In this document: one piece after another, positions 1 through 64,000 of the stretch
How positions within the stretch are numbered: position 1 is the first letter of the stretch
Layout of the letters: every line of letters begins with the position of its first letter
Source of the DNA: an uncultured virus (IMG/VR IMGVR_UViG_2568526354_000007)
Taxonomy: Duplodnaviria > Heunggongvirae > Uroviricota > Caudoviricetes
Direction: 5' to 3' (one strand)
IMG/VR virus record: IMGVR_UViG_2568526354_000007
DNA: 64,000 bases
Made by a program: the position numbers and the translations under genes
The notes under the pieces: generated by a model
Databases searched by the model: none
The model's input: the letters and a program-made list of their open reading frames with translations, nothing else
What the model was told of the DNA's origin: nothing

Positions 1-9
1 AATGATTAC

Positions 10-3000
10 TTATTTTCCGCGTGTAAAGGTGTCGCGGGCGTTATCTATAGTTTCTTTGGCCTTCTCCAAATCCTGGTAAACGATATAGGCCTTTATCAAT
101 TTGATAGCCTCACAGGATGCGCGAAGTTCCTTTGCAGCTTCCAGGAACTCCCGGTAGGAAGAATCCCCTGCAGGAGAAGTGACGTAACCGCCTTCATAAT
201 ATTCACCCGGATTCTGTGGTAACGGGTTGGCATTGGTACGCTGCCGCCTGATCGCCTCGATAGTGCTAACGGCGTCGATCACTTTAGGATTATTCATTTC
301 CGGTTGTGGTACCACATATTCCCCCTTATGAACCACGCCGGCCACTTCATAGCGTCCGCCGGGACCGGTGTAACCGCCTTCATAATACCCGCCGCCGGAA
401 GAACCCGAAACAACACGTTCAGCCGTGGCGGTCTTACTGCCGGTGGTGTTTTTCAAGGACATGTTTTTAATCCTGTCCCGTTCTGCTTTGGCCGATGCAA
501 GCTGGGCCACACCGGTAGCCGCAAGCATTACTGCAGCAACGGTTCCGGCGATCGGCCCGAGGTCCGCGTACGCCTTCATAATCGAAACGGCCGTATCGGC
601 TATAATCTGGGAACACTTGATAGCAAAGTTTACATCCGCATACTTCTTTTGAATCTCCAGTTTCTTATTTTCCTTCTCTTCTTCCAAGGCGGCAGTATCT
701 TCCCCGTTGTTCTCGGCTTCCTGTATGAGAACATCGTATTTCGCTTCCACCTGGTCGATTTCGGCCTGTTGAATAGCGTCCACCATGGAAGAGGAAAGAC
801 CGGAATAATAGTCAAAGTATTTTTTAGCGTTATTCATCTGCATTTGCAGTTTTTTACGCTGGTATGTCTTTTCGTCTATTAATTCCTGATCGTGCAGATT
901 CTTTAACAGGGCCAGTTCATTCTGGTATTCCTGCGCCCATGATACACCGATCTGGGATTGAATCTGATATAAACTATTCTGGTATTCAAATTCAAGCTGG
1001 CTAATTTCCTGCTGCTTCTGTTTCTCCAAACCAACAGTAGAAATTCCCGCCCGTCTCGCTATCTCAATTATGGTATTATACGTCGTTTCTACATCCTGAA
1101 CCTGCTTCCGGTGTGCCTCCTGCATACCGTTTATTCCTACCGGAACGGAAGTTATGTCACGCACCTTTTGAGCAATGGCCGCCTGGTCACGTAGCAGCTG
1201 CATCTCGCTTTCACGTACGGTGTCGGCTGCTTCCGTAACGGTATCTATACGTTTTTGTTTACTGGCGATCTCCAGGGCGTTTACATCATCCAGGTAAGTA
1301 CGGTTTATCTCCAAGAGTTCCGCGGCGTGTTCCGCTTCAACTTCCAACATATAGGCGTCGGCCGCTTCCTGCGTGACACTCTGGCTTAATACCGCTTTTT
1401 CCATGGTGTCCTTCTGGACATTGTAATAGGCGGTTTCAATCTTTAACCGTTCGTCCCGTTTCTCCTGTGCCAGTTTTATACGGGCGTCCTCCTGCTTGCC
1501 GGTTTCCGTAAAAATGGCCGTCTGTGCTTCTGTTTCGAGCTTGTGGATTTCATCGAGTAACTTCTTCTTCTGGGCCGGCGTTTTTGCTTCCAGCTTCTGG
1601 AGTGCGTCGATACGTTCCCGGTAATAGCGAAGGTTTTCCGCTGTTCCTTCGAGAATGTATTGGGATTCCGTCTTATTTTCCTTTTCCCGGTTCTTTTTGA
1701 TTAGAAGCATACGTTTTTCATGCTCGATCTCCAGAGGTTTTAATGTAGCGTCCGTTTCTGTATTTTTATACTCCCCGGCTTCCGCTTTCTTTTTGACTTT
1801 CCCCAGTTCGTTTAAACGTTTTATTTCGGTGTCGATACGTTCTATTTCCTTGTTTTTCTTGGCGATATTCGCTTCGCTGTCTTCCGCCCACTGTTCCTGA
1901 ACCTTTTTCTTTTCGGCCTCCAGTTTCTTTATAAGGGATGTTTCAGTATTTATATTTTCTTTATTGGTTCCGGTTAATGAAGTGGCCGTCGCCTCTGTTT
2001 TTAAGATATCATTATTGATCTGGGCGATTGCTGATTCTATACCGGCCAAATCCTTCTGTGTTGTTTGTAGAGCTTTCAACTGGTTAGCCTCTTTTTCTGT
2101 ACCAAATAAACGGTTTATTTTAGCGGTAAGACTGTTCCGGTTATATCCTGACAATGTATTTTGCTGGCGGGTGTCCCAGTAAGCGTCGCTTTGCTCGGAT
2201 TCCTGGCTTTCAAGGTTCCTTTTTTTCTTGTACAATTCTTCCAGCTCCTCCTGGTAAGCTTTCAACTTGATTTGTTTTTCCAAGGAAGCTAAATATTGAT
2301 CTATGGCCTCTTTGTTATTGTTAATGAGCCTGCCTTCTTCATTCAATTCCGCATTATAATCCGGTATCAGTTCCTTTAATTCCGCGAGCCTTTGTTTACG
2401 GGTGTAGTTGGAAAGGTTCTCGTCATTGATAGCAGCTACAAGTGTTCTTATTTTTGCTTCCTGCCCGGAATACTCTTCATTCACTTTCTTTACGATTTCC
2501 TGGTGGGTCTTAATCACGGCCGAAGCCTGTTCCGTTTTCTTTGCAAGCTGGTAAATAGCGACCCCGGCTGCCACGAGTAACGCCAGTAGGGCCGTATATG
2601 GATTCTTCAAAAGTTCGATCCGCATTAACCGGAGAGCAGCGGTACATCTGGTAGTATTTTTGTGTAATAGTGCCTGGGTTGCCGCATAAGTCAGAGTAGC
2701 CGCCCGGCTGATATAAAGTTGTACGGCATGCGCTTTCTCTGCAACGACCGAAGCAAGTGTCGCCGTTTTAAAACGGGCGTGCCACATGGTAGCGATTTTC
2801 AGTCCTCCATAGTAAGAAAACAGATAAGCGGTAACGGTATAAGTGACGACACTCCATTTATTAAACATGTCAATCATACCACCCACACCTTCCACCATAA
2901 GCGTAACAAGGTCTATTAAATCCCGGAGAATACCCTTTGATTCATAGAAACGTAAAACTACCCCTTCGATAGTTGAACTTAATGTATTGAGGGAGCCTTG

Positions 3001-4311
3001 TACATTATCACCCATTTCTTCCGCCATGGCATTAAATTCCTCTTCGGCTCCCGTTACTGCATCACGAAGACTTAGAACGGTATCAGCACCGTTTAAAAAG
3101 GTATTAAATGCGGCAACAGAGCGTTTATCCGTTAAATCCAGTGCCTTATTAAGGTCTATACCTTCGCTATTCAACTTTTTCAGGCCATTGACAAGACCTT
3201 CCAGGTTATCCACAGGACCACCAAGCGCAAGAGCAAGTTTACCGCTGCTGTCAGCCAGGTTTAGCAAAATATTACGTGTTGCCGTTGCTGCCGATGAAGC
3301 GTCGAAACCACTGTTTGACAAGGCGCCCAAAAGGGCGGTAGTTTCTTCAATCGTAAAACCGAAAGAATTGGCAACCGGACCGACAATGGCCATGGCCGTA
3401 TTTAAGTATTCAAAACTTAAAGCGGAGGCGTTACATCCCATAGTCATAGTAGAAACAGCATGTTCCGTATCTTCCGCATCAAGATTGAAGATACGTAATG
3501 TTGCACCGGCAAGCGTGGCAGCCGAGGCAAGATCCGTATCCACTGCCTTGGCAAACTTCAACACGGAAGGTGTCATCGCTTTAATATCCTCTTTGAAAAA
3601 TCCCAGTTTGGCAAGCTCTATCTGAAGTTCCGTGACCTGGGCGGCTGTATAGGAAGTTGTGGAGCCCAGCCGGCGTGCATCATCCGTTAAATCCTTGATA
3701 CTCTTTTTCGTCGTTCCCAAGACAGCGGCCAAAGTACTGTTTTTCTTCTCAAACTCTATAATAGTGCCGATCGCATTTCGGAACCCTCCGACAATCTGTC
3801 CGGTTATCATCGCACCGATAGTGACAAGCACACCGGCCAGGACTGTTTTTATCTTATTCAGGGAAAGAATGGAGCTGCCGAAGCCTTCCGCCTTTTTCGT
3901 AGCCTGCCCGTATGCCTTCTCTACTTCCAGCAGTTCCTTCTCCAGGGCGGCATATCTTTCCGGCTGCAAGGATTTCACCGTATCACGAAGTTCTTTCCGC
4001 AAAGCGTTCGCTTTCCTGGCCAGCTGGTTAGCACTCATCGTAGTTTTATCCAGCCGTTTCTCACATTCGGCAATCTTCTTGTTATTTTCGCCGATCGTCT
4101 TATTATTTTCTTTTAGTTGCTCATTCAGCCTTTTCCACTGTTTACCACCTGTTTTACCGGTGGCGATTAAGTCGGTCATAGCCTTTTTAATATCCCTATT
4201 GCTATCCCGGAGCTCTTTGTTCTTTTCTGAAAGATTATGTATTTCCTTCTGCGCATCGGAGGCGTTCAGGGTTAACACCCATTCGATATAATCAGGTTTT
4301 AATTTTGCCAT
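10..4311 (-). CDS. Phage tail tape measure protein (A)
   Basis: 1433 aa, helical and Ala/Leu-rich. TP901-type core (STTSYTAAQVTELQIELAKLGF...), hydrophobic middle, C-terminal GGYT...AGVVHKGEYVVP motif. Confidence 0.9.
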   Translation of the reverse strand: MAKLKPDYIEWVLTLNASDAQKEIHNLSEKNKELRDSNRDIKKAMTDLIATGKTGGKQWKRLNEQLKENNKTIGENNKKIAECEKRLDKTTMSANQLARKANALRKELRDTVKSLQPERYAALEKELLEVEKAYGQATKKAEGFGSSILSLNKIKTVLAGVLVTIGAMITGQIVGGFRNAIGTIIEFEKKNSTLAAVLGTTKKSIKDLTDDARRLGSTTSYTAAQVTELQIELAKLGFFKEDIKAMTPSVLKFAKAVDTDLASAATLAGATLRIFNLDAEDTEHAVSTMTMGCNASALSFEYLNTAMAIVGPVANSFGFTIEETTALLGALSNSGFDASSAATATRNILLNLADSSGKLALALGGPVDNLEGLVNGLKKLNSEGIDLNKALDLTDKRSVAAFNTFLNGADTVLSLRDAVTGAEEEFNAMAEEMGDNVQGSLNTLSSTIEGVVLRFYESKGILRDLIDLVTLMVEGVGGMIDMFNKWSVVTYTVTAYLFSYYGGLKIATMWHARFKTATLASVVAEKAHAVQLYISRAATLTYAATQALLHKNTTRCTAALRLMRIELLKNPYTALLALLVAAGVAIYQLAKKTEQASAVIKTHQEIVKKVNEEYSGQEAKIRTLVAAINDENLSNYTRKQRLAELKELIPDYNAELNEEGRLINNNKEAIDQYLASLEKQIKLKAYQEELEELYKKKRNLESQESEQSDAYWDTRQQNTLSGYNRNSLTAKINRLFGTEKEANQLKALQTTQKDLAGIESAIAQINNDILKTEATATSLTGTNKENINTETSLIKKLEAEKKKVQEQWAEDSEANIAKKNKEIERIDTEIKRLNELGKVKKKAEAGEYKNTETDATLKPLEIEHEKRMLLIKKNREKENKTESQYILEGTAENLRYYRERIDALQKLEAKTPAQKKKLLDEIHKLETEAQTAIFTETGKQEDARIKLAQEKRDERLKIETAYYNVQKDTMEKAVLSQSVTQEAADAYMLEVEAEHAAELLEINRTYLDDVNALEIASKQKRIDTVTEAADTVRESEMQLLRDQAAIAQKVRDITSVPVGINGMQEAHRKQVQDVETTYNTIIEIARRAGISTVGLEKQKQQEISQLEFEYQNSLYQIQSQIGVSWAQEYQNELALLKNLHDQELIDEKTYQRKKLQMQMNNAKKYFDYYSGLSSSMVDAIQQAEIDQVEAKYDVLIQEAENNGEDTAALEEEKENKKLEIQKKYADVNFAIKCSQIIADTAVSIMKAYADLGPIAGTVAAVMLAATGVAQLASAKAERDRIKNMSLKNTTGSKTATAERVVSGSSGGGYYEGGYTGPGGRYEVAGVVHKGEYVVPQPEMNNPKVIDAVSTIEAIRRQRTNANPLPQNPGEYYEGGYVTSPAGDSSYREFLEAAKELRASCEAIKLIKAYIVYQDLEKAKETIDNARDTFTRGK

Positions 4312-4331
4312 ACAACTTAAATTTTATAAGG

Positions 4332-4367
4332 CAAAATTATCCGGATGAAAAGTGGCGGAAAAGGACA
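4332..4367 (-). promoter_or_regulatory. Putative phage late promoter, copy 1 (upstream of tape measure A)
   Basis: TGTCC-N23-TAATTTTG on the minus strand; one of 8 equally spaced copies. Confidence 0.7.
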
Positions 4368-4423
4368 TTCAAAAAGCCCGTAGAATCATTCTACAGGCTT
4401 ATTATATAAAAAGAAAACTATTT

Positions 4424-4660
4424 CTATTTCTTAAAGGTAAGGTCCGAAGGATCAAAATATCCTTTCTCCTTAATTGTAGCCCGATCCATTCTCCGGCAAA
4501 CATACCAGGTTAAAGGAACCGATATAAGAGGAGTCACAGTCAAGGAAAGAAGGGCAAAAGCAAGCCACCCGGATAAAGTAGCCGGTTTATGCTTACATCC
4601 TACGAAAAAAACTATTACCAGGAAAAAGCCGATCAGAAATAAAATATCTTCATATGTCAT
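4424..4660 (-). CDS. Small membrane protein (moron)
   Basis: 78 aa with two hydrophobic segments, flanked by hairpin terminators (~4373-4400 and ~4700-4725). Confidence 0.6.
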   Translation of the reverse strand: MTYEDILFLIGFFLVIVFFVGCKHKPATLSGWLAFALLSLTVTPLISVPLTWYVCRRMDRATIKEKGYFDPSDLTFKK

Positions 4661-4822
4661 ATAATTACTATAAGATACAAGTAATAAATAATTGGAAATA
4701 AGCCCGCCCGAATCGGGCCGGGCTTAATTGATATATCATTTCTCACGAAGTAATATACCGGATGTTGTGAGGTTCTTTCTTTATGAAGTATGAAAAATAA
4801 AATCTTGTCACAGGCCATATTA

Positions 4823-5245
4823 TCAAAATTGAGCAGAAACTAATTCACGCCCTATATTTTTAATAGTCTCTAATATAAGGTTTACGCGCTCCTGTGAAGG
4901 TTTCTTTGTTCCGCTTATATATTGGGCAAATAAACTTTGTGACATTCCCAGCCGTCGAGCAATAGCTGATGCATTAAGTTCCGGATGTGCTATGAATAAA
5001 TCATATAACACATTATTTTGCTTTTCAGAAAAAAAAACTTCAAAGCTCAAGTTTTCATCAAGTTCCGGCCAATATATCCCATAAGGAGTTACTTTATAAT
5101 TACTCCTTTGTTCCGGAGTAGCCCGGTTTAACCTCTGAACATCGGCAAATTGTTCACTTGCCTCCCTACCGTCGGAAGTACGTATACAGATAGCCGTATC
5201 AGTAAGCCACACTTTATCCACTTGTTTAATAATATCCTCATTCAT
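4823..5245 (-). CDS. DUF2442-like plus XRE HTH protein (putative antitoxin/regulator)
   Basis: N-terminal RLNRATPEQRSNY...GIYWPELDENLS; C-terminal HTH (ASAIARRLGMSQSLFAQYISGTKKPS). Confidence 0.75.
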   Translation of the reverse strand: MNEDIIKQVDKVWLTDTAICIRTSDGREASEQFADVQRLNRATPEQRSNYKVTPYGIYWPELDENLSFEVFFSEKQNNVLYDLFIAHPELNASAIARRLGMSQSLFAQYISGTKKPSQERVNLILETIKNIGRELVSAQF

Positions 5246-5257
5246 AACAGCTAAGAT

Positions 5258-5491
5258 TTATGCAGCTATACCTATTTCATATAAAAACTCCGGTGCAAGG
5301 TCCGCACCATTGGCCCATTCAATAGTGGCACGGGTTAAACCATATTGAACAAATTTTTCCTTATCCAACAACTCCCCGAAAACCTCACCAGTAAGATAAG
5401 GTTCCAGATTCACGAGCTTTTTATTCCCGTCATTAAAAGTAACAAGAAGCTCGTAATTCCTGATATAATCAACATCTATCACTCGTAACAT
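5258..5491 (-). CDS. DUF2442-like protein
   Basis: YELLVTFNDG...IEWANGADLAPEFLY signature. Confidence 0.75.
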   Translation of the reverse strand: MLRVIDVDYIRNYELLVTFNDGNKKLVNLEPYLTGEVFGELLDKEKFVQYGLTRATIEWANGADLAPEFLYEIGIAA

Positions 5492-5498
5492 AAGCTGT

Positions 5499-5756
5499 TT
5501 ATTTTAATGGTTCTATTTTATCTATTTTTTCTCCTTTTTGAGCCTTCTCCCAGAGAGAAAGTATTTCTGCCTCGTGCAAATTAATCCATTCATTAACCTT
5601 TGCGATAACTTTAGCTGGAGCCTGACCGTCTACAATCCGGTCCAATACGCTAATAGAACATTCATAATCACCATAAGTAAAATGGAGATGCGGTGGATTA
5701 TGATCTTTCCAATAGAGGAAGATAATAATACCGAAGAATCTACAAATTTCAGGCAT
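5499..5756 (-). CDS. DUF4160-like protein (putative toxin)
   Basis: MPEICRFFGIII...DHNPPHLH...WINLHEAEILSLW. Start moved to ATG 5756, downstream of a TATCTTTG box at 5783-5790. Confidence 0.75.
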   Translation of the reverse strand: MPEICRFFGIIIFLYWKDHNPPHLHFTYGDYECSISVLDRIVDGQAPAKVIAKVNEWINLHEAEILSLWEKAQKGEKIDKIEPLK

Positions 5757-5782
5757 AAACTTTGTCTTATTGGTTACTGATA

Positions 5783-5810
5783 CAAAGATAGGTAATAAAA
5801 TCATTACCTC
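5783..5810 (-). promoter_or_regulatory. Promoter -7 box with overlapping palindromic operator of the DUF4160/DUF2442 module
   Basis: TATCTTTG (minus strand) next to the inverted repeat AGGTAAT-N6-ATTACCT. Confidence 0.55.
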
Positions 5811-5837
5811 CAAATATTTAGGTATTAATTTTATTAT

Positions 5838-6248
5838 CTATTTTAGCGAATTGGCAAACATTTCTTTTACCCTTTCCCTTATATAATCCTGATATTCATA
5901 TTTAATCTTCCCGAGTGTATCATGATACAGAATCCCGTATATCTGCCGGTTATAAATCTGGTAATTACCGTGTTTCTTCATATCCAGGAAACGGGTATAT
6001 AATGGGAGGTTAGAACGTGCGATTACCCCTTCGCCGTCCGGAACGACCGAATAATTCGGGTTCTGTAGTGCGGCCATTAATGCACCGGACCGCCCTTGTA
6101 TGATCTCCCCGGTTCCCTGTACCTTCTTACGTTCACGGCCTTTCTGGTAAATCCGTTTGGTAGCGATATCCAGTTGGGCTTGAAATATGTCCTGTATTCC
6201 ACGCCCGATCCGGTCGGTAAAGAAATCCGTTTTAAAATTCTCGGCCAT
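5838..6248 (-). CDS. Phage neck/tail-completion-like protein
   Basis: 136 aa, upstream of the tape measure gene; positional counterpart of 49019-49639 in B. Confidence 0.55.
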   Translation of the reverse strand: MAENFKTDFFTDRIGRGIQDIFQAQLDIATKRIYQKGRERKKVQGTGEIIQGRSGALMAALQNPNYSVVPDGEGVIARSNLPLYTRFLDMKKHGNYQIYNRQIYGILYHDTLGKIKYEYQDYIRERVKEMFANSLK

Positions 6249-6256
6249 TCAGTTAT

Positions 6257-6430
6257 TCATTTTTTTGAAAATCCGGAAATAATGTGCCTTTCCCCGGATT
6301 TGTTCTTAACAGTTTCATTTTTCTTGTTTGAGGTATATTTATATTTCCAATAGGTACATAACGCATCATTTGCACCTATTATAATAATACCTGTTATGAT
6401 AGCTAACCAGAACCACGCATAAGCATCCAT
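6257..6430 (-). CDS. Small single-TM protein (57 aa, below the ORF-track cutoff)
   Basis: MDAYAWFWLAIITGIIIIGAND...; fills the gap between two co-oriented genes. Confidence 0.5.
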   Translation of the reverse strand: MDAYAWFWLAIITGIIIIGANDALCTYWKYKYTSNKKNETVKNKSGERHIISGFSKK

Positions 6431-6432
6431 TA

Positions 6433-6876
6433 TCATCTTGTTTTAAATGAAAAAGCCAGGCTCCACCCTGCAAATGTCCTGTAAAAGCCGGATTCCGGAA
6501 GAGTGGAAAGGCTGGTTAAATCCAGTTCCTTAGTGACAGGGCAACCGGTGGCAGAATCTTCTATCAGCATTTGTTTGATACGTTCAATAACCGGCTGTAC
6601 CTCTTCGATAGTCTCATAAGCCCCTTTCCGTTGGGGATCGTACTTGCTCATAAGGAAAATAACGCATAAATTATTTTCCCTCACATTGTCAGCCGAAAGG
6701 CTGGCACCCGTTCCCGACGGGATCAGAATAAATAACACCGGACATTCTTCTTTTGATAGTCCCTGTATCGTCTTACTCATTTCCTCGTCAATGGTAACGG
6801 GCAGCACCTTCTTTATTTCAGGAATACGTTTTTGTACGCCTTCCCAGTATTCACGGTAAACCTTTATATCTATCAT
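6433..6876 (-). CDS. Putative tail terminator/head-tail protein
   Basis: Start at MIDIKVY overlaps the lysozyme stop; ends GWSLAFSF; counterpart of 49642-50127. Confidence 0.55.
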   Translation of the reverse strand: MIDIKVYREYWEGVQKRIPEIKKVLPVTIDEEMSKTIQGLSKEECPVLFILIPSGTGASLSADNVRENNLCVIFLMSKYDPQRKGAYETIEEVQPVIERIKQMLIEDSATGCPVTKELDLTSLSTLPESGFYRTFAGWSLAFSFKTR

Positions 6877-7307
6877 ATTGTCAATCCCTGATAACGTTTC
6901 GCCTCCCATTCACGGCGGGTAACAAGCCCCGGAAGAATCTTACCGCCCCCGTATATCCACTTTTTAAACTCTGCCGGTATGGATGAATCATACGCATCCG
7001 CCCTGATCTTCTTATAAAGCGTTGATTTCTTGAATTTTCCAATACCTACATTAAAGCAAAAGCTTACTATCGCGTCAAACTGGTACTGTCCCAAACGAAG
7101 GGGAAGCGCGTTCACCTGATTTTCTACCGCCCTGATATCCGATTCAAAGAAAGCGTCGGCCTGGGCCTCGGTGATAACATCACCCGGTTTTACACCGGTC
7201 GTATGACCGTAACCGATCGTACACACTCCCGCAGCACATACATACGCTTTCAGGCGTAATCCCTCAAATTTCTTGATCTTGTTTTTTGTTCCTGTTGTTG
7301 TTATCAT
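6873..7307 (-). CDS. Phage lysozyme (GH24 endolysin)
   Basis: IKKFEGLRLKAY...TIGYGHT...QFDAIVSFCFNVG...GLVTRREWE motifs. Confidence 0.92.
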   Translation of the reverse strand: MITTTGTKNKIKKFEGLRLKAYVCAAGVCTIGYGHTTGVKPGDVITEAQADAFFESDIRAVENQVNALPLRLGQYQFDAIVSFCFNVGIGKFKKSTLYKKIRADAYDSSIPAEFKKWIYGGGKILPGLVTRREWEAKRYQGLTI

Positions 7308-8116
7308 TTCTTGTTACGTTTTTGGTGTAAATACTCAAACTTACATTTATACAGATAAAGCAATACATCCCAGAAGGGCGTATCGTCCACCTCTTTCTTA
7401 TTGCCGAACACGCCGGAAGCCGCCACTTCAAAGACTATCCCGGTCCAGCCGGTTTTATCGTCCGCCTTCCGGTCGTCAGGTGCCAGCTTTTGGAACAATA
7501 TCCGAAAGTCGATAGCTTCACCGCTGATATAAACCGGTCCGGAAAGAACCATTTCCCAAACAGAGGAAAAGAAGTTTACCGCATGAATGGCAAGCAAGGA
7601 AGGAACGGCCGGTATCTTCTCCGGGTCCTTGTACCGGTAAAGTCGTAACGTGATATCCTGGAAGATTTCATTTATAGCCGGATCGTCCTTTTCTGTCGCC
7701 GCCTGCTTGCTTTGCTGCAACAAATCCAGGCAATCACAAAAATTACCGAAAGTAAGACCGTTCAGCATGTCACCGACGCCATGCCAGCCCCCGAAATCCT
7801 GCATCAGGTTACGACCGGTTTTCAGAATGGGCGTAACGATCCGCTCGCCCTCCTTACCGGTTGTATAAGAGAAAAAGCCGTCCAGTTTTTCCAGTTGGCC
7901 GTCCAGTTCCCGGATGATCTCACGCCGGTACAGGGTGTAATCCGCTTTCATGCCCAGAAGGAAAGAAAGCCATTTTACGCGGAACTGTCCGGGGCTGATC
8001 GTACCGCGGTTCATCAATACCGACAATATAAGAAACTGCCGGTACTGCTCACTGCTGACTTCATCCAGACAGGAAGGAACCTCCACCGTCTTACTATTAT
8101 ATATAAACTTCTCCAT
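7304..8116 (-). CDS. Conserved phage protein
   Basis: 270 aa; similar N-terminus (VPSCLDEV vs VPESWDEL) and same position as 56275-57126. Confidence 0.7.
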   Translation of the reverse strand: MEKFIYNSKTVEVPSCLDEVSSEQYRQFLILSVLMNRGTISPGQFRVKWLSFLLGMKADYTLYRREIIRELDGQLEKLDGFFSYTTGKEGERIVTPILKTGRNLMQDFGGWHGVGDMLNGLTFGNFCDCLDLLQQSKQAATEKDDPAINEIFQDITLRLYRYKDPEKIPAVPSLLAIHAVNFFSSVWEMVLSGPVYISGEAIDFRILFQKLAPDDRKADDKTGWTGIVFEVAASGVFGNKKEVDDTPFWDVLLYLYKCKFEYLHQKRNKK

Positions 8117-8125
8117 GTCCGGATA

Positions 8126-9076
8126 TTAAAAAGTTATTCCTTTGGATTGTACGGTAACACCCGGTATATAGTAATCTACTGTTTCCGACTGCGCATCCAG
8201 CTCACGGATGATATCCTGCAATATATCCAGATAAGCCGCTGCATCCTGCTCCAGACTGTTAGCGACTGATTGCCGGGCCTCTTTTTCCGCCCGCAATTTA
8301 TCCCGTACGGTTGTGCTCTGCTGTACCTGTACGATTCCGTTGGGTAGAACTTCCACCGGTAAACGTTCAACGGCCTTTTTTATGGTGAGAAGTGCAAGCG
8401 GGCGGCGTACATACTCCAGCAATTTCTCCGTTAAAACGGTATCGCCTTCAATCAGTTGATTATAACGGTCCCGGGTGATAACAGGTATTATCTGCCCGTC
8501 CTGGACTTCCCGGATCATAGGAATAAGCACCAGGAAAAGCCGGTGACTGCCGATATTGTAATATTCATCGAACGTTTCCTTATTCTGGATTAGAAGCCGG
8601 TTTATAGCCTTTTTCTTAATGCCGTTCATCCAGAAATCAAACTTTTCGCGGTCCATTAGCTCCACTAACGCGTCTACGGCTTCATAAGCCAGGTTCCGGA
8701 TATTCTCTTCATCCTTGAACTCCTGTAAGGCGGTCATCCCCGTTTCATTCTCTCCAAGGTGTTTGCCACGTCCGGCCGTTCCGTGTTGTGCGTCCAAAGT
8801 GGGAATGACCTTTAACCAGGTAAACATCGCTACCGCCTGCTGCATCAGCCGCAAAGTTTCCGCCATGCCGTCCGGTTCCGTAACGTCCTCATGATCTTCA
8901 CGGTAATACTTTTCTACTGCGTCTATGGGTTCCGTTCCGATGATAGCCTGTAAATCCCGAATCCCCAACGGTATAATAGGTTCCCACTTGGTAAAATCAA
9001 GATCATTATCTATCAGGCCCAGGACACGGACTATTTCACCGGCCCCGTTACCGCCTTTATTAAATAACTTCGTCAT
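8126..9076 (-). CDS. Putative head-tail adaptor (DUF6712-like)
   Basis: 316 aa with a duplicated helical domain, downstream of the portal; counterpart of 57131-58069. Confidence 0.6.
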   Translation of the reverse strand: MTKLFNKGGNGAGEIVRVLGLIDNDLDFTKWEPIIPLGIRDLQAIIGTEPIDAVEKYYREDHEDVTEPDGMAETLRLMQQAVAMFTWLKVIPTLDAQHGTAGRGKHLGENETGMTALQEFKDEENIRNLAYEAVDALVELMDREKFDFWMNGIKKKAINRLLIQNKETFDEYYNIGSHRLFLVLIPMIREVQDGQIIPVITRDRYNQLIEGDTVLTEKLLEYVRRPLALLTIKKAVERLPVEVLPNGIVQVQQSTTVRDKLRAEKEARQSVANSLEQDAAAYLDILQDIIRELDAQSETVDYYIPGVTVQSKGITF

Positions 9077-9761
9077 TTGCTCGATCTCTTTTTAGTGTAT
9101 ATGGTTTCCAATTATCAAAATCTTTCGTGAAATTGTTTATTTCATCGTAGAACTCCTTATAAAAACAGGCCAGCCCGGTATCTATCGTTATACAGGTCTG
9201 CTCCGTGCGTGGATTGGTGTTTATATTGGCCGAGCTTTCTATTACAAAATCAAAAGCGTTACCAAAACCGGCCATTACTTTAGCATGGTTACGGAAGATA
9301 CAGACACGTGATCCGAAACGTTCCGCCACCTTTTTCAGGTATAAATAAACATCCGCATAGGAACCTTGAAAGATTTCACCTACATAAAAATCCGCGTGTC
9401 CTATATCTTTTCTTTCCAGCCATTTTTCCACCTCTTTAACATCGGTAATTGCCATACACCAAGTAGAAATCAGAACATATTCTATCGGTTGTTGCTTCAC
9501 GATCACACGAAGATAAGTAAGGCTGTCAACGTCCCCATGACTGATACAGTGATAAGACGCCCCTTTCTCAAAATGCCAGGGCAAACACTCTTCCAGGTGC
9601 AGCTCCGATTTTATCCGCCGGTCAAAATGAACGTTTTTCGTCCGGCAGGCCTTTATATGCCTGTCCGGGATGTTATCGGCATGGTTCTCTTCCGGTTTCC
9701 GGCCGCTTACCGGTTCTTCCGGTACATCTTCCGGTTTTGGTGTGAAAAACAGACTACGCAT
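9060..9761 (-). CDS. Phospholipase-D-like domain protein
   Basis: NHAKV...IESSANINTNPRTEQ resembles the HxK...GSxN PLD motif. Confidence 0.6.
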   Translation of the reverse strand: MRSLFFTPKPEDVPEEPVSGRKPEENHADNIPDRHIKACRTKNVHFDRRIKSELHLEECLPWHFEKGASYHCISHGDVDSLTYLRVIVKQQPIEYVLISTWCMAITDVKEVEKWLERKDIGHADFYVGEIFQGSYADVYLYLKKVAERFGSRVCIFRNHAKVMAGFGNAFDFVIESSANINTNPRTEQTCITIDTGLACFYKEFYDEINNFTKDFDNWKPYTLKRDRANDEVI

Positions 9762-11118
9762 TTTCTTTCATACGGTTAGAGGGTGAAACGTTCTGTTCCG
9801 CTTCCACTATGGTACGATAAAGCCCTACTTTTGTAGCGGTACCCGGAAAGTTGGCATTAATATACTGCTGTAACGGTTTACAAAGGATCATATCCGGAAT
9901 AGCCGTTTCGGAAGCGTTATACACTTTCAGGCTGTATAACTTCTCCGATCCGGAAGAAAGCTTGTTTTCTATAATCAGGTTTGAAAGTACCGGATCAAGA
10001 CCGAAGCCGGAAGTGGCGGCAGCATCCGCCTTATTGGATATCTTAATCTGGGCGTCCACATAATCCTTGATCTTCTTATCCAGCGGTTCCACCGTCCAGC
10101 CCTCAAAGTTATTCGCTTCCGGATTCCAGAATTTAGTCGTGTGCATGTATTTCCCGGCGTTCTGCCTTCCGGTAATGTTGGAGGCGAATTTCTCCATAGC
10201 TTCGTCCTTGAAATCTTCCAGCATCTGGGCCGTGTATTTCTCACCCGTACGCTCGCAAACCTGTTTTATACGTGCTTCCGCGCGATCCCAGTAAGACTGC
10301 GGAGATTCGATATGCAGGGAAATGGCCGAAGCGTTTTCGTTATAGGCGATCAGGATAGCGGCCAGGCCGCCGGCAAGCTCCAGCCAGTCAAGCGCACCCA
10401 GAAAACGCGGCGTACTCATGAAATCCTTGCAAAAGGAATAGATATTATAGTATTTCACAGAAACCGGATATTTGAACGGGTGGGCCGGATCAAAAACCGG
10501 GTAACGGTAAGTATAAGCCGGATCAGGATAGGGAAAATTGCCCACAAGCACTTCCTGCGGTTCATCCTCACCGTCGGGAGGATATACCAGGCGGGCCTTC
10601 TGATAGGGAATATGTTCCAGCCGTACCAAACGCCCGGGATTGCCCACACGCGGCGCACGGTTCCGGACAAACTTTATAAAAAAGCCCTGCATGTGTGTTA
10701 AGTCTACGAGTGAGCGGTGAAGAACCGTCGTGTAATCCCACGACTCCAGGTCGGCGGTTATTTCCGGATCGAGTTTCCAACGCCGGTAAAAAAGGTTATT
10801 CTCCTCGTCGATTGCATCCTCATACAGCCGCGGACCTTCTCCCCACTGTAAACCGGCTATTTTACCCATAATACCTTCACCGGCGTAGAATTTATCCAGT
10901 AAACGCATGACCTCGCCCGGCATATCGTTATTATCACCCATGGGAACGATAAAGGTACCGTTTACGCTGATCTTCCGCGAAAAGAAAGCCCCCCGCCGGT
11001 TTAACAGGATGCCGGAAGGTTCCCAACCTTTACCACGGCCACCGATAGAAAAAGAGATCAAACCCTTGTCACTGCCGGTATCTATAATTCCAAAGTTGCC
11101 ACTTCGTCTTATTTCCAT
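9754..11118 (-). CDS. Portal protein (A)
   Basis: ~454 aa (start MEIRRSG); NITGRQNAGK matches FLAGEENAGK in the B portal candidate; size and position fit a portal. Confidence 0.7.
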   Translation of the reverse strand: MEIRRSGNFGIIDTGSDKGLISFSIGGRGKGWEPSGILLNRRGAFFSRKISVNGTFIVPMGDNNDMPGEVMRLLDKFYAGEGIMGKIAGLQWGEGPRLYEDAIDEENNLFYRRWKLDPEITADLESWDYTTVLHRSLVDLTHMQGFFIKFVRNRAPRVGNPGRLVRLEHIPYQKARLVYPPDGEDEPQEVLVGNFPYPDPAYTYRYPVFDPAHPFKYPVSVKYYNIYSFCKDFMSTPRFLGALDWLELAGGLAAILIAYNENASAISLHIESPQSYWDRAEARIKQVCERTGEKYTAQMLEDFKDEAMEKFASNITGRQNAGKYMHTTKFWNPEANNFEGWTVEPLDKKIKDYVDAQIKISNKADAAATSGFGLDPVLSNLIIENKLSSGSEKLYSLKVYNASETAIPDMILCKPLQQYINANFPGTATKVGLYRTIVEAEQNVSPSNRMKENA

Positions 11119-11123
11119 ACTAC

Positions 11124-11402
11124 TTAAATCGTTATTCTTTTCCCGTTGAACTCCATTACCAGACATTCCCAGCAATTCAGCGGCCGGCCTGTTGTGGTGT
11201 CCGTCAGAAATAGTTTATAGCTTGAATTTTCGATGCTTTCATCCGTCGCCTTTTTCCTCAAACGGGCGGCCGTGAGTATCACCATGTCGCCGCCGTCCCG
11301 TGTCTGCCGGTTCCATTTCCGGAACTTGATAGAAAAAGTTCCCCCGGCAATGGTAATTTGCTTCATCTGTTCTACCGCTACATAAAGGTTTATTTGTTCC
11401 AT
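11124..11402 (-). CDS. Conserved small phage protein
   Basis: FSIKFRK...VMEFNG; homologue at 59490-59744 (FSIEFCK...ITRFNN). Confidence 0.7.
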   Translation of the reverse strand: MEQINLYVAVEQMKQITIAGGTFSIKFRKWNRQTRDGGDMVILTAARLRKKATDESIENSSYKLFLTDTTTGRPLNCWECLVMEFNGKRITI

Positions 11403-11911
11403 AGTCGGCGAATAAAGTTTTTAATACTGGCCCAGTTATCATGTACCAGGCAGAAGGATAGAAAGAAAAACATGAATTTTAGGAACGTCCATAAGCTACA
11501 CCCGTTTGCAGTCTTTTCTTTTTCCTGGCTTTGTTGCTTAAAGTCGGATGTACGGGTAACGGCTGTTTCATGCCGGCTGGTAGTTTCCTTATGATCCCGA
11601 TAGGATTGGCTTTGATGTTCTCCAGCGCGTTTTTCAGTTTTTCGGTTGCTGAAACCAATTTCTTTAATTCGTCCGCAACTGTCGTAGTTGATTCGCACAT
11701 ACATACTATCTTCCCGGTAAATCTGGAGTACGTGTCTTTCATCGACTGAATCTGTCCGCGTAACTCCTGTAACTCCGTCAATAGTTGTCTGTTTTTCTTC
11801 TCCAGTTGATGACGTAACCGTCTCACGTGTAACAGAACGATGAGAGCGGCAACTGCAAAAACAAGCTGAAAGACAAATAAAAATAAATAAGTGTAAGATT
11901 CCATGTTTCAT
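11390..11911 (-). CDS. Putative unimolecular spanin (lipoprotein signal plus C-terminal TM)
   Basis: Signal peptide ending ...CFCSC, hydrophilic middle, C-terminal hydrophobic helix; directly follows the holin-like gene. Confidence 0.6.
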   Translation of the reverse strand: MKHGILHLFIFICLSACFCSCRSHRSVTRETVTSSTGEEKQTTIDGVTGVTRTDSVDERHVLQIYREDSMYVRINYDSCGRIKEIGFSNRKTEKRAGEHQSQSYRDHKETTSRHETAVTRTSDFKQQSQEKEKTANGCSLWTFLKFMFFFLSFCLVHDNWASIKNFIRRLWNK

Positions 11912-11919
11912 AATTGATT

Positions 11920-12264
11920 TTAGTTATTATAGTCAAAAGTGATAGATTTGCGCTGAAGACAACCTTTCACGCCACAAAGAAACGGTTTCATAGTATCCAT
12001 TACACGGGAGTTCTGTCGGATTGCTTTTTCCATTTCATTACATTTATGTAGGACCTCCTTGTATTTGTTATCCAGTTCATCAAAACGCTTCTTTAAATCC
12101 TGCCTGTCACTCTTCAAATCCTCGATCAGCTTCTGGTAAACCTCTTGGACTGACTTCATGGCATCCGCTTCCGCCTGTTTACGGGTATAGCGGAGAGTGA
12201 ATAACCAGGTCAAACCACCCGTACAAAAAGCGGTTACAACCGCCGTGATTATCGTTTCTGTCAT
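11920..12264 (-). CDS. Holin-like protein (N-terminal TM plus coiled coil)
   Basis: 114 aa from MTETII; AEADAMKSVQEVYQ shared with 60246-60590. Confidence 0.6.
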   Translation of the reverse strand: MTETIITAVVTAFCTGGLTWLFTLRYTRKQAEADAMKSVQEVYQKLIEDLKSDRQDLKKRFDELDNKYKEVLHKCNEMEKAIRQNSRVMDTMKPFLCGVKGCLQRKSITFDYNN

Positions 12265-12287
12265 ATTTCTGATTTTTATTGTCTCTA

Positions 12288-12323
12288 CAAAAGTGAGAAG
12301 AAAGAGACGAGAAGAAAAGGACA
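12288..12323 (-). promoter_or_regulatory. Putative late promoter, copy 2
   Basis: TGTCC-N23-CACTTTTG upstream of the holin-like gene, preceded by a terminator hairpin at 12331-12351. Confidence 0.7.
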
Positions 12324-12421
12324 TAAAAAAGTGCCGGGAACCACCCCGGCACAAACAACCCCTAACCTGGAACTTAAACTTAACGGATACCTTTTTCAAC
12401 AGGTATGCTAAATTATTCATA

Positions 12422-12655
12422 TTAAGGATTAGACAACTTTTCGATGTCTTTTTTCATCATGCGTAATAATTGAATCCTCCTTAACACTTCATTTGTTGGT
12501 GTACTTTCATCTCCTTTCTCTATTAGAAAATCGATTAGGTCCTCAATAACTTCGATATAGCAAGCGGACACCGGTTCCGTCTTAACTTGCCACAGTTTCA
12601 AAATCTCGGCGCTTTCATCTGTGATATGTGCGCCGTTTACTTCTATATCTTTCAT
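12422..12655 (-). CDS. Hypothetical phage protein
   Basis: 77-aa ORF in a tightly packed operon. Confidence 0.6.
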   Translation of the reverse strand: MKDIEVNGAHITDESAEILKLWQVKTEPVSACYIEVIEDLIDFLIEKGDESTPTNEVLRRIQLLRMMKKDIEKLSNP

Positions 12656-12668
12656 ACTAATTCTTTCT

Positions 12669-13043
12669 TTAAACGTTTTTAATCGGTGTAGTCTCTAAGG
12701 TAGTAAAATCAATAATTCCGGCCTGCCGGTATATTCCGAGGGCGACTTTTCTGAATCGTTCGTAATTACGTCTATCAATGGGCGACAACTGCCACCTCTT
12801 CATGTCTTTCATCAAATCCGGTATATTATTAGCACTATTATACAAACAGTTGTTTTTACCGTACTCGTGATGAAGTGATACGGACTGAAAATCACCGGAG
12901 AAAACAACTAACCGCAAACGTTCAAGTTCGAGGAAAGCAAATTCTTCGTTTACCTTCTCCACCTTATAGGCTCTTAATTCAATGGAAGGTGTACCGTATT
13001 CACGTCTAACGAAAAATAGAATATCAGGATTATTTGTATTCAT
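12669..13043 (-). CDS. Hypothetical phage protein
   Basis: 124 aa; start overlaps the upstream stop (ATGA). Confidence 0.65.
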   Translation of the reverse strand: MNTNNPDILFFVRREYGTPSIELRAYKVEKVNEEFAFLELERLRLVVFSGDFQSVSLHHEYGKNNCLYNSANNIPDLMKDMKRWQLSPIDRRNYERFRKVALGIYRQAGIIDFTTLETTPIKNV

Positions 13044-13396
13044 TTGGCACCTCCTTTTAAGTCTTCTAATTTAACATGTGAAATACTTGTTATATTTTCC
13101 AGTACCCCGTCGCATATACTTTTAACCCTTAATCCGCGGGAGCCGTCTTTCTTGGGTAAATTCAGGTGATAATACGGGCAATTCCTCCAAAATGTAATCT
13201 GAGAAATCCAGCCACGAACTTTAAAAGTAGCATTGCTTATTTTATAATCAATCTGTACCAGATCATCCGGTTTAAATCGACTTTCTTGTAAAAACATCCC
13301 TTGAATTTCTTCCTGCTCTTTCTTTATTTCCTCAATCCTTTTTTCATTGTTTTGTAATTGAGTAAGTAAGACCTGTTGATATTCAGTATATATCAT
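13040..13396 (-). CDS. Hypothetical phage protein
   Basis: 118 aa; GGAGG plus ATGA coupling. Confidence 0.65.
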   Translation of the reverse strand: MIYTEYQQVLLTQLQNNEKRIEEIKKEQEEIQGMFLQESRFKPDDLVQIDYKISNATFKVRGWISQITFWRNCPYYHLNLPKKDGSRGLRVKSICDGVLENITSISHVKLEDLKGGAK

Positions 13397-13743
13397 TTAG
13401 CACCTCCTTTCTTTTCTATCTGGGGACGCTCTGAAAACCTATATATTCCTTTAACCCGGTAAATGGAAAAATAGGCTACAGGCTTATCACAGCCGTTATT
13501 ATGTGTTTTAGTGTCCTGGTCTATGTGAATAAACCCGCTACCGGAAGATATTTTCAGCGGCATTGTTTTAGGGTATTTCTCGTTCAGCTCCTTTACCTTT
13601 GCTTCCAGTTCAGTTTTAAAAGCATCAAAGGAAATTTCATCAGGGCAAAGCGTATTACCAAACTGGTTTGCAAACTCTGTCATTTCAGCACATTTTCGAT
13701 TCTGTGGCTTATATTCGGTAAGCTTAATAAAATAAGATATCAT
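13393..13743 (-). CDS. Hypothetical phage protein
   Basis: Start MISYFIK is coupled to the upstream stop. Confidence 0.65.
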   Translation of the reverse strand: MISYFIKLTEYKPQNRKCAEMTEFANQFGNTLCPDEISFDAFKTELEAKVKELNEKYPKTMPLKISSGSGFIHIDQDTKTHNNGCDKPVAYFSIYRVKGIYRFSERPQIEKKGGAK

Positions 13744-13991
13744 TTTCGGCCTCCTTTCTGTAATTTCTTTGCCCGGTACACACAAATAGCCGCACCGATA
13801 ACAGCCGGTGGGAAGATAAAAGTAAGACAGAACCAGGCGATAGCAGATAAATAATAAGCATCAGAAGCCGAGTTTATGGAACACTCTTTTTCCAGCTCCT
13901 GAAAATAACGATGTTGGATTGTGTTTACGTCCGTGCTACCAGTACGGAACGAGGGCACGTAGCTTGTGCCGGATTGAAATTCTTTTTCCAT
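13740..13991 (-). CDS. Small TM protein, first gene behind the antisense switch (A)
   Basis: SDAYYLSAIAWFCLTFIFPP; homologue at 50631-50885 (SDAYYVSAIACLCATFIFPP). Confidence 0.7.
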   Translation of the reverse strand: MEKEFQSGTSYVPSFRTGSTDVNTIQHRYFQELEKECSINSASDAYYLSAIAWFCLTFIFPPAVIGAAICVYRAKKLQKGGRK

Positions 13992-14023
13992 AACGGTGTT
14001 AATTTTGACTATTTTACATGGGA

Positions 14024-14114
14024 AAGGCGGTTACCATTTCCCCTAATTCGTCAAAATTAACACCGCAAACCGTCCGAAGATCGGGTTATAAGTTTAGGGA
14101 AAGGCAACCGCCTT
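14024..14114 (-). ncRNA. Putative c4/CI-like antisense RNA (A)
   Basis: Closing stem 14024-14046/14094-14114 encloses 14050-14065, which is complementary to 13994-14009 (16/16) and 14196-14211 (15/16). Confidence 0.65.
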
Positions 14115-14354
14115 ATATAAACAACACTAAACGGGGTAGAAAAGAACCCCTTTATTTTTTCGAGCCAATAACCGAGACTCACCGGACCGCATCAGCGGTG
14201 TTAACTTTGACAGGGGCAAATGTCGGCATTAAATTCTGAACAAAAAAAAAAAAAACGTTAATTAAAGTTTATGTAAAAAGAAAGTTTGTAGACAAGGCGA
14301 TTCGTTACTTCGTAACAAAAACGCCCGCCAGAATTGGCGAGCGTTAATCTATTC

Positions 14355-14873
14355 TTATGGTTCATATCTCTTTTGAGCTTTATTCTCTTTATCACTTTCC
14401 TTTTTTATATTTCGCATAAATAAAGGAATTTTCTTTTCTACCTTTTCATTATAATTCTCTTTGTCTTCCATGACCGCTTTCTCCATGTCTTCAAAATCTT
14501 TTTGTGTTATAATCCCTTCTCGTATTTCATCATCAGAAACTATATCTTTACTTAATAACCAATGATATATATTTTGATTCGTATTTTCATTTGTAACAAC
14601 GTATGCCTGCTCAAATTTCCACCTAAATTTTGCTAAATAATTCATGGCGTCTACCATAGAATTAAATTCAATTTCTTTCCCGGATTCATCTACCATAAAC
14701 GTTTTGTATTTCCCGAAATAAGATGTTTTTTGCCCGAAGTCTATTTGTATTTTGACTTTAGAACTTAAAACTTTACCTGTACCAATAATTTCACAAAACG
14801 TTTTTCGCGGTTCTTGTGCTGTAGCTGCTATTACTAAAATAGCCAACACGGTAGTTAATAATAATTTCTTCAT
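14355..14873 (-). CDS. Secreted hypothetical protein (moron)
   Basis: Sec signal MKKLLLTTVLAILVIAATA; AT-rich; own TATTTTTG box (~14957) and terminator (~14320-14345). Confidence 0.7.
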   Translation of the reverse strand: MKKLLLTTVLAILVIAATAQEPRKTFCEIIGTGKVLSSKVKIQIDFGQKTSYFGKYKTFMVDESGKEIEFNSMVDAMNYLAKFRWKFEQAYVVTNENTNQNIYHWLLSKDIVSDDEIREGIITQKDFEDMEKAVMEDKENYNEKVEKKIPLFMRNIKKESDKENKAQKRYEP

Positions 14874-15046
14874 ATCAGTAACTTAAAATTAGTGTACACT
14901 TTCGTCTGTACCACCCGTAAGTTCTGACGGTTATATTTAGTGTGATTTTGACGGTTGCAAAAATACTTAAAAATATATATTTATACAAAAGCCCTATCAA
15001 AAAAAATAATGTGATAAGCCTTAGTTGTTATTATGTAAATTAAAGA

Positions 15047-15493
15047 TTAAACATCTGATAATAACCATGCTAATATCCTTTTTATAGGGGCTGCTGATAG
15101 CACTCCTACTATAAACGCCATAATACTACATATTACGCTCGTAGCGTTTAGATAATTTGATAGTATCGTTGATTCCTTTACTCTCGAATCCTGTTTTTTA
15201 TCCCTTATTTTACCAAATTGCCGTTTTCTCAAAGCACGAAGATATTCATGATAATTTCCATACTTCTTGATTACCTTATAGCCTTTGGAAGTTAACGAAA
15301 GCTTCCCGGATTGTTCTCTTACCAGCCCTTCTAATAATAGCTGGTTGAGTGCTATTTTTCCAAATTCAACCGGATAACCTGTTGCTAGAGCTTTTACAAA
15401 GCCACTATTCAAGGAAAAAGGTTCAAGACAACAATATAAACAGGTCATAATAGAACTTTTTATATTATCTATCGGGGTTTCTTTTCGCTCCAT
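15047..15493 (-). CDS. Membrane-anchored hypothetical protein (moron)
   Basis: Winged-helix-like N-terminal part (GLV...LSLTSKG) and a C-terminal TM; AT-rich. Confidence 0.6.
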   Translation of the reverse strand: MERKETPIDNIKSSIMTCLYCCLEPFSLNSGFVKALATGYPVEFGKIALNQLLLEGLVREQSGKLSLTSKGYKVIKKYGNYHEYLRALRKRQFGKIRDKKQDSRVKESTILSNYLNATSVICSIMAFIVGVLSAAPIKRILAWLLSDV

Positions 15494-15852
15494 AACTAAA
15501 CTTATTTGTCAGCGAATATACTAAGAATCTACCAAAAAAATGCAAGGCAACCACCTAAAATACAAGGCAATTCACCCAAAAACGTACAAAAAACGAGTAA
15601 AAACGCATAAAACACACACTTTTTCGCGTAAAATTTTGGTCTAAATGTAGATAAACAACTGAAAAACAGTCAAAAACCGAAGAAAATTTCAAAAACTAAA
15701 AAAATGACACCTTCCGAAGACCGAGCCGCTCAGAAGTCGGAAAGCAGTTGCCCTCCCCCTAAAAGGTGAAATATGACCTCTGGGGAGGGGGTACCCGTAA
15801 CCTGGTAACACAAAAAACGCCGGAAAACCGATTTTCCAGCGTTACAAGGCAA

Positions 15853-17574
15853 TTACCTTTTATGCCTGTTCTCTATCCATTGATCTACAAACGAGTCGGC
15901 CTGCAGCGTCCGCTTGCCTCGTACTAAAGCTATCCAGCCGGGGCGCATCAGTAAGTATTTGAAAGCGTCGGAGAAATTGGTGGATAACATCGGTAGTTTT
16001 TTCGGTGCCAGCTTTTCGGACTTCTTCACTTTGAACACTACTTTAGAGTTACCCCGGTATTTGATTTCAGCCTTTGCCTTTTCTACGGAACTAACCATTT
16101 CTTTACAGTTCACCGCATCAACCAGCAGAATAGGTAGGTTCTTGTTGGTACCGCCCATAATCTCCTGCATGAAGTCGTATTCCGCATCCTGCCGGATAAC
16201 TGCCTGTTTACGGCTCTTTAGGTTTACGATCCAGCCGGTACGGTTCCCGCTGCCGTCTTTTTCTATGGCGTCTTTGATCTTACCCGCGTAATCCTCCTTC
16301 TGTTTCTCAAAGTTATTACCTGCACGGTCATAGTACAAATCCAGTTCTTTGTATTCGTGGTTCTGGAAGAAAGTGAGGAACTGGTCGGCGATCTCCCGGA
16401 ACCAGCCCGGCGGTATCTCAAAAAAGTTCTTATGTACCCGGTAATAAGCACCGTCCGCCTGACCGATCACCAAAGAAAGCATATTACCGAAGTCCATACC
16501 GCCTTCAATCGTTTTATCATGGTGCAGGTACTGGAGTTCCCGCGAGCTGTAAGCGGCTTCCCCGGACGCGGTACCGTTATAATACTTATGTCCTTCACCA
16601 AACAACACATAGAAACGTAAATCCCTGCGAAGACCGGGACGCATACCCACCACCGACTTTTTAAATTCGTGAAGCTCCATTGTTCCATTATACATACGCT
16701 TTAAATACTCTATCGTAAGTATCTCAACATTAGCGAATGAAGAAGCGTTAAGAAAGAACGTTTGTCCTTTTCTCAACTTCAACAAAGCCCGGTCGTAATA
16801 TTCAATATCCCGTTTCAAACGTTTCAGCTTCAAGGGGGAAGGCTTATTTTTTCTTTCTTCTTTTAACAGAGAAATTACCAGTTCATTACGCATACTTGCC
16901 GCCTGTACTATTTTAATGATCCGTTCCGGGTCCATTTGCTTGACATACCGGAAAAACCAGTCGTACTCGTTTTCGTCGATATCCGGCATATCGGTAGTAA
17001 TGGTTATTCCCAGGAATAAATGGGAATGTCCGTAAGTGATCGCATCACCGCGAAGAATAGGCATAGCGCGGTTTACTTTCATTTCCTTGTCGTACTTCGC
17101 TTCATCATAAAACAGATGTATTACAGACTTTCCGGCAAGCAGCGAAGGGTTATCCAGTGATCCCATGAAAATAACGCATCCGTTCCAGAAGCTGTAAACA
17201 TGCTTGTAATCATCCACGATAACCGAACATTTACGCCGCCAGGATTCAGGCGGGCGGGTATCTTTTACATAGTGTACCCCTTCGATCAGGCCCATAAGCT
17301 GCCAGCCCTTCTGAACGGCCGGCATTATATTATCTTCCAGGTTACTGTAGGTATTGGCAACAAAAGCGAACGCACCGCCGGGCATTTCTTCCACACACCG
17401 GGCGGAACGCCTGGCTTGTATAACGGTCGATTTGGCCGTACCGCGCCCGTCAACAGATACAAGGATAGTAGTATCGATCCAGTCCGTCAGAACCTGGATT
17501 ATATGGCCGTATTTGATTTCCACATCATCGGCGTTACTCACCTTCGTTATCTTCCCCGAACTCTTTGATATCAT
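15853..17574 (-). CDS. Terminase large subunit (A)
   Basis: Walker A-like GRGTAKS, Walker B LFYDE, RNase H-like GGMDFG...SDAFKY. True start may be GTG at 17541. Confidence 0.85.
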   Translation of the reverse strand: MISKSSGKITKVSNADDVEIKYGHIIQVLTDWIDTTILVSVDGRGTAKSTVIQARRSARCVEEMPGGAFAFVANTYSNLEDNIMPAVQKGWQLMGLIEGVHYVKDTRPPESWRRKCSVIVDDYKHVYSFWNGCVIFMGSLDNPSLLAGKSVIHLFYDEAKYDKEMKVNRAMPILRGDAITYGHSHLFLGITITTDMPDIDENEYDWFFRYVKQMDPERIIKIVQAASMRNELVISLLKEERKNKPSPLKLKRLKRDIEYYDRALLKLRKGQTFFLNASSFANVEILTIEYLKRMYNGTMELHEFKKSVVGMRPGLRRDLRFYVLFGEGHKYYNGTASGEAAYSSRELQYLHHDKTIEGGMDFGNMLSLVIGQADGAYYRVHKNFFEIPPGWFREIADQFLTFFQNHEYKELDLYYDRAGNNFEKQKEDYAGKIKDAIEKDGSGNRTGWIVNLKSRKQAVIRQDAEYDFMQEIMGGTNKNLPILLVDAVNCKEMVSSVEKAKAEIKYRGNSKVVFKVKKSEKLAPKKLPMLSTNFSDAFKYLLMRPGWIALVRGKRTLQADSFVDQWIENRHKR

Positions 17575-18214
17575 ACAACATACGTTTTTTCAGGTCAAAA
17601 GCTTTAATACGCGCATCCTCTTTTATGTTCTCACGCACGATAACAGGAATTTCCGGTATCGCGTCGATAAACTCTTCCAGTTCTTTACGGTCGATTTCAG
17701 GAACACCCAGATCCTTACGGCTGGTAGTATAAATAACCGTACTTTTCTGTGCAAGCAGTTCCTCCGGTATTTCGGCCTGTTGATCCTTATAACATCCGCG
17801 AAGTTCCGCCGCCAGTTTCAGCAGGTTCTTAGCCTCTTTCACATTTCCCATAAGAAAAACAGTATTCGCCCAGTTTTCGGCCTTTTCCGCATACAGGTTA
17901 GCGAAAGCCTGCGGGCGTACGTTATCCTGCGTATAAAAGAAATTGAGACTGTCGGCATACACCTGGCGGGCCATCCAGTCCGAAAGCCCGTAAGGTTCCG
18001 ACTTCAAAAGGCGGATGATACCGGCCTTTGTCACCAACTTACCATTTATACGCATACGGGCACGAAGGCCCCGTACCATTTCCATAAGGCTGTAATATTC
18101 CCTTTCATCAGGCGCGAGGGCTTCCAGCGTACCGGTAGAAAGAATCCTTTGAATCTGGTTGATATCCACCTTGTCAAAGTCTATTCGTGAGGGCTTAATT
18201 AAATTCGTCGTCAT
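17534..18214 (-). CDS. Putative terminase small subunit or packaging-associated protein
   Basis: 226 aa, helical, overlapping the start of the terminase large subunit gene. Confidence 0.5.
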   Translation of the reverse strand: MTTNLIKPSRIDFDKVDINQIQRILSTGTLEALAPDEREYYSLMEMVRGLRARMRINGKLVTKAGIIRLLKSEPYGLSDWMARQVYADSLNFFYTQDNVRPQAFANLYAEKAENWANTVFLMGNVKEAKNLLKLAAELRGCYKDQQAEIPEELLAQKSTVIYTTSRKDLGVPEIDRKELEEFIDAIPEIPVIVRENIKEDARIKAFDLKKRMLYDIKEFGEDNEGE

Positions 18215-18539
18215 CCATTTGCTCGATTAAACGTTCAAAAGTATGTCTTTTCCGTACGGCCTCCAGCTGTTTTATAGCTTCCACGTTTCCGCCTTCCGCC
18301 GCTTCATGGAGTTTTATTTCAGGGGCGGCACGTGCTACCAGAATCCCTTCCCGGATCAGGAAGTTAACGGAAGTTCCCGCCGTTTCCGCATCCCGGACAA
18401 AAAGCCCGGCATCCTCCGGAGAAAGCCCCAGGGAAACGGCTATGTCTTTCGGCGAATACCCTAAAGAAGACAAACGCCGTACATCCTCTTTTTGCTGCGC
18501 ATCCAGGTAAATACTATCCACCACCGTTAAATCGTTCAT
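18195..18539 (-). CDS. HTH protein, terminase-small-like
   Basis: LGYSPKDIAVSLGLS HTH followed by ...AAEGGNVEAIK. Confidence 0.55.
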   Translation of the reverse strand: MNDLTVVDSIYLDAQQKEDVRRLSSLGYSPKDIAVSLGLSPEDAGLFVRDAETAGTSVNFLIREGILVARAAPEIKLHEAAEGGNVEAIKQLEAVRKRHTFERLIEQMDDDEFN

Positions 18540-19188
18540 ACGTATCTTTTATTCGTTTCTGTGCCGTGAAATAATAAATTTCGTCCTGTTCCATTAATAC
18601 AAAGTTCCGGCCGCTTTCAATGGCTGCCACCGCTGTAGTACCGGAACCGCCGAAAGTGTCCAGGATCAGATCGCCGGGCTTTGTACTGTCTTCAATCAGT
18701 TTACGGATCAACGCCACCGGTTTCTGTGTGGGATGCACCTTTTCACCTTCTACCAGTTTCGCACCGGACGCAAAAGACCGGATATTATCTATTATGTTTG
18801 TGGCACCGATAGAAACACCCTTTCCGCAATGAAACAAAATAAGTTCGTGTATAAAGGCGTAATGATTACCCGGGCCCGACTGTTTGTTCCAGACGATCAT
18901 GTTTGACGCGCCTAAATACAAGTCAAACAACGGATAATAGAAAGCATATCCGCGCCAGTCCGTAAAAAAGTACACACAAGCACCGGTTGTCTTTACCCGG
19001 TTAAACTCCAGGAACAAATCCCGGTAAAAGGGTTTACAGATAGACAAATCTTTAAAGCTGCCTTTCTGCCCGTTGTGTGTCATTCCCAGGAAATAAGGCG
19101 GATCGGTTATTATACAATCTACGGATTTGTCCGGAACACGTTTCAACGCCTCCAGGCAGTCCTCGTTATAAACTTTATTTGTTATCAT
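18514..19188 (-). CDS. Orphan DNA amino-methyltransferase (N6-A/N4-C, beta class)
   Basis: Motif IV DPPY, HPTQKP and motif I LDTFGGSGTT, in beta-class order. Confidence 0.92.
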   Translation of the reverse strand: MITNKVYNEDCLEALKRVPDKSVDCIITDPPYFLGMTHNGQKGSFKDLSICKPFYRDLFLEFNRVKTTGACVYFFTDWRGYAFYYPLFDLYLGASNMIVWNKQSGPGNHYAFIHELILFHCGKGVSIGATNIIDNIRSFASGAKLVEGEKVHPTQKPVALIRKLIEDSTKPGDLILDTFGGSGTTAVAAIESGRNFVLMEQDEIYYFTAQKRIKDTYERFNGGG

Positions 19189-19344
19189 TGGAAAGTTGTT
19201 TAAGCCGGCTTTCTTCTTTTTCTATCCGGAGGGTTAATGTTTTGAGCTGGTGCCCCAGCTCCGAACGGTCGCAAGGGTGAGAGAAACGGCCCAGGTTCTT
19301 TGTGATCCGTTGCCGTTTCCCTGTCAGACTGGCAATAAGTTCAA

Positions 19345-20292
19345 TTACTTTTTTTTTCGCGCCTCGATTTCTTCCTCTATGGCCTTCTGTGTAGTTTCCC
19401 ACTTTTGGATCAATGCAAGGGCACTCGCTTTCTTCTTCTCATCATCCCCGGCCTGTTCCAGTTTCGCCTTATTCTTTGAAAGGTTGGCGCGGGCGTTATT
19501 CAGTGCCTTTTGTATGTCGATATCCGAAAGGTTCTCGACGCCTTTACGGACGGACAAACTTTTTACCTTCTCACATTTACCCAGAATCTTTCCGTTTTCC
19601 CGGTAATATTCCAGTTCGTCCCACATCTCGCGGTTAGCGATGAAGTTTTCCACAACCGCCTGCGCTTCCTGTGCTGTAGAAAGTGAACTGACATCATCCG
19701 GCGTAGCTTCCAGGCGGGCGAAAGCCTCCTTATACTTCCCGTATGCGGTGAACATGTCGGAAACAAGTATTTTCAGAATGTCGGGACAATCCGGAGAGTT
19801 CAGGAAGGTAAATTTCTCGCGGAAACGTATCATTTTGGTTACGGTTTCCGGAGCTGCCTTATATCGTTTCTCCGCCTGATTCAGTTCCTCTTCCAGTTCT
19901 TCCACACGGTCGGCATTTTCATCCATGGAAAGAACCTTATCCCGGAAATCAGACGAAACGAGTTCTTCCACGCTGACGCCGAAAGATTCGGCAAGTTCCA
20001 GCAGCAAATCATCGCTGTATTTTACCGGCGTTTTGGATGTTTCCTCCCGGGCGGGTTCCATTTTTACCGCGGCCGGCTGTTTGGAGTTGCGCCGGATCGT
20101 CTTAAATTCACGTTCGGAAAGCCCGGCCAGCTTCCGTAGTTCCTCTAAAAGAATGGCCTTCATCGTTTCCGTTTCTCCTTGCCGGCGGAATGACTTTTTT
20201 AACATACGGTTGATACCGTATTTCTCGTACAGTTCCACGCCCTGGATAAAGTTACGCGGACCGGCCAGATAGATAATAATTTCCTGTTTCAT
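19345..20292 (-). CDS. Coiled-coil phage protein, probably extended by a -1 frameshift to 19175
   Basis: 315 aa from MKQEIII; ends CGA AAA AAA AAG TAA; the -1 frame stays open to 19175. Confidence 0.7.
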   Translation of the reverse strand: MKQEIIIYLAGPRNFIQGVELYEKYGINRMLKKSFRRQGETETMKAILLEELRKLAGLSEREFKTIRRNSKQPAAVKMEPAREETSKTPVKYSDDLLLELAESFGVSVEELVSSDFRDKVLSMDENADRVEELEEELNQAEKRYKAAPETVTKMIRFREKFTFLNSPDCPDILKILVSDMFTAYGKYKEAFARLEATPDDVSSLSTAQEAQAVVENFIANREMWDELEYYRENGKILGKCEKVKSLSVRKGVENLSDIDIQKALNNARANLSKNKAKLEQAGDDEKKKASALALIQKWETTQKAIEEEIEARKKK

Positions 20293-20313
20293 ACTATATA
20301 AAATTTGATGATA

Positions 20314-20349
20314 CAAAGGAAAAAAGGGGCAATTACCCCAAAAAGGACA
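20314..20349 (-). promoter_or_regulatory. Putative late promoter, copy 3
   Basis: TGTCC-N23-TTCCTTTG, preceded by a terminator hairpin at ~20349-20384. Confidence 0.65.
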
Positions 20350-20406
20350 AAGGGTGGCCGGGCATGTGCTACCGGTCACCCTTTGAATTACATGAAAGCC
20401 GTTTAC

Positions 20407-21213
20407 TTACGGTTCATAACGGCTCTGTTCAATCCATTTCAAAGGCTCCGAACCGTCGTTAAACGCCCGCAACGTCAGTTGGGCACCTTCGGAAGCGGTA
20501 AACGTCTTACCGTTTTTCAGAAGGAAATTACCGCCTTTTTCTACTGTTGGCGCAACACCCGAACATCCCATAAGGGTAATTACCGATCCATGGCTTCCAC
20601 CGGTAACACCGGCTATTTTAGCCTCGCCTGCGGAAAGCTGGTATTGCCCGTCTGTCTGGTAAGTTATATCCGTGGCTTTGGCCTCCACCACAGCCACCGG
20701 CTCTTCCAGGGTATCGGTACCTTGGTAAATGGCGATATCATCCCCCTTGCTGATCTGGGTGAAAGTAAGCTCGTTCGTATTCGATTCATTGGAACCGGTA
20801 TAAGAAACGGATAACTTACACGGATTACAGGGTGTTCCGATCAGATCGGCAGGCTTTCCGCTACAATAGCGGAGCACAACGATACATTTCTTGGTAAGCC
20901 AGTTTGTTTTAAACTCACGGATTTCCTGCTGGTTACCGGGATGATTGAACTTAATGGAAGGAGTATAACCTTCGGCATCGGTTTCCCCGTCGCTGTTGGA
21001 ACTGATTTCAGCGGTGCCGGGTGTCAGGTAAATGCCAATCGCATAACGTCCCTCCTTCATTACGATATCATCCTCAATAACCACCCCGGCCTCGTTTCTC
21101 TGCGGAAAAGAAAGAATATCGTCAACGTCGTAGATTACGAGCTGATCCTTGGGCTGAATACCATTACCCGGGTTGCCGGCCGGTCTTCTTACGCTTGCTT
21201 TTACGTATGTCAT
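20407..21213 (-). CDS. Virion structural protein (possible major tail/tube protein) with C-terminal beta domain
   Basis: 268 aa, beta-rich, directly after the capsid gene; C-terminal domain resembles the capsid C-terminal repeats. Confidence 0.5.
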   Translation of the reverse strand: MTYVKASVRRPAGNPGNGIQPKDQLVIYDVDDILSFPQRNEAGVVIEDDIVMKEGRYAIGIYLTPGTAEISSNSDGETDAEGYTPSIKFNHPGNQQEIREFKTNWLTKKCIVVLRYCSGKPADLIGTPCNPCKLSVSYTGSNESNTNELTFTQISKGDDIAIYQGTDTLEEPVAVVEAKATDITYQTDGQYQLSAGEAKIAGVTGGSHGSVITLMGCSGVAPTVEKGGNFLLKNGKTFTASEGAQLTLRAFNDGSEPLKWIEQSRYEP

Positions 21214-21272
21214 AACTTAATCATTTATAGGGTTATAAAATGGAAGGGATAAAGTATCTCTTCCAATGAAAT

Positions 21273-23480
21273 TTAGCCTCTTGCCACTTCGTAGAATTTG
21301 CCGTCAGCGGCTTTCGTCAGTTTGATGAACTTACCTTCGGAAAGCGTGATGCCAGCAGTCAGGACAAAATTTCCACTGTTGGGAATGGAAGTAGTATTTG
21401 CAGCATTGCTTCCGTAAATAGTGTAAACAATACCGGTTTCCGCACCGGTAAAGTTGGTGATTGTCGTCGCTTTTGTATTCTTACCGGTAACAAACACCTC
21501 ACCGTCAAGCAGGGAAGGTGTCGTTTCATCCGGAGCAAACTGCAACGCATCCGAAGAAGTGTTTTCACGGCCGATCTCGATAAATTTACCGTCGGTACGT
21601 TTCATCAGTTTAATCACATCCCCCTTACCCGGCTGCCAGGCAGCGGAAATAAGGTCAAATTTGCCGCTTTTATCAATCTTGACACCCTTATCCACGCTTC
21701 CGCATTTCAGGGAAATAACCGCACCTACCGGCGCGTCTGCAATATCGGTAATGGCAAATTCGGATGTATTGGCTACGGTAACAATGGAGGTATGAAGCTT
21801 GGCCGACGGGTTCTTGTCCTTGTCAGCGTCCACAAAGTAAGACGCCGGGCGGTCATACTCATTACAGAAGATCATCTGACGGTTATAGTCCATATCTTCC
21901 TTCTTGGTGTACTTGAATCCCACGGCAATAGCCCAGATACTTTCACGCCAGTTACTCCATACTTTCAGGCTCCAGTCTTCCTGCTCCAGGTTGAAAGCCG
22001 TCATTTCACCCGGCTTGTCCTCGTAGGTTTTAATGTTGCCTTCAAACGTCCAGAAGATACGGTGGTGGTTGTCAGCATTGGGAACCGGAATAATCTTCAC
22101 CGCCGGATATTCCTTTACATACATGATATTAGCCTTGTAATCCTGGTTCTGTCCGTAATGCAGTTCATTGTATTTATGATACAATACAATAAAGTGCGAA
22201 GGCATATAAAGTGCCAGGTTACCGCTGTCACGAAGAACCGCCGGGATCATGGAAGTACCCTTGTATACCTTTTCACCGATGTTTGCTTCGGTAAGTTCTC
22301 CCAGCTCGAACGGTTTGATCTGGTAAACGAACTTTCCGTTATTGATATCGGTATGTCCGTTCACTTTTTTATTCAGGAACTCATACAGGCCGTCAGCTGC
22401 AGCAAGTGCTTTGCCCGGTTCGTTCAGATTCGGGTCCTTACGGATTCCGTTAATACGGCGTTGCTCGCGCTCGTTATGCAACTTCTTGGCGGTTTCGGCC
22501 AGGATGTACTCGATAAAAGACCACTTGATAGGGTTTGAACCTTCCTTGTTCAAAGTGCCAATCCATGTTTTCTCCAGGGCTTTTAAATTTTTGAAACGGT
22601 GTGCAAACATCACGTTGAACATGCGCAGGGTTTCATCGTCGAACTCGTAGGAACCTTTAGTCACCTTATCGAAATCGGATTCCTCATTACCGGCCTGTGA
22701 GAACTCGCCCAGCCAGATATTAACCAGCGTAGCCAAATCCTGATAACCGGATTCAAGCGGGAAAATACTTTCAATGGAAGGAAGTTCCATTAAAAACGAC
22801 TGCAAACGCTGTTGCCAGGGAATACGGTAAAAGGCCCCGAGGTCCTCCTTCAAACGGCTGTAGTCAATCGAACTGGCTTTTGGAAGAGCGATCATTTCAA
22901 AACCGGCAGCCTCCATTAACGCAGCTTTGGCACGAAGGTTATACGGGCGGTCCAGTGAGAACATTTCACCCTGCAAGCCTCCCAGCTGCTTTTCGTCTTG
23001 GAGATTGAATTTCCCCTTACCGTCTGCCTGGGCGTTGTGCTGCTTCCCTTTGCCCGGATCATCTTCCGCAGCAGCCGAAAGTTGAGCGATAATACCGGAT
23101 AGCTTCGTTATCTCGGCATCCTTCTTGGCAATCAGCGAGGTATTGTTCCGGTTTTCGTCACGCTGTTGCGTCTGCAAGGCTTCAAGCTGTTCCTGTGCCT
23201 GTGCCAGACGGGCCGCAGTATCACCCAACAAACCGCGAAGGAAAGCGGTAGTGGTAGGTTCTTCGTTTCCCTCTCCCTCATTCCCGGTTCCGGCTTCGTC
23301 CTGGAAGTCGTTCTCGAGGGATGCTTTAAAGTCCGTGAGGAACTTATCAGAAAAACCGTAATTTTTCAGTTTTGTCATTTCCTCGGCCGTGATAGAGTTC
23401 TTATCCTCTACCTTGCTCCATTCCGACAGGCCCAACACGCCCAGAATGACAGCGGATAAACTCTTAAAATCCAATTTCAT
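21273..23480 (-). CDS. Major capsid protein with N-terminal scaffold-like region and two C-terminal extra domains
   Basis: 735 aa after the prohead protease; coiled-coil N-terminus; core with ...INGIRK...ADGL; duplicated C-terminal ...DGKF[IY]E[IV]xR domain. Confidence 0.7.
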   Translation of the reverse strand: MKLDFKSLSAVILGVLGLSEWSKVEDKNSITAEEMTKLKNYGFSDKFLTDFKASLENDFQDEAGTGNEGEGNEEPTTTAFLRGLLGDTAARLAQAQEQLEALQTQQRDENRNNTSLIAKKDAEITKLSGIIAQLSAAAEDDPGKGKQHNAQADGKGKFNLQDEKQLGGLQGEMFSLDRPYNLRAKAALMEAAGFEMIALPKASSIDYSRLKEDLGAFYRIPWQQRLQSFLMELPSIESIFPLESGYQDLATLVNIWLGEFSQAGNEESDFDKVTKGSYEFDDETLRMFNVMFAHRFKNLKALEKTWIGTLNKEGSNPIKWSFIEYILAETAKKLHNEREQRRINGIRKDPNLNEPGKALAAADGLYEFLNKKVNGHTDINNGKFVYQIKPFELGELTEANIGEKVYKGTSMIPAVLRDSGNLALYMPSHFIVLYHKYNELHYGQNQDYKANIMYVKEYPAVKIIPVPNADNHHRIFWTFEGNIKTYEDKPGEMTAFNLEQEDWSLKVWSNWRESIWAIAVGFKYTKKEDMDYNRQMIFCNEYDRPASYFVDADKDKNPSAKLHTSIVTVANTSEFAITDIADAPVGAVISLKCGSVDKGVKIDKSGKFDLISAAWQPGKGDVIKLMKRTDGKFIEIGRENTSSDALQFAPDETTPSLLDGEVFVTGKNTKATTITNFTGAETGIVYTIYGSNAANTTSIPNSGNFVLTAGITLSEGKFIKLTKAADGKFYEVARG

Positions 23481-23504
23481 ATATACAAAATTTTAAAGTT
23501 AATA

Positions 23505-24371
23505 CTATATGTTATACATCTCATTTACTTTTCTGACGGTAGCCTGTGCCAGCACCCACTTTACAGCGTCTTCCAGCGTACCGAACTGATCGATATAACC
23601 GTTTGCCACGGCTACGTCCCCGGTGAATATCTGTCCCCGGAAAAGGGGAAGTTCCGGATCGTAGGCAATACCCAGATTCCGACTGATCGCATCGCAGAAA
23701 ATACGGTGCATGACCGCCAGACGTTGCTTTATAGGTTCTTCGTTGTTGTCATCTTCAATCGCGCGGGTTTCATAGTTTTTCAGATCGGCACTATCCGGAT
23801 AGATTTCCCGGTAATCAATGCCCTGTTTCTTGAAATAGTTCTTAAAGGATTGGTAAGTAAGCATGATACCGACGGAACCGACTTCACACATAGGGGAAGC
23901 GATAAAGGTTCTGCCGGCGGCGGTTCCCAGCCAGAAATGGGCACTACCCATGGTACCGGCCACGTAGGTAGCTATAGGTTTGGAAGATTCGGCGATCATT
24001 TTAGCTGCCAGGTCCACATGCGCAACCATGCCGCCCGGACCGTTGATCCACAGGACCGCGCCGCAAATCTTAGGATTATCGGAAATATCACGGAGCTGCT
24101 TTTCCAGGCGGTAAGTCTCCCAGGAATACAAGGTACCTTCCAGGATTATGACGGCCACGCTGTCAACAGGCAGGGTGTCGTCGTCCAATTCCCACCGGTC
24201 AGCAAGGTAAGGCGTAGTGGCGTAGGCGGTTATTTTATTATTGTCGAGCCGTTTTTCGATCGCATCCAGGTTGCCGGCTGCAACACACGGCACAAGTAAA
24301 GAAAGCAACCGGTAATAATCATTATCAGCGATTGCCCAAGGGGCTGTAAAAATCTCCTGTATTTTGTCCAC
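23505..24371 (-). CDS. S49-family prohead protease
   Basis: INGPGG, MGSAHFW, VGSVG, GQIFTG...GYIDQFGTLEDA motifs; GTG start. Confidence 0.88.
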   Translation of the reverse strand: MDKIQEIFTAPWAIADNDYYRLLSLLVPCVAAGNLDAIEKRLDNNKITAYATTPYLADRWELDDDTLPVDSVAVIILEGTLYSWETYRLEKQLRDISDNPKICGAVLWINGPGGMVAHVDLAAKMIAESSKPIATYVAGTMGSAHFWLGTAAGRTFIASPMCEVGSVGIMLTYQSFKNYFKKQGIDYREIYPDSADLKNYETRAIEDDNNEEPIKQRLAVMHRIFCDAISRNLGIAYDPELPLFRGQIFTGDVAVANGYIDQFGTLEDAVKWVLAQATVRKVNEMYNI

Positions 24372-24388
24372 GTTCTCTTTTTTTACGA

Positions 24389-24424
24389 CAAAGAAAACAC
24401 CTATATGAAAGGCGAAGAAGGACT
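24389..24424 (-). promoter_or_regulatory. Putative late promoter, copy 4
   Basis: AGTCC-N23-TTTCTTTG upstream of the protease/capsid operon. Confidence 0.65.
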
Positions 24425-24434
24425 GAAAGAGAGC

Positions 24435-24836
24435 CTAAAGGAACGCATCAACGTCCGGACCAGTACCGGACAGGGTGCAGTCATAAAGGCCACTGCCGAT
24501 CTCAAAAGAAAAGGCAAGCGGATAATCGGGGGAGCCGGAAACACGGGTATTACCGGTTTCGTCAGTATAGAGAGCGACAAAGGGTATCGCTTGCAGATTT
24601 GCCAGGTAAAGCGTCTTACTTTGCGACACGCCGGCAAGTTTGAAGGTATGTTTTTTAGTATAGACGTCTTCGTTTCTGGTGTCACCCGGCTTTAAAGTTC
24701 CCGGTACGATCATAAGAATATCAGGTTTGCCGATAGAGCGGAGAACAGCTTTCGAACGCACCACGCCGAAATGAATAATGTTGTAAACGGGAACCAGTTG
24801 CAGACTATGCGCAGCGGATATTAACTTTTTTGACAT
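24435..24836 (-). CDS. Hypothetical phage protein
   Basis: 133-aa ORF co-oriented with its neighbours. Confidence 0.65.
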   Translation of the reverse strand: MSKKLISAAHSLQLVPVYNIIHFGVVRSKAVLRSIGKPDILMIVPGTLKPGDTRNEDVYTKKHTFKLAGVSQSKTLYLANLQAIPFVALYTDETGNTRVSGSPDYPLAFSFEIGSGLYDCTLSGTGPDVDAFL

Positions 24837-24956
24837 AATTACAGATATAAAGTATTGATAATCAAATATTCAGCATTTTTCAGACGTTTTTCAGCCAAAA
24901 ACCGGACAAAAAAGGACAAACAGATACAATTGGTAGGTAAAAAATAACTTGCTTTT

Positions 24957-25445
24957 TTACACTTTTTTTCGGTTATAGGCCCTTTTTTTCTTGCGCCTGA
25001 AACTGTCCCGCCACCGCTGGTAGTTTTTCAGCAACCCGTCTTCCTGAATGGAAGAGATATCATACTTTTTCAGGAAGGTGAAAACGGTTTCTTTAAACTC
25101 GATTCCGCGCAGGTGCTTGTTTTCGTCCATGAGTTCGTGCAGCTCGGCCCACATCAGGGCACGCAGACGCTTTTCAAGAATGGCGGTACCGCGTACGGAA
25201 ATGTAATTGAACTGTTCCGGAGACTTGCCGCCGGCAAAATTGGCCTCCCGGCGGTCAGGCAGCATAAACTCCAGGTTGCCACGGTCAGCCGGACAATTTA
25301 CCGGCCGTTTCTCCATGAGATCGTAAACGGTCACATAGATATCGGACGAGGAAGGAAAACGGACGGTACCGACCGTTTCGTCGTAATATTTGCCCCGGAC
25401 GTATTCGGCCAGGTAGGATTCAATCTGTATTCGGGTGGTAATCAT
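24957..25445 (-). CDS. Conserved phage protein, candidate late transcription regulator
   Basis: 162 aa from MITTRIQ; basic helical C-terminus (EDGLLKNYQRWR); lies between the replication and head modules. Function inferred from position only. Confidence 0.5.
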   Translation of the reverse strand: MITTRIQIESYLAEYVRGKYYDETVGTVRFPSSSDIYVTVYDLMEKRPVNCPADRGNLEFMLPDRREANFAGGKSPEQFNYISVRGTAILEKRLRALMWAELHELMDENKHLRGIEFKETVFTFLKKYDISSIQEDGLLKNYQRWRDSFRRKKKRAYNRKKV

Positions 25446-25639
25446 AGCAATAACATTCCTTTTTAAAGGCAAAGATATTCCTTTATGGACTGTTGTTCTG
25501 CCATTTACGGGAAAATGTAGGCTTTCGACCGCCATTTTGATAAATATACTCCGGGAGAATAATTATAATACACTTTTTTCCTGCTGCCACACGCCCGGCA
25601 TTTTCTCCGCCGGGCTGTGCTGATATAATCCGGTACTAA

Positions 25640-25915
25640 ATTTTTGTAATTTCGTAACCGGGCAACCGGAAAAGATAAATTACTGTATCTTAGCAACTTA
25701 GCAACGTTACTAATTTCCGTTACAAAAAAATGGCCGGAAAACAGTTTGTAACCGGGCTTACCGGTAGAAGATAAAAAGGCCGGTGTTACAAACCGGAAAA
25801 GTTTGTAACTGTTTTGTAACTGCAACTTCGTAACCTCTATTTCCTATTTATTCATTTGATTTTCAGACTTTTTTCTTTCAAACAAACAAAGGTTACAAGG
25901 TTACTAAAATTTTGT
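25640..25915. repeat. Iteron-like cluster, putative replication origin
   Basis: About ten GTTAC(A/T/G)AA / TT(T/C)GTAAC copies in both orientations, downstream of the primase-helicase gene. Confidence 0.65.
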
Positions 25916-26040
25916 ATGAAATAGAGGTGGGGTATGGGGAGGGAAGCCGGGCAGGACGCATCTGTTTCCATACGAAAAGAGGGGCCGACACTTTCGTATC
26001 TGGTCCCTCTTTTCGTATTTTATACCGGCTACGGTCCGCC

Positions 26041-26355
26041 TTATACGCGATGTTTGCACCTGCTTAAAATCCATTTCTTAACATCCGGGTCCACATGGCG
26101 GTGCACGACGGCCGTATAGTCTTCGTTAAATTCATACTCCAGGGAATTGTCACCTTCCAGGATAAAAACACAGGCCGTTTTGATGATCCATTCAAGCTGC
26201 TCGCCAGAATAGCGTTCCAGCATCAGGACGGTACCTGGTTTCATACGTTCCAGATAGCGGTAAACCTGTTCGGCGAAAGTCCGGAACCTCTCGCCGCTGT
26301 TCCAGAGCGCGGTAAACTCGGACATGCTGTTTAATTTCAAATGCGCGTTATTCAT
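26041..26355 (-). CDS. Hypothetical protein coupled to the primase gene
   Basis: 104 aa; ATGA overlap; terminator hairpin at ~25972-26016. Confidence 0.7.
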   Translation of the reverse strand: MNNAHLKLNSMSEFTALWNSGERFRTFAEQVYRYLERMKPGTVLMLERYSGEQLEWIIKTACVFILEGDNSLEYEFNEDYTAVVHRHVDPDVKKWILSRCKHRV

Positions 26356-29255
26356 TCATCCGGTCGTTCATCAGGTACAAACATGAGTGTCGGATCGGCC
26401 GGTTCCGTTCCACCACCGGCAGCCGTTTCCGCCGTGCCGCATGAACGCAGATAGATCATGTCGGCGGCCTTGCCGTCGTTATCCTTGCGTACGATACGTC
26501 CCTGGGAGTTACAAAGGTCCTTCGGGTTGAGTTCGTCAATGTAAGGGCAAAGGGCCACAAAGCCTTTGAGGGCCTTTGTAAAACGCTGCATCGTGATTTT
26601 ATTCACACCGGAAAAGCTTTTGTAATCGGCGAAGGCCTTTTCACGGACGATAAAGCTGTCCAGGTGATCGCTGTCCGGAGAGAAATAAGAGTTCGCCCAG
26701 TCCTCAAAGTTATTACCCATATCGGCCTTGTATTTACGCCTGATAATGTTTTCCATGGGCGGAAGCAATTTTATAGATTCCTCGCAAAGGGAAAGGTAAA
26801 AACGGCAGCACTGCAAGAAGAAATTTATATCGGCGTTCCACTCGTTCTCGGAATACGTCTTGGAAAACAAATCCTTACCGAAATCGTCCCGGATAGAACG
26901 CGTTTCCCGGTAGTCGTTATCTTCCGTACGCTGGTGGTAGTAGTCGGAGAATACCAGGTACAGCAAACGGGCTTCCGTAGACGGGTCAAAATCAATAGGA
27001 ACATAATTAGTTGTAAATCCCAGCTTGGCCGATTCCTCGAAAGGTATAGTAAACGACTGGTTGTTCTTCGGGTTCACGGTCATATCTGACGTGATGATAT
27101 CGTAAAACAGGCCCGTATTAAGATACCGGTCGCAATCATCCACCAGGATAAAGTCGGTATGCTGGTTTACCTGGTCGAACACATGCGGGTTATCCATTAA
27201 CTTGGGATTACGGCCGGAAAGCTTGACAGTCTTCATAAAGTAGGAAAGGGCTTTGAACATGAATGATTTGCCCGAACGCCCGTTACATTCACCGTCTTCA
27301 CCGATCTTGTTATCCATGGCCTGTGGTGCCCAGGCACGCGAAGGGGATTTATAACGGTGCAACATATAACCGATAGTAAAGATCTTGTTGATAAGGTTCC
27401 TTTTCTGCTCGGCCACTTCTTCCGCCGTGAGACCTTCCCCCTCGATATCGAATTTATGTTTTTCCCGGTAGGATTCCGCTTCCCCCACGCTCTTTTCGTC
27501 GAAATTATATTCCAGTTCCTTACGCCAGTAAACGCGGCTCGAATTGATTACATAGCCGAAAAAGTTAGAAGGGACGGCATTTATCCGGATATCAAAAACA
27601 TCGTTGCCCTCTATGTCTTTTTTACGGGAAATAGTAAACATGTCGTCCATAAGACGGACTTTGTGTTTCAGTACGTTTTCTTCCCAAACGTAGTGGGACA
27701 ATGTGCTGCCGTTGGCCGGATGCTCTTTTATACCGGTACCGCTTACTTCCATGCTGCAACCGGGAAAGAAGAACATCTGCGTATTATGGGTATAATTGGT
27801 AAAGTCCAGTTCTATTTCCTGCAAATTGTCCAGGGCCGTATCTGACAGCTTGGGACTGTTCAAAATTAAGTTTCTGATATCGCGGGATAAAAAACTGTCC
27901 TGGGCCCAACTGCGGATAAACTTCCGGATATCCTTTGCCTTGATCAGTTTTACGATATTGCCGGTAATACGGATGTATTTCGTTGAACTGGAATTTTCAT
28001 CATGAAGCGAATAGAAACCGTTAAGACGCAAAAAGTAGTGAAGGCAGTCCGCATCTATGTTGTGATCCCATTGTCGGGATTTCTCGTTAAACTTAGAATA
28101 CCAGAATTTGGCCGGCATGGCAAGCGTCATAAGGTTACGGAAATCCTCGTTCTTGCTTCTTAATTCCATGAAATCCCGGAAGTCCTTACGGGGTTTGCCC
28201 CGCTGGTCCCGGTAAGTGGTAAGCCAGGCCGGTAGCCAGATCGTGTGGATATCAATGAAACGCAGTGCAAGTTCCGTACCCTTCACCCTGCCCGTCGTGT
28301 CGATATCGGGTATGTTATACAGGATTTCAACGTATTTCATGATCTCCTTGTAGTCCTGTTCGGAAAGTTTATACGTTTCCGAATTAAACCAGATCGGGGA
28401 AAAGCCCAGCGACTTGACACACAGGGCGTCGCGCTCTCCGGAACAGATAAACGCCTCCTGCAGCTTCTGCTCCTTATAAGGCTTTTCTGCATTGGCCGGA
28501 TTCTTTTTAAATGCGGCTTCTTCCCTGGAATTAAATTCCCGGTATAAGGCCTTCAGTTCGGAAAGACCGTTTATATAGTCCCTCGGCTTGACACCTTCCG
28601 GGGTGTAGGAAAAACGCCACTGTTTGTCCGGATTCAGAGGCTCGTATATTTTATAGAACTTCACTTCGGGCGTGTCGCCTTCGGCCGGTTTTACCAGACA
28701 TTCGCGCATAAAGATAGGGTATGTCGCAGTCGCGTATTTATAGGTTACCTCGCGATTCTTTACATACCATATATATTTGGCCGAATACCAGTGCAGGGCC
28801 TCGGCGTTCTCCTGGGTGACACGGGGGCCGAGTATGCGTAACTGATCCGGGGCGAGATGATCGGCAAGCTCGAAAATTTTAGTACCGTCTTTCTGATCTT
28901 GGGAGGCCGGAACCTTACGGATGTCCGGCTTGTTTACGTTACGGTTGAGTTCGTCGGTTACGTTGTACATGGATGCAAGTTTAAGAATAGCCTCGTTAAA
29001 CCGGAGGCCTTCCTCATACATGCAGATATCGACGGGGCTTTGAGCCGTTCCGGTATCGCCGAAATCCGTTACCTTATAAACCTGCTGGGAACCTTCCTTT
29101 CCGAACAATTTGATACAGGCCGACGCATCGTCCTCTGACGGCCGGCGTTTGAAATGGCGGTTGGTTCCGACACAATCCCGGGCTTGCGGATAATAATGTA
29201 GAATTATATCCAGCCCGTTGTTGGTTACTTTGTAGATGTCTTCTGCCTTTATCAT
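26352..29255 (-). CDS. DNA primase-helicase
   Basis: 967 aa; Toprim-like ICSGERDAL...PDIDTTG; P-loop NGRSGKS; Walker B ILVDD; GFTTN. Confidence 0.85.
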   Translation of the reverse strand: MIKAEDIYKVTNNGLDIILHYYPQARDCVGTNRHFKRRPSEDDASACIKLFGKEGSQQVYKVTDFGDTGTAQSPVDICMYEEGLRFNEAILKLASMYNVTDELNRNVNKPDIRKVPASQDQKDGTKIFELADHLAPDQLRILGPRVTQENAEALHWYSAKYIWYVKNREVTYKYATATYPIFMRECLVKPAEGDTPEVKFYKIYEPLNPDKQWRFSYTPEGVKPRDYINGLSELKALYREFNSREEAAFKKNPANAEKPYKEQKLQEAFICSGERDALCVKSLGFSPIWFNSETYKLSEQDYKEIMKYVEILYNIPDIDTTGRVKGTELALRFIDIHTIWLPAWLTTYRDQRGKPRKDFRDFMELRSKNEDFRNLMTLAMPAKFWYSKFNEKSRQWDHNIDADCLHYFLRLNGFYSLHDENSSSTKYIRITGNIVKLIKAKDIRKFIRSWAQDSFLSRDIRNLILNSPKLSDTALDNLQEIELDFTNYTHNTQMFFFPGCSMEVSGTGIKEHPANGSTLSHYVWEENVLKHKVRLMDDMFTISRKKDIEGNDVFDIRINAVPSNFFGYVINSSRVYWRKELEYNFDEKSVGEAESYREKHKFDIEGEGLTAEEVAEQKRNLINKIFTIGYMLHRYKSPSRAWAPQAMDNKIGEDGECNGRSGKSFMFKALSYFMKTVKLSGRNPKLMDNPHVFDQVNQHTDFILVDDCDRYLNTGLFYDIITSDMTVNPKNNQSFTIPFEESAKLGFTTNYVPIDFDPSTEARLLYLVFSDYYHQRTEDNDYRETRSIRDDFGKDLFSKTYSENEWNADINFFLQCCRFYLSLCEESIKLLPPMENIIRRKYKADMGNNFEDWANSYFSPDSDHLDSFIVREKAFADYKSFSGVNKITMQRFTKALKGFVALCPYIDELNPKDLCNSQGRIVRKDNDGKAADMIYLRSCGTAETAAGGGTEPADPTLMFVPDERPDE

Positions 29256-29277
29256 CGTTATAAAGTTACATAGTTAC

Positions 29278-29460
29278 TTATTCTTCGTTGTTTTTCTCCT
29301 GTTTTGTTTTCAAGTCTCCCCAAGGTTGATACAGGAAAACGAATAATAACAGCCAAAGAAAAGCGATTTTACCCGTATAATAAATGACAAAGGCAATCAG
29401 TCCCATAAAGGCAACCACGATAATAGCGTGGGCGATGTATTTTAAATTTTTATCTTTCAT
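29278..29460 (-). CDS. Small two-TM protein
   Basis: 60 aa, hydrophobic. Confidence 0.55.
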   Translation of the reverse strand: MKDKNLKYIAHAIIVVAFMGLIAFVIYYTGKIAFLWLLLFVFLYQPWGDLKTKQEKNNEE

Positions 29461-29634
29461 TGTTCAAACATGTTATACTGAATTGAAAAACCGAATTTGA
29501 TTAATCTCTTTTCCTGGAGAAGAGAGCGTTTGTCATGTGAAGGCATAATGGCCACCAGGTTCTTTGTATCAAACCGGTAACCTTTCTTCCGCATCTGATA
29601 ACGTAGGTTTCTTAAGACGTCTGTCTTCGTTCAT
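29457..29634 (-). pseudogene. Small gene apparently broken by a 1-bp insertion
   Basis: ATG 29634 (MNEDRR) shifts into a frame reading RNLRYQMRKKGYRF...NMFEQ*, which ends in an ATGA overlap with the next gene. The span is 178 nt (3n+1). Confidence 0.5.
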
Positions 29635-29659
29635 GGCATTTCGCTAAAATTGTCTTAGT

Positions 29660-29944
29660 TTACAGAAGACACGGCACACTATCGCAAAGGATAGCGTTTA
29701 AATCCTCCTGTATGGTTTCCTGTTGCTTCTTGTTCAAGTGTACCAGAAAATAACCTTTTCCGCCGGAAAGATTCTTTATCTCCGCCAGATTATACTTCCT
29801 GTCTACCGCATCCACGAACGCAGGGGATTCCATGGGGCGGAAGCTACTGAATATTTTATAGGTTCCACTACTGCCTTCTATTCGTAGCGTGGTTAATTCA
29901 TCAGGGGTGGTAATTGTTGATTTCATCCTTATATTGTTATACAT
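29660..29944 (-). CDS. Hypothetical phage protein
   Basis: 94-aa ORF in the early operon. Confidence 0.6.
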   Translation of the reverse strand: MYNNIRMKSTITTPDELTTLRIEGSSGTYKIFSSFRPMESPAFVDAVDRKYNLAEIKNLSGGKGYFLVHLNKKQQETIQEDLNAILCDSVPCLL

Positions 29945-30228
29945 TAAATTTTTCTTCTATATCTTGATAATCTATACAACTTATAGGAATACATAAATCA
30001 GGTTCTTCTAATTTGATGTCAGGTCCATAACATTCTATCTTTTTAGCACAATTAATACAGAGATATTCTTCATCTGCCATAATGTTCCTTTCTATCTTTA
30101 TTTGTGCCGGAGGATAGTATCGAACTACCAATAACACCCGCTTTCGCCCTTCGGGGTTATCTCCACACTCCGGCGGTTATTATATGGAGCGGAAAAAGCC
30201 GCCCGGTTATTTATTATCAGCTTCTAAA

Positions 30229-30778
30229 TCAATCATCCATTTCATCGGAAACAAAAGGTAAATCCAACTGGCAATTATTAGCCCGCCAGTCATCGATCGT
30301 TATTTTCATTACCTGGTTTAATTCCGTCTTAGCTTCGTTCATCAACTTTTGGGCGTCTTTAAAAAGACGCTGGCACTCCTGGTACTCCGTCACTTTCTGC
30401 TTGATAACGGTTTGTTTTTGTTTCAGGAAGGTTTGCGGCTCCGTGAAATGTGCAAACAAAGCCTTGTAACATGCAAGTTTATATTCCAGAACCGACGCTT
30501 TTACGCTTTCATTTACTCTTGAAATATCAATGGAAAACAGCCAGCCGAAAAACATAACAGTAAGGGATAGCATACATTTCACGATCTTTTCCGTCGGCGG
30601 CAACCGCCTTTATCATACAGGCGGTTGGACCGAGGATTTCATCCCGTTCTATCCGTTGCCTTTGTCCTTCCGGATCAATCCCAAATGCTTCACAAATGGG
30701 TCTGATTGCCACAAATGGTTCGTCACCCGTAGATAAGATATCTACATTGTTCACTCTCGCAATAATCTTTGTATTCAT
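30229..30778 (-). pseudogene. P22_AR_N-type antirepressor split by a frameshift
   Basis: VAIRPICEAFGID...AADGKDREMYAIPYCYVF continues as GWLFSIDISRV... in another frame; one extra T in the run at 30548-30552. Confidence 0.8.
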
Positions 30779-30802
30779 AACATTTAAGTCTTAAAAGGTT
30801 AT

Positions 30803-31030
30803 TTAGTCCACATGGAAGATTTTCATGCCCGTTACTTCCTCGATCTTATCCTTGGCAAGTTCGGGAATACGACAACGACTACCCCGCCAATTACGAATGG
30901 TATGTAATGGCACTTTACATGCTTCTGCCAACTTAAGGGACATTTCAGAAGATTCTTTTACCGGCAAATTCAAAAGGTACATTCTTAGTTTCTCGCCGTC
31001 ATCATTCCTTTTTAATTTTTTTTTCGTCAT
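30803..31030 (-). CDS. Cro-like HTH regulator
   Basis: KLAEACKVPLHTIRNWRGSRCRIP; divergent from the repressor gene. Confidence 0.7.
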   Translation of the reverse strand: MTKKKLKRNDDGEKLRMYLLNLPVKESSEMSLKLAEACKVPLHTIRNWRGSRCRIPELAKDKIEEVTGMKIFHVD

Positions 31031-31142
31031 ACCTTTGTGATAAATATACTCATTATTGTTAACTTTACATAGCAAAGGTATAATTATTTTTACCATAGGT
31101 GAATAAAATTCACGTTAATAAAAGTTATAACAAAAGTGTAAT

Positions 31143-31448
31143 ATGGCTAATTTCTTGTTAATAAGAGAGTTATGTGAATTAAAGAAAATCACTATACGAG
31201 AACTTGCTTCACGTATAGGAAAAGAAGATAGTAGCATACAGGCTATTGTTAGAAATGGATCAACGAATACAAAAACCATTGAAGCAATAGCAAAGGTTTT
31301 AGAGGTTCCTGTAGGTGTATTCTTTGATGATATTCCCATAAATGGAATAAAATCAAATGAACTTGATAAGGATGCAAAAATAGCTGATTTAGAAAGGATA
31401 ATTGAAGAGAAGGAACGTCTAATACAAGTCTTATTAAGTAAGAAATAA
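31143..31448 (+). CDS. CI-like XRE repressor
   Basis: ITIRELASRIGKEDSSIQ...TIEAIAKVLEVPVGVFF HTH plus a C-terminal coiled coil; no S24 domain seen. Confidence 0.8.
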   Translation: MANFLLIRELCELKKITIRELASRIGKEDSSIQAIVRNGSTNTKTIEAIAKVLEVPVGVFFDDIPINGIKSNELDKDAKIADLERIIEEKERLIQVLLSKK

Positions 31449-31464
31449 CCTGTAATAGATAAGA

Positions 31465-31720
31465 AATGTAGGCATATTGTAGGCTATATAATTATACAAA
31501 TAATTAATAATCAGGCGATTAAAGAACGTTACTTGAATCACAACGTAAAGGCAAGTAGTCTATAAAAAGACTGCTTGCCTTTCGTCATTTTACTGGTTAT
31601 CAAACACTTAGTACCACATCATTTCAGGTCAAAATCGTGCAAATTTCTTCAAAAAGGTAGAAAACAAATAGAAAACATACCCTAATTAAGGTATGGTAGA
31701 AAGAATTTAGAAAACAAAAA
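31465..31720. other. Putative att junction between prophages A and B
   Basis: ACGTT-N11-AACGT core (31526-31546) flanked by IHF-like AATCAGGCGATTA and TATCAAACACTTA sites and by different direct repeats on each side (TGTAGGC x2; TAGAAA x4). Confidence 0.5.
31547..31582. terminator. Hairpin terminator
   Basis: AAAGGCAAGTAGTC-N8-GACTGCTTGCCTTT. Confidence 0.7.
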
Positions 31721-32883
31721 TGATCATAAGAATAGTCCAAAATATACAGAGAATCAATAAAGAGGGTAATGCTCCTCTCTATATATCCTTTTATTTAGGA
31801 AAGGAAAAAGTTGTTATACCTTGTAAGTTATCTGTGCCTACAACTAAATTTGATTCTAAAACAGGAATGCTCAGAGGTACTAATAAGGAAGCAAAAGATA
31901 TTAATCTCATCATAGAACGGTTGAAAGCAAAAGTTAATGATATTCTCGTTAAGTATAGGCTCAAAAATCTCACACTGAATAAAGAAGCTTTTATAAGGGA
32001 ATATAACAACCCTTCAGATTTTAAATCCTTTCATGACTTTGTAGCATCTTATATGAAGACTTACAGTAGGAGATTAGAAATAGGAACATTTCGACATCAC
32101 AAAAGTTGTATGAGAAAGTTTAAAGAGTATTGTGAAGGCTTACAGTTTCATGAACTAACAGAAGATTTCCTCAGAGACTATCTAATTTATATGAAAAAAA
32201 CTCTATGCAACGCAGATTCAACGGCCCAACGTAATTTATCAACCATAAAAATATATGTATCTGCGGCTATAAAAAAGGGGTATATGGAAAATGATCCTTT
32301 TAAGGATTTTGGTGTAAAGAGAATAAAAGGTAATATTGACTATCTCACCGAAGAGGAATTGATAAAGTTCATTAGTTTATACTATGATAGAAGATTACCT
32401 GAACGTTTAGAACGAACATTAGGTTTCTTTTTATTTATGTGTTTCACCAGTTTGCATATTTCTGATGCTCGACACGTCTGTCTTGAACAAATTAATAATG
32501 GAATACTTACTTATTATCGGATTAAAAATAGAAATTGCAAACCGGAAGCAATAAAAATACCACTTTCAATTCCGGCATTCAAGATCATAGAGGAACTCCA
32601 AGGAAAAAGAAAAGAAGGACACCTCTTTACTTCATTGCAATGTGATCAGGTTGTTAATAGGCAAATTAAAGAGATCGCATCCATATTAGAGATAAAGAAA
32701 AAAGTGTCAGCCAAAACAGGTAGGCATACTTTCGCTACCATATTTCTAAAAAAAACAAAGGATGTAGCGACATTGCAAAAGTTATTAGGACATAGTAATT
32801 TGAAAGAAACAATGATCTATGCGCATGTACTTGATGAAAGCAAACAGGAAGGAATGCAATGCTTCAACTGCTTCGCTATTTAA
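31720..32883 (+). CDS. int: Tyrosine integrase
   Basis: Arm-binding N-terminus, SAM-like domain, GRHTFAT, LLGHS...TMIYAH. Box I reads TSLHISD rather than TGLRxSD. Confidence 0.92.
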   Translation: MIIRIVQNIQRINKEGNAPLYISFYLGKEKVVIPCKLSVPTTKFDSKTGMLRGTNKEAKDINLIIERLKAKVNDILVKYRLKNLTLNKEAFIREYNNPSDFKSFHDFVASYMKTYSRRLEIGTFRHHKSCMRKFKEYCEGLQFHELTEDFLRDYLIYMKKTLCNADSTAQRNLSTIKIYVSAAIKKGYMENDPFKDFGVKRIKGNIDYLTEEELIKFISLYYDRRLPERLERTLGFFLFMCFTSLHISDARHVCLEQINNGILTYYRIKNRNCKPEAIKIPLSIPAFKIIEELQGKRKEGHLFTSLQCDQVVNRQIKEIASILEIKKKVSAKTGRHTFATIFLKKTKDVATLQKLLGHSNLKETMIYAHVLDESKQEGMQCFNCFAI

Positions 32884-32930
32884 TTGTACTTTTGTGCGGT
32901 TAAGAGTTATCCTTCTGATAAATAAAAAGA

Positions 32931-32972
32931 TGCGGGCGCACAATATTTGTACAACTTAGTACAACGCCCGCA
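32931..32972. terminator. Hairpin between the convergent integrase and lysin genes
   Basis: TGCGGGCG...CGCCCGCA inverted repeat. Confidence 0.55.
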
Positions 32973-32978
32973 CTATTT

Positions 32979-33380
32979 TTACTTCATTAACAAATCCCAT
33001 CCGGCTTCAATATCTGCCATGACTGCGGGAACTCCGTTTTCTACTTGGCTGATGGCCGCGGCAAAGGCACACATTGTGGCTTTGTCGTCGATGTCTGGAA
33101 TATAAGTAGACGGTACCTGCATTTCACTGCATACACGGGTAATGTATCCTGATGTATTGTTTTCACAAGGTGGTGCATATCTGTTTATAAACTCAGCAAT
33201 AGTTTGTCGGTTATGTAGTTTCCGGTAGTTTTGCAGTAACTTGATCAAAGCACGATAGCCGTATGCCATCGAAATAAATTGCTTAAAACTTTTGTCTTGG
33301 CTGGGTACAATCTCACCTTGCCATTTATCCCGGTCATGTCTAATATTACCGGGATTGTTGTTTCGTAATCCTCTACTCAT
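32979..33380 (-). CDS. Lysozyme-like lysin/virion protein (NNPGNIR family)
   Basis: RGLRNNNPGNIR...GYRAL...INRYAPPCENNT motifs. Confidence 0.75.
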   Translation of the reverse strand: MSRGLRNNNPGNIRHDRDKWQGEIVPSQDKSFKQFISMAYGYRALIKLLQNYRKLHNRQTIAEFINRYAPPCENNTSGYITRVCSEMQVPSTYIPDIDDKATMCAFAAAISQVENGVPAVMADIEAGWDLLMK

Positions 33381-33490
33381 TTTTTTGTTTTTCTAATTAT
33401 TGATATTATATCTACGATGCCTTTGTCACCCCAATATTAATTGGGTGCGATCTTATAGACAGTATGATTCGTAATAACCGTACTGCTCTT

Positions 33491-34096
33491 TTAGTCAATA
33501 AACTCTTCGTACAGTACCTCCATAAAATCGGCACTTTTCATTGTGCCGGGAAAGATCATATTCTTACCGTTATAGGGCATACACAAATCAAGATTATAGC
33601 TCTCAGCGGTATTGACATTCAAGATTTCATCGAACTCTTTCTGAGTGAATTTCTTTTCTTCCATCTCCACTTCTTCATCCAACTTCTCAGATTTGAAGTT
33701 AGTGACCTCTTCCATATACTTATTGAAAATTGGCATGAAAGTTTCATGCTTGTCGTATTCCTCTTCAGTGAGGGCAGATTTTAGCATTTCAGGAGTAAGG
33801 TTACGAATGTCCTTATCTCCACGGGCCTTATTTTCCAGTTCGTCTATTTCCTGAAGCTGTGTATCATAACCCTCCGGCTTCAGCCCCTCACGGGCTTCCT
33901 TTACATCCTCTTCAAACTGCTTGCGAAATTTGCCGTAATAAATACGGGTCATCATCACTTTAGATTTGAGCTCTGCCGACAGTTCCTTATCTTTATAAGC
34001 AAGAAGAACGGCTTTCAGGATAGATGCCTTTTTAATTGCATCACTAAGTTTCACTTTCACGATTTTCTTTTCTGTTTTTGTTTCTTGATTTTCCAT
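33491..34096 (-). CDS. Hypothetical acidic helical protein (possible fibre chaperone)
   Basis: 201 aa at the end of the tail-fibre cluster. Confidence 0.6.
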   Translation of the reverse strand: MENQETKTEKKIVKVKLSDAIKKASILKAVLLAYKDKELSAELKSKVMMTRIYYGKFRKQFEEDVKEAREGLKPEGYDTQLQEIDELENKARGDKDIRNLTPEMLKSALTEEEYDKHETFMPIFNKYMEEVTNFKSEKLDEEVEMEEKKFTQKEFDEILNVNTAESYNLDLCMPYNGKNMIFPGTMKSADFMEVLYEEFID

Positions 34097-34112
34097 TGAT
34101 TTTGTTTTAATG

Positions 34113-34442
34113 TTATTCTACGATAGTGTTAAATATCATACCGGATACGGCCTGTTCAACAGCTTTCTCAAATTCGATGCCGGCTGTCAGAGCCTGGTCC
34201 CGTTCCGGTTCATTTTCCTCAGATGGATTGACCATATCGTTCAGTCCACGGGTAACCGTAAAGGAATACTTGAAAGGTGCCATGGCCTTCGAATCTGTTT
34301 TTTGTACGGAAGCGTCAATGCGCTTGATCCGTTTACTGTCGTTATAGACTTCGACCGTTCCGGATACTTTAAATCCGTTGATCTCTTTCTCCACTTTCAT
34401 GGAAGTGGTTACGTTACTGATTTTTGTTTCTTGATTTTCCAT
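34113..34442 (-). CDS. Hypothetical protein
   Basis: 109 aa; same first 7 codons as the downstream gene. Confidence 0.65.
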   Translation of the reverse strand: MENQETKISNVTTSMKVEKEINGFKVSGTVEVYNDSKRIKRIDASVQKTDSKAMAPFKYSFTVTRGLNDMVNPSEENEPERDQALTAGIEFEKAVEQAVSGMIFNTIVE

Positions 34443-34451
34443 TATTCTAAG

Positions 34452-35519
34452 TTATTTGGCTCTAAAGAAGATAGAACCGGATTGATAATTGTCTCCTAAG
34501 TATCTCGCTGTATAGTTTACATAGTTATTTTGAGAAGTCTGTACACGAGTAAATGATTGAGAGTTGAATGTATACGACTCTCCCTGTGACAGCATTTCTC
34601 CGATCGGAGCAGGAGATAAAGACTCACCCATACCACCGAGGAAAGCACCAATCGGATCAGACTCAAGGAATACTGAGAATCGGGCTTTCTCCCATGCTCC
34701 TTTAATAGACGTAAATGTACATTCCAAATGATATTCATTCGCAAAGTCATTAACGACCTTATAATCAAATTTAAAGCTGTTCGGTACAGGCTTGGCAAGG
34801 GTCTTGACCATGTAAGCTGTCTCTAGAGGACCCTGATTCATTGAAAACAGAGTCACATTTATACTACTGTAAGACTGCTCTGAAGCTTCAGCATAGGAAG
34901 CAACCATATAAACATCCACTTTACCGTCCGGCCAATTCGGAACATCCAACACCACTGCATATTCTTGTTGCTGCATCTCCATAACGGACCTGTTCAGTGT
35001 ACGGAATCGAAGTTCTCCGTTTGCCTGATGCCTTACCACCACACCCATATAAGCCCTGCTGATATCAGCTATATTATTAATTGATATCTCAGCATTCTGC
35101 CTTAGCAGGATGGAGCATCTGAATTGCGAATTGGGATACAGGCCGGGGTCCGGATGCATCGAAAACAGATGTGGGGCTTTAGGATTATAGCCTGCATAAT
35201 CTGAAATTCTCAACGGACTGCCGCTACCGCCGGGAAAATCCCATGACCAAGGAGACATGGGGGAGCCCACAGCCGGGAGAGAACCGGTCGGAGGGAGGAT
35301 GATACCGAAATTCCCATTATCAGCTTTCCACCAGGCATCGGCATCCGTTACAAACTGTTTGTTGAATTTAACGGGCTTCTTCAAAGAGAAGATGTTCACA
35401 TTCGCCCGGACCCCAAAATAATCGCTTGAGTTATCCCCGACGCTACCACCGTTTGCGTTCAGGGTATCGCGAACATCAAGATTCGTGAAACGGTCAGGAA
35501 TAACATTATAAACAGCCAT
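34452..35519 (-). CDS. Tail-associated beta-rich protein, paralogue 2 (candidate receptor-binding protein)
   Basis: Start MAVYNVIPDRF behind AAGGAGGTG; conserved N-domain (NIFSLKKPV...LRISDYAGYNP) and a divergent C-part. Confidence 0.7.
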   Translation of the reverse strand: MAVYNVIPDRFTNLDVRDTLNANGGSVGDNSSDYFGVRANVNIFSLKKPVKFNKQFVTDADAWWKADNGNFGIILPPTGSLPAVGSPMSPWSWDFPGGSGSPLRISDYAGYNPKAPHLFSMHPDPGLYPNSQFRCSILLRQNAEISINNIADISRAYMGVVVRHQANGELRFRTLNRSVMEMQQQEYAVVLDVPNWPDGKVDVYMVASYAEASEQSYSSINVTLFSMNQGPLETAYMVKTLAKPVPNSFKFDYKVVNDFANEYHLECTFTSIKGAWEKARFSVFLESDPIGAFLGGMGESLSPAPIGEMLSQGESYTFNSQSFTRVQTSQNNYVNYTARYLGDNYQSGSIFFRAK

Positions 35520-35722
35520 CCTCACCTCCTTTCCGAAGGAAAGTAATACTGCCAGACAAAGCGATATCGCCAGTTTCACCGTTATAGACATAATCACCTT
35601 CAATTAGTTTTTCATACTCAAAATCCTCTTTCTTTTGTTGTAAGGAGATTTTACCCCCCCCCCATTTTGTAACCATATTTTACAATAAGGTTACCTTCAA
35701 TAAATAGTTTTACTCTTTCCAT
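35506..35722 (-). pseudogene. Poly-G-interrupted small ORF (phase-variable candidate, OFF as sequenced)
   Basis: G10 at 35654-35663 gives a 23-aa product; G9 gives a 71-aa ORF overlapping the next start codon. Confidence 0.7.
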
Positions 35723-35723
35723 A

Positions 35724-36809
35724 TCATTCAAATCTAAAATAGCATGTAAAATGATAATAATCATTAGCAGGAAGGGCCGGAACATCCGGCATAGAGACCG
35801 GTGTTCTGAAGTTGACGGACTCACCTGCCATCCAGTCGTTTCCTAAGCGTGTCGGTGTAGTGGAAGATGTTATGCTTTGTGCTTTCTCGGCAACAGTAAC
35901 ACCGTCACTTGCACGGGTCGCAACGACTTTTACTGACTTTAAATAGTAATTATTATCCAGTCTGCTTATTAAGCGGCCCTCTTGAAAGAGACTTCCGGAG
36001 TTGATAATCGCCGTACCGATTAAAGATATCTTTCTCGCTTCGATAATGCTGAGTCCAAGGATGCCGAACGAGTAAACATCGGCATGCGGGGTGACGATAT
36101 CAACGGTCGATTCATCAAAGCCGTCCTCTGCGTTCAAGCTGTAATAGGATTGTGTCGTTTCACCCTGCCAGGATGGAACCTGCGATGTACAGATGAATAC
36201 CTTTATCCTGACTCCCGTCTTATCTGATTTCAAGAGCTCGCAATCGGATATGTTCAGAGTTACCCCTCCATTGAAGATTGTAACCGAAAGCGTTTTAATA
36301 AGCGTCCGGGCTCCGTATGTGACAGCACATCCCAAATATGAATTAGATGGGAATATATCGGCCGGGACAACATTGTATGTTGAATCAAGTGATTTCAGCA
36401 TCAACTTCACAACAGTGGCACTGCCGGAGGCAAGGATAAGTCCGGAGGGAAGCATGGTAGTGAATGGTACGGTAGCTTCCGGATTGTATCCGGCAAAATC
36501 ACCGACACGCAGGTTATACGATCCCTGAACAGGTATATCATAGGTGCAAGTTCCGGTCAGTAGCGCAATATCCGCTGCACGGGGGACATTGATACCGTAG
36601 TTTCCGGAATCGGCACGGAACCAGTTCGGGTCCTCCGTATTAAACATGATATTTCTTTTCACCGGTTTACGTTTGCTCCACATGTTAATGTGTGCAGCAG
36701 CAGAGAAATAGTTAAGCGAGTTATCGCCCACACTTCCACCATAAGCGTTCAGGGTATCGCGGATATCCAGGTTAGTAAACCGCTCAGGGATTCGATTATA
36801 TACCGCCAT
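35724..36809 (-). CDS. Tail-associated beta-rich protein, paralogue 1 (candidate receptor-binding protein)
   Basis: MAVYNRIPERF...NMWSKRKPV...LRVGDFAGYNP; coupled to the tail-fibre stop codon. Confidence 0.7.
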   Translation of the reverse strand: MAVYNRIPERFTNLDIRDTLNAYGGSVGDNSLNYFSAAAHINMWSKRKPVKRNIMFNTEDPNWFRADSGNYGINVPRAADIALLTGTCTYDIPVQGSYNLRVGDFAGYNPEATVPFTTMLPSGLILASGSATVVKLMLKSLDSTYNVVPADIFPSNSYLGCAVTYGARTLIKTLSVTIFNGGVTLNISDCELLKSDKTGVRIKVFICTSQVPSWQGETTQSYYSLNAEDGFDESTVDIVTPHADVYSFGILGLSIIEARKISLIGTAIINSGSLFQEGRLISRLDNNYYLKSVKVVATRASDGVTVAEKAQSITSSTTPTRLGNDWMAGESVNFRTPVSMPDVPALPANDYYHFTCYFRFE

Positions 36810-39800
36810 TAAGCAGCCCTCCTTTCTAATTGTTCAATTCTGTTTCTCAATTTGATATTTTCCTTTTCCAAAGCATCCATTCTCAACTCTGTGTCTGACT
36901 TCCATTCATAGTCTGAAAGGAGATGATCCCGGAGGAACCGGGCTGCATGCACTGCATACACATATGCGCATACAGCATAGTCCATCGTTTTAAAATTGCT
37001 TGTCTCATGGGTCAGTTCCGGAAGGATCTGCTCGGTGTACTGAGCATAACCACCCACATGGAGAAGCCCGTCACGATCTCTCTTCTTACTGTTCCAGCGG
37101 TAGTAGATAGTGGGTGAGTCTGCGATCTGATCCAATTGCAGGGTTACTTCACCCAGATAGGTTTTATAACGTGAGTCGGAGCCCCAGGTTGAATAGCCGG
37201 AGACATAGTGGTTACCGGTGAAACTCCAATTACCGCCGCCATAGTCCATGATATAGGATTTTCCAGAACTGGAATTGGTTGAGGTTGATGTTCCCCACCA
37301 CCAGTACATGTGATCATTGGAGTGTACACCGATACCAAAGGTATTGTCAGAAGCCCTCACTTCTATTCCTCCATGATCTGACCTGCCCTGGAATACAGCA
37401 TACACATTAAAACCTGATGCGCCTGAGCCGCCATAAATCCCACTTACAGCAAGCCCACCATTAGTACTCAGGTGACCACCGGCATAAATCCTGCCACTTG
37501 CATTAATACCTCCGGCGGTATGGATGGCATCGGAAGAGGTGCTGCCTACATAGAACTGTTTACCATTATAGACACGTACCCAGGTCGAATCTGTCATGTG
37601 GATACCACCGCCATAGGATTCGCAATAGAATCCGTTACTTCCGCCGGCCCTGACCCAACCGGCAGAATATATGTCTGATGTAGTGCTAATCCTTCCGTTT
37701 GCATTTAAGGTACTGCAAGTCCAGGCAGCAGAAGAATGGTTTGAGTTATAACCGGTCCATATATGGTACATTGTGCCATAACTTGTAGCGTGATATTTTT
37801 GACTGCTTATATAAATAAGAGGAGCACCACCCCTTGAAAAATGCAAAGCACACATATCCGGAACATCAGTACCACCATATCCATTAATCCATAAAGTATC
37901 GCCCCAATATGAATCAGGATTAACGCCTGTCATAGCTACTTTGACCCCCATACTATTATTGAAATAGGTTTGAGGATTCGCCTGTTGTCCGCCGACATAG
38001 TTCGGAAGTATAAATGTGGCAGATGCAGAATTACCCATAAAATGGTTACCATACACATAGTTCCATAAGTGCCCGGCATCTCCCAAGCTATAGGTAGAAC
38101 TACTATAAGGTAATACACTTCCATTCACAAACAAGCTATTAGCAAAATATAAACTTCTCGCAGGTTTAGTAATGAAATGTACATATGAATCATTTTCAGA
38201 GCCTATTTTGATTTCAATACCATTATACCTGGAATAAAGGAAACCCGCATCAGCAATAAGGTTACCTGCATAGACATTTCTATATCCAGAACTATCTTTA
38301 AATCTAAAATTACCCCCATTGTCTAATTCTAAGTGACATCCTACAACTCCTGGTTGATGAAATCCGATAGAAGGAGATATAGTAGAACCATTGCCATTAA
38401 TCATTAGAGATGCTTTTTCATAAGTGACTCCACTTGGCTCTCTAAAGTAACAATTAAATAATCTTCCATTAGTATATCCCCAATAACCAACTTGCTTAGC
38501 ATTAGACCTAAATTCTATAATTCCATCAGCTTGCCAATGTAAACCAGTATCGCTGTCTCCAATAGCCAAACTAACAGAAGGACCACCTTCATTGTTATTT
38601 GTTCTATTAATAAATAGTTTTCCATCTGAATCAAGAGTCATTCTATATCCATTAGTTCCAAACCACCAATCGAAACTATAAGCATTTCTGATACCGGCAC
38701 CTACAGTCCATAAAGGTTTATCTGCACCTACAGCTGTATTATTATTGTAATAGCTAATACTTGATTCTTGACCATTTCTATTAACGACCCCTAATTTGCC
38801 ATAAGATGAACCACTGTATCTCACAAATATACCTTCCTCACTGGTTCCGTTACATCTGATTTCATAGTTGCCAAGTCCTCCTCCAAGACCAGATTGAGTG
38901 CTTTTAGCTACTGCAACATGGAACATTCTATCAGCACTTGCTTGTTGAATATATCCCCAGTCTTCTCCTTTAATATCAATGGCCTTTCTATTTAATATTC
39001 TAATAGTTCCTATTGTACCAAGTCCAGTTCCAGATATATCACTTCCAAGTTCAACGATAGAATTTTTTATTTCGGTGTTAAATACCTCTCCACTCTGAGA
39101 ATTGAAATACTTAACATAAAACGGTAATCCTGTAGTACTTACATCATATATAAGGGTTTTGATACTATCTAAACTTGCAGCAGACGCCCATTTAAGACCG
39201 GCATATTTAACTCCATTATAAGTAAATGTACAAGGCTTTGGAGCATCTTCACCTTCATTTATACCATAGCCATTGTATAATACGCCAAAGTTAACATTTG
39301 TTTGATTGTACCTTTTGATAACATTAAATTGTACAGAACCATTGGGATAAATGCCATTTCCTCTTCTGTAAAACATAGTACCGCTTGCATAATTATATTC
39401 AGAATCAGCAGGACTAAGTCTACATAAAGCAACTACCCACCACCCATAGTCTGAATATATATTTTGTCCCTCAAAGTAAGGAGTTGCAACTTTATTACAA
39501 TCTTCAAGAAAAGCTATACCTTTCCAATCAGTAGCCCAAGAAGAACCTTTGCCATCCCTATAATATAATCTATTATTAGTGTTATCTGTTGAAGAAGGCC
39601 CAACAAGTTCCCAGGTAGCATAACCTTCTCCCCAACCTTTCACATGAATACCTGACCACCAGTTAGAGGATGGCATGCCAGACATATGAAATAAGCCACT
39701 AATATTATAATTATCATAAGAGGTTGGAAGTATTGTGTCATTTCTTCTATCAATAACTCTTAAGTAATTAGATTTACTTGAATACTGAATACTGTTTTGG

Positions 39801-41692
39801 TCACCACCATACGCTAATGCATAAAGGTTGGAATCCAGACTACCATCAGCTTTGAGAAATTGTGATGCGGTTCCATTAGGTGTTTTCTGATATAAATCAG
39901 GCAGTGTGATGACCCCGTTAGCCGCTTCATAGAGTGTGCCATTCAACATTATGTTTCCACCACCGCCACTTCCACCGCCACCGATAACGGAAAGTTTGCC
40001 ACCTTCTTTCGACAGAGTGGCCGGGTCATAAGGTAGCAGGTCGAGAAGGGTCGGAGCAGTATAATCGCCCACCGCATTCCAGGTTGTGCTACCTGTGATC
40101 AACAGGTTACCATCCAGTTTCCAGACTTTATGTGTCGGATCGTAATCGAGCAGGCCACCGTTTACCTTCAGACCGCCGGTGAAATTCTTTTCACCGGTAA
40201 TCTCCTGAGCACCGGCAAGGGTGACGAAGGTATTCAAACGATCCTGTAAACCATTGATTTTGCTAATCTCTAAAGTGGGGATATCAGAGGCTATCAACCC
40301 TGATGCGGACGTTGCACGACCATAAGCGTCAACGGTGAGCTTAGTGTATGTACCGGCCTTTATTCCGGAAGGAGAAAGGGACAAGGTACGATCCGCAGAC
40401 AAATCACCACCCCCGGAAAGACCGGTGCCGGTAATAATGCTACGGGTTTTATCCGCTTTGACAGATAGAGCAGTAGCAAGGGTATCCGTTTCGGAGAATC
40501 CGGCCAGGAACGCTTCAAGTTCCTTCCATTTGTTGATTGTCGAGTCGGTATCTGATCCGGTGAGAAAGGTAAGCAGGGTATTGGCTATCTCTGTAACATT
40601 GCGATATCCTTCCGTAGTTGGAAGACCGGTTCCTTTTAGGGCATTAAGGTTCGTATGTACAAAGTTCTCTGTTGCATATCCGGCAAGAGCTGTATCCAGA
40701 TGTGACTTGTCGATCTGTTGAGAACCACTTTTCAAGAGTGCGGTCCACATGGAGGATTCGTCGAAGCTTGAACCGGCACTGCCGATTACTGACAGCCGGC
40801 CACCCTCTTTTGACAGGGTAGCCGGATCATAAGGCAACAGATCAAGAAGGGTCGGAGCTGTGTATGTTCCATTGTCCCAGCCGAAAGTGATATTACCTGA
40901 GATCAGCATATTACCGTTCAGTTTCCAAACTCTTTCGGTCGGATCGTAATCGAGCAGGCCACCGTTCACTTTCAGTCCGCCGGTGAAATCTTTTTCACCG
41001 GTAATCTCCTGGGCACCGGCAAGGGTTACAAAGTTCTCTCTGACGAAGGTCTCCGTAGCGTAGCCGGTAAGAGCGGAGGAAGTGATATAGCCTTTATCTG
41101 TGACAAATTTCTCTGTCGCATATCCGGCAAGAGCACCGGACAAATGTGACTTGTCGATCTGCTGAACACCTTCTTTACTGAGGACGCCCCACATGGCCAA
41201 TTCATCAAAGTCAGAACCGGCATTGATCACAGACAGTCGGCCGCCCTCTTTTGACAGGGTAGTCGGGTCATAAGGGAGCAGATCGAGAAGAGTTGGTGCG
41301 GTGTATGTGCCATTGTCCCAACCGAAAGTAATGTTACCTGAGATCAGCATATTACCGTTCAGTTTCCAAACTCTTTCGGTCGGATCATATTCTATCAGAC
41401 CACCATTTAAAGTTAACTTTTTTAGGAAAGCTTCGCCTTTTTGCGTGATTCTGTAGGGATCATCCCCGCTGCTAAATTCGACACCTCCCAGAAGACGAAG
41501 TAAAAAATTGGTTTCGTCTATCTGCTTTTTACTGATAAAGATATCTTTTAAACCATCAGTAGAAACTTTCTTTAATCCTTCATTCAACCAGTATAGCACT
41601 TCTGCCACATGCCGGTTAGAGACACTGTGCTTGAGTACTGCTTTGTCAATGTAGTCAATGAGTTCATCTATAATTTGTTGCTGATCGGCCAT
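36809..41692 (-). CDS. Long tail fibre with C-terminal S74-like intramolecular chaperone
   Basis: 1627 aa, Gly/Ser/Asn-rich, with three internal repeats, GTGLSGGGDLSADRTL, and a WGSDSRYK autocleavage-like motif followed by a terminal coiled coil. Confidence 0.85.
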   Translation of the reverse strand: MADQQQIIDELIDYIDKAVLKHSVSNRHVAEVLYWLNEGLKKVSTDGLKDIFISKKQIDETNFLLRLLGGVEFSSGDDPYRITQKGEAFLKKLTLNGGLIEYDPTERVWKLNGNMLISGNITFGWDNGTYTAPTLLDLLPYDPTTLSKEGGRLSVINAGSDFDELAMWGVLSKEGVQQIDKSHLSGALAGYATEKFVTDKGYITSSALTGYATETFVRENFVTLAGAQEITGEKDFTGGLKVNGGLLDYDPTERVWKLNGNMLISGNITFGWDNGTYTAPTLLDLLPYDPATLSKEGGRLSVIGSAGSSFDESSMWTALLKSGSQQIDKSHLDTALAGYATENFVHTNLNALKGTGLPTTEGYRNVTEIANTLLTFLTGSDTDSTINKWKELEAFLAGFSETDTLATALSVKADKTRSIITGTGLSGGGDLSADRTLSLSPSGIKAGTYTKLTVDAYGRATSASGLIASDIPTLEISKINGLQDRLNTFVTLAGAQEITGEKNFTGGLKVNGGLLDYDPTHKVWKLDGNLLITGSTTWNAVGDYTAPTLLDLLPYDPATLSKEGGKLSVIGGGGSGGGGNIMLNGTLYEAANGVITLPDLYQKTPNGTASQFLKADGSLDSNLYALAYGGDQNSIQYSSKSNYLRVIDRRNDTILPTSYDNYNISGLFHMSGMPSSNWWSGIHVKGWGEGYATWELVGPSSTDNTNNRLYYRDGKGSSWATDWKGIAFLEDCNKVATPYFEGQNIYSDYGWWVVALCRLSPADSEYNYASGTMFYRRGNGIYPNGSVQFNVIKRYNQTNVNFGVLYNGYGINEGEDAPKPCTFTYNGVKYAGLKWASAASLDSIKTLIYDVSTTGLPFYVKYFNSQSGEVFNTEIKNSIVELGSDISGTGLGTIGTIRILNRKAIDIKGEDWGYIQQASADRMFHVAVAKSTQSGLGGGLGNYEIRCNGTSEEGIFVRYSGSSYGKLGVVNRNGQESSISYYNNNTAVGADKPLWTVGAGIRNAYSFDWWFGTNGYRMTLDSDGKLFINRTNNNEGGPSVSLAIGDSDTGLHWQADGIIEFRSNAKQVGYWGYTNGRLFNCYFREPSGVTYEKASLMINGNGSTISPSIGFHQPGVVGCHLELDNGGNFRFKDSSGYRNVYAGNLIADAGFLYSRYNGIEIKIGSENDSYVHFITKPARSLYFANSLFVNGSVLPYSSSTYSLGDAGHLWNYVYGNHFMGNSASATFILPNYVGGQQANPQTYFNNSMGVKVAMTGVNPDSYWGDTLWINGYGGTDVPDMCALHFSRGGAPLIYISSQKYHATSYGTMYHIWTGYNSNHSSAAWTCSTLNANGRISTTSDIYSAGWVRAGGSNGFYCESYGGGIHMTDSTWVRVYNGKQFYVGSTSSDAIHTAGGINASGRIYAGGHLSTNGGLAVSGIYGGSGASGFNVYAVFQGRSDHGGIEVRASDNTFGIGVHSNDHMYWWWGTSTSTNSSSGKSYIMDYGGGNWSFTGNHYVSGYSTWGSDSRYKTYLGEVTLQLDQIADSPTIYYRWNSKKRDRDGLLHVGGYAQYTEQILPELTHETSNFKTMDYAVCAYVYAVHAARFLRDHLLSDYEWKSDTELRMDALEKENIKLRNRIEQLERRAA

Positions 41693-41693
41693 A

Positions 41694-42824
41694 TCAATTA
41701 AATTGAGGTGTGAACTGTTCGGTATGTATACGGGGATTTCCTATTTCGTCCTCTGAAAGTGATCCGGTGTAGCGAACATCGGAGTCAACGAAATGAAGAG
41801 TCATTTTAATACTTTCCGGTACAGTGGAGCGTATGGCATGGGTGAGGTTGTCGGCTACGGCATTTACCCTGATGTTTCGTCCGGAAAGTCCGAGTATCTT
41901 TATGTCATCGGAAGCAAGCATATCCATTAAATGCACAAGCTCTTCGGTATTGCGATATCCGGATTCGACCTGAAGCTTGTCACGGGCAGACTGTCGCTCG
42001 CGGGCCTCGATATAGTCATCAATGCTTTCATCGTAAATCTGATAAGTGGAGTCGGACTCTATTTCAGACTCGATGTTACCGATACCGGTGACTTCAATGC
42101 GTTCATAGGCTCCATAGGAGTTGAGAAATTCAAGTAAATAACGTTCACGGGATACTGTTCCGGGAGTGATGACAATAGTACAACTTTTGATTGATCCGGA
42201 ATAGATATCGAAAACAGAAGCTAACTTTTGATTAGTTTGAAACAGTTTTTGCCGGAGCCGATATAGGTTAAGGGCTACCGGCTGTCCGGCTGTTCCGGAC
42301 AAAGAGGTTTCAATGCCGGCTGCAACTATTTTTAATGCACCATCCGGATAAAGGAAAGGAATAGGTAGGAGTTCGGTTTCTCGGATGGTGATGATCCGCC
42401 CGTTGGTACGGGTGGTTTTGAAGAAATTGACCGATGAATTGAGCAGCTTCCAAGTGAATATATTGCTATTTTCATCTAACAGACGGCGTAATAGCCGCTT
42501 GCTGATGCCTCCGATAACTGCTTTCAGAGAAAGAGTTTTAGTTTCTCCCTGGGTGTTTTGGACACTAATGGCAATATCTGTAGCTGAAGTAGAATCGAGC
42601 AGTAATATATCAGTGGATTCGTTGAGCAGATGTTTGGGACTGAGAATACCTGAAAGGATATCCTGAAGAAAAACAGAGAACTCACCTTCACCACTTCCGG
42701 AAAAGATGGTGCGGTCGGCCTGACGAATAGTGTAGCTGACTACTGAACTGGAGTTTATAGTCAGCTTGATGGGATTTCCGACTAAAGCGATTGTAGACGG
42801 ATATATGTTTGCTGTTAAACTCAT
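41694..42824 (-). CDS. Tail/baseplate protein
   Basis: 376 aa, beta-rich, with a FLNSYGAYE motif; upstream of the fibre gene. Confidence 0.6.
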   Translation of the reverse strand: MSLTANIYPSTIALVGNPIKLTINSSSVVSYTIRQADRTIFSGSGEGEFSVFLQDILSGILSPKHLLNESTDILLLDSTSATDIAISVQNTQGETKTLSLKAVIGGISKRLLRRLLDENSNIFTWKLLNSSVNFFKTTRTNGRIITIRETELLPIPFLYPDGALKIVAAGIETSLSGTAGQPVALNLYRLRQKLFQTNQKLASVFDIYSGSIKSCTIVITPGTVSRERYLLEFLNSYGAYERIEVTGIGNIESEIESDSTYQIYDESIDDYIEARERQSARDKLQVESGYRNTEELVHLMDMLASDDIKILGLSGRNIRVNAVADNLTHAIRSTVPESIKMTLHFVDSDVRYTGSLSEDEIGNPRIHTEQFTPQFN

Positions 42825-43045
42825 AGTGCATTGTAATTAGTTTGTATAATGGTACCGGACACAGAAGAGGTCGAAGAGCAGTACAATGCCAGGAACTCTT
42901 CCCGTTCCGGAGTGGGGGTGGTGATGAAACGGAAAAATTCATCGGTTGTAGCCCCGGAGGAACTTGTAAATTTCCGGTAAGCGGCAAGCAATGCAGTTAC
43001 ATTGCTTGTCTCAATTGCTGCTGTGATGGTCTTATCGTCATTCAT
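42821..43045 (-). CDS. Small hypothetical protein
   Basis: 74 aa; ATGA-coupled to the next gene; directly behind promoter copy 5. Confidence 0.55.
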   Translation of the reverse strand: MNDDKTITAAIETSNVTALLAAYRKFTSSSGATTDEFFRFITTPTPEREEFLALYCSSTSSVSGTIIQTNYNAL

Positions 43046-43049
43046 GTTG

Positions 43050-43085
43050 CAAATATGATGTTTTGATCATGTGCGGCAAAGGACA
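43050..43085 (-). promoter_or_regulatory. Putative late promoter, copy 5
   Basis: TGTCC-N23-CATATTTG upstream of the fibre operon. Confidence 0.7.
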
Positions 43086-43086
43086 A

Positions 43087-45285
43087 CTAAAGCAGTTCTG
43101 CTTTAACGGAAAGCCCGTAAGTAATGGCATAGTGTACGCCTCCGTATTCTTTATCTTTCCAGATGATATCACCTTGAGATGTCTGCCCATTGGGAACCCG
43201 GACCTTATAGTAAAGGTCGAAACTGTAATTGATTTCTTTGATGAAGAACTCTTTGTTGGCTTCATAATCTTCTTGAGTCGGTACAGTAAACGGTATCTCA
43301 ATATCCGAAACCTGATCACTTACCTCGTTTTTACGTAGCACTCCGAGCCATTGCGCCGGTGGGGTAATAGCCTTCTTCCACTCCTCGACTTGTGCCCGTA
43401 TCTTGAGTTCTACTATGTTTTCACGATTATTGTGAAACGCCCATTTGTAGAGTTGCTCAATCGTTTGTATTCCTTGCTCTGCATCCAAGTCCAAATCAGT
43501 TTCCCCTACAGGGATTAGGAGACGAAGGGTACGAAGACGGATAGTAGCCGGGCGTGAAAGAAGTTTGGGTAATGTATAGCGCACTGTATCAAGGAGTAAT
43601 CGTTGACCATCTATATTGATCGTTTGACTGAAATCAATATTGAGTAATTGAATTGGATTCAAGTGTACGGGAACTTCAACCGTATGATTGGAATGTCGGA
43701 GAATAGCGTCAAATCCCTTCCAAAAACGGGAGAACAGGCCATTATCACCAGTAAAGGTCATGGAGATATCAAATGTGTGTCCGTTGATGGTAATAGCTTC
43801 ACCACCGGGTGTGTAACATCTTGGCGATCCATAGGGGTAGGGAGTGGATGCACGGGGCATGGAAAAGCAAAAGCATAGAGGAGTTTGGGTGTTTTGCTCC
43901 TCTGATAGTTCTACGCTGGCGCTGGAAATATTGGTATATTTGTGTACTTTTCCCAGGAGATAGGCAGGACAAACCGGTTGGTCATCGGGGTAAGAACCTT
44001 TCATCGGCAGGCATTCATCAATAGATGATATCTCCATATAACTGATGTTTGCCCCTTTATCCCAGGGGAAGAAGTCAGAGCTGCGGGCTTCACGAACTCC
44101 GGTCAGATTGTTCCGGACATAATAAAATCCATCCCATAAAGAATAGGTGAGATATCCTTTTGCTGTGTTACTTGACAAGACATGGCCAAAGGTTTTAAGA
44201 AATTTGTCGAGTGAGTCGGCAGTAGGAGTAGCTACTAAATTGGTATAAGGACCGGAGATATTGGTGGATGCGGAAAGTTTGAGTTGCTGTGCAGCGGCAT
44301 AGTTGATAGCAGGCCGGGCCGACTTGAGCAGGGACCAGTTCAGTGAGGCCGGAGTTGAGATGATATCTTTGATAAATTTGAGATTAACGGTTTTATTTTT
44401 ACCATCAACAAAATACACCATACCAAAGCGACAGTAGAGGGCTTGTAGGAACTCGTTAATCGTGCAATCGGGTAGAAGGTCAGAGTAATCAATGAAGCCC
44501 TTGACTATGCTGTCGGCCATGTTGTTCAGAACTACCAGACGGGAGAGTTGACGGTGGGTTGAGAATGGATTTTCAAGGACCGTATAACCGTACCGGACGA
44601 ATATAAAATTGAGTATCCAAGATACTTTTAAAAATGGGCTGATGGCATAACCTTCGGGAACGGAAGTAAGGACGGGTTCGTTATTGATAAGGAATGTTTC
44701 CTGTCTGGCAGCTCCCTGAAGGGAGTAGGTACCATTCTCTAATTTAGTTATCTTGTTGATGTATTCGGGGTAGTAGGTGGTAGTTTCCGTATCGTCCACG
44801 GTCGTTGTATGTGATGGAATGGATACACAAATGGGAAAAATGGAAAGAGCATCGTCTACGATTGTTTCATTCATAATAGAATTGAGCAGGCTGATGACTC
44901 CGGTTGTTCCTCCTTCGGGACGAATAACCGGAGCAGAGAGGGAACGGAGTGAAACAGCATTCCATTCCGAGTAGAGTTCAGACTCGTCAAAACCTATATT
45001 GGATACGATTCCTCCGGATTTGGAGGCCTGTGTGATGTTCATCTTACCTATTCGGTTGTAGACACCATCGGAGACGGTGACACGGGCATCCGGGGCAGGG
45101 GAGTAGGTACTATCCGGACGATGGACATGGGTGATCAGTGAAAGGTTGTTTCGGGAGGCAGGAAGCGTGGCCGGTACGGATTGTGAGCCACGTTCGTTGT
45201 AAATAGGGGAGGTGTCTTCGATCTCGATGCTGAAATCGTTTTGAAGATCGAATATTCCTAATTGATTTTTTATCTTGAGTGACAT
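43087..45285 (-). CDS. Tail tip/baseplate hub-like protein
   Basis: 732 aa immediately after the tape measure gene; LLPDCTINEFLQAL motif. Confidence 0.65.
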   Translation of the reverse strand: MSLKIKNQLGIFDLQNDFSIEIEDTSPIYNERGSQSVPATLPASRNNLSLITHVHRPDSTYSPAPDARVTVSDGVYNRIGKMNITQASKSGGIVSNIGFDESELYSEWNAVSLRSLSAPVIRPEGGTTGVISLLNSIMNETIVDDALSIFPICVSIPSHTTTVDDTETTTYYPEYINKITKLENGTYSLQGAARQETFLINNEPVLTSVPEGYAISPFLKVSWILNFIFVRYGYTVLENPFSTHRQLSRLVVLNNMADSIVKGFIDYSDLLPDCTINEFLQALYCRFGMVYFVDGKNKTVNLKFIKDIISTPASLNWSLLKSARPAINYAAAQQLKLSASTNISGPYTNLVATPTADSLDKFLKTFGHVLSSNTAKGYLTYSLWDGFYYVRNNLTGVREARSSDFFPWDKGANISYMEISSIDECLPMKGSYPDDQPVCPAYLLGKVHKYTNISSASVELSEEQNTQTPLCFCFSMPRASTPYPYGSPRCYTPGGEAITINGHTFDISMTFTGDNGLFSRFWKGFDAILRHSNHTVEVPVHLNPIQLLNIDFSQTINIDGQRLLLDTVRYTLPKLLSRPATIRLRTLRLLIPVGETDLDLDAEQGIQTIEQLYKWAFHNNRENIVELKIRAQVEEWKKAITPPAQWLGVLRKNEVSDQVSDIEIPFTVPTQEDYEANKEFFIKEINYSFDLYYKVRVPNGQTSQGDIIWKDKEYGGVHYAITYGLSVKAELL

Positions 45286-45288
45286 GTG

Positions 45289-48200
45289 TTATTGTTTTTT
45301 ACGGGTGAATGGTTCCTTTGATTTATCTGCTAATTCTTGTGCTTCGTTGAGCTCGCGAAGCACGACGTATGCTTTGAGGTATTTAAGTTTCTCAATCAGT
45401 GCATGTAACTCTTTGATCAGTTGAGCCAAGTTTGCTTCCTTATCAGTCGGTGAAGAAGTTGTCTGAGAGATACGGGAAGTACTGTTACGGATCGGATCGT
45501 AATTGCCTTCAGCACGCTGGGAAACTCGGCCACTGCGAGCATCCTGAATGGCCTGTACGACAATGGGGTAATTAATGTGGTGCTGAAGACGGGAAAGATC
45601 TTCGGCATTGATGATTAATTCTGCTCCGGATTCGGATATCAATGAGGTACGGCGAACGATTCCGGTCGGTGAATCACCTATGTAGGGAACATCCCGATAG
45701 GTCCGGCCATCATCTTCACCAATGACATCGTATCTGCCGGATGCCCATTGCTTGACCTGTACCTGAGCAGTTTTGGTACTGTCGGTATTGTTATCGGTTG
45801 CGGAAGTGGAGGAACTCCCCCCTTTAATCAGTCCTTTGAGCGTTGATTTTGCAGCGGCCAATGCTCCCATGATCAGTCCGGAGAGAACTGCGGCACGGGC
45901 TGCACCGGTTGCTCCAAAGGTTGCAACAGAGTCGGGCATGGCATAGGCTTCGGCAGCGGAACGGGCTACAGCTCCGACAGCTACCCCCGTGGCCTTGGCT
46001 ATTTCAATATCAATCATCTGGCTTAGTACATCGAATAGTATATCGAGCATAGTATCAGCAAAGTTCTGCAGGGCATTTTCTTGACCTGATATCATTTGTC
46101 CGAGGGTATCGCCGATCTGTTCACCGTATTGCCGGTACTGTTGTGCCTGTTCAGTGAGCCTTTGTTTCTCCTTCCTGGCCAGTTCATCTTTTTTCTTTTG
46201 AGCGGCATCTTCAAGTTTCTTCCGCTCTTTTTCTTCATCTTGAAGACATTTTACTTTAAAGTCGAGTAGTTGTTGTTCAATGGTGCGCCGTTGATCAGCG
46301 TCGAGATTAGCAATTTTGAGAACACGTTCCAGGTGCATGATGGTTAGGTGCTCCATTGCTTCATTGTACTCTTTCTCTGTTTTCAGATTTTCATCCTTAC
46401 CGGAAACATAGAGAAGTTTTAAGTCCTTTTGTTGGTTTTCATAAAGTGTCTTTTCTTCAGCGAGCTGTCGGTTCATCTGCTCTTTTTGCTGTTTAATTTT
46501 GATATCGTTGATTCGATTTTGAGCATCAATACCTTCTTTACTTTTTGCACCGGCTATATTAATGACACGTTGCAGATGTTCTAATTCGAGGGTTTCCATC
46601 CGGTCATTAAACTGCTGCTCGGTTTGCAAGGTTTCGTCCTGGCGTTTGAGATAGGCTTCTTTAAGTTCCGACTGGTGTTGAGAGTAGAGCTTGGCTTCTT
46701 CTTCAAGCTTCTTTTTAAGAAGGGCTTTGGCTTTCTCTTCATCAATTATGGGAGTTGTTATTTTGTTATTTGTAGTTTCTTCATTCGCTTTGTTGACCTC
46801 CTCTATGGCTAAAGCTGATTCACCTATCTCTTTGGTTATTTCATCTATTTTCTCAGAAATTGAGGATAAATTTTTTCGCGTTTCATTAAGAGTTTCTAAT
46901 GCTTTTCCTTCTTTTTCTGTACCAAAAAGTCTGGAAATTTTAGCTGTAAGGCTATTCCGATTATATCCTTGTAAGGTATTGGTTTGGCGAATCTTCCAAT
47001 ATTGATCACTTTGGGTTTCTTCATCTTTTTCCAGTGTACGTTTCTGGGCATAAAGATTTTCAAGTTCTTGCTGTGCTGCTTTTAACTTGATTTGCTTTTC
47101 AAGTTGTACCAGATAATTTTTGATTGCGTCTGTATTGTTTTTCGTTAATGTTCCTTCATCGGTTAGTTGGGCATTGTAGTCTGGAATGATTTCTTTTAGA
47201 TCATTTAAAGCCTTTCGACGAACATCAAGCGCAATTCCATTATCATTGATGACAGCAGTCAAAGCACGTATCTTCGATTCTTGTTGAATAAATGATTTAT
47301 TGGTCTCTTCATTTACTTTTTTTATTCCTGATACAGAATCTTTCAATTCATCGTTTTTCTTTTTTAAGTTTATGAGGTAGGCTATAGCTGTGGCCGCGAC
47401 TACGGCTATTATACCATAGGGGTTTGTCATCAGCTCTTTCTTAATGGCTTTTAAAGACTTTGCAATATTATTATTCCAAAATGTAACGACTTTACTGATT
47501 ATTACATCAGAGTTCTTAGCAGCTGTGTAAGCTATAAGGGCAATGGTCAATAACGTAATTGCCCTTTTGTTTTCATTGATGAAGTTTAATAGTTTAATGA
47601 GTTTTCCAGTCCAACTGACAGCACCATTTGCTGCTGATATGAGGGCAGGATTGAGCTTTTCTAATAATTCAATACCAAGTTCCTGCATGCGGTTTTTGGC
47701 TTGCGATAGTTTAGCTGCCGCTGTTTCTGATTTTGTGGCGGCCTGCTCCATGGCTACGGACGTACCGGTGACTGCCTCAGTGTAGTATTTTACCTTATCG
47801 GCTTCATTGATAAGTACGGAGGCCACATTGTATCCTTCTTCTCCAAATTGCTTCTTAATCTGGGCTGCTGAGAGTTGCTTTTTCTGAAGGTTATCCAAAG
47901 CTTTCTCTAAACCAACGATTTTGGGATTTGTATCGTCTGCTCCGGTTTGTAGGGTAAGGAAGAATTTCTTTAAACCGGTACCGGCTATTTCGTCTTTGAT
48001 ACCTTTTTCGGCCAATGTTTCAATAGTACCCACGAGCTGTTCGATAGGAATTTCGGCAGAGGCAGCAGCTACTCCGGATTTGGTAACGGCTGTGGTGACG
48101 GACTCTACGGCTGCCGCTCCATATTTAGAGCCGGCGGCCATGACGTTTGCATAGCGTGAAGCTTGGTCGGCACCATCACCGTATTGATTAAGAGAAAGGG

Positions 48201-49017
48201 TTACGGCATCGACTGCATCCTTCAGGGTCATACCTGATGCAGAAGCTAATATAAGGGTCTGTTTTGTCACCTCGGCCAAAGCTTCTTTGTTGTCAAGAAG
48301 TTCGGGCTTGGCAGAGCCTACCAATTTGTAGGCATCAAGAATTTCCGTTGCGGACTGTCTAATGCGAATGCCGGATTCGGTCATTGTCGTTGACAACTGG
48401 ACAGCTTGCTGTTCCAACCAGTTTATATCGTCCTTGGAAAGTCCGGTAAGAGCTTCAACATCGGCCTTGGCTTCCTCGCGTTTGTTTCGCTGTTCTCGGA
48501 GTTGGTTGAGTTTCATTGAAACTCCGGTGATAGCTGCTATGACAGTACCGATCAGACCAATATATTTGTTAATGAATCCGGAGGCACGTGACCAGATATT
48601 ACCTTGTGCACCTACCTCGACGCGCATGTTGGCCTGTGCTCTGGAAAGGGCTTCAGTGACACGCCGATTCTGCTCAAGAGCAGCAGTATATTGTTTCGTT
48701 CCGGGCACTGCATTACGAAGCTCTTTCCGGACGCGGGACTGGACAGCAAGGAGTTCGTTGTAAGTTGCTCCGGAGAGGCTTTTGAGAACCCGTTCTGTTT
48801 CGGCTAACTGTTTCTCGTAATTCTGAAGAGTTCGGTTTTTTGCATCCAGTTCTTTTTTGAGATCCTGGGAGCGTTTTGCATAATCTACTTCTTTTTCGGT
48901 AAGTGACCTGAGTTTATCTTCAAGATGAGAAATACTTTCTTTTACCAGGTCTATTTTATTAGTGGCTTCTGAGCCATCAATATAAAGTTTAATACTGCGG
49001 TTTAGGTCGTTTGCCAT
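45289..49017 (-). CDS. Phage tail tape measure protein (B)
   Basis: 1242 aa, helical; TP901-type core (ILDAYKLVGSAKPELL...NVMAAGSKYGAA). Confidence 0.9.
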   Translation of the reverse strand: MANDLNRSIKLYIDGSEATNKIDLVKESISHLEDKLRSLTEKEVDYAKRSQDLKKELDAKNRTLQNYEKQLAETERVLKSLSGATYNELLAVQSRVRKELRNAVPGTKQYTAALEQNRRVTEALSRAQANMRVEVGAQGNIWSRASGFINKYIGLIGTVIAAITGVSMKLNQLREQRNKREEAKADVEALTGLSKDDINWLEQQAVQLSTTMTESGIRIRQSATEILDAYKLVGSAKPELLDNKEALAEVTKQTLILASASGMTLKDAVDAVTLSLNQYGDGADQASRYANVMAAGSKYGAAAVESVTTAVTKSGVAAASAEIPIEQLVGTIETLAEKGIKDEIAGTGLKKFFLTLQTGADDTNPKIVGLEKALDNLQKKQLSAAQIKKQFGEEGYNVASVLINEADKVKYYTEAVTGTSVAMEQAATKSETAAAKLSQAKNRMQELGIELLEKLNPALISAANGAVSWTGKLIKLLNFINENKRAITLLTIALIAYTAAKNSDVIISKVVTFWNNNIAKSLKAIKKELMTNPYGIIAVVAATAIAYLINLKKKNDELKDSVSGIKKVNEETNKSFIQQESKIRALTAVINDNGIALDVRRKALNDLKEIIPDYNAQLTDEGTLTKNNTDAIKNYLVQLEKQIKLKAAQQELENLYAQKRTLEKDEETQSDQYWKIRQTNTLQGYNRNSLTAKISRLFGTEKEGKALETLNETRKNLSSISEKIDEITKEIGESALAIEEVNKANEETTNNKITTPIIDEEKAKALLKKKLEEEAKLYSQHQSELKEAYLKRQDETLQTEQQFNDRMETLELEHLQRVINIAGAKSKEGIDAQNRINDIKIKQQKEQMNRQLAEEKTLYENQQKDLKLLYVSGKDENLKTEKEYNEAMEHLTIMHLERVLKIANLDADQRRTIEQQLLDFKVKCLQDEEKERKKLEDAAQKKKDELARKEKQRLTEQAQQYRQYGEQIGDTLGQMISGQENALQNFADTMLDILFDVLSQMIDIEIAKATGVAVGAVARSAAEAYAMPDSVATFGATGAARAAVLSGLIMGALAAAKSTLKGLIKGGSSSTSATDNNTDSTKTAQVQVKQWASGRYDVIGEDDGRTYRDVPYIGDSPTGIVRRTSLISESGAELIINAEDLSRLQHHINYPIVVQAIQDARSGRVSQRAEGNYDPIRNSTSRISQTTSSPTDKEANLAQLIKELHALIEKLKYLKAYVVLRELNEAQELADKSKEPFTRKKQ

Positions 49018-49018
49018 A

Positions 49019-49639
49019 TTAGAGACTGTTTCGTTTATCTATGTATATTCGGGTAGCATCAATCAGCATAGTGTCGAAATAATCGGTGACGATATCAGCT
49101 AATTCATTGATCCGGTTACGAATTACAGGGTCAAACCATTCGTAGGCCCGGCGGTTGCCTTCATTCTGTCGTCCGAGTGATTTGAGATTTGTATGGCGTA
49201 CAATACCAGTATCTATCTCGACTCCATTAATTTTTTTGAGGTAATTCCATTTGGAACCGATGAAGCCACCCTGACCTTCGCCGGCGCCCTTGTGGATGTA
49301 GATTCCATGCCGAGGGAAGGAGAAACCAAGACGGTTGATAATACCGTATTTGTCGGTATAAGCCCGTGGCTCAAGTTCGCGGGCTATTCGCATACTGCGG
49401 CCGGCTATTCCGGCTCGTAATTGTCGGAATACACTATCTTGCCACTTTTCAACGGCCTTGTTATATGCAGTTAGTCTATCAGCATCCTGAGCCATTGAAA
49501 AGCGTTCGGTTTCTGAGACGGTTTCAAGGCGGATCAGTCCGGATGCCGGGGTATTAGTCAACTGTGTGGCTTTTCGGCGGGAGGCGTTATAGCGTTTGAC
49601 TTTAGCACGAGAGGTACTTAATCTTTTATAATATCCCAT
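49019..49639 (-). CDS. Neck/tail-completion-like protein (B)
   Basis: 206 aa, basic, upstream of the tape measure gene. Confidence 0.55.
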   Translation of the reverse strand: MGYYKRLSTSRAKVKRYNASRRKATQLTNTPASGLIRLETVSETERFSMAQDADRLTAYNKAVEKWQDSVFRQLRAGIAGRSMRIARELEPRAYTDKYGIINRLGFSFPRHGIYIHKGAGEGQGGFIGSKWNYLKKINGVEIDTGIVRHTNLKSLGRQNEGNRRAYEWFDPVIRNRINELADIVTDYFDTMLIDATRIYIDKRNSL

Positions 49640-49641
49640 CG

Positions 49642-50127
49642 TTAATCCTCCCAGTATGTTTGGTCAATGAAATAGGTTTCAGGTTGAGCCAAAGAGAATG
49701 TCAGTACTACACCATAGAAATTATCACCAATCGGACCAATACCATTAAATTGAATGGTATCGTCAATGAATTCTGAAATGTCGGGGTCTTGCAGGATACA
49801 GTTCCGAATTTGTTTTGCGACAGCTTTGCATTCTTTTGCTGCCTGGTTGATTGTTTCCGGACGATCAGAAACAGTGTTCTGTGCCACAATGAAAGAGAAC
49901 ATGTCATTGTTATTAAGCGCATCGGATTCGTTTCGTTTTGATTCAGATTCACAACCATCAACTGCAATCAGGATCATGCCGGATACGGATGATAGTTTAT
50001 CATTAAAATTATATAAGTCCTCAAGTCCGAAAGCGGTGAAGAATCTGGGCTTTTCGGGTGTGTGGGCAATAGGCTTTAAGCGAATGGCAAGTGTTTTGCC
50101 ATATTCAAAGTGGTTGTATATCTCCAT
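49642..50127 (-). CDS. Putative tail terminator (B)
   Basis: 161 aa, ends FYGVVLTFS; counterpart of 6433-6876. Confidence 0.55.
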   Translation of the reverse strand: MEIYNHFEYGKTLAIRLKPIAHTPEKPRFFTAFGLEDLYNFNDKLSSVSGMILIAVDGCESESKRNESDALNNNDMFSFIVAQNTVSDRPETINQAAKECKAVAKQIRNCILQDPDISEFIDDTIQFNGIGPIGDNFYGVVLTFSLAQPETYFIDQTYWED

Positions 50128-50672
50128 AAAAGTCAGGGGTTAGGTTATGGAGACAAAAATAGCCCGCGGAAAGCGGGCTATAAAGGACAGGTCAGGAGAA
50201 CCAGAGCGTTAAGAGGATGATACCGGCGATAATGGATATACTTTTACCAGTTGCATTCCTACTTCTTCTTACAATAGCGGTCTCGACAGTGACAAAACCT
50301 ATAATAATACAAAAGTCTATCATAGTTCTTCTCTTATTCAGGTAATAAAATCCGAATTAACTCACGAAGCTGCATTGCTGCACGTTCTTTTTCTATCGGT
50401 GATGTGCCTTCGGATAATAGGATATCAACGAGGGTTAATGCTTTCTTCTTATTCATGGCATTCTCCTTTCTTTTCTTTCTCAATTTGGTTAATAAGATTA
50501 CGTATAGCGATTAATCTGTCATAGGAGATTTCGCAGAGCTGCTCACCATCGGCAAAAACGTTATAATAGATATTTGGTGTATTCTTTCCTTCATGAAGAA
50601 CAGTGCACTTTTCGATCCAGGCTTCTTCTTTTATTCGTCCCATTTCGTACCTCCTTTCTTAGTTTTGATAAC
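50113..50672. repeat. ~560-bp direct repeat, copy 1 (contains promoter copy 6 at 50154-50189 and three small ORFs)
   Basis: Near-identical, with scattered substitutions, to 51231-51790. Confidence 0.92.
50449..50643 (-). CDS. Small hypothetical protein
   Basis: 64 aa, GGAGG-coupled; degenerate second copy at ~51568-51760. Confidence 0.55.
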   Translation of the reverse strand: MGRIKEEAWIEKCTVLHEGKNTPNIYYNVFADGEQLCEISYDRLIAIRNLINQIEKEKKGECHE

Positions 50673-50885
50673 ACAATAAATGGCTGCAAGAATGCATGGA
50701 GGAAAGATGAACGTAGCACAAAGGCAAGCAATGGCACTGACATAGTAAGCGTCAGAGGAGGTTTTAACTTTGCAATCGGATGGGATAAAATCATCAATTG
50801 CGGAGTTGGACTGATGAGGGACTGTGGTGGGTTCCGGTGTGCGGAACTGAGGCACAAAAAGGGTGCCGGTGGATTTTTTTTTCAT
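50631..50885 (-). CDS. Small TM protein, first gene behind the antisense switch (B)
   Basis: Homologous to 13740-13991. Confidence 0.7.
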   Translation of the reverse strand: MKKKSTGTLFVPQFRTPEPTTVPHQSNSAIDDFIPSDCKVKTSSDAYYVSAIACLCATFIFPPCILAAIYCVIKTKKGGTKWDE

Positions 50886-50941
50886 ACTTACTGATTGTTT
50901 CGCATTTTAGTTGAGAACCGCTCAACCATCGGGACGCAGAA

Positions 50942-51018
50942 ACGGCTGCCATCTCCCGTGTCGCGAAACAATCAGTAAGATTACTCCAAGAGCAAAATTA
51001 CAAGGGAAAGGCAGCCGT
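50942..51018 (-). ncRNA. Putative c4/CI-like antisense RNA (B)
   Basis: Stem 50942-50957/51004-51018 encloses 50963-50979 (complementary to 50887-50903 and 51121-51134) and 50986-50993 (complementary to 51102-51109). Confidence 0.65.
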
Positions 51019-51230
51019 ATTGGTTGCTTTTAATAAAAGCTTCTACATATATCTAATGGACATAAAAAAAGCCCATCTTTATTCGTTGAGCGTCTTGCAT
51101 CGCTCTTGGTGATAAACATCACTGATTATTTCGCACTGCAAATATGGATATAATATTTGAGAGTGCAAAGAGAAAATTGTATTTTTATCATAAAATGTAG
51201 CAACATGAATAATATGGATACAGTCGGTGA

Positions 51231-51790
51231 GTTGTATATCTCCATGAAAGTCAGGGGTTAGGTTATGGAGACAAAAATAGCCCGCGGAAAGCGGGCTATA
51301 AAGGACAGGTCAGGAGAACCAAAGCGTTAAGAGGATGATAGCGGAGATAATGGATATACTTTTACCAGTTGCATTCCTACTTCTTCTTACAATAGTGGTC
51401 TCGACAGTGACAAAACCTATAATAATACAAAAGTCTATCATAGTTCTTCTCTTATTCGGGTAATAAAATCCGAATTAACTCACGAAGCTGCATTGCTGCA
51501 CGTTCTTTTTCTATCGGTGATGTGCCTTCGGATAATAGGACATCGACGAGGGCTAATGCTTCCTCCTTATTCATGGCATTCTCCTTTCTTTTCTTTCTCA
51601 ATTTGGTTAATAAGATTACGTATAGCGATTAATCTGTCATAGGAGATTTTGCAGAGCTGCTTAACATCGGCAAAAACGTTATAATAGATATTGGGTGTGG
51701 CCTTTCCTTCATGAAGTACAGTACACTTTTCGACCCAAGCTTCTTCTTTTATTCATTCCATTTCCTACCTCCTTTCTTAGCTTTGATAAC
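51231..51790. repeat. ~560-bp direct repeat, copy 2 (contains promoter copy 7 at 51272-51307)
   Basis: Matches 50113-50672; keeps only the first 5 codons (MEIYN) of the tail gene. Confidence 0.92.
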
Positions 51791-52036
51791 GAATAATCTA
51801 CCTATATTGAATGGATCATCACGGCTTTTTTGTAATTTTGCAGTTGGATTGAGATAACTCGTTCCTAGACATATTGCTCGATAGCTTCACAATCACCACC
51901 ACAAATAAAGAGCAACAACTAATATTGGGACTTCCCCGAATATGGGCGCAGACTTCCCATATTTAGTTGTGGTTTGTGGTAAACCGTGAAGCGTATGGCA
52001 AATGTCTGCGCTTTTTATTATAAAAAAATAATAGAT

Positions 52037-52471
52037 ATGACTAAAATTACTAACACTCATGTTTTAGACAAGGCAAAATTGTCTGTATTGCTGTTAATTA
52101 TAATGTTTACGAATTCTTTGGCTTTTGCTCAAAGTGAACCAGAGACAGCAAAGCCTTTGACCGATATGGAAGTTGTACGTAAAGTAGCATTTCTTGATAT
52201 TGAAGGAAAATATTATGAAGATGTTACGATGTCTTTCAAGTCAATAACTCCTGACTATTTTATATCAGATAAATATAAAGTCAAAGTAAAAGTCGTTGAT
52301 AAAAATGGAAAATCTATATATAAAAAGACTTTGAAAAATGTTTTTCTATATGTGTTTTCAAATGGTCAAATACAAGTGGGGAAAAAGAATTTTGACCAAA
52401 TAGTCGTGTCAAAATCAAAAGAGACAGATGAAAATATAGGTATAATTAGGGAAAAAGAAGGAGTTTATTAG
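52037..52471 (+). CDS. Secreted hypothetical protein (moron)
   Basis: Signal-like LSVLLLIIMFTNSLAFA; AT-rich. Confidence 0.65.
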   Translation: MTKITNTHVLDKAKLSVLLLIIMFTNSLAFAQSEPETAKPLTDMEVVRKVAFLDIEGKYYEDVTMSFKSITPDYFISDKYKVKVKVVDKNGKSIYKKTLKNVFLYVFSNGQIQVGKKNFDQIVVSKSKETDENIGIIREKEGVY

Positions 52472-52484
52472 TCGTTTTTATAAA

Positions 52485-53549
52485 ATGAAATATTTACATA
52501 CTTATCAGCATTTTGCTCTTAATACCGATAATTGCATCGTTGATATAAAGAATGTAGATTATTCAAATGAACAATATTTTTGCCCTTATTGTCACAATGA
52601 GATGATAGCTAAACGTGGAAATATCCGCCAATGGCATTTTGCGCATAAGGCTGACAAATGTTCTTATGACAAATATCTACATTCCATTGCTGAGATAATG
52701 ATAATGAATTGGTTTAATCAGAAAGAGCATATCATGTTATCTATGGATAATTATGAAAAGTGCGTCAAGTATGATAATTGTGTTTTCCATGACGAGAAAA
52801 ACTGTAAGAGGGCAAAGAGAGTGCAATTTGATTTAAAGACTTATTATTCAAGATGCATCCAAGAACATAGGTGTAAAGACTTTATAGCCGATTTGTATTG
52901 TGAAAACAAGACTAATCCTAATTTGCCTATTTTTATTGAAGTATTTGTAACACATGAATGCAGTCAAGAAAAGAAAAAATCAGGCATTCGTATTATTGAA
53001 CTTAGTATTCAGTCAGAAGAAGATATTCTGGATATTGTAAATTCTACAAATTTAAATGAATGTGAAAAGGTTAAGTTGTACAACTTTAAACGTAATGAAA
53101 TTTTATCAGAAAACTTTACACGACCTTTCCAAAAATATATCTTACATCATACTTTGAAAAGCTATGTTGAACGAGATACGTTTACCTGTAGGAATTACAA
53201 CCACCACAGAAAAGGAATCTATGAAATAAGTATGCCATATGATGATTGCATACCATATTTTTTCAATAGTGGTGGTTTATATACGATTGGAAAAGTTAAA
53301 GCGTATCTTGATGGGTATTTAAAAAAAGATTGCCAATTATGTAAATGGCAAGCAGAAGATATGAGTGGAAGTAAGTTCTGCAAATTGTATAAAAAATGTG
53401 GTAATCCAAAATATTGCAATGATAATGATGTTTCAAAATGTTCAATGTTTAGAGAGAATACACAAATGATAAATGATGCTATCTCTGATTTTAATGAATA
53501 TCAAAAAAATGATTCTGTGAATATTTGGAATATAGATACCTCATATTAA
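52485..53549 (+). CDS. CoiA-like PD-(D/E)XK nuclease-domain protein, Cys-rich
   Basis: CPYC...WHFAHK zinc-binding N-terminus, ADL...IFIEVFVTH nuclease-like motif, C-terminal CxxC cluster. Confidence 0.7.
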   Translation: MKYLHTYQHFALNTDNCIVDIKNVDYSNEQYFCPYCHNEMIAKRGNIRQWHFAHKADKCSYDKYLHSIAEIMIMNWFNQKEHIMLSMDNYEKCVKYDNCVFHDEKNCKRAKRVQFDLKTYYSRCIQEHRCKDFIADLYCENKTNPNLPIFIEVFVTHECSQEKKKSGIRIIELSIQSEEDILDIVNSTNLNECEKVKLYNFKRNEILSENFTRPFQKYILHHTLKSYVERDTFTCRNYNHHRKGIYEISMPYDDCIPYFFNSGGLYTIGKVKAYLDGYLKKDCQLCKWQAEDMSGSKFCKLYKKCGNPKYCNDNDVSKCSMFRENTQMINDAISDFNEYQKNDSVNIWNIDTSY

Positions 53550-53930
53550 TCAAGAGGCAATTACCATCCCATTCCAAAAAACACACTTGATGTTTTTCGT
53601 TTTTGGAAAAACATATTATATTTACAGTTGAAAGAGTTATTTGACAGCATAGCACCGCAAAACGCTGAAAATCGCACGGTTGCCAATTCGTTACTATTAT
53701 TTCTCAAATACTCCGCTAAATATTTATTCCTCAAAGGGTTGTGTCAAACCGTTGAAAATCTAAAATATAAAAGAGAAATCTATGGAATAGATACCATGTT
53801 TATGGTATTTTTAAGGTGAATCTTCAAAAAAAGGAATGAAATATGTTCTTATTTTACAGTAAAAAAGTAGTTTTGTGAGACAATGATAGTAACAAGATGA
53901 AGTTAGTTAAGCTCTAAAAAGGAATTTGAT

Positions 53931-54113
53931 ATGACGAAAGATAGAAAAATATTAATTCTCAAAATATGCTTAATACCAATTGTCTACTTTGTAATTAGGG
54001 AGTTGTTCAAATTAGGTATTGTGCAGAAATACGATGATTTCTTTTTGTTATTGTGTGTAGCTTTGCCGTTCATTTACGACATATGGGCTAAACGGAAAAA
54101 ATATTTTAAATAA
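53931..54113 (+). CDS. Small two-TM protein
   Basis: 60 aa, hydrophobic; hairpin terminator at 54125-54153. Confidence 0.5.
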   Translation: MTKDRKILILKICLIPIVYFVIRELFKLGIVQKYDDFFLLLCVALPFIYDIWAKRKKYFK

Positions 54114-54282
54114 TATGTAAGAGAGTAGGGGTATCAATGCTGATACCCCTACTTGTTTATTAAAAGCCGGCTACTTCATAATACTTGAAAAAGTAGTATA
54201 GACAGTTTTTTTCAATCTGCTTTTGAAATTACAGTATAAGTTAAACTTTCTTTAGCATAATGGCTGGTTTTATTATTGCATC

Positions 54283-54927
54283 TTAGTCGTAAATGTATTT
54301 TCCTGAGGCTATTTGGGTGCAAATTATAGTAAATTCCCGTAAATCGCGGATTAATCTACCATTTATTCTCACTTCTATACAATCTTTGTTTGCTGGTACT
54401 CTGAAAATACGGAATAGTATATCTATAGTTTTCCTTAATGGACCATTTATATTAAAGTCTTTATCTGTAATAGTACAAGGAATGGTCATAGTTGCGTTTA
54501 ATGGTACGTATTGTACAAAACCATCATCATCTGTTACAACACCACGTATGACTCTATATTGAGAGGCCTGTGCAAGCATCTTGGCTAAACGCTGTCTTTT
54601 TTGAGCATCAGTTTTTCCAGGCATAAGTCTTGAGCCTATTTGTATTTTAAGAGATAGTTCTATACCGTTTTTGTTCCCTGCATATATATTAGAAGACCTC
54701 GTAGCACTTTTAACAATACTATTACTTTCATCATCACATAGGGTGATAATACTGTCAGCACTTAGTGTGATATTACCAACTTCGATTTGGCCAGTTCTGA
54801 GTTCGACTCTCGATTTGGTAGGCTGAGGGAAATCAGGGAGTTCATTTTCTACTATTTCTTCTTGGTTACAAGAATATAAAATAGCACAAAATAGAAGCAT
54901 AATGCTCCATAAACATTTCTTTTTCAT
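54283..54927 (-). CDS. Lipoprotein (moron)
   Basis: Lipobox LYSC followed by acidic NQEEIVENE. Confidence 0.75.
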   Translation of the reverse strand: MKKKCLWSIMLLFCAILYSCNQEEIVENELPDFPQPTKSRVELRTGQIEVGNITLSADSIITLCDDESNSIVKSATRSSNIYAGNKNGIELSLKIQIGSRLMPGKTDAQKRQRLAKMLAQASQYRVIRGVVTDDDGFVQYVPLNATMTIPCTITDKDFNINGPLRKTIDILFRIFRVPANKDCIEVRINGRLIRDLREFTIICTQIASGKYIYD

Positions 54928-55297
54928 AATAAGTCTAATTTAGAGTTTTACAATTAGGGTAATTAAATCACTCATTCTTTTGTGTAGCAAAAATATGAAA
55001 TTAGTCTATAACTATGTTATTTATTAAGAGGGAATTAGCTTGATAGATAGGAAAATACCTATTTGTTGGTATTGATGTTCTATGATAAGAAAATGATTGC
55101 AAAACTATTTTGATTGATATCGGCAGGGAGAGGGAGGATTTCTAAATTCTTCATAATGCATCAATTTATGTTTTGATAATTGGTATTGGCAATAAAAAAG
55201 AGAGGGAGTATCGGCTTCCCTCTCTTAGCTGTGTTAATGTCATTTGACGTTTAATAGGTTTCCGATAGCTTATTTTTTATATCATTAAATGCACCTT

Positions 55298-55765
55298 CTA
55301 AAAATTGGCAACTTCATAATACTTGAAAAAGTAGTATAGAGCTACTTTGTGCCATTTGGTCAATTCCTTGTCTCCGGAAAGAATAGAAGAAACGGTACAT
55401 TTGTCAATTCCGGTGTAGTTGCTCAAATGTTTATTCTTTAATCCAAGCCGTTCCATCCGTTTCTTGATCCAGTCGAGAGTGATGCCATCAATGTCTTTAC
55501 GGTCAAAGTTTACGGCGGAAACAGTAAGTTTCCAGTCTTCAGGAATTTCATCTTTGAACATGTCCCGGACACGTTCTGTCAGTTCTTTCTTTGAAAGGAA
55601 CTTATCATTAACCAGGTCCTTTTGCTCGGCACGGACAATCAGCCGGCCTTCTGAATAGGACACAATCTCAATGGCGATATGGGCATATCGCTGATACTGC
55701 CTTGCGAACTCTTCAATACGCTTTTTACTCTCGGCAGAGAGAGGGAGGATTTCTAAATTCTTCAT
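55298..55765 (-). CDS. XRE-HTH domain protein
   Basis: C-terminal LKNKHLSNYTGIDKCTVSSILSG HTH. Confidence 0.8.
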   Translation of the reverse strand: MKNLEILPLSAESKKRIEEFARQYQRYAHIAIEIVSYSEGRLIVRAEQKDLVNDKFLSKKELTERVRDMFKDEIPEDWKLTVSAVNFDRKDIDGITLDWIKKRMERLGLKNKHLSNYTGIDKCTVSSILSGDKELTKWHKVALYYFFKYYEVANF

Positions 55766-55845
55766 AATGCATCAATTTACGTTTTGATAATCGGTATTTA
55801 AAAAAATGTTATTCGCTGTAAAGGAGGGGCTTTCGCCCCTCCGGA

Positions 55846-56181
55846 TCACAATTTGATGAGTCTCATATGAGAGATGTCGAAAATAGCGATCTGTTTATTT
55901 TCACGCCCGAATCGCTTGGCTTCTTCAAGGTTAGTGAAAATCTGGACGGAATCAAAATAGAACTCTTGGTTCTCTTCATTCAGCCATCCGCCGACCTTCT
56001 TTTCGTGCATCTCAGAATGGTTAAGAACTCTTTTCAGTCCTTCTTCTCCGAAACTGTCTTGAGTCTCGAGATAGGCGACTGAAATACCCTTTGTGACCTT
56101 TTTTAAGGTTGTGAGGTCAACCGTGAACCCATCGGGGTTCTGCTTTGCTATCGCGAGGATAGCTTCGAACAATTGTTCCAT
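55846..56181 (-). CDS. Hypothetical protein
   Basis: 111 aa; own TATATTTG box (~56229-56236) with palindrome AAAGTTTG-N7-CAAACTTT (56241-56263). Confidence 0.7.
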   Translation of the reverse strand: MEQLFEAILAIAKQNPDGFTVDLTTLKKVTKGISVAYLETQDSFGEEGLKRVLNHSEMHEKKVGGWLNEENQEFYFDSVQIFTNLEEAKRFGRENKQIAIFDISHMRLIKL

Positions 56182-56274
56182 AATATAAAGAACTTATGCG
56201 GACGTCACCCGCGTTTGTTATGACAATGCAAATATACAACAAAGTTTGCTACTAACAAACTTTATTAGAAAAAA

Positions 56275-57126
56275 TTATTTGTTCTGCATATTTTCATTCA
56301 GTTCTTGTTGTTTTCTCAGAGATTCATCCATTGTATACAGGGCATCGATCAGGAATCCTTTTTTTATTTCAGGCTTTTTGGTCATGTCTGACTGTGCGAG
56401 GGAGTCTAAAAGACGCATTTGCGAATCAAAGACACGACCATTACTCTTTCCGTTTCCGGAAAAGATACGGGGAAAGCCATTGGCAAGATAGGCCAGACTC
56501 CCTATAATGTACCAGTACATAATCATTTTTACCCTGTGGGGAAGATGGCTGAGAATGGAAGCATCTTTCTCCAGACGATTGATATTGAATGTTTTGCTTG
56601 TGTGCCATAAACAGGCCAGAACATGGTTAATTTGTTCCGGGTCCTGATTCATGACGTCAAGATAGTGTTGCAGGTGCATGAACTGTTCGAATCGAATATC
56701 GAGCAGGCCATCTTCCGGACCACGGAATTTACGGAACCGGCAAAAGAATGACCGATAGGGATTGACGGTGAGTTCCGGGTGTACATAGTATTTCATTTCG
56801 GTATCCTTTTCGCACATCAACAGAAAGTTGAAGAGTTTGGCCAGCCGATTGACTTCTTCAGGAAAAAGCAAATATTTCTTCTTGTGTGTCCGGAAAGGGA
56901 TTTTATTGCCGGGAGTCCCAATGCTGATCTTTACTTGATGGCGATAGATATCCCGATACCGGCAAACATGTGCATTGAGACAATATAGCATCATGTGTAC
57001 CTTCAGTTCTTCGATGGGAATATCGCTTTGTGTAAGATTAACCAGGTAGCTCAATTGCTTTTCGGTGAGTTCATCCCAGCTTTCCGGAACTCGGTAACAA
57101 TTATCATTTATCTGAATGGTGTGCAT
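56275..57126 (-). CDS. Conserved phage protein (B)
   Basis: Counterpart of 7304-8116. Confidence 0.7.
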   Translation of the reverse strand: MHTIQINDNCYRVPESWDELTEKQLSYLVNLTQSDIPIEELKVHMMLYCLNAHVCRYRDIYRHQVKISIGTPGNKIPFRTHKKKYLLFPEEVNRLAKLFNFLLMCEKDTEMKYYVHPELTVNPYRSFFCRFRKFRGPEDGLLDIRFEQFMHLQHYLDVMNQDPEQINHVLACLWHTSKTFNINRLEKDASILSHLPHRVKMIMYWYIIGSLAYLANGFPRIFSGNGKSNGRVFDSQMRLLDSLAQSDMTKKPEIKKGFLIDALYTMDESLRKQQELNENMQNK

Positions 57127-57130
57127 ATTG

Positions 57131-58069
57131 TTATGATATAGAGGTGAATATTCGCTTTTCTTTGGAGTTAAAGTTTATAGCAGTAACGGTTGGTGTGACT
57201 CCTAACTCCCCAGCATTTTCAGAAATGAAGTTTTGTATCTTTCCGGCGTAGTAGGTCGCTTGATCAGCAAAGAAATTACCGGTTGCTGCCTGATCCTGGT
57301 AGATGGGCCGGATAATGGGAGTAAACTCCGGTATGTCGTTGATGGTACGCTGTTCATGTGAGGTCTGTGATGTATAGAGTTCAGCGGTTTTGTTAGCGAG
57401 GTAACGGAGTATGTGCCCCAGCAGTACCTTTTCTTTAGGTGTCAGTTCTTTCCCTGCGGTATGGGCATCAAGCAGACGTTGGTATAGGTCTTCTTTGAGC
57501 ATTTCACGCACATTGCGTTCTTGCAACTGCCGGACAGTAGGTAGCATCATACGGAACGATACGGTAGAATATTCGATATTGACTAAACCGGTATCTTGAA
57601 ATTCTCTGGCATCACGGATGAAGCATGGAGAAGAATCCGTGACTTGTTTGCAGTGCTCGACGTATTCGGGGTAAGTTTCCGGATGATCAGTCAGAAAAGT
57701 GAGCAGCCGATCAAGGGCCTGCATGCCACGAAAGTAGAAGCTTTCTTTAGCGGCGGCAATTTTTGCTTCATTGGCCGGCGAGTAGGTACCTTGTTTGTTT
57801 TCGACCGTAATTCCACTATCTCCGATACGTATGCCAAGTTCCGGAGTGGCAAGCATTAGGGTGAGAGGCCCCAGGGTGCGGAGAATTTTGTCATTCAGCC
57901 TTTTATCAGTTCCGGTCAGTGCTTTTTCTACGGTTTTGATACCGATGTATGGCGTCAGATAGATATCCATTGCATCATCAATATACGGATTGATGGCTTC
58001 ATCAGGCAGTGTAGCATTGATTTTGACTACTTTCTTGAGTGTGTCGATGTCAGGGATGATAGCATTCAT
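57131..58069 (-). CDS. Putative head-tail adaptor (DUF6712-like, B)
   Basis: 312 aa after the portal; counterpart of 8126-9076. Confidence 0.6.
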   Translation of the reverse strand: MNAIIPDIDTLKKVVKINATLPDEAINPYIDDAMDIYLTPYIGIKTVEKALTGTDKRLNDKILRTLGPLTLMLATPELGIRIGDSGITVENKQGTYSPANEAKIAAAKESFYFRGMQALDRLLTFLTDHPETYPEYVEHCKQVTDSSPCFIRDAREFQDTGLVNIEYSTVSFRMMLPTVRQLQERNVREMLKEDLYQRLLDAHTAGKELTPKEKVLLGHILRYLANKTAELYTSQTSHEQRTINDIPEFTPIIRPIYQDQAATGNFFADQATYYAGKIQNFISENAGELGVTPTVTAINFNSKEKRIFTSIS

Positions 58070-59490
58070 TTTTCTTCTGTTTCTGAGGTTAAACCTGTAT
58101 TTTTAGTAGCTCCTGTCCCTTTGTCAAGCGTGGTAAGCTGACAGTTGGTGACGGAAAAGTAGATATCTTCCGGCCATCCGTTTACGGCTTTGGCAAAATA
58201 AAGGGGAGTGAGCGTGGCTTCCTGAAACATTTTCATTAAGGCTTGTTCGATGATGAACAGCTCACGGGCTTCAGTACCGTTAATACTCTTACCTTTGCCG
58301 GGAGCGGCACCAATGATGGAGGGATGTACATTCATGCCATAGCAGATGGTGTTGCTTACTTCCTCGCTGTCTTCAATGTATTCGCCACCCTTGAAGAAGG
58401 AATCTAAAGTATTTATGATGATATCCTTATCCTCAAATCCTTTTACTCGGTCATAACGAAAATGGGATACGAAGCCTTTACCTGCATTCTCTTCTCCGGC
58501 AAGAAAGTCATTCATGTCCTGAAGGAAGGTCTCCCGCCGTACAGCCTGGTCTGCTTCGTTCGTAATCTTTTCATCCGCGTATAATTTTCCCCAGAAATCC
58601 TCTTTGATGTAGACGATGTAGCGCAATGCCATTTGATTCTTGATCAAAGCCTTTTTAAAGATAGGAATGGCATTCCCAAAGTCGTACCATCCGGAAACGA
58701 ATACACTCCACCAATATGGTTTACTGTAATAGAATCGTCCGGGAGTCGCTATGCGAATGTTATGGATGAAGCGGCGGTCTTTGACGATCTCTTTTGTTCC
58801 CTTTTCATTGGGAAGCAAACCCATTCGTGTCTTTAAATCCCGCAAAGGTGCCTGGCGGTCCAGTAGTGGCGTCGCAATTACATCATCCGGCATACCTTCA
58901 TGCCATTTGGCTGAGTAACCATGATATTCACTCTTGCCGGTCCTCTCATCGATTACGCTAATACGTGAACAGGTTGCTTCCTTTGCCTTTACTTGTACCA
59001 GTCTGGGCTGAGTGTCCTGATTAAAAATATATTCGACGTATGCATCGTAGAAGATCACTAAATCATTCGCTATCTCCATCCGGATAAATGGTATGTCATT
59101 GTTTTCTATAAAATCGAATATATCCGGATATTCTTCGGGCAAGACTTCTTCTTTGATGATTTTTCGGGTTTCCTTATCCCGGTATTTACGATATACGAGG
59201 ACACTATCTCCATATACTACCTTGTTTTTAAATTCCACATTGCTGCCGACAGTTACGTTTGCCCCGATCTTCTTCATAATGTCATACATCATGTTGTTGT
59301 TCCGCCCTCTGGGAACAAACTTAATTGGAGCCGCTTTCCCTTTGGGGACTACTTCAACGGTAGAGGTCTCCCGGTCAGTTGTGATATCGCTATTATCACT
59401 GAACTTTATGATTCCTTTTCCGCCTTTGGTGACTGCATAAGTTTCATATCCTTTTTGAAATAATTGGGGCTCAGGTTGTTTCTTCTTCAT
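58066..59490 (-). CDS. Portal protein (B)
   Basis: 474 aa; FLAGEENAGK...ICYGMNVHPSIIG...GTEARE. Confidence 0.75.
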   Translation of the reverse strand: MKKKQPEPQLFQKGYETYAVTKGGKGIIKFSDNSDITTDRETSTVEVVPKGKAAPIKFVPRGRNNNMMYDIMKKIGANVTVGSNVEFKNKVVYGDSVLVYRKYRDKETRKIIKEEVLPEEYPDIFDFIENNDIPFIRMEIANDLVIFYDAYVEYIFNQDTQPRLVQVKAKEATCSRISVIDERTGKSEYHGYSAKWHEGMPDDVIATPLLDRQAPLRDLKTRMGLLPNEKGTKEIVKDRRFIHNIRIATPGRFYYSKPYWWSVFVSGWYDFGNAIPIFKKALIKNQMALRYIVYIKEDFWGKLYADEKITNEADQAVRRETFLQDMNDFLAGEENAGKGFVSHFRYDRVKGFEDKDIIINTLDSFFKGGEYIEDSEEVSNTICYGMNVHPSIIGAAPGKGKSINGTEARELFIIEQALMKMFQEATLTPLYFAKAVNGWPEDIYFSVTNCQLTTLDKGTGATKNTGLTSETEEK

Positions 59491-59744
59491 TAGAAATAAA
59501 CTTTGATGTTATTAAATCGTGTAATCAGACATCTCCGGATTTTCCTGGGAGCATACTCACCTATTTGAAGTATGTTGACAGTGCTTCCGCTACTATGAAA
59601 TGAACTAAGTACCGCACGCTCGTAGGTAATGAGTTCACCGGTACTTTTTTTGCAGAATTCAATGGAGAACTCAATGGGTTTACCCTCTTTCCGTTGCTCC
59701 ATAAGTTCCCAGACTTTACTTTGATGTATTCTGTCGCTTGGCAT
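59490..59744 (-). CDS. Conserved small phage protein (B)
   Basis: Homologue of 11124-11402. Confidence 0.7.
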   Translation of the reverse strand: MPSDRIHQSKVWELMEQRKEGKPIEFSIEFCKKSTGELITYERAVLSSFHSSGSTVNILQIGEYAPRKIRRCLITRFNNIKVYF

Positions 59745-60249
59745 AATACGATAGTGCTATGATGATAAAAAGCAAAGGTATCCCGATACTGAGGCCGTTT
59801 CTTATGCCATCATCCGTACCGGTTGCTACTTTGCTATCTTTCCTGGTCTCTGTCCTGGATTCCCTTTGTATGGTTTGACCGGATACCTCTCTCTTTGAAG
59901 AGCTGTTCGAAGAGTGTACAGTGTCATTACTTTCCTGCGCGGTTTTACTCTGTTTTTCGCTCCCTTCAATCTCGATACCCGATAGCGGGGGTAGGCCTGT
60001 TGTGGGATCGGGTGTTTGTGCCGTGTCAAAATGGTACGTGATCTTCCAGGATGAACCGTGTTCGTCTTTAGTGGTTTTGACTTGTGAGGCAATGGTTTCG
60101 GTACCGGTATTGAGTTCATTGTAATTATGCTGAAAAGTTCCATTCTCTTTGAATTGATTAGAATGTAGAGAAGAAGAACGACAAGCACACAGCAGTATAC
60201 CAACTGAAATGCAAGCAAAATAAATGATAAGGTGTACATGATGTTTCAT
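59716..60249 (-). CDS. Putative unimolecular spanin (B)
   Basis: Lipobox LCAC plus C-terminal TM (GLSIGIPLLFIIIALSYY). Confidence 0.65.
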   Translation of the reverse strand: MKHHVHLIIYFACISVGILLCACRSSSLHSNQFKENGTFQHNYNELNTGTETIASQVKTTKDEHGSSWKITYHFDTAQTPDPTTGLPPLSGIEIEGSEKQSKTAQESNDTVHSSNSSSKREVSGQTIQRESRTETRKDSKVATGTDDGIRNGLSIGIPLLFIIIALSYYAKRQNTSK

Positions 60250-60590
60250 TGTTTACGGTTTTGGCAAATTAAATCGGTACATTTCATGGTTTTTAGCTCT
60301 GTTATCAAACGATTGTTTTCGTTGATTTTCAAATCCATAGTCTCAATACGTTTGGATAATGTTTCAACTTTATTTTCCCAGCGTGCCTCACTATCTTCTT
60401 TATCCTGTTTGAGTGAGTTGATGTAACTTCTTTGATCGGTGATCATTTCCTGGTAGACATCCTGCATCGCTTTCATTGCATCAGCTTCTGCACGTTTCTT
60501 GGTGTATTTGATAGTGACAAATGCTGTGGCGGTTCCGACTAAACCGCCACCGAAGAGAAAGACCATGATATAATTTAGAATCTCATTCAT
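60246..60590 (-). CDS. Holin-like protein (B)
   Basis: 114 aa from MNEILN; homologue of 11920-12264. Confidence 0.6.
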   Translation of the reverse strand: MNEILNYIMVFLFGGGLVGTATAFVTIKYTKKRAEADAMKAMQDVYQEMITDQRSYINSLKQDKEDSEARWENKVETLSKRIETMDLKINENNRLITELKTMKCTDLICQNRKQ

Positions 60591-60603
60591 CGCTTTTTTA
60601 TTG

Positions 60604-60639
60604 CAAATGTATTGTGTACAAGCGCTTACGTAAAGGACA
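60604..60639 (-). promoter_or_regulatory. Putative late promoter, copy 8
   Basis: TGTCC-N23-TACATTTG upstream of the holin-like gene. Confidence 0.7.
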
Positions 60640-61158
60640 GAAAAACGGCACAATGTGCCGGAGCGGTATCGCATGTGCGATGATTTTTGAGGAGGGGGCA
60701 GCATATAAGAGAGAAAAAAAAGTTTGAGGCGAAACTTTTTCCGAGGGCGGTGCGTGGTCTTCCGACGGATAAAGGGGAAATTTTTCCCCTTTAAGACCCT
60801 TTTTTCTTTGTGAATCAGTATTTTATTTTTTTTGCCGTGGGAATCTTCTGAGATTTAAAATTGCGTTAACATAAATTATAGGTTTACGCTTTTTCTTCCC
60901 AAAAGTATCTCTTTGTTAACCCAATGCGGGTTGATTTTTGAAAAAATGATTCGGATGTCGGAAAAATAATTTTGAGACAAGAGAGCAAACGTCTGTATGT
61001 GATGTGTGATATTTATTTGTGGTATGTATTTAATGCACTGTTTTACAAGGATTTATGTTTTCGTGTATGAAAAAAAAGTGTTATATTTGTAATGTAATCA
61101 AAAGGGGATAGGGTTGCACTCCTATCACTTAAATGTTTAATTTTTAACGTAAAACAAA

Positions 61159-61650
61159 ATGAAAAATGTATCGAGCGCAAAAAGCGCAGAGGCTAAAGCC
61201 GTAGTGTTAAGTAATGTAGCTAATAAGAAGAATGAAACAGCCCCTCTAATTGTGCTGCCATCCCTTCCAACCGAAGAAGAAACGAAAGAACAGGTTTCGG
61301 CCAAAGTTGAAACTCCCGTTCAAACTTCCAAGAAAGAGAGTTCTTCCGTAGTAGCCGCACCCAATAAGCGTCTAAGTATTGATGAACTGACCGATAAGGC
61401 GGAGCGTGTTTATCTGCTCCGTCAGAAATATCAAGAAGTGAGAGAAAAGCGGAAACAGCTTGAAAGCTTTACTATCTCACATGATAAAAATAATGCCCAA
61501 CTTACTTTGGTAGACGCAAAAGGGCTTTCCATTTCTACAAGTAATCCCGTTGCAATTGGTAAGTTGCTATCTGATTGGATGTTAGATTTAAATAATCACT
61601 TGGCGAAAACCGAAGAAGAAATTCGTTCAGAATTGGAACGGCTAAATTAA
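61159..61650 (+). CDS. Hypothetical protein (disordered N-terminus, coiled coil)
   Basis: 163 aa behind a TATATTTG box at 61082-61089. Confidence 0.7.
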   Translation: MKNVSSAKSAEAKAVVLSNVANKKNETAPLIVLPSLPTEEETKEQVSAKVETPVQTSKKESSSVVAAPNKRLSIDELTDKAERVYLLRQKYQEVREKRKQLESFTISHDKNNAQLTLVDAKGLSISTSNPVAIGKLLSDWMLDLNNHLAKTEEEIRSELERLN

Positions 61651-61730
61651 AACAAAATCCCCCTACATCGTTGCACCGATGAAGGGGGAACAAAATCAAA
61701 CCGAAGTTTAATTTTTAACGTACTGCAAAG

Positions 61731-62081
61731 ATGGAAAATATTTTTGATTCTGCAAAAACAATTCAAGAAAAACGCACAATATTAAAAGGTTTATCAAAGC
61801 CGCTTCAAATTTTGGTGAAAGAGGCTGCTATTCCTACGGTAAACGATGGACTGAAAGCGATATACGCACAGTCTGGTCATACCGAACTTAAAACGCTGAA
61901 ACAGTGGAATAAGGAGGGCAGGAGTATTAAAAAAGGTTCCCATGCCTTATGCCTTTGGGGTGCACCTAAGAAAGTAGAGACGACCCAAGTAGAAGAAGCA
62001 CAGGGAGAAGATAATGACCCAATGAATTTCTATCCGATTTGTTTTGTATTCTCAAATTTGCAGGTATATGAAAAACAATGA
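61731..62081 (+). CDS. ArdC-like N-terminal ssDNA-binding domain protein
   Basis: LKTLKQWNKEGRSIKKGSHAL...VFSNLQV resembles the ArdC/DUF1738 TxxQW..G..V.KG...VF...Q pattern. Confidence 0.7.
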   Translation: MENIFDSAKTIQEKRTILKGLSKPLQILVKEAAIPTVNDGLKAIYAQSGHTELKTLKQWNKEGRSIKKGSHALCLWGAPKKVETTQVEEAQGEDNDPMNFYPICFVFSNLQVYEKQ

Positions 62082-62814
62082 TTTAACTACTTATGGGGAG
62101 TATTTGGAAAAGCTATCCCCAAAACACGGACGGGAAAAGGTATTTAATGACTTTCTGCAAATAGTCGTTTGTTGTCTCTCAATGGGACGTAAGGAAGAAC
62201 TTTATTTCAAAACGATAAAGCCCTATGACAAAACAGAACTGGATTTGTTTTCACAGGCTTTTGCCGCACTTGTTATGCAGATGGACAGGCAACCACTGGT
62301 AGACCCGTTCGGAGACTATTTTCAAGAGTTTTTAAGCAACGCCCAAAACGGGCAGTTTTTTACACCGTTTGGGGTATGTGAATTAATGAACCAATTGATA
62401 ACAGCTCCTAAAGTAAGTGATCAGCCTAAACAGGGAGATCGGAGGGTATTGGACCCTGCATGCGGTAGCGGAAGACTCCTTTTATCAGCAGCCCAAAAGG
62501 ATAGAGCATTGACTTTTGTCGGGATTGATATCTCATATACCTGCTGTCTCATGACTATCATTAATTTGTGTCTGAACAGCTTAAACGGGGAAGTATTGCA
62601 CATGAATGCCTTGACGGATCAATATTGGCATCGTTGGTTGATTATCGTTGATAGTGTAACCAAGATACCGACCGTTTATGAAGTGGAAGCCGGAATAATA
62701 AACCAACCGCCTGCATGTGCGGATGATTTAAAGCCTTTACCGGTGACAGGGATCATACAGCCGGTAAAAAACATGATTCCCGCCAATTTTGTACGTTATA
62801 CCCCTAAATGTTAG
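62068..62814 (+). CDS. N6-adenine-methyltransferase-like protein
   Basis: GQFFTP, VLDPACGSGRLL, GIDIS; no canonical NPP[FY] motif seen. Confidence 0.75.
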   Translation: MKNNDLTTYGEYLEKLSPKHGREKVFNDFLQIVVCCLSMGRKEELYFKTIKPYDKTELDLFSQAFAALVMQMDRQPLVDPFGDYFQEFLSNAQNGQFFTPFGVCELMNQLITAPKVSDQPKQGDRRVLDPACGSGRLLLSAAQKDRALTFVGIDISYTCCLMTIINLCLNSLNGEVLHMNALTDQYWHRWLIIVDSVTKIPTVYEVEAGIINQPPACADDLKPLPVTGIIQPVKNMIPANFVRYTPKC

Positions 62815-62818
62815 CAAT

Positions 62819-62992
62819 ATGGAGAAAGTTTTGCAATGTGTCAGACTTCCGCAAAATGGTAAAGGCACAATCGGGTTTAATTTGAAAGGAGAGTATTTAA
62901 AAAAATACGGTTTCCAGTTAGGAGATAAAGTAAAGGTAGAAATCAGCAAAAATAAGATTGTTTTATTTAAGACGGGTAATGTGCTGGAATGA
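62819..62992 (+). CDS. SymE/AbrB-fold small protein
   Basis: NLKGEYLKKYGFQLGDKVKVEISKNKIVL resembles the SymE L.G.WL...GF..G..V.V pattern. Confidence 0.7.
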   Translation: MEKVLQCVRLPQNGKGTIGFNLKGEYLKKYGFQLGDKVKVEISKNKIVLFKTGNVLE

Positions 62993-63187
62993 TTGAAAAA
63001 GTGGCACAGCGGGCAGCAAAAGCACTCTGACAGACCTTGAGAGAGGGGGAGAATGCTTTTGCGTCGCCCGGCTGCGCCGGGGTGAAGCGGAGTCCGCCGA
63101 TTACTCTTTTGGCAGAGGGGGCGGGATTTTAAACGCCTGAAATGGCGGTTGTTTGACGTAATTTTAGCAATTACGAAAAGCGGTATT

Positions 63188-64000
63188 TTATTTCCGATTG
63201 AGGAAAAATATTCCTCCGGTGCCGGTTCCCGGACGTGTGAAGTAGAAATTCATCCCGAGCCATAATGTGTCGAAGGCATCCGTAACATGGGTTTTGTATT
63301 GATCCGGATTGTCCGGAGTATCGTCAGTACCTTCCGGAGCTTTGTCCTTCTCAAAACCGTTTTTACCCTGCTTAATACCGGTTTGCTCCATGGCGATCTT
63401 GAGGAACTCGTTTTGATAGAGATTGAAACGAATCCACAGGAATTGCGGATCACCTTTCAATGCGAGATCGATATTGAGGTGTTTCCATTCATGTTTGGGT
63501 GCCTGTCCGACATATACCATTGCAGGAGTGTACCGGTTCTCTTTGAATACACGTTCAATGATATCCGCATAGGTTTCTGTTGTGGAGCCCGACTCCCAGG
63601 TAAAAGTATGATCATAGTAGACGACTACATCGTGATTGAGCTTGGGACGGTAATAGTCAGCTATCTGTTGTACCAGGTCTCCGAGTTTGGATGGGGTTTT
63701 GACATAGAACGATTTGATGATTTTCATCGTATTCCCGTCCAGTTGTGCCACTACCGCTGTCGAGATTGACGCATTGGAGTCGAATGCAATATGCAGTTCT
63801 TTGTCAAAATCAAGGTCACCGTCTCCCAGGCAGCCGCAGGAACTCAGTTGCTTCCAATTACTTCCAAGATTCTTCAGCCTTCCGTTATCAGCCGGCTGAT
63901 AGAAATGTATGCGGTCGTCCAGGGCACTATAAAAGCCATTGGGAACTTTCATCAGCCGTTCGTTCAGGAAGGCGGTACGCCATACCAACGGGGGAGAATC
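63188..64000 (-). CDS. Terminase large subunit (B), C-terminal nuclease part; truncated by the window edge
   Basis: IAFDSN...VYYDHT...THVTDAFDTL RNase H-like motifs; same position as in A. Confidence 0.8.
   Translation of the reverse strand, partial: DSPPLVWRTAFLNERLMKVPNGFYSALDDRIHFYQPADNGRLKNLGSNWKQLSSCGCLGDGDLDFDKELHIAFDSNASISTAVVAQLDGNTMKIIKSFYVKTPSKLGDLVQQIADYYRPKLNHDVVVYYDHTFTWESGSTTETYADIIERVFKENRYTPAMVYVGQAPKHEWKHLNIDLALKGDPQFLWIRFNLYQNEFLKIAMEQTGIKQGKNGFEKDKAPEGTDDTPDNPDQYKTHVTDAFDTLWLGMNFYFTRPGTGTGGIFFLNRK

Follow-up and report, generated by a model that had tools for sequence, protein, structure and literature searches.

A candidate antisense RNA switch with exchangeable addresses, similar in layout to c4 and CI, upstream of small-gene cassettes in Bacteroidales prophages

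In the stretch of DNA analysed here (64,000 nucleotides of IMG/VR record IMGVR_UViG_2568526354_000007, hereafter the window), the leader of a five-gene cassette of prophage A contains a segment, a', that is complementary to one site upstream (a1) and one site downstream (a2) of it. The question raised by this locus is whether the leader encodes an antisense RNA switch of the c4/CI type, as was proposed by a sequence-only reading, or whether the repeats serve another purpose. To our knowledge, little is known about how Bacteroides prophages tell kin from strangers and how the lysogeny decision is taken. The five elements listed in the sequence-only reading (a promoter box, a1, a stem-closed RNA displaying a', a2 and the ATG of gene 1) were all found on the minus strand exactly where it had placed them, as checked on the letters. 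The segment a' is complementary to a2 at all 16 positions and to a1 at 15 of 16, the odd one being a G–U pair, and the end of a2 is separated by 2 nt from the ATG of gene 1 at 13991. The block of hairpin, antiterminator and terminator between a1 and the RNA, as well as a second copy of the switch at 50887–51146, were absent from that reading. The parts of the prophage A switch are listed below.

14320..14345, minus strand: intrinsic terminator of the upstream 172-aa gene (11 pairs, U tail), predicted to insulate the cassette
14241..14254, minus strand: T13 tract ending in the putative −33 TTTG
14217..14224, minus strand: putative −7 box for sigma-ABfr, deviating from the consensus at its first base; its spacer is 16 nt vs. 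19–20 nt in the family
14196..14211, minus strand: a1, the upstream target, predicted to lie at the 5' end of the transcript, with the first 6 nt unpaired (toehold)
14186..14199, minus strand: hairpin H1, containing the 3' half of a1
14172–14185, minus strand: alternative hairpin H2, overlapped by the antiterminator (by eye)
14162..14180, minus strand: antiterminator hairpin (W:X), predicted from covariation
14140..14166, minus strand: terminator T1 (X:Y and U tract), degenerate in the prophage A copy
14133..14150, minus strand: hairpin H4 (Y:Z) with the U tract in its loop, predicted to form only after read-through
14024..14114, minus strand: stem-closed RNA domain of ~90 nt, predicted from fold and covariation
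14094–14114 with 14024–14046, minus strand: closing stem P1 of the ~90-nt RNA
14069–14086, minus strand: inner hairpin P2 of the ~90-nt RNA
14047–14056, minus strand: seed hairpin P3 of the ~90-nt RNA
14050..14065, minus strand: a', the variable antisense address, its last 4 nt lying in the P3 loop and matching the first 4 nt of a1 and a2
14020..14043, minus strand: alternative hairpin of the P1 3' arm, predicted for the OFF fold, in which a' and a2 of one transcript are paired
13994..14009, minus strand: a2, downstream target over the translation initiation region of gene 1

The switch of prophage A sits between the terminase gene and the holin/portal block, and the cassette is bounded by terminators at 14345–14320 and 12352–12331. 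A separate divergent HTH pair and the integrase of the prophage are located at 30803–32883, the HTH matches being weak and the integrase match strong. Upstream of the cassette, the region 14355–15493 holds two orphan genes (172 and 148 aa) with a promoter-like start and a terminator of their own, in place of which a different single gene is found in the Bacteroides phage BT-TP2. Elsewhere in the window, three small genes at 4823–5813 resemble, by eye, the DUF4160/DUF2442/HTH cluster of BT-TP2 gp36–38.

The three-site observation is exact and is not due to chance. None of 5000 dinucleotide shuffles reproduced the three-site pattern, and a 16-nt exact inverted pair was present in only three of 532 window tiles, one at the prophage A switch and two at the prophage B copy (near 50900). 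The stem-closed RNA has a predicted fold of −36.9 kcal/mol (z = −4.2), matched by none of 200 shuffles. No further strong target of a' was found within the 64-kb window besides a1 and a2; the next best site reached −16.9 kcal/mol, and the look-alike start of the leader of the upstream gene −8.1 kcal/mol. TAnnTTTG-like boxes lying inside a' and antisense to a2 in the prophage A allele were, by eye, not kept in relatives, and a putative further pairing, spotted by eye in the window, showed no covariation in close alleles.

Covariation of a' with a1 and a2 across relatives, the absence of which would have spoken against the sequence-only reading, was examined in three sets of loci and found in each; the counts given below overstate the significance, the kin being non-independent, yet the addresses differ at most variable positions. 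The close set was derived from a gene 1 search of viral loci, in which the best 80 of 115 yielded 42 distinct upstream sequences, the window included. For 35 of these 42, the three sites were parsed (six divergent rows and one sequence without a parsed a2 were dropped), which left 12 different a' sequences. Both a1 and a2 paired best with the cognate a' in 12/12 cases each, and 0 of 100,000 permutations were as good. A covariance model of the RNA, designated R1, was built from 21 sequences of close alleles. The divergent set comprised 23 genome matches (one 42-nt partial match was dropped) and both copies of the window; because a' was defined via a2 in this set, only a1, chosen among promoter-adjacent candidates, constitutes a fair test, and the cognate a' was best for a1 in 25/25 loci (mean −22.4 vs. 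−7.5 kcal/mol). A separate viral set was collected with a pattern containing none of the three sites (80 loci among 93 matches). By position alone, 54 of these 80 loci were parsed and 26 failed the parser, which resulted in 21 addresses, four of them already seen; the cognate a' was best for a1 in 19/21 and for a2 in 20/21.

The differences between a1 and a' are mostly G–U wobbles possible only on the leader strand (22:0 and, in the separate viral set, 21:2). Wobbles number 22 for a1 and five for a2, and the pairings a1:a' and a2:a' are of equal strength. Bacteroides genomes often contain invertible DNA, and since a1 and a2 recur in inverted form as a', the repeats could be read as DNA sites, either protein operators or the sites at which an invertible element of Bacteroides is flipped. 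This reading is exceedingly improbable, as the full RNA was found in the same orientation at 80/80 gene-1-anchored loci (the best 80 of 115), no inversion joints were found in four RNA-run contig sets, the differences are strand-polarised wobbles, and the sequence of the sites turns over faster than the neighbouring genes. Covariation, wobble polarity and constant orientation together show RNA–RNA pairing on the leader strand and dismiss the inversion and operator readings. Sequence comparison thus shows that a', as leader-strand RNA, pairs with both a1 and a2.

The same comparison indicates that the P1–P2–P3 RNA domain and the terminator/antiterminator are conserved as predicted structures. 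In an alignment of 55 sequences fitted to the model, 95.5% of the cells of the P1 stem were paired and two-sided changes occurred in 8 of 17 pairs, a result reached by 0 of 500 shuffles; an unfitted alignment returned the same P1 stem and the small hairpin P3. The latter is complete (4/4 pairs) in 38 of 42 alleles, and its four loop bases are the ones matching the 5'-most four of a1 and a2. For the antiterminator, 98% of cells were paired and two-sided changes were seen in 2 of 5 pairs (22 sequences), and its W arm was found in 32/39. The antiterminator shares one arm with terminator T1, which has 4/4 stem pairs followed by 6–8 U in 34 of 40 leaders; only 3/5 pairs are left in the prophage A allele. 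Hairpin H4 (14133–14150) re-uses the 3' arm of T1 and loops out the U tract; it is the best conserved motif of the family and has a terminator score on the plus strand as well. A 3' CCA following the stem was not conserved among relatives.

The first base of a1 lies 4–5 nt after the TTTG box. In 42/42 alleles the six 5'-terminal bases of a1 are unpaired, and in 40/42 its 3' half is part of H1. It should be mentioned that the TTTG box served to locate a1, and the 19–20-nt spacing to the upstream TTG did not. This spacing between the −7 box and the −33 TTG was found in 41 of 42 family members, the exception being the prophage A copy of the window with 16 nt, and it fits the −7/−33 promoter with consensus TAnnTTTG described in PMC7366714. 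The −7 box that the sequence-only reading had marked at 14217–14224 is correctly placed, and departs from the consensus at its first base and in its 16-nt spacer; the prophage A copy is best regarded as a putative promoter. The T tract at 14241–14254 varies in length from 12 to 16 nt among relatives (59 of 63 loci could be parsed: 12 nt once, 13 nt 45 times, 14 nt 12 times and 16 nt once). This variation could be assembly noise, or slippage in the tract could serve to tune the promoter. Contigs assembled from RNA runs cover the leader and stop at 14253–14255 (the T tract), 14219 and 14186; being assembled contigs, they are not evidence of RNA ends or of expression.

According to the predictions, the read-through RNA has two exclusive folds, one with P1 closed and a2 free and one with a' paired to a2. 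In 35 of 42 alleles the latter (cis OFF) fold has the lower energy, and the median ON/OFF difference amounts to −4.0 kcal/mol. A leader cut before a2 folds with a1 paired to a', and the full leader folds with a' paired to a2. The alternative hairpin of the P1 3' arm appears in 42/42 OFF folds and beats a shuffled spacer in only 26/42. In silico blocking of a1 did not release the terminator arm: its sequestration was 0.86 with a1 free and 0.83 with a1 blocked, and fell in 11 and rose in 6 of 39 cases.

Downstream of the switch, the presence of a five-gene operon, also claimed in the sequence-only reading, was upheld, as five ORFs closed by a terminator are found.

13740..13991, minus strand: gene 1, 83 aa, with a hydrophobic segment at the C-terminus and no family match; shares 44% identity with its counterpart in prophage B
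13393..13743, minus strand: gene 2, 116 aa, a core gene in this family of cassettes; overlaps gene 1 by ATGA and matches no family
13040..13396, minus strand: gene 3, 118 aa, ATGA overlap, no family
12669..13043, minus strand: gene 4, 124 aa, ATGA overlap, no family
12422..12655, minus strand: gene 5, 77 aa, no family
12331..12352, minus strand: intrinsic terminator closing the operon

Because of the ATGA overlaps and of SD-like motifs that precede genes 2–4 and are lacking before gene 1, genes 1–4 are probably translationally coupled, so that a block at a2 would silence all of them. Among family members, an SD-like motif was found at the end of gene 1 in 37/46 and at its start in 0/46, and 2 of 44 other window genes have one. 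The strong SD-like motifs ahead of genes 2–4 (13744–13763, 13397–13416 and 13044–13063) are encoded as the KGG end of the preceding protein; the host group is said to lack SD, and these motifs suggest SD use for coupled re-initiation.

Searches against Pfam, PHROGs and NCBIfam revealed no antirepressor, Icd/Ash or replication family among the five window genes, nor among 118 downstream proteins of relatives (158 minus near-duplicates), small Bacteroidales phage proteins being thinly covered by family libraries. The predicted model of the gene 2 product (pLDDT 81) was uninformative, with a best Z of 4.8 and an uncharacterised viral homolog as the only relative, and a profile search with gene 2 returned 439 unnamed representatives. 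The first genes of the cassette differ between lineages. At one locus from another family (L205:8031–8831, genome G476), the switch precedes a DnaD-like replication gene and not a small membrane-protein gene.

A second, divergent copy of the switch is located in prophage B.

50887..51146, minus strand: second copy, prophage B (R1 score of 42 bits, E-value 4e-8)
51139–51146, minus strand: −7 box
51118–51134, minus strand: a1
51064–51091, minus strand: terminator, intact
50938–51022, minus strand: RNA
50963–50978, minus strand: a'
50887–50903, minus strand: a2

Copies A and B are not predicted to cross-pair (−25/−23 kcal/mol for the cognate pairings vs. −2/−6 kcal/mol), and two copies with different addresses (L091 and L104) were also found in one other genome (G366). 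In the surroundings of the prophage B copy, positions 50113–50412 and 51231–51530 form a 300-nt direct repeat (98% identical, 1118 nt apart); the distal genes and the terminator of the prophage B cassette are thus apparently present twice, once upstream of the RNA leader. A rod-like hairpin at 51875–52000 on the minus strand (−46.8 kcal/mol, z −4.65) follows a −7-like box and precedes the duplicated genes in their upstream copy; it overlaps the start of a plus-strand gene and has no Rfam match at gathering.

R1 matched 19 of 101 genomes of the nearest genus and 5 of 151 genomes of the order, the nearest genome included. In a phylum sample, 1 of 151 genomes was matched, again the nearest genome only; R1 being made from close alleles, this result means not found and is no proof of absence. 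BLAST of the leader against 301 family genomes returned only three short matches in the promoter region, and against plasmids none; the RNA family is therefore visible only by the covariance model. Six genome matches were inspected together with their neighbourhood, for which 47 of 75 ORFs were scanned; three lie by tail tape-measure genes, two by other phage families, and one had no match. BT-TP2, a temperate phage of B. thetaiotaomicron that is cultured and inducible (PMC12694917), shows synteny with the prophage, and its leader bears a different address. Judging by the labels of the BT-TP2 record and of the homologs, the host of the prophage would be Bacteroides.

The 63 close loci carry 14 a' alleles. 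Over the 600 nt downstream, the median similarity is 0.942 between alleles (n = 554) and 0.945 within alleles (n = 41), and 89 pairs of loci with different addresses are at least 97% identical downstream. Since the downstream DNA is equally alike between and within alleles, the leader is exchanged or diversified faster than its genes. As far as sequence comparison can tell, the RNA switch family is real, widespread in Bacteroidales prophages and apparently uncatalogued. No literature on such an RNA in Bacteroidales was found, although the family may be among the unnamed candidates of large structured-RNA screens or in supplements; four short motifs of the switch were absent from the 11 of 20 supplement files of PMC10994844 that were covered.

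Regarding known systems, the proposal of a c4/CI-like switch stands as to a sequence-specific RNA–RNA switch with upstream and downstream targets and a covarying stem; by model score, the RNA is no member of Rfam C4. In the Infernal search that had been suggested as a check, the window RNA matched neither C4 nor c4-a1b1. RF01695 (C4, family cut-off 45 bits), RF03163 and RF01394 gave no window match at gathering, none at E ≤ 10 in 13800–15100 and none at E ≤ 1 in 20 homolog loci, and RF01695 found nothing over the cut-off in five genomes or records holding the RNA. As positive controls, RF01695 scored 68.8 bits in P1 and 74.9 bits in P4, and RF03163 and RF01394 were also found in P1 and P4. Membership in C4, c4-a1b1 or isrK is thus ruled out by model scores while the controls pass. 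In the reverse search, R1 found neither P1 c4 nor P4 CI; remote common ancestry with c4/CI is neither shown nor excluded.

The likeness lies in the layout. As in P1/P7 immI, a promoter, a hairpin-embedded upstream target, a hairpin with a U tract, a stem-closed RNA and a downstream target at a small gene follow each other. The antisense element lies in the leader and is complementary to an upstream target and to a downstream target at the first gene, and its bases are displayed by a stem-closed RNA with two inner hairpins. P1 c4 is of similar size and likewise folds into three stems, among them an inner hairpin of the UUCG type and another small one, and the genes overlap there as well. By analogy, the switch probably works like P1 immI and P4 immunity, the order of parts being the same as in annotated P1 immI and in seqA – CI – seqC of P4. 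There are differences too. The c4 of P1/P7 has two boxes (7 and 8 nt) with two targets each, whereas here one continuous address of 13–21 nt is present. Unlike in P1, a1 is at the predicted first base of the transcript and a2 abuts the ATG of an SD-less gene. The immI order is a1 b1 – c4 – a2 b2 – icd – ant, whereas no antirepressor is found here, and the hosts are Bacteroidales as opposed to Proteobacteria. Both c4 and CI are processed by RNase P. Proteobacteria are the taxa of c4 RNA in PMC2864571, and allele-specific heteroimmunity is attributed to c4 in PMC12197685.

In P4 (seqA – CI RNA – seqC), the RNA lies in the leader it controls, pairs upstream and downstream and is linked to premature termination, as stated in PMC4825925. 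Here, likewise, the RNA is inside the leader with upstream and downstream pairing predicted, and an intrinsic terminator lies between the upstream target and the RNA (34/40 leaders). CI is the primary immunity of P4, whereas here a separate HTH pair and integrase are present. Gifsy-1 IsrK (RF01394) resembles the switch in that one promoter yields both a short 5' RNA ending at a terminator and a read-through mRNA, whose start region can be masked by alternative folding; it differs in that there is no isrK match here, IsrK activates, and its target anrP is an antirepressor. PMC4825925 describes IsrK as acting in trans by switching translation ON. The Bacteroides sRNAs FopS/GibS, which have a single-stranded 5' seed and a terminator, are chromosomal and act on unlinked mRNAs (PMC11697453), are alike only in being multi-copy small RNAs of the same host group. 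They were rejected, the sole match being a 21.7-bit chance match to an upstream terminator.

Based on sequence comparison and analogy, the switch probably exerts c4/CI-type antisense negative control over an insulated, translationally coupled five-gene cassette. One promoter would give rise to a leader beginning at a1. Early read-through transcripts would express the cassette and release the ~90-nt P1-closed RNA by processing. This RNA would act in trans, nucleating via its P3 loop on the unpaired 5' end (a1) of new transcripts. Pairing at a1 would favour termination at T1 and limit the synthesis of the P1-closed RNA itself, and pairing at a2 would block initiation at gene 1 and hence at the coupled genes. 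With T1 positioned between a1 and a', the latter could influence T1 only from another molecule. A lysogen would silence an incoming cassette with the same address and not one with another, and the address switch would add a second, allele-specific layer to the HTH pair that adjoins the integrase. The diversity of addresses is most simply explained by discrimination between phages. Against this mechanism, the more stable cis OFF fold (35/42) means that a2 could be masked without a trans-acting RNA, the prophage A copy has a degenerate T1 and an off-consensus promoter, and the a1-blocking test was negative. Since no antirepressor, Icd/Ash or replication family was found, the immunity reading lacks an identified effector.

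Some of these findings could be accommodated by the opposite polarity, in which the short a1-to-T1 transcript (~75 nt) binds a' in the read-through mRNA, breaks the cis a':a2 pairing and turns translation ON, as IsrK does in Gifsy-1 (PMC4825925). Covariation is blind to direction, and the preference for the cis OFF fold, the free 5' toehold of a1 in 42/42 alleles and the strength of a1:a', equal to that of a2:a', all agree with such a polarity. It leaves unexplained the 17-pair covarying stem that closes a discrete domain with the seed in a loop, and a1 would be the weaker competitor for a' because it has more wobbles than a2. IsrK-type polarity is considered unlikely, and the c4/CI and IsrK modes may coexist. 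It is likewise decidedly unlikely that the switch works purely in cis, with a' choosing a1 or a2 within one transcript, translation set by folding kinetics and no free small RNA. Such a switch would suit the different folds of the truncated and the full leader and the closeness of the ON and OFF states, but it gives no reason for 14 addresses among near-identical phages or for copies in one window that do not cross-react; moreover, a' cannot act on T1 in cis, and full a1:a' pairing excludes the conserved P1.

The remaining alternative keeps the trans-acting RNA, is compatible with negative control of the c4/CI type, and concerns the job of the cassette, which might be not immunity but the gating of toxic or counter-defence genes (addiction resembling type I toxin–antitoxin systems, abortive infection, or a host-takeover burst on entry). 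The small size of gene 1 and its hydrophobic C-terminal segment, the position of the cassette among morphogenesis genes and not beside the repressor, the exchange of first genes between lineages and the lack of an antirepressor point in this direction. On the other side, no toxin family was matched, the DnaD-like first gene at one distant locus fits P4-like control, and the fast turnover of addresses fits phage–phage discrimination. Altogether, this job is possible, if doubtful.

Returning to antisense control by a trans-acting RNA, a broader and tentative proposal, for which the chances appear somewhat below even, is that these loci represent an uncatalogued 'address' system of temperate Bacteroidales phages. 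In it, a scaffold with an exchangeable guide of 16–20 nt would read the first bases of the transcript and an SD-less start codon, and dozens of mutually orthogonal addresses, circulating among gut phages that are otherwise nearly identical, would define RNA-encoded incompatibility or superinfection groups, gating small antirepressor or host-takeover proteins. If this broader proposal is true, the family would also offer a ready-made library of orthogonal riboregulators for Bacteroides. Already without it, the switch provides a code readable from sequence, in which matched and mismatched addresses predict which phages should silence each other's cassette. Control of the c4/CI type, a proteobacterial feature so far, is extended to Bacteroidales with a single guide, a simpler arrangement that suits SD-less genes, and genes 1 and 2 stand out as presumably tightly repressed proteins without an assigned function.

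Follow-up and report, generated by a model that had tools for sequence, protein, structure and literature searches.

The immI locus of phages P1 and P7 is arranged in the order a1 b1 - c4[a' b'] - a2 b2 - icd - ant (Rfam RF01695), and its c4 RNA, which is processed by RNase P to roughly 77 nt, controls the antirepressor via icd-ant. Loci of the hok/sok type combine a small hydrophobic protein, an RNA-masked start and alternative long-range pairings with the 5' end. Excerpts of PMC5320573 and PMC8201110 locate the c4 RNA in the icd-ant leader, where it is processed and its loops pair near the ribosome-binding site, and attribute the difference in c4 specificity between P1 and P7 to 4 nt. Antisense-RNA immunity of the c4/CI type has been described in phages of Proteobacteria. 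In P4, according to a portion of PMC4825925, CI pairs with an upstream (seqA) and a downstream (seqC) site, causing termination. Our literature search found nothing comparable reported for Bacteroides phages, and no Rfam family covers the cassette leader RNA described here.

We analyzed a stretch of 64 000 nucleotides from an uncultured virus of the Caudoviricetes (IMG/VR IMGVR_UViG_2568526354_000007), hereafter called the window, which carries two related cassettes, A and B. With a probability of about 0.58, we read the leader of cassette B as the equivalent, in a Bacteroides phage, of the three-site antisense modules P1 c4 and P4 CI, with a phage-specific address, the whole region being a self-contained RNA regulatory module that heads a small prophage operon with its own promoter and terminators. 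A first-pass annotation had assigned coordinates to a promoter box, a1, b1, a stem, a' and a2, all of which we confirmed on the minus strand. The features of cassette B are as follows.

51277..51299, minus strand: upstream intrinsic terminator, hairpin followed by TTTTTG, 9-bp stem with 6 GC, closing a truncated upstream cassette copy
51139..51169, minus strand: promoter-like region, TTTG (51169..51166), 19-nt spacer and CATATTTG (51146..51139), kept in relatives
51118-51134, minus strand: a1, 5'-proximal seed copy GCGAAATAATCAGTGAT, complementary to a' with G.U wobbles
51109..51122, minus strand: hp1, local hairpin GTGAT/ATCAC (MFE fold), its 5' arm overlapping the 3' end of a1
51109..51102, minus strand: b1, CCAAGAGC, 8/8 complementary to GCTCTTGG in the B scaffold
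51088..51105, minus strand: hp2, conserved hairpin GAGCG/CGCTC, including b1
51056..51076, minus strand: hp3, conserved hairpin ATGGGC/GTCCAT with a U7AU loop
50943..51017, minus strand: scaffold stem-loop, in which P1 and P2 enclose P3 and a'
51017..51010 with 50950..50943, minus strand: P1, CGGCTGCC/GGCAGCCG
51007..51004 with 50957..50954, minus strand: P2, TCCC/GGGA
50984-50992, minus strand: P3, small hairpin inside the scaffold
50963..50979, minus strand: a' (CTTACTGATTGTTTCGC, complement of the seed), at the 3' side of the scaffold loop
50935..50942, minus strand: U-rich tract directly after P1, TTTCTGCG in B
50910..50926, minus strand: hp4, hairpin GTTGAG/CTCAAC (MFE fold) between the scaffold and a2
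50887..50903, minus strand: a2, seed copy GCGAAACAATCAGTAAG, spanning -20..-2 relative to the start codon
50631..50885, minus strand: ORF1, 84-aa small membrane protein with the motif SDAYYVSAIA...FPP
50192..50643, minus strand: putatively coupled cargo region, three ORFs downstream of ORF1
50449-50643, minus strand: 64-aa cargo ORF
ATG at 50456, to 50334, minus strand: 40-aa cargo ORF
50192-50323, minus strand: 43-aa hydrophobic cargo ORF
50159..50181, minus strand: intrinsic terminator ending cassette B, a copy identical to 51277..51299, just before the 161-aa gene
49642-50127: 161-aa gene directly beyond the terminator of cassette B

On the minus (sense) strand, the leader is ordered promoter box, a1, three hairpins, scaffold with a', U-rich tract, a2 and ORF1, and the three seed sites all lie on one transcript within ~250 nt, a1 and a2 as direct repeats and a' in inverted orientation. 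A repeat search found the a'/a2 arms to be 17 nt long, 100% complementary and 59 nt apart, which bears out the 17/17 complementarity next to the ATG claimed earlier; one base lies between a2 and the ORF1 ATG (50885..50883). With up to three mismatches allowed, the seed occurred three times in the window (a2, a' and a1) against 0.17 expected, and three copies were reached in 0/100 shuffles. The a1 core GCGAAATAATCAGT (51134..51121, minus strand) can be lengthened to 51118, and a1 matches a2 at 14/17 positions. The arms of the scaffold stem are ACGGCTGCCTTTCCC (51018..51004) and GGGAGATGGCAGCCGT (50957..50942), both read on the minus strand.

The promoter box lies 4–5 nt upstream of a1, and its positions T5-G8 were invariant in 25/25 leaders. 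The Bacteroides promoter consensus is TTTG-N19-21-TAnnTTTG, and the CATATTTG box is best read as the -7 element of such a promoter. The strict Bacteroides promoter pattern gave no match at the cassettes, being missed by the box of B because its first base is C. The upstream terminator at 51277..51299 is predicted to shield cassette B from upstream transcription. For the 161-aa gene on the far side of the cassette, only 22 close relatives were retrieved, which were 96–100% identical and all came from the contigs of L001-L022.

At the 3' end of ORF1, an SD-like AAAGGAGG (50657..50650) is followed by a stop that overlaps the ATG of ORF2 (50643..50641), so that gating ORF1 should gate the small operon. 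The SD-like word at the ORF1 end was found in 68/71 cassettes with an overlapping stop and start at the junction; in the window, such a word precedes 8/71 ORF starts, five of the eight being cassette junctions. Translation of ORF1 may be coupled to that of the downstream ORFs, and the role of the SD-like junctions in this coupling is uncertain because Bacteroidia ribosomes, as excerpts of PMC10798248 and PMC6847099 report, do not recognize SD sequences. In an SD-blind host these junctions within cassettes are a puzzle of their own. ORF1 and the cargo ORFs matched no family in Pfam, PHROGs, PADLOC or NCBIfam, and by the same four libraries none of the cargo proteins resembled an antirepressor or any known family. 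The ESM Atlas gave just unnamed clusters of hypothetical or transmembrane proteins of Bacteroidota and viruses, a homologous-protein search gave 12 unnamed relatives, and the single match in a phage isolate collection was an unannotated metagenomic record covering 19% of the query.

The second copy of the module in the window is defined by the following features.

13740..14224, minus strand: cassette A, with the same promoter box, a1, hairpins, scaffold, a' and a2 as B
14020-14113, minus strand: scaffold of cassette A
13740-13991, minus strand: ORF1 of cassette A, 83 aa, homologous to ORF1 of B

The scaffold word CGGYTGCCTTTCCC has exactly two mismatch-free copies, at 51004-51017 (B) and 14097-14110 (A), and a covariance model of the scaffold run on the window found copies A and B only. 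Copy A has a B-like layout with the unrelated seed GTCAAAATTAACACCG, and the two seeds are orthogonal, with cross duplexes of -9 and -6 kcal/mol versus cognate duplexes of -28 and -26 kcal/mol. The earlier claims that B repeats the scaffold of A with an unrelated seed, and that it does so at a different genomic slot from A, were thus both upheld. The RNA module occupies two genomic slots and precedes first ORFs that belong to five or more blastp groups.

We then asked how the seed sites vary among relatives. Leaders collected through relatives of the SDAYY.SAIA-type protein, as the first-pass annotation had proposed, kept the a'/a2 complement: in 79/80 protein-anchored loci, the start region and a segment 67–101 nt upstream of it share an exact inverted repeat of 8 nt or more, the 80th being a locus without upstream DNA. 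The inverted-repeat words of this set were of 25 different kinds, the two window copies included. Further, a1 followed a2 in 29/37 distinct leaders (at most 1/200 shuffles). In duplex matrices of 25 leaders, a':a2 pairing gave -27.2 kcal/mol for cognate versus -11.2 ± 3.9 kcal/mol for non-cognate combinations and a':a1 pairing gave -29.8 versus -13.8 ± 4.9 kcal/mol, the cognate site being the best partner in 24/25 rows for a2 and 22/25 rows for a1. In a scaffold-anchored set of 80 loci, picked irrespective of ORF1 and including 4 GC-rich chance matches, the longest exact complement was at least 12 nt in 66/80 cognate versus 10/920 non-cognate pairs. The sites a1, a' and a2 change together across related cassettes, as the proposed three-site covariation had it. 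The b1/b' pair was rejected as a second specificity site because it showed no covariation and little cognate preference (-15.9 versus -12.4 ± 4.0 kcal/mol in 25 leaders, with the cognate best in 5/25 rows), so this part of the earlier proposal failed.

The seed is hypervariable within an otherwise near-identical leader. Between cassette B (winB) and its relative L001, 99/102 positions were identical outside a'/a2 and 24/34 inside, the 10 differences being co-ordinate and falling into two separated patches, while the ORF1 protein was identical. Across 157 cassettes we counted 61 distinct 22-mers upstream of the ATG, which formed 47–57 seed groups on one scaffold, in line with the diversifying seeds that had been suspected from the two window copies. 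One viral contig carried two cassettes with different seeds (L009/L020), which indicates that the seed is the address of a cassette and not a single phage-wide immunity type.

With symmetric scoring on the sense strand, the a1:a' mismatches comprised 34 G.U against 7 A.C, indicating that the pairing takes place at the RNA level. Such a strand asymmetry would be meaningless in duplex DNA and makes it highly improbable that the repeats act as DNA, either as operator sites for a DNA-binding protein or with a' and a2 bounding a small invertible segment. That idea draws on the direct orientation of a1 and a2 and the inverted orientation of a' around a promoter-proximal region, and on the many invertible promoters of Bacteroides. 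Recombinase or operator sites should be conserved, yet these sites are hypervariable; the a'-a2 segment had the same orientation in 79/79 protein-anchored loci with upstream DNA, and it contains one strand of a covarying RNA helix. A weak further point is that contigs of four RNA-seq runs included no strand-change joint.

The scaffold was conserved as a structure. Over its 12 pairs in 59 distinct sequences, 99.9% of cells were paired compared with 36–71% in slid controls, and 5/12 pairs were compensatory, as many as were seen in 1/500 shuffles, so the conserved scaffold noted at first sight holds with compensatory pairs. The folds were stabler than those of shuffled sequences (z = -4.9 for B and -4.0 for A). 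The other hairpins differ in conservation: hp2 has 4 pairs in relatives with compensatory changes in one, hp3 has 5 pairs in relatives with an almost invariant GGGC/GCCC, other leaders also have a hairpin of different sequence at the hp1 position, and hp4 varies among relatives and is missing from A-type leaders. As a terminator, hp3 was discarded, being flagged only in A, and by eye most leaders are without a T-tail after it. At the gathering threshold, Rfam gave 0 matches in the whole window, and at E <= 10 the two leaders gave 13 and 11 sub-threshold matches, none of them to C4 or a related phage RNA. Directly after P1, at least 5 T within the first 8 nt were found in 61/76 scaffolds, the tract of B itself being weak with 4 T of 8; transcription of a short RNA may end intrinsically at this U-rich tract.

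The predicted folds bear on whether the leader acts within one molecule. In the MFE fold of the full leader, a':a2 formed in 16/25 and a1:a' in 7/25 cases, and in the RNA ending at P1, the prefix before a2, a' was predicted to pair with its own a1 in 17/25 leaders, so that the terminated RNA may be self-masked. Such an RNA may, in these models, be incapable of trans action without processing or a pseudoknot-tolerant fold. When folding was limited to the nascent RNA as far as P1, this stem appeared in the MFE of 6/25 leaders with a1 free and of 25/25 with a1 blocked in silico, an exclusivity of a1:a' and P1 that is partly a product of nested-only folding. The two states are nearly iso-energetic, the three sites share a single transcript, and intramolecular pairing across 59 nt should beat any trans partner, all of which would suit a purely cis translational switch or timer in which a1:a' forms first, ORF1 is translated in a brief burst and a':a2 then silences it, with neither a trans RNA nor an addressing role for the seed; in a variant, 5' decay removing a1 would shut ORF1 off. 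We consider this unlikely, though it is the strongest of the competing accounts. A helix of this kind is under no pressure to diversify, yet 10/34 a'/a2 positions differ beside 99/102 identical flanks, the 47–57 seed groups on one scaffold are the pattern expected of specificity determinants that avoid cross-talk, and the conserved GC-rich P1 stem and the U-tract would be left without an obvious role.

In the preferred reading of an addressed three-site antisense module, transcription would start a few bases upstream of a1, and three mutually exclusive pairings would be built around one variable address: a1:a', the P1/P2 scaffold or a':a2. In the scaffold state, with the U-rich tract behind it, a' would be presented in a loop; the a':a2 state would bury -20 to -1 of the ORF1 start. 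If a1 is free, it would capture a' upon synthesis, no terminator-like scaffold would form and the polymerase would read on. With a1:a' formed, a2 would be open and ORF1 translated, carrying with it the downstream ORFs via the overlapping stop/start junctions with their SD-like word. A resident cognate scaffold RNA with a free a', by contrast, would be expected to pair with a1 and a2 on newly made transcripts, favoring termination at P1 and blocking ORF1 initiation. Through the variable 10–14 nt of the address, each cassette would answer to its own RNA alone. The start near a1, the termination at P1 and the free short RNA are what we infer from the layout and the folds; antisense action in trans, and a code that lets related phages coexist, as proposed in the first-pass annotation, would be further steps along the same line. 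According to excerpts of PMC6847099, initiation in Bacteroidia depends on mRNA structure and upstream bases and not on SD, which makes masking of -20..-1 a plausible block. We tentatively extend the reading to a protein-free, self-reinforcing RNA immunity or addressing system, in which resident scaffold RNA would capture a1 and a2 of incoming transcripts with the same address and turn them, by termination, into more scaffold RNA, so that some fifty orthogonal addresses would decide co-expression per cell; this extension is doubtful.

The nature of ORF1 raises another account, namely a type I toxin-antitoxin-like or abortive-infection module in which ORF1 would damage membranes and the leader RNA would serve as antitoxin until the RNA pool collapses. 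In 61/71 cassettes the first ORF is small and belongs to a blastp group whose example has a strongly hydrophobic segment (19-residue window with a Kyte-Doolittle mean of at least 2.0, one example per group), a complementary RNA segment masks its start, and the cassette is an autonomous, moron-like promoter-to-terminator unit of prophage late regions. Paralogous type I systems also diverge to avoid cross-talk. In 10/71 cassettes, however, ORF1 is a soluble protein of 61–65 aa on an unchanged RNA module, and the membrane proteins of the largest ORF1 group, at 78–121 aa, exceed the typical length of type I toxins. At its end, ORF1 always has a junction feeding downstream ORFs, as would be expected of a leader ORF more than of a toxin acting on its own, and PADLOC and the other family libraries gave no match. 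No opposite-strand antitoxin-like element was found at the cassette: the complement is co-directional and sits in the same transcript, with no separate antisense or divergent gene. We therefore regard a toxin-antitoxin module as improbable.

If the antisense-module reading holds, the cassette would give temperate phages of a dominant gut genus their first RNA-level gene switch and would illustrate how translation is gated where, as in this phylum, ribosomes do not respond to SD sequences. The roughly fifty natural address variants, all built on one scaffold and orthogonal to each other, would also serve as material for studying the evolution of RNA specificity and for Bacteroides regulators. 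If the immunity or addressing extension were true as well, the seeds would together form an incompatibility code of the gut virome at the RNA level, as well as a source of orthogonal riboregulators for an SD-blind phylum.

Among described systems, c4 shares the most features with the present locus. In both, the regulatory RNA (putative here) is co-directional with its target and part of the target's leader (here with a' 59 nt upstream of a2 behind one promoter box), a structured scaffold presents a single-stranded complement (here predicted), the translation start of a small first ORF bears one target copy (a2) with a second copy upstream (a1), and the small ORF precedes further genes. In both, too, a few base changes make a new specificity, as far as the excerpts of PMC5320573 and PMC8201110 describe it for c4. 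The leaders here gave no match to the RF01695 model even at E <= 10, however, and they use one long site of 17–22 nt where c4 has two short loops, the b site not covarying. Their cargo is no antirepressor by any library searched, and the module lies in moron-like cassettes of late regions and may occur twice per phage. The host phylum is Bacteroidota, whereas the consulted part of PMC2864571 lists c4 for Proteobacteria and their phages.

P4 CI (seqA - cI/seqB - seqC) likewise has its antisense element between two targets on a single transcript, here a1 - a' - a2. A possible further likeness is premature termination linked to pairing, described for P4 in the excerpt of PMC4825925; here, a' is followed by a GC-rich stem and a U-tract, and with a1 occupied the stem forms in silico. 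P4 CI showed no similarity to the present RNA in sequence or model, termination here is predicted only, and the downstream target overlaps the start codon, which would add a translational block. The IsrK system of Gifsy-1 (IsrK / STnc1160 - orf45 - anrP - antQ), as the same source describes it in part, has short and read-through isoforms from one promoter, as the present cassette would, with the short RNA refolding the long one and altering translation of a small first ORF and thereby of the downstream genes (PMC4825925); the phylum differs, and in that account the short IsrK RNA activates in trans. The likeness to hok/sok would lie in the small hydrophobic protein, the start masked by RNA pairing and the alternative long-range pairings of the 5' end, but there is no separate antisense gene here, and ORF1 is soluble in 10/71 cassettes and feeds downstream ORFs. 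The RNA probably works like the P1/P7 c4 and P4 CI modules while standing outside those families.

Cassette B lies on the minus strand, and its leader carries three sites of a variable seed, or address: a1 and a2 are copies of the seed and a' is the complement, enclosed by a scaffold of conserved stems P1 and P2. All of the coordinates assigned by the first-pass annotation were correct, and the leader and ORF1, the first ORF after it, are arranged as follows.

51169..51166 and 51146..51139, minus strand: promoter-like region, TTTG and CATATTTG separated by a 19-nt spacer
51134..51118, minus strand: a1, 4 bases after CATATTTG
51122..51109, minus strand: short hairpin, its 5' arm overlapping the 3' end of a1
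51105..51088 and 51076..51056, minus strand: two conserved hairpins, the second with a U7AU loop, then an AU-rich spacer
51017..50943, minus strand: scaffold stems P1 (CGGCTGCC/GGCAGCCG) and P2 (TCCC/GGGA), enclosing a small hairpin and a'
50979..50963, minus strand: a', single-stranded inside the scaffold
between scaffold and a2, minus strand: U-rich tract and one more hairpin
50903..50887, minus strand: a2, 1 base ahead of the ATG
50631-50885, minus strand: ORF1, 84 aa, C-terminal half hydrophobic, motif SDAYYVSAIA...FPP

The a' and a2 repeats are complementary at 17/17 positions. Three copies of the seed were counted in the window, against a chance expectation of 0.17. Searches with the scaffold word and with a covariance model built from relatives both found exactly two scaffold copies in the 64 kb, that of B and copy A (14020-14113), which bears another seed. 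Within the 5' leader domain of the related leaders (L001-L080), conservation is highest in the hairpin GGGC-UUUUUUUAU-GCCC (51056-51076); considered as a terminator or as part of the address, it is no clear terminator and lies outside the address. In four leaders (L031, L035, L040 and L054), the -33 region TTTGGCAC, ∼30 nt before a1, is the exact complement of the a1 start GTGCCAAA, and by eye this inverted repeat spans the promoter in several leaders; given the resemblance of a' to the -33 word, it may have arisen by chance.

Two samples of related loci, independent in retrieval but with some contigs in common, were then compared. Relatives of ORF1 were encoded in 132 of 213 candidate stretches, the best 80 of which formed the protein-anchored sample; the other, retrieved by a degenerate pattern of the scaffold irrespective of the ORF, comprised 80 loci among the matches listed. 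Covariation of a1, a' and a2, which the first-pass annotation had claimed from copies A and B, was found for all three sites in the protein-anchored sample and for a' and a2 in the scaffold-anchored one. In 79 of the best 80 homologues gathered via the SDAYY.SAIA-type protein, the bases before the ATG formed an exact inverted repeat with a site 67–101 nt upstream, the 80th having no upstream DNA, and 25 different repeat words were counted, the two window copies included. Among 38 distinct leaders, one of which lacked upstream DNA, a1 was present 219–303 nt upstream in 29 of 37 (at most 1/200 shuffled seeds matched); in the other eight, either a short exact word had been used or an indel or wobble had broken the register. 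In RNAduplex calculations on 25 representative leaders, cognate a':a2 pairs had an energy of −27.2 kcal/mol and non-cognate ones −11.2 ± 3.9 kcal/mol; for a':a1 the values were −29.8 and −13.8 ± 4.9 kcal/mol, respectively, the cognate site being the best partner in 24/25 rows for a2 and 22/25 for a1. Seeds A and B, which had been proposed to be unrelated, do not cross-pair, with energies of −9 and −6 against −26 and −28 for the cognates.

In the scaffold-anchored sample, 4 of the 80 listed loci were GC-rich chance matches and the a':a2 complement was present in all of the other 76; among the matches listed, cognate comparisons had a longest exact complement of at least 12 nt in 66/80 cases and non-cognate ones in 10/920. 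Pooling both samples gave 157 cassettes with 61 distinct pre-ATG 22-mers, which fell into 47–57 single-linkage groups. The a1/b1 nomenclature is that of the c4 system. A specificity role for b1 was not upheld: it is complementary at 8/8 positions to the scaffold hairpin in B, yet showed almost no cognate preference across leaders, and is interpreted as belonging to a conserved hairpin. On a single viral contig, ORF1 was present twice at separate positions for L009/L020, whose seeds differ (GCTAAAACAATGATTCGTA vs GCTAAAAACCTA), and likewise for L027/L030, where L030 has no upstream DNA and the comparison is thus limited to ORF1.

Such covariation could belong to a switch acting only in cis. Against this stand leaders with identical ORF1 proteins, in which a' and a2 change together and the intervening 59 nt and the flanks remain unchanged; the window's copy B and L001 are identical at 99/102 positions outside a'/a2 and at 24/34 inside. 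In one contig of an RNA run, the ORF1 region was the same, a2 was a different one and a segment of the scaffold had been replaced. The existence of about fifty addresses for a single scaffold and the orthogonality of the seeds of two co-resident copies also count against a cis-only switch and are what is expected of determinants that must avoid cross-talk, for which reason we favour, by argument from the sequences, a putative trans-acting address. An invertible element was also considered, and is counted against by the a'-a2 segment having the same orientation in all 79 protein-anchored loci with upstream DNA.

The departures of a1 from a perfect a' complement, all mismatches being scored alike, comprised 34 G.U and 7 A.C on the sense strand, a contrast whose binomial figure is only indicative because the sequences are related; it indicates pairing at the level of RNA, not DNA. 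The scaffold helices were paired in 99.9% of cells across 59 distinct sequences (slid controls, 36–71%) and 5/12 scaffold pairs were changed on both sides, a count reached by 1/500 shuffles, with 4/12 such pairs by RNAalifold on 25 sequences; these figures lean towards structure because the alignment was fitted to the model and P1 was partly fixed by the retrieval pattern.

Both leaders are predicted to fold more stably than shuffled controls by a wide margin (z: B, −4.9; A, −4.0). The a1:a', P1/P2 and a':a2 helices cross in sequence order and, barring a pseudoknot, are therefore in competition. When the RNA up to P1 was folded with nested pairs only, the minimum free energy (MFE) structure contained the P1 stem in 6/25 leaders with a1 free and 25/25 with a1 held single-stranded, and a' was paired to a1 in 17/25 of these prefixes. 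With a2 present, the MFE structure contained a':a2 in 16/25 and a1:a' in 7/25, only a few kcal apart. P1 is GC-rich, and at least 5 T occur in the next 8 nt in 61/76 scaffolds (B itself has 4). Together, these features suggest P1 plus the U-tract as a terminator, a1:a' as the opposing antiterminator and a':a2 as a mask of the start site. A naive transcript would be read through and then translated, while cognate scaffold RNA bound to a1 would cause a transcript either to terminate, which would add to the scaffold RNA, or to be masked at a2. Burying positions −20 to −1 is credible as a block of initiation because Bacteroidia start translation independently of SD pairing, relying on mRNA structure and upstream bases (PMC6847099).

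The surroundings of the cassettes comprise two prophage-like regions in tandem and the following features.

∼1 to 32.9 kb: region A, with tape-measure gene, endolysin, protease, Ant-like gene, repressor-like gene and integrase (31720-32880)
∼33 kb to window end: region B, with lysin, tail fibre genes and tape-measure gene (45289-49017)
51277-51299: upstream terminator of cassette B
50159-50181: closing terminator, identical to the upstream one, directly ahead of the 161-aa and 206-aa genes
∼51800-54200, plus strand: island with a separate TAATTTTG promoter box, encoding proteins of 161 aa (hydrophobic stretch at the N-terminus) and 354 aa
50641-50660, 50454-50475, 13743-13770, 13396-13420 and 13043-13065, minus strand: strong SD-like AAAGGAGG words, 5–8 nt before overlapping starts

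The two regions abut at 31143-33380, where the integrase (31720-32880, plus strand) and repressor-like gene of A adjoin the lysin gene (32982-33380, minus strand) with which region B appears to end. As an autonomous unit, cassette B runs from promoter box through leader, ORF1, a 64-aa ORF, a 40-aa ORF and a 43-aa hydrophobic ORF to the terminator; the 161-aa and 206-aa genes behind it precede the tape-measure gene of region B. A tandem repeat with a period of 1118 nt (50113-50650 and 51231-51790, 95–98% identical) was found here. The upstream unit (51218-51790) is a second, older, truncated cassette copy that retains the last ∼25 nt of ORF1, the three ORFs of 64, 40 and 43 aa, the terminator and the opening codons of the 161-aa gene, and is interrupted by the plus-strand island. 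A CoiA_N domain (E 3.7e-13) was identified in the 354-aa island protein along with a weak DruB-like match, and the island is possibly a defence moron. The cassette of diverged relatives occupies the same slot, ahead of a 156–161-aa gene, whereas in region A and A-type relatives it precedes another gene set, so that the earlier placement of B in a different genomic slot from A was correct. Downstream of cassette A, a 166-aa protein (11923-12420, minus strand) has weak holin-like (PHROG, 1.1e-6), two-TM effector (PADLOC, 6.5e-5) and SLATT-like (NCBIfam SLATT_4, 2.8e-4, below cut-off) matches.

The AAAGGAGG words stand at every ORF-ORF junction within cassettes A and B. SD-like starts were found for 8/71 ORFs in the window (background 5%), five of the eight being internal junctions of the two cassettes, and 68/71 cassettes had an SD-like word within the last 24 nt of ORF1, whose C-terminus K(K)GG is encoded by AAGAAAGGAGG, 5–8 nt ahead of the ATG overlapping the ORF1 stop. 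SD sequences are reported to be unused by Bacteroidia ribosomes (PMC10798248, PMC6847099). ORF1 looks like a leader ORF through which the operon may be gated. In the 71 cassettes it belonged to a linked small-membrane-protein group (59), a different hydrophobic protein (2) or a soluble type of 61–65 aa (10); since different ORF1 types follow the same module, the RNA module is portable. Soluble first ORFs (e.g. MKKQNQSAHGRYVSAEK...NEKGGKA) were observed behind the same promoter-a1-scaffold-a2 module in L097, L110, L112, L116, L117, L126, L151 and similar loci.

The scaffold model matched 10 of 61 genomes around the nearest related genome (9/37 of the same genus and 1/24 of the order's other genera). 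The species genomes containing protein-anchored loci were labelled Bacteroides or Bacteroidaceae, with the addition of one MAG contig under the label Lachnospiraceae. More than 108 stretches of a viral collection carried the scaffold pattern. An isolate phage collection gave one unannotated partial match. The available portions of the literature on c4 antisense RNA in Bacteroides, on Bacteroides type I toxin-antitoxin, small RNA and prophage, and on Bacteroides prophage antisense or superinfection sRNA did not describe the element, and no Rfam family matched the cassette RNA.

A published table places c4 and c4-a1b1 in Proteobacteria and their phages (PMC2864571). The c4 RNA of P1/P7 is located in the icd-ant leader, is processed to ∼77 nt and uses its loops to pair near the ribosome-binding site, a 4-nt difference accounting for heteroimmunity (PMC5320573, PMC8201110). 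The logic proposed here is the same as that described for c4 of P1/P7 (PMC5320573, PMC8201110) and for the CI RNA of P4 with seqA and seqC (PMC4825925).
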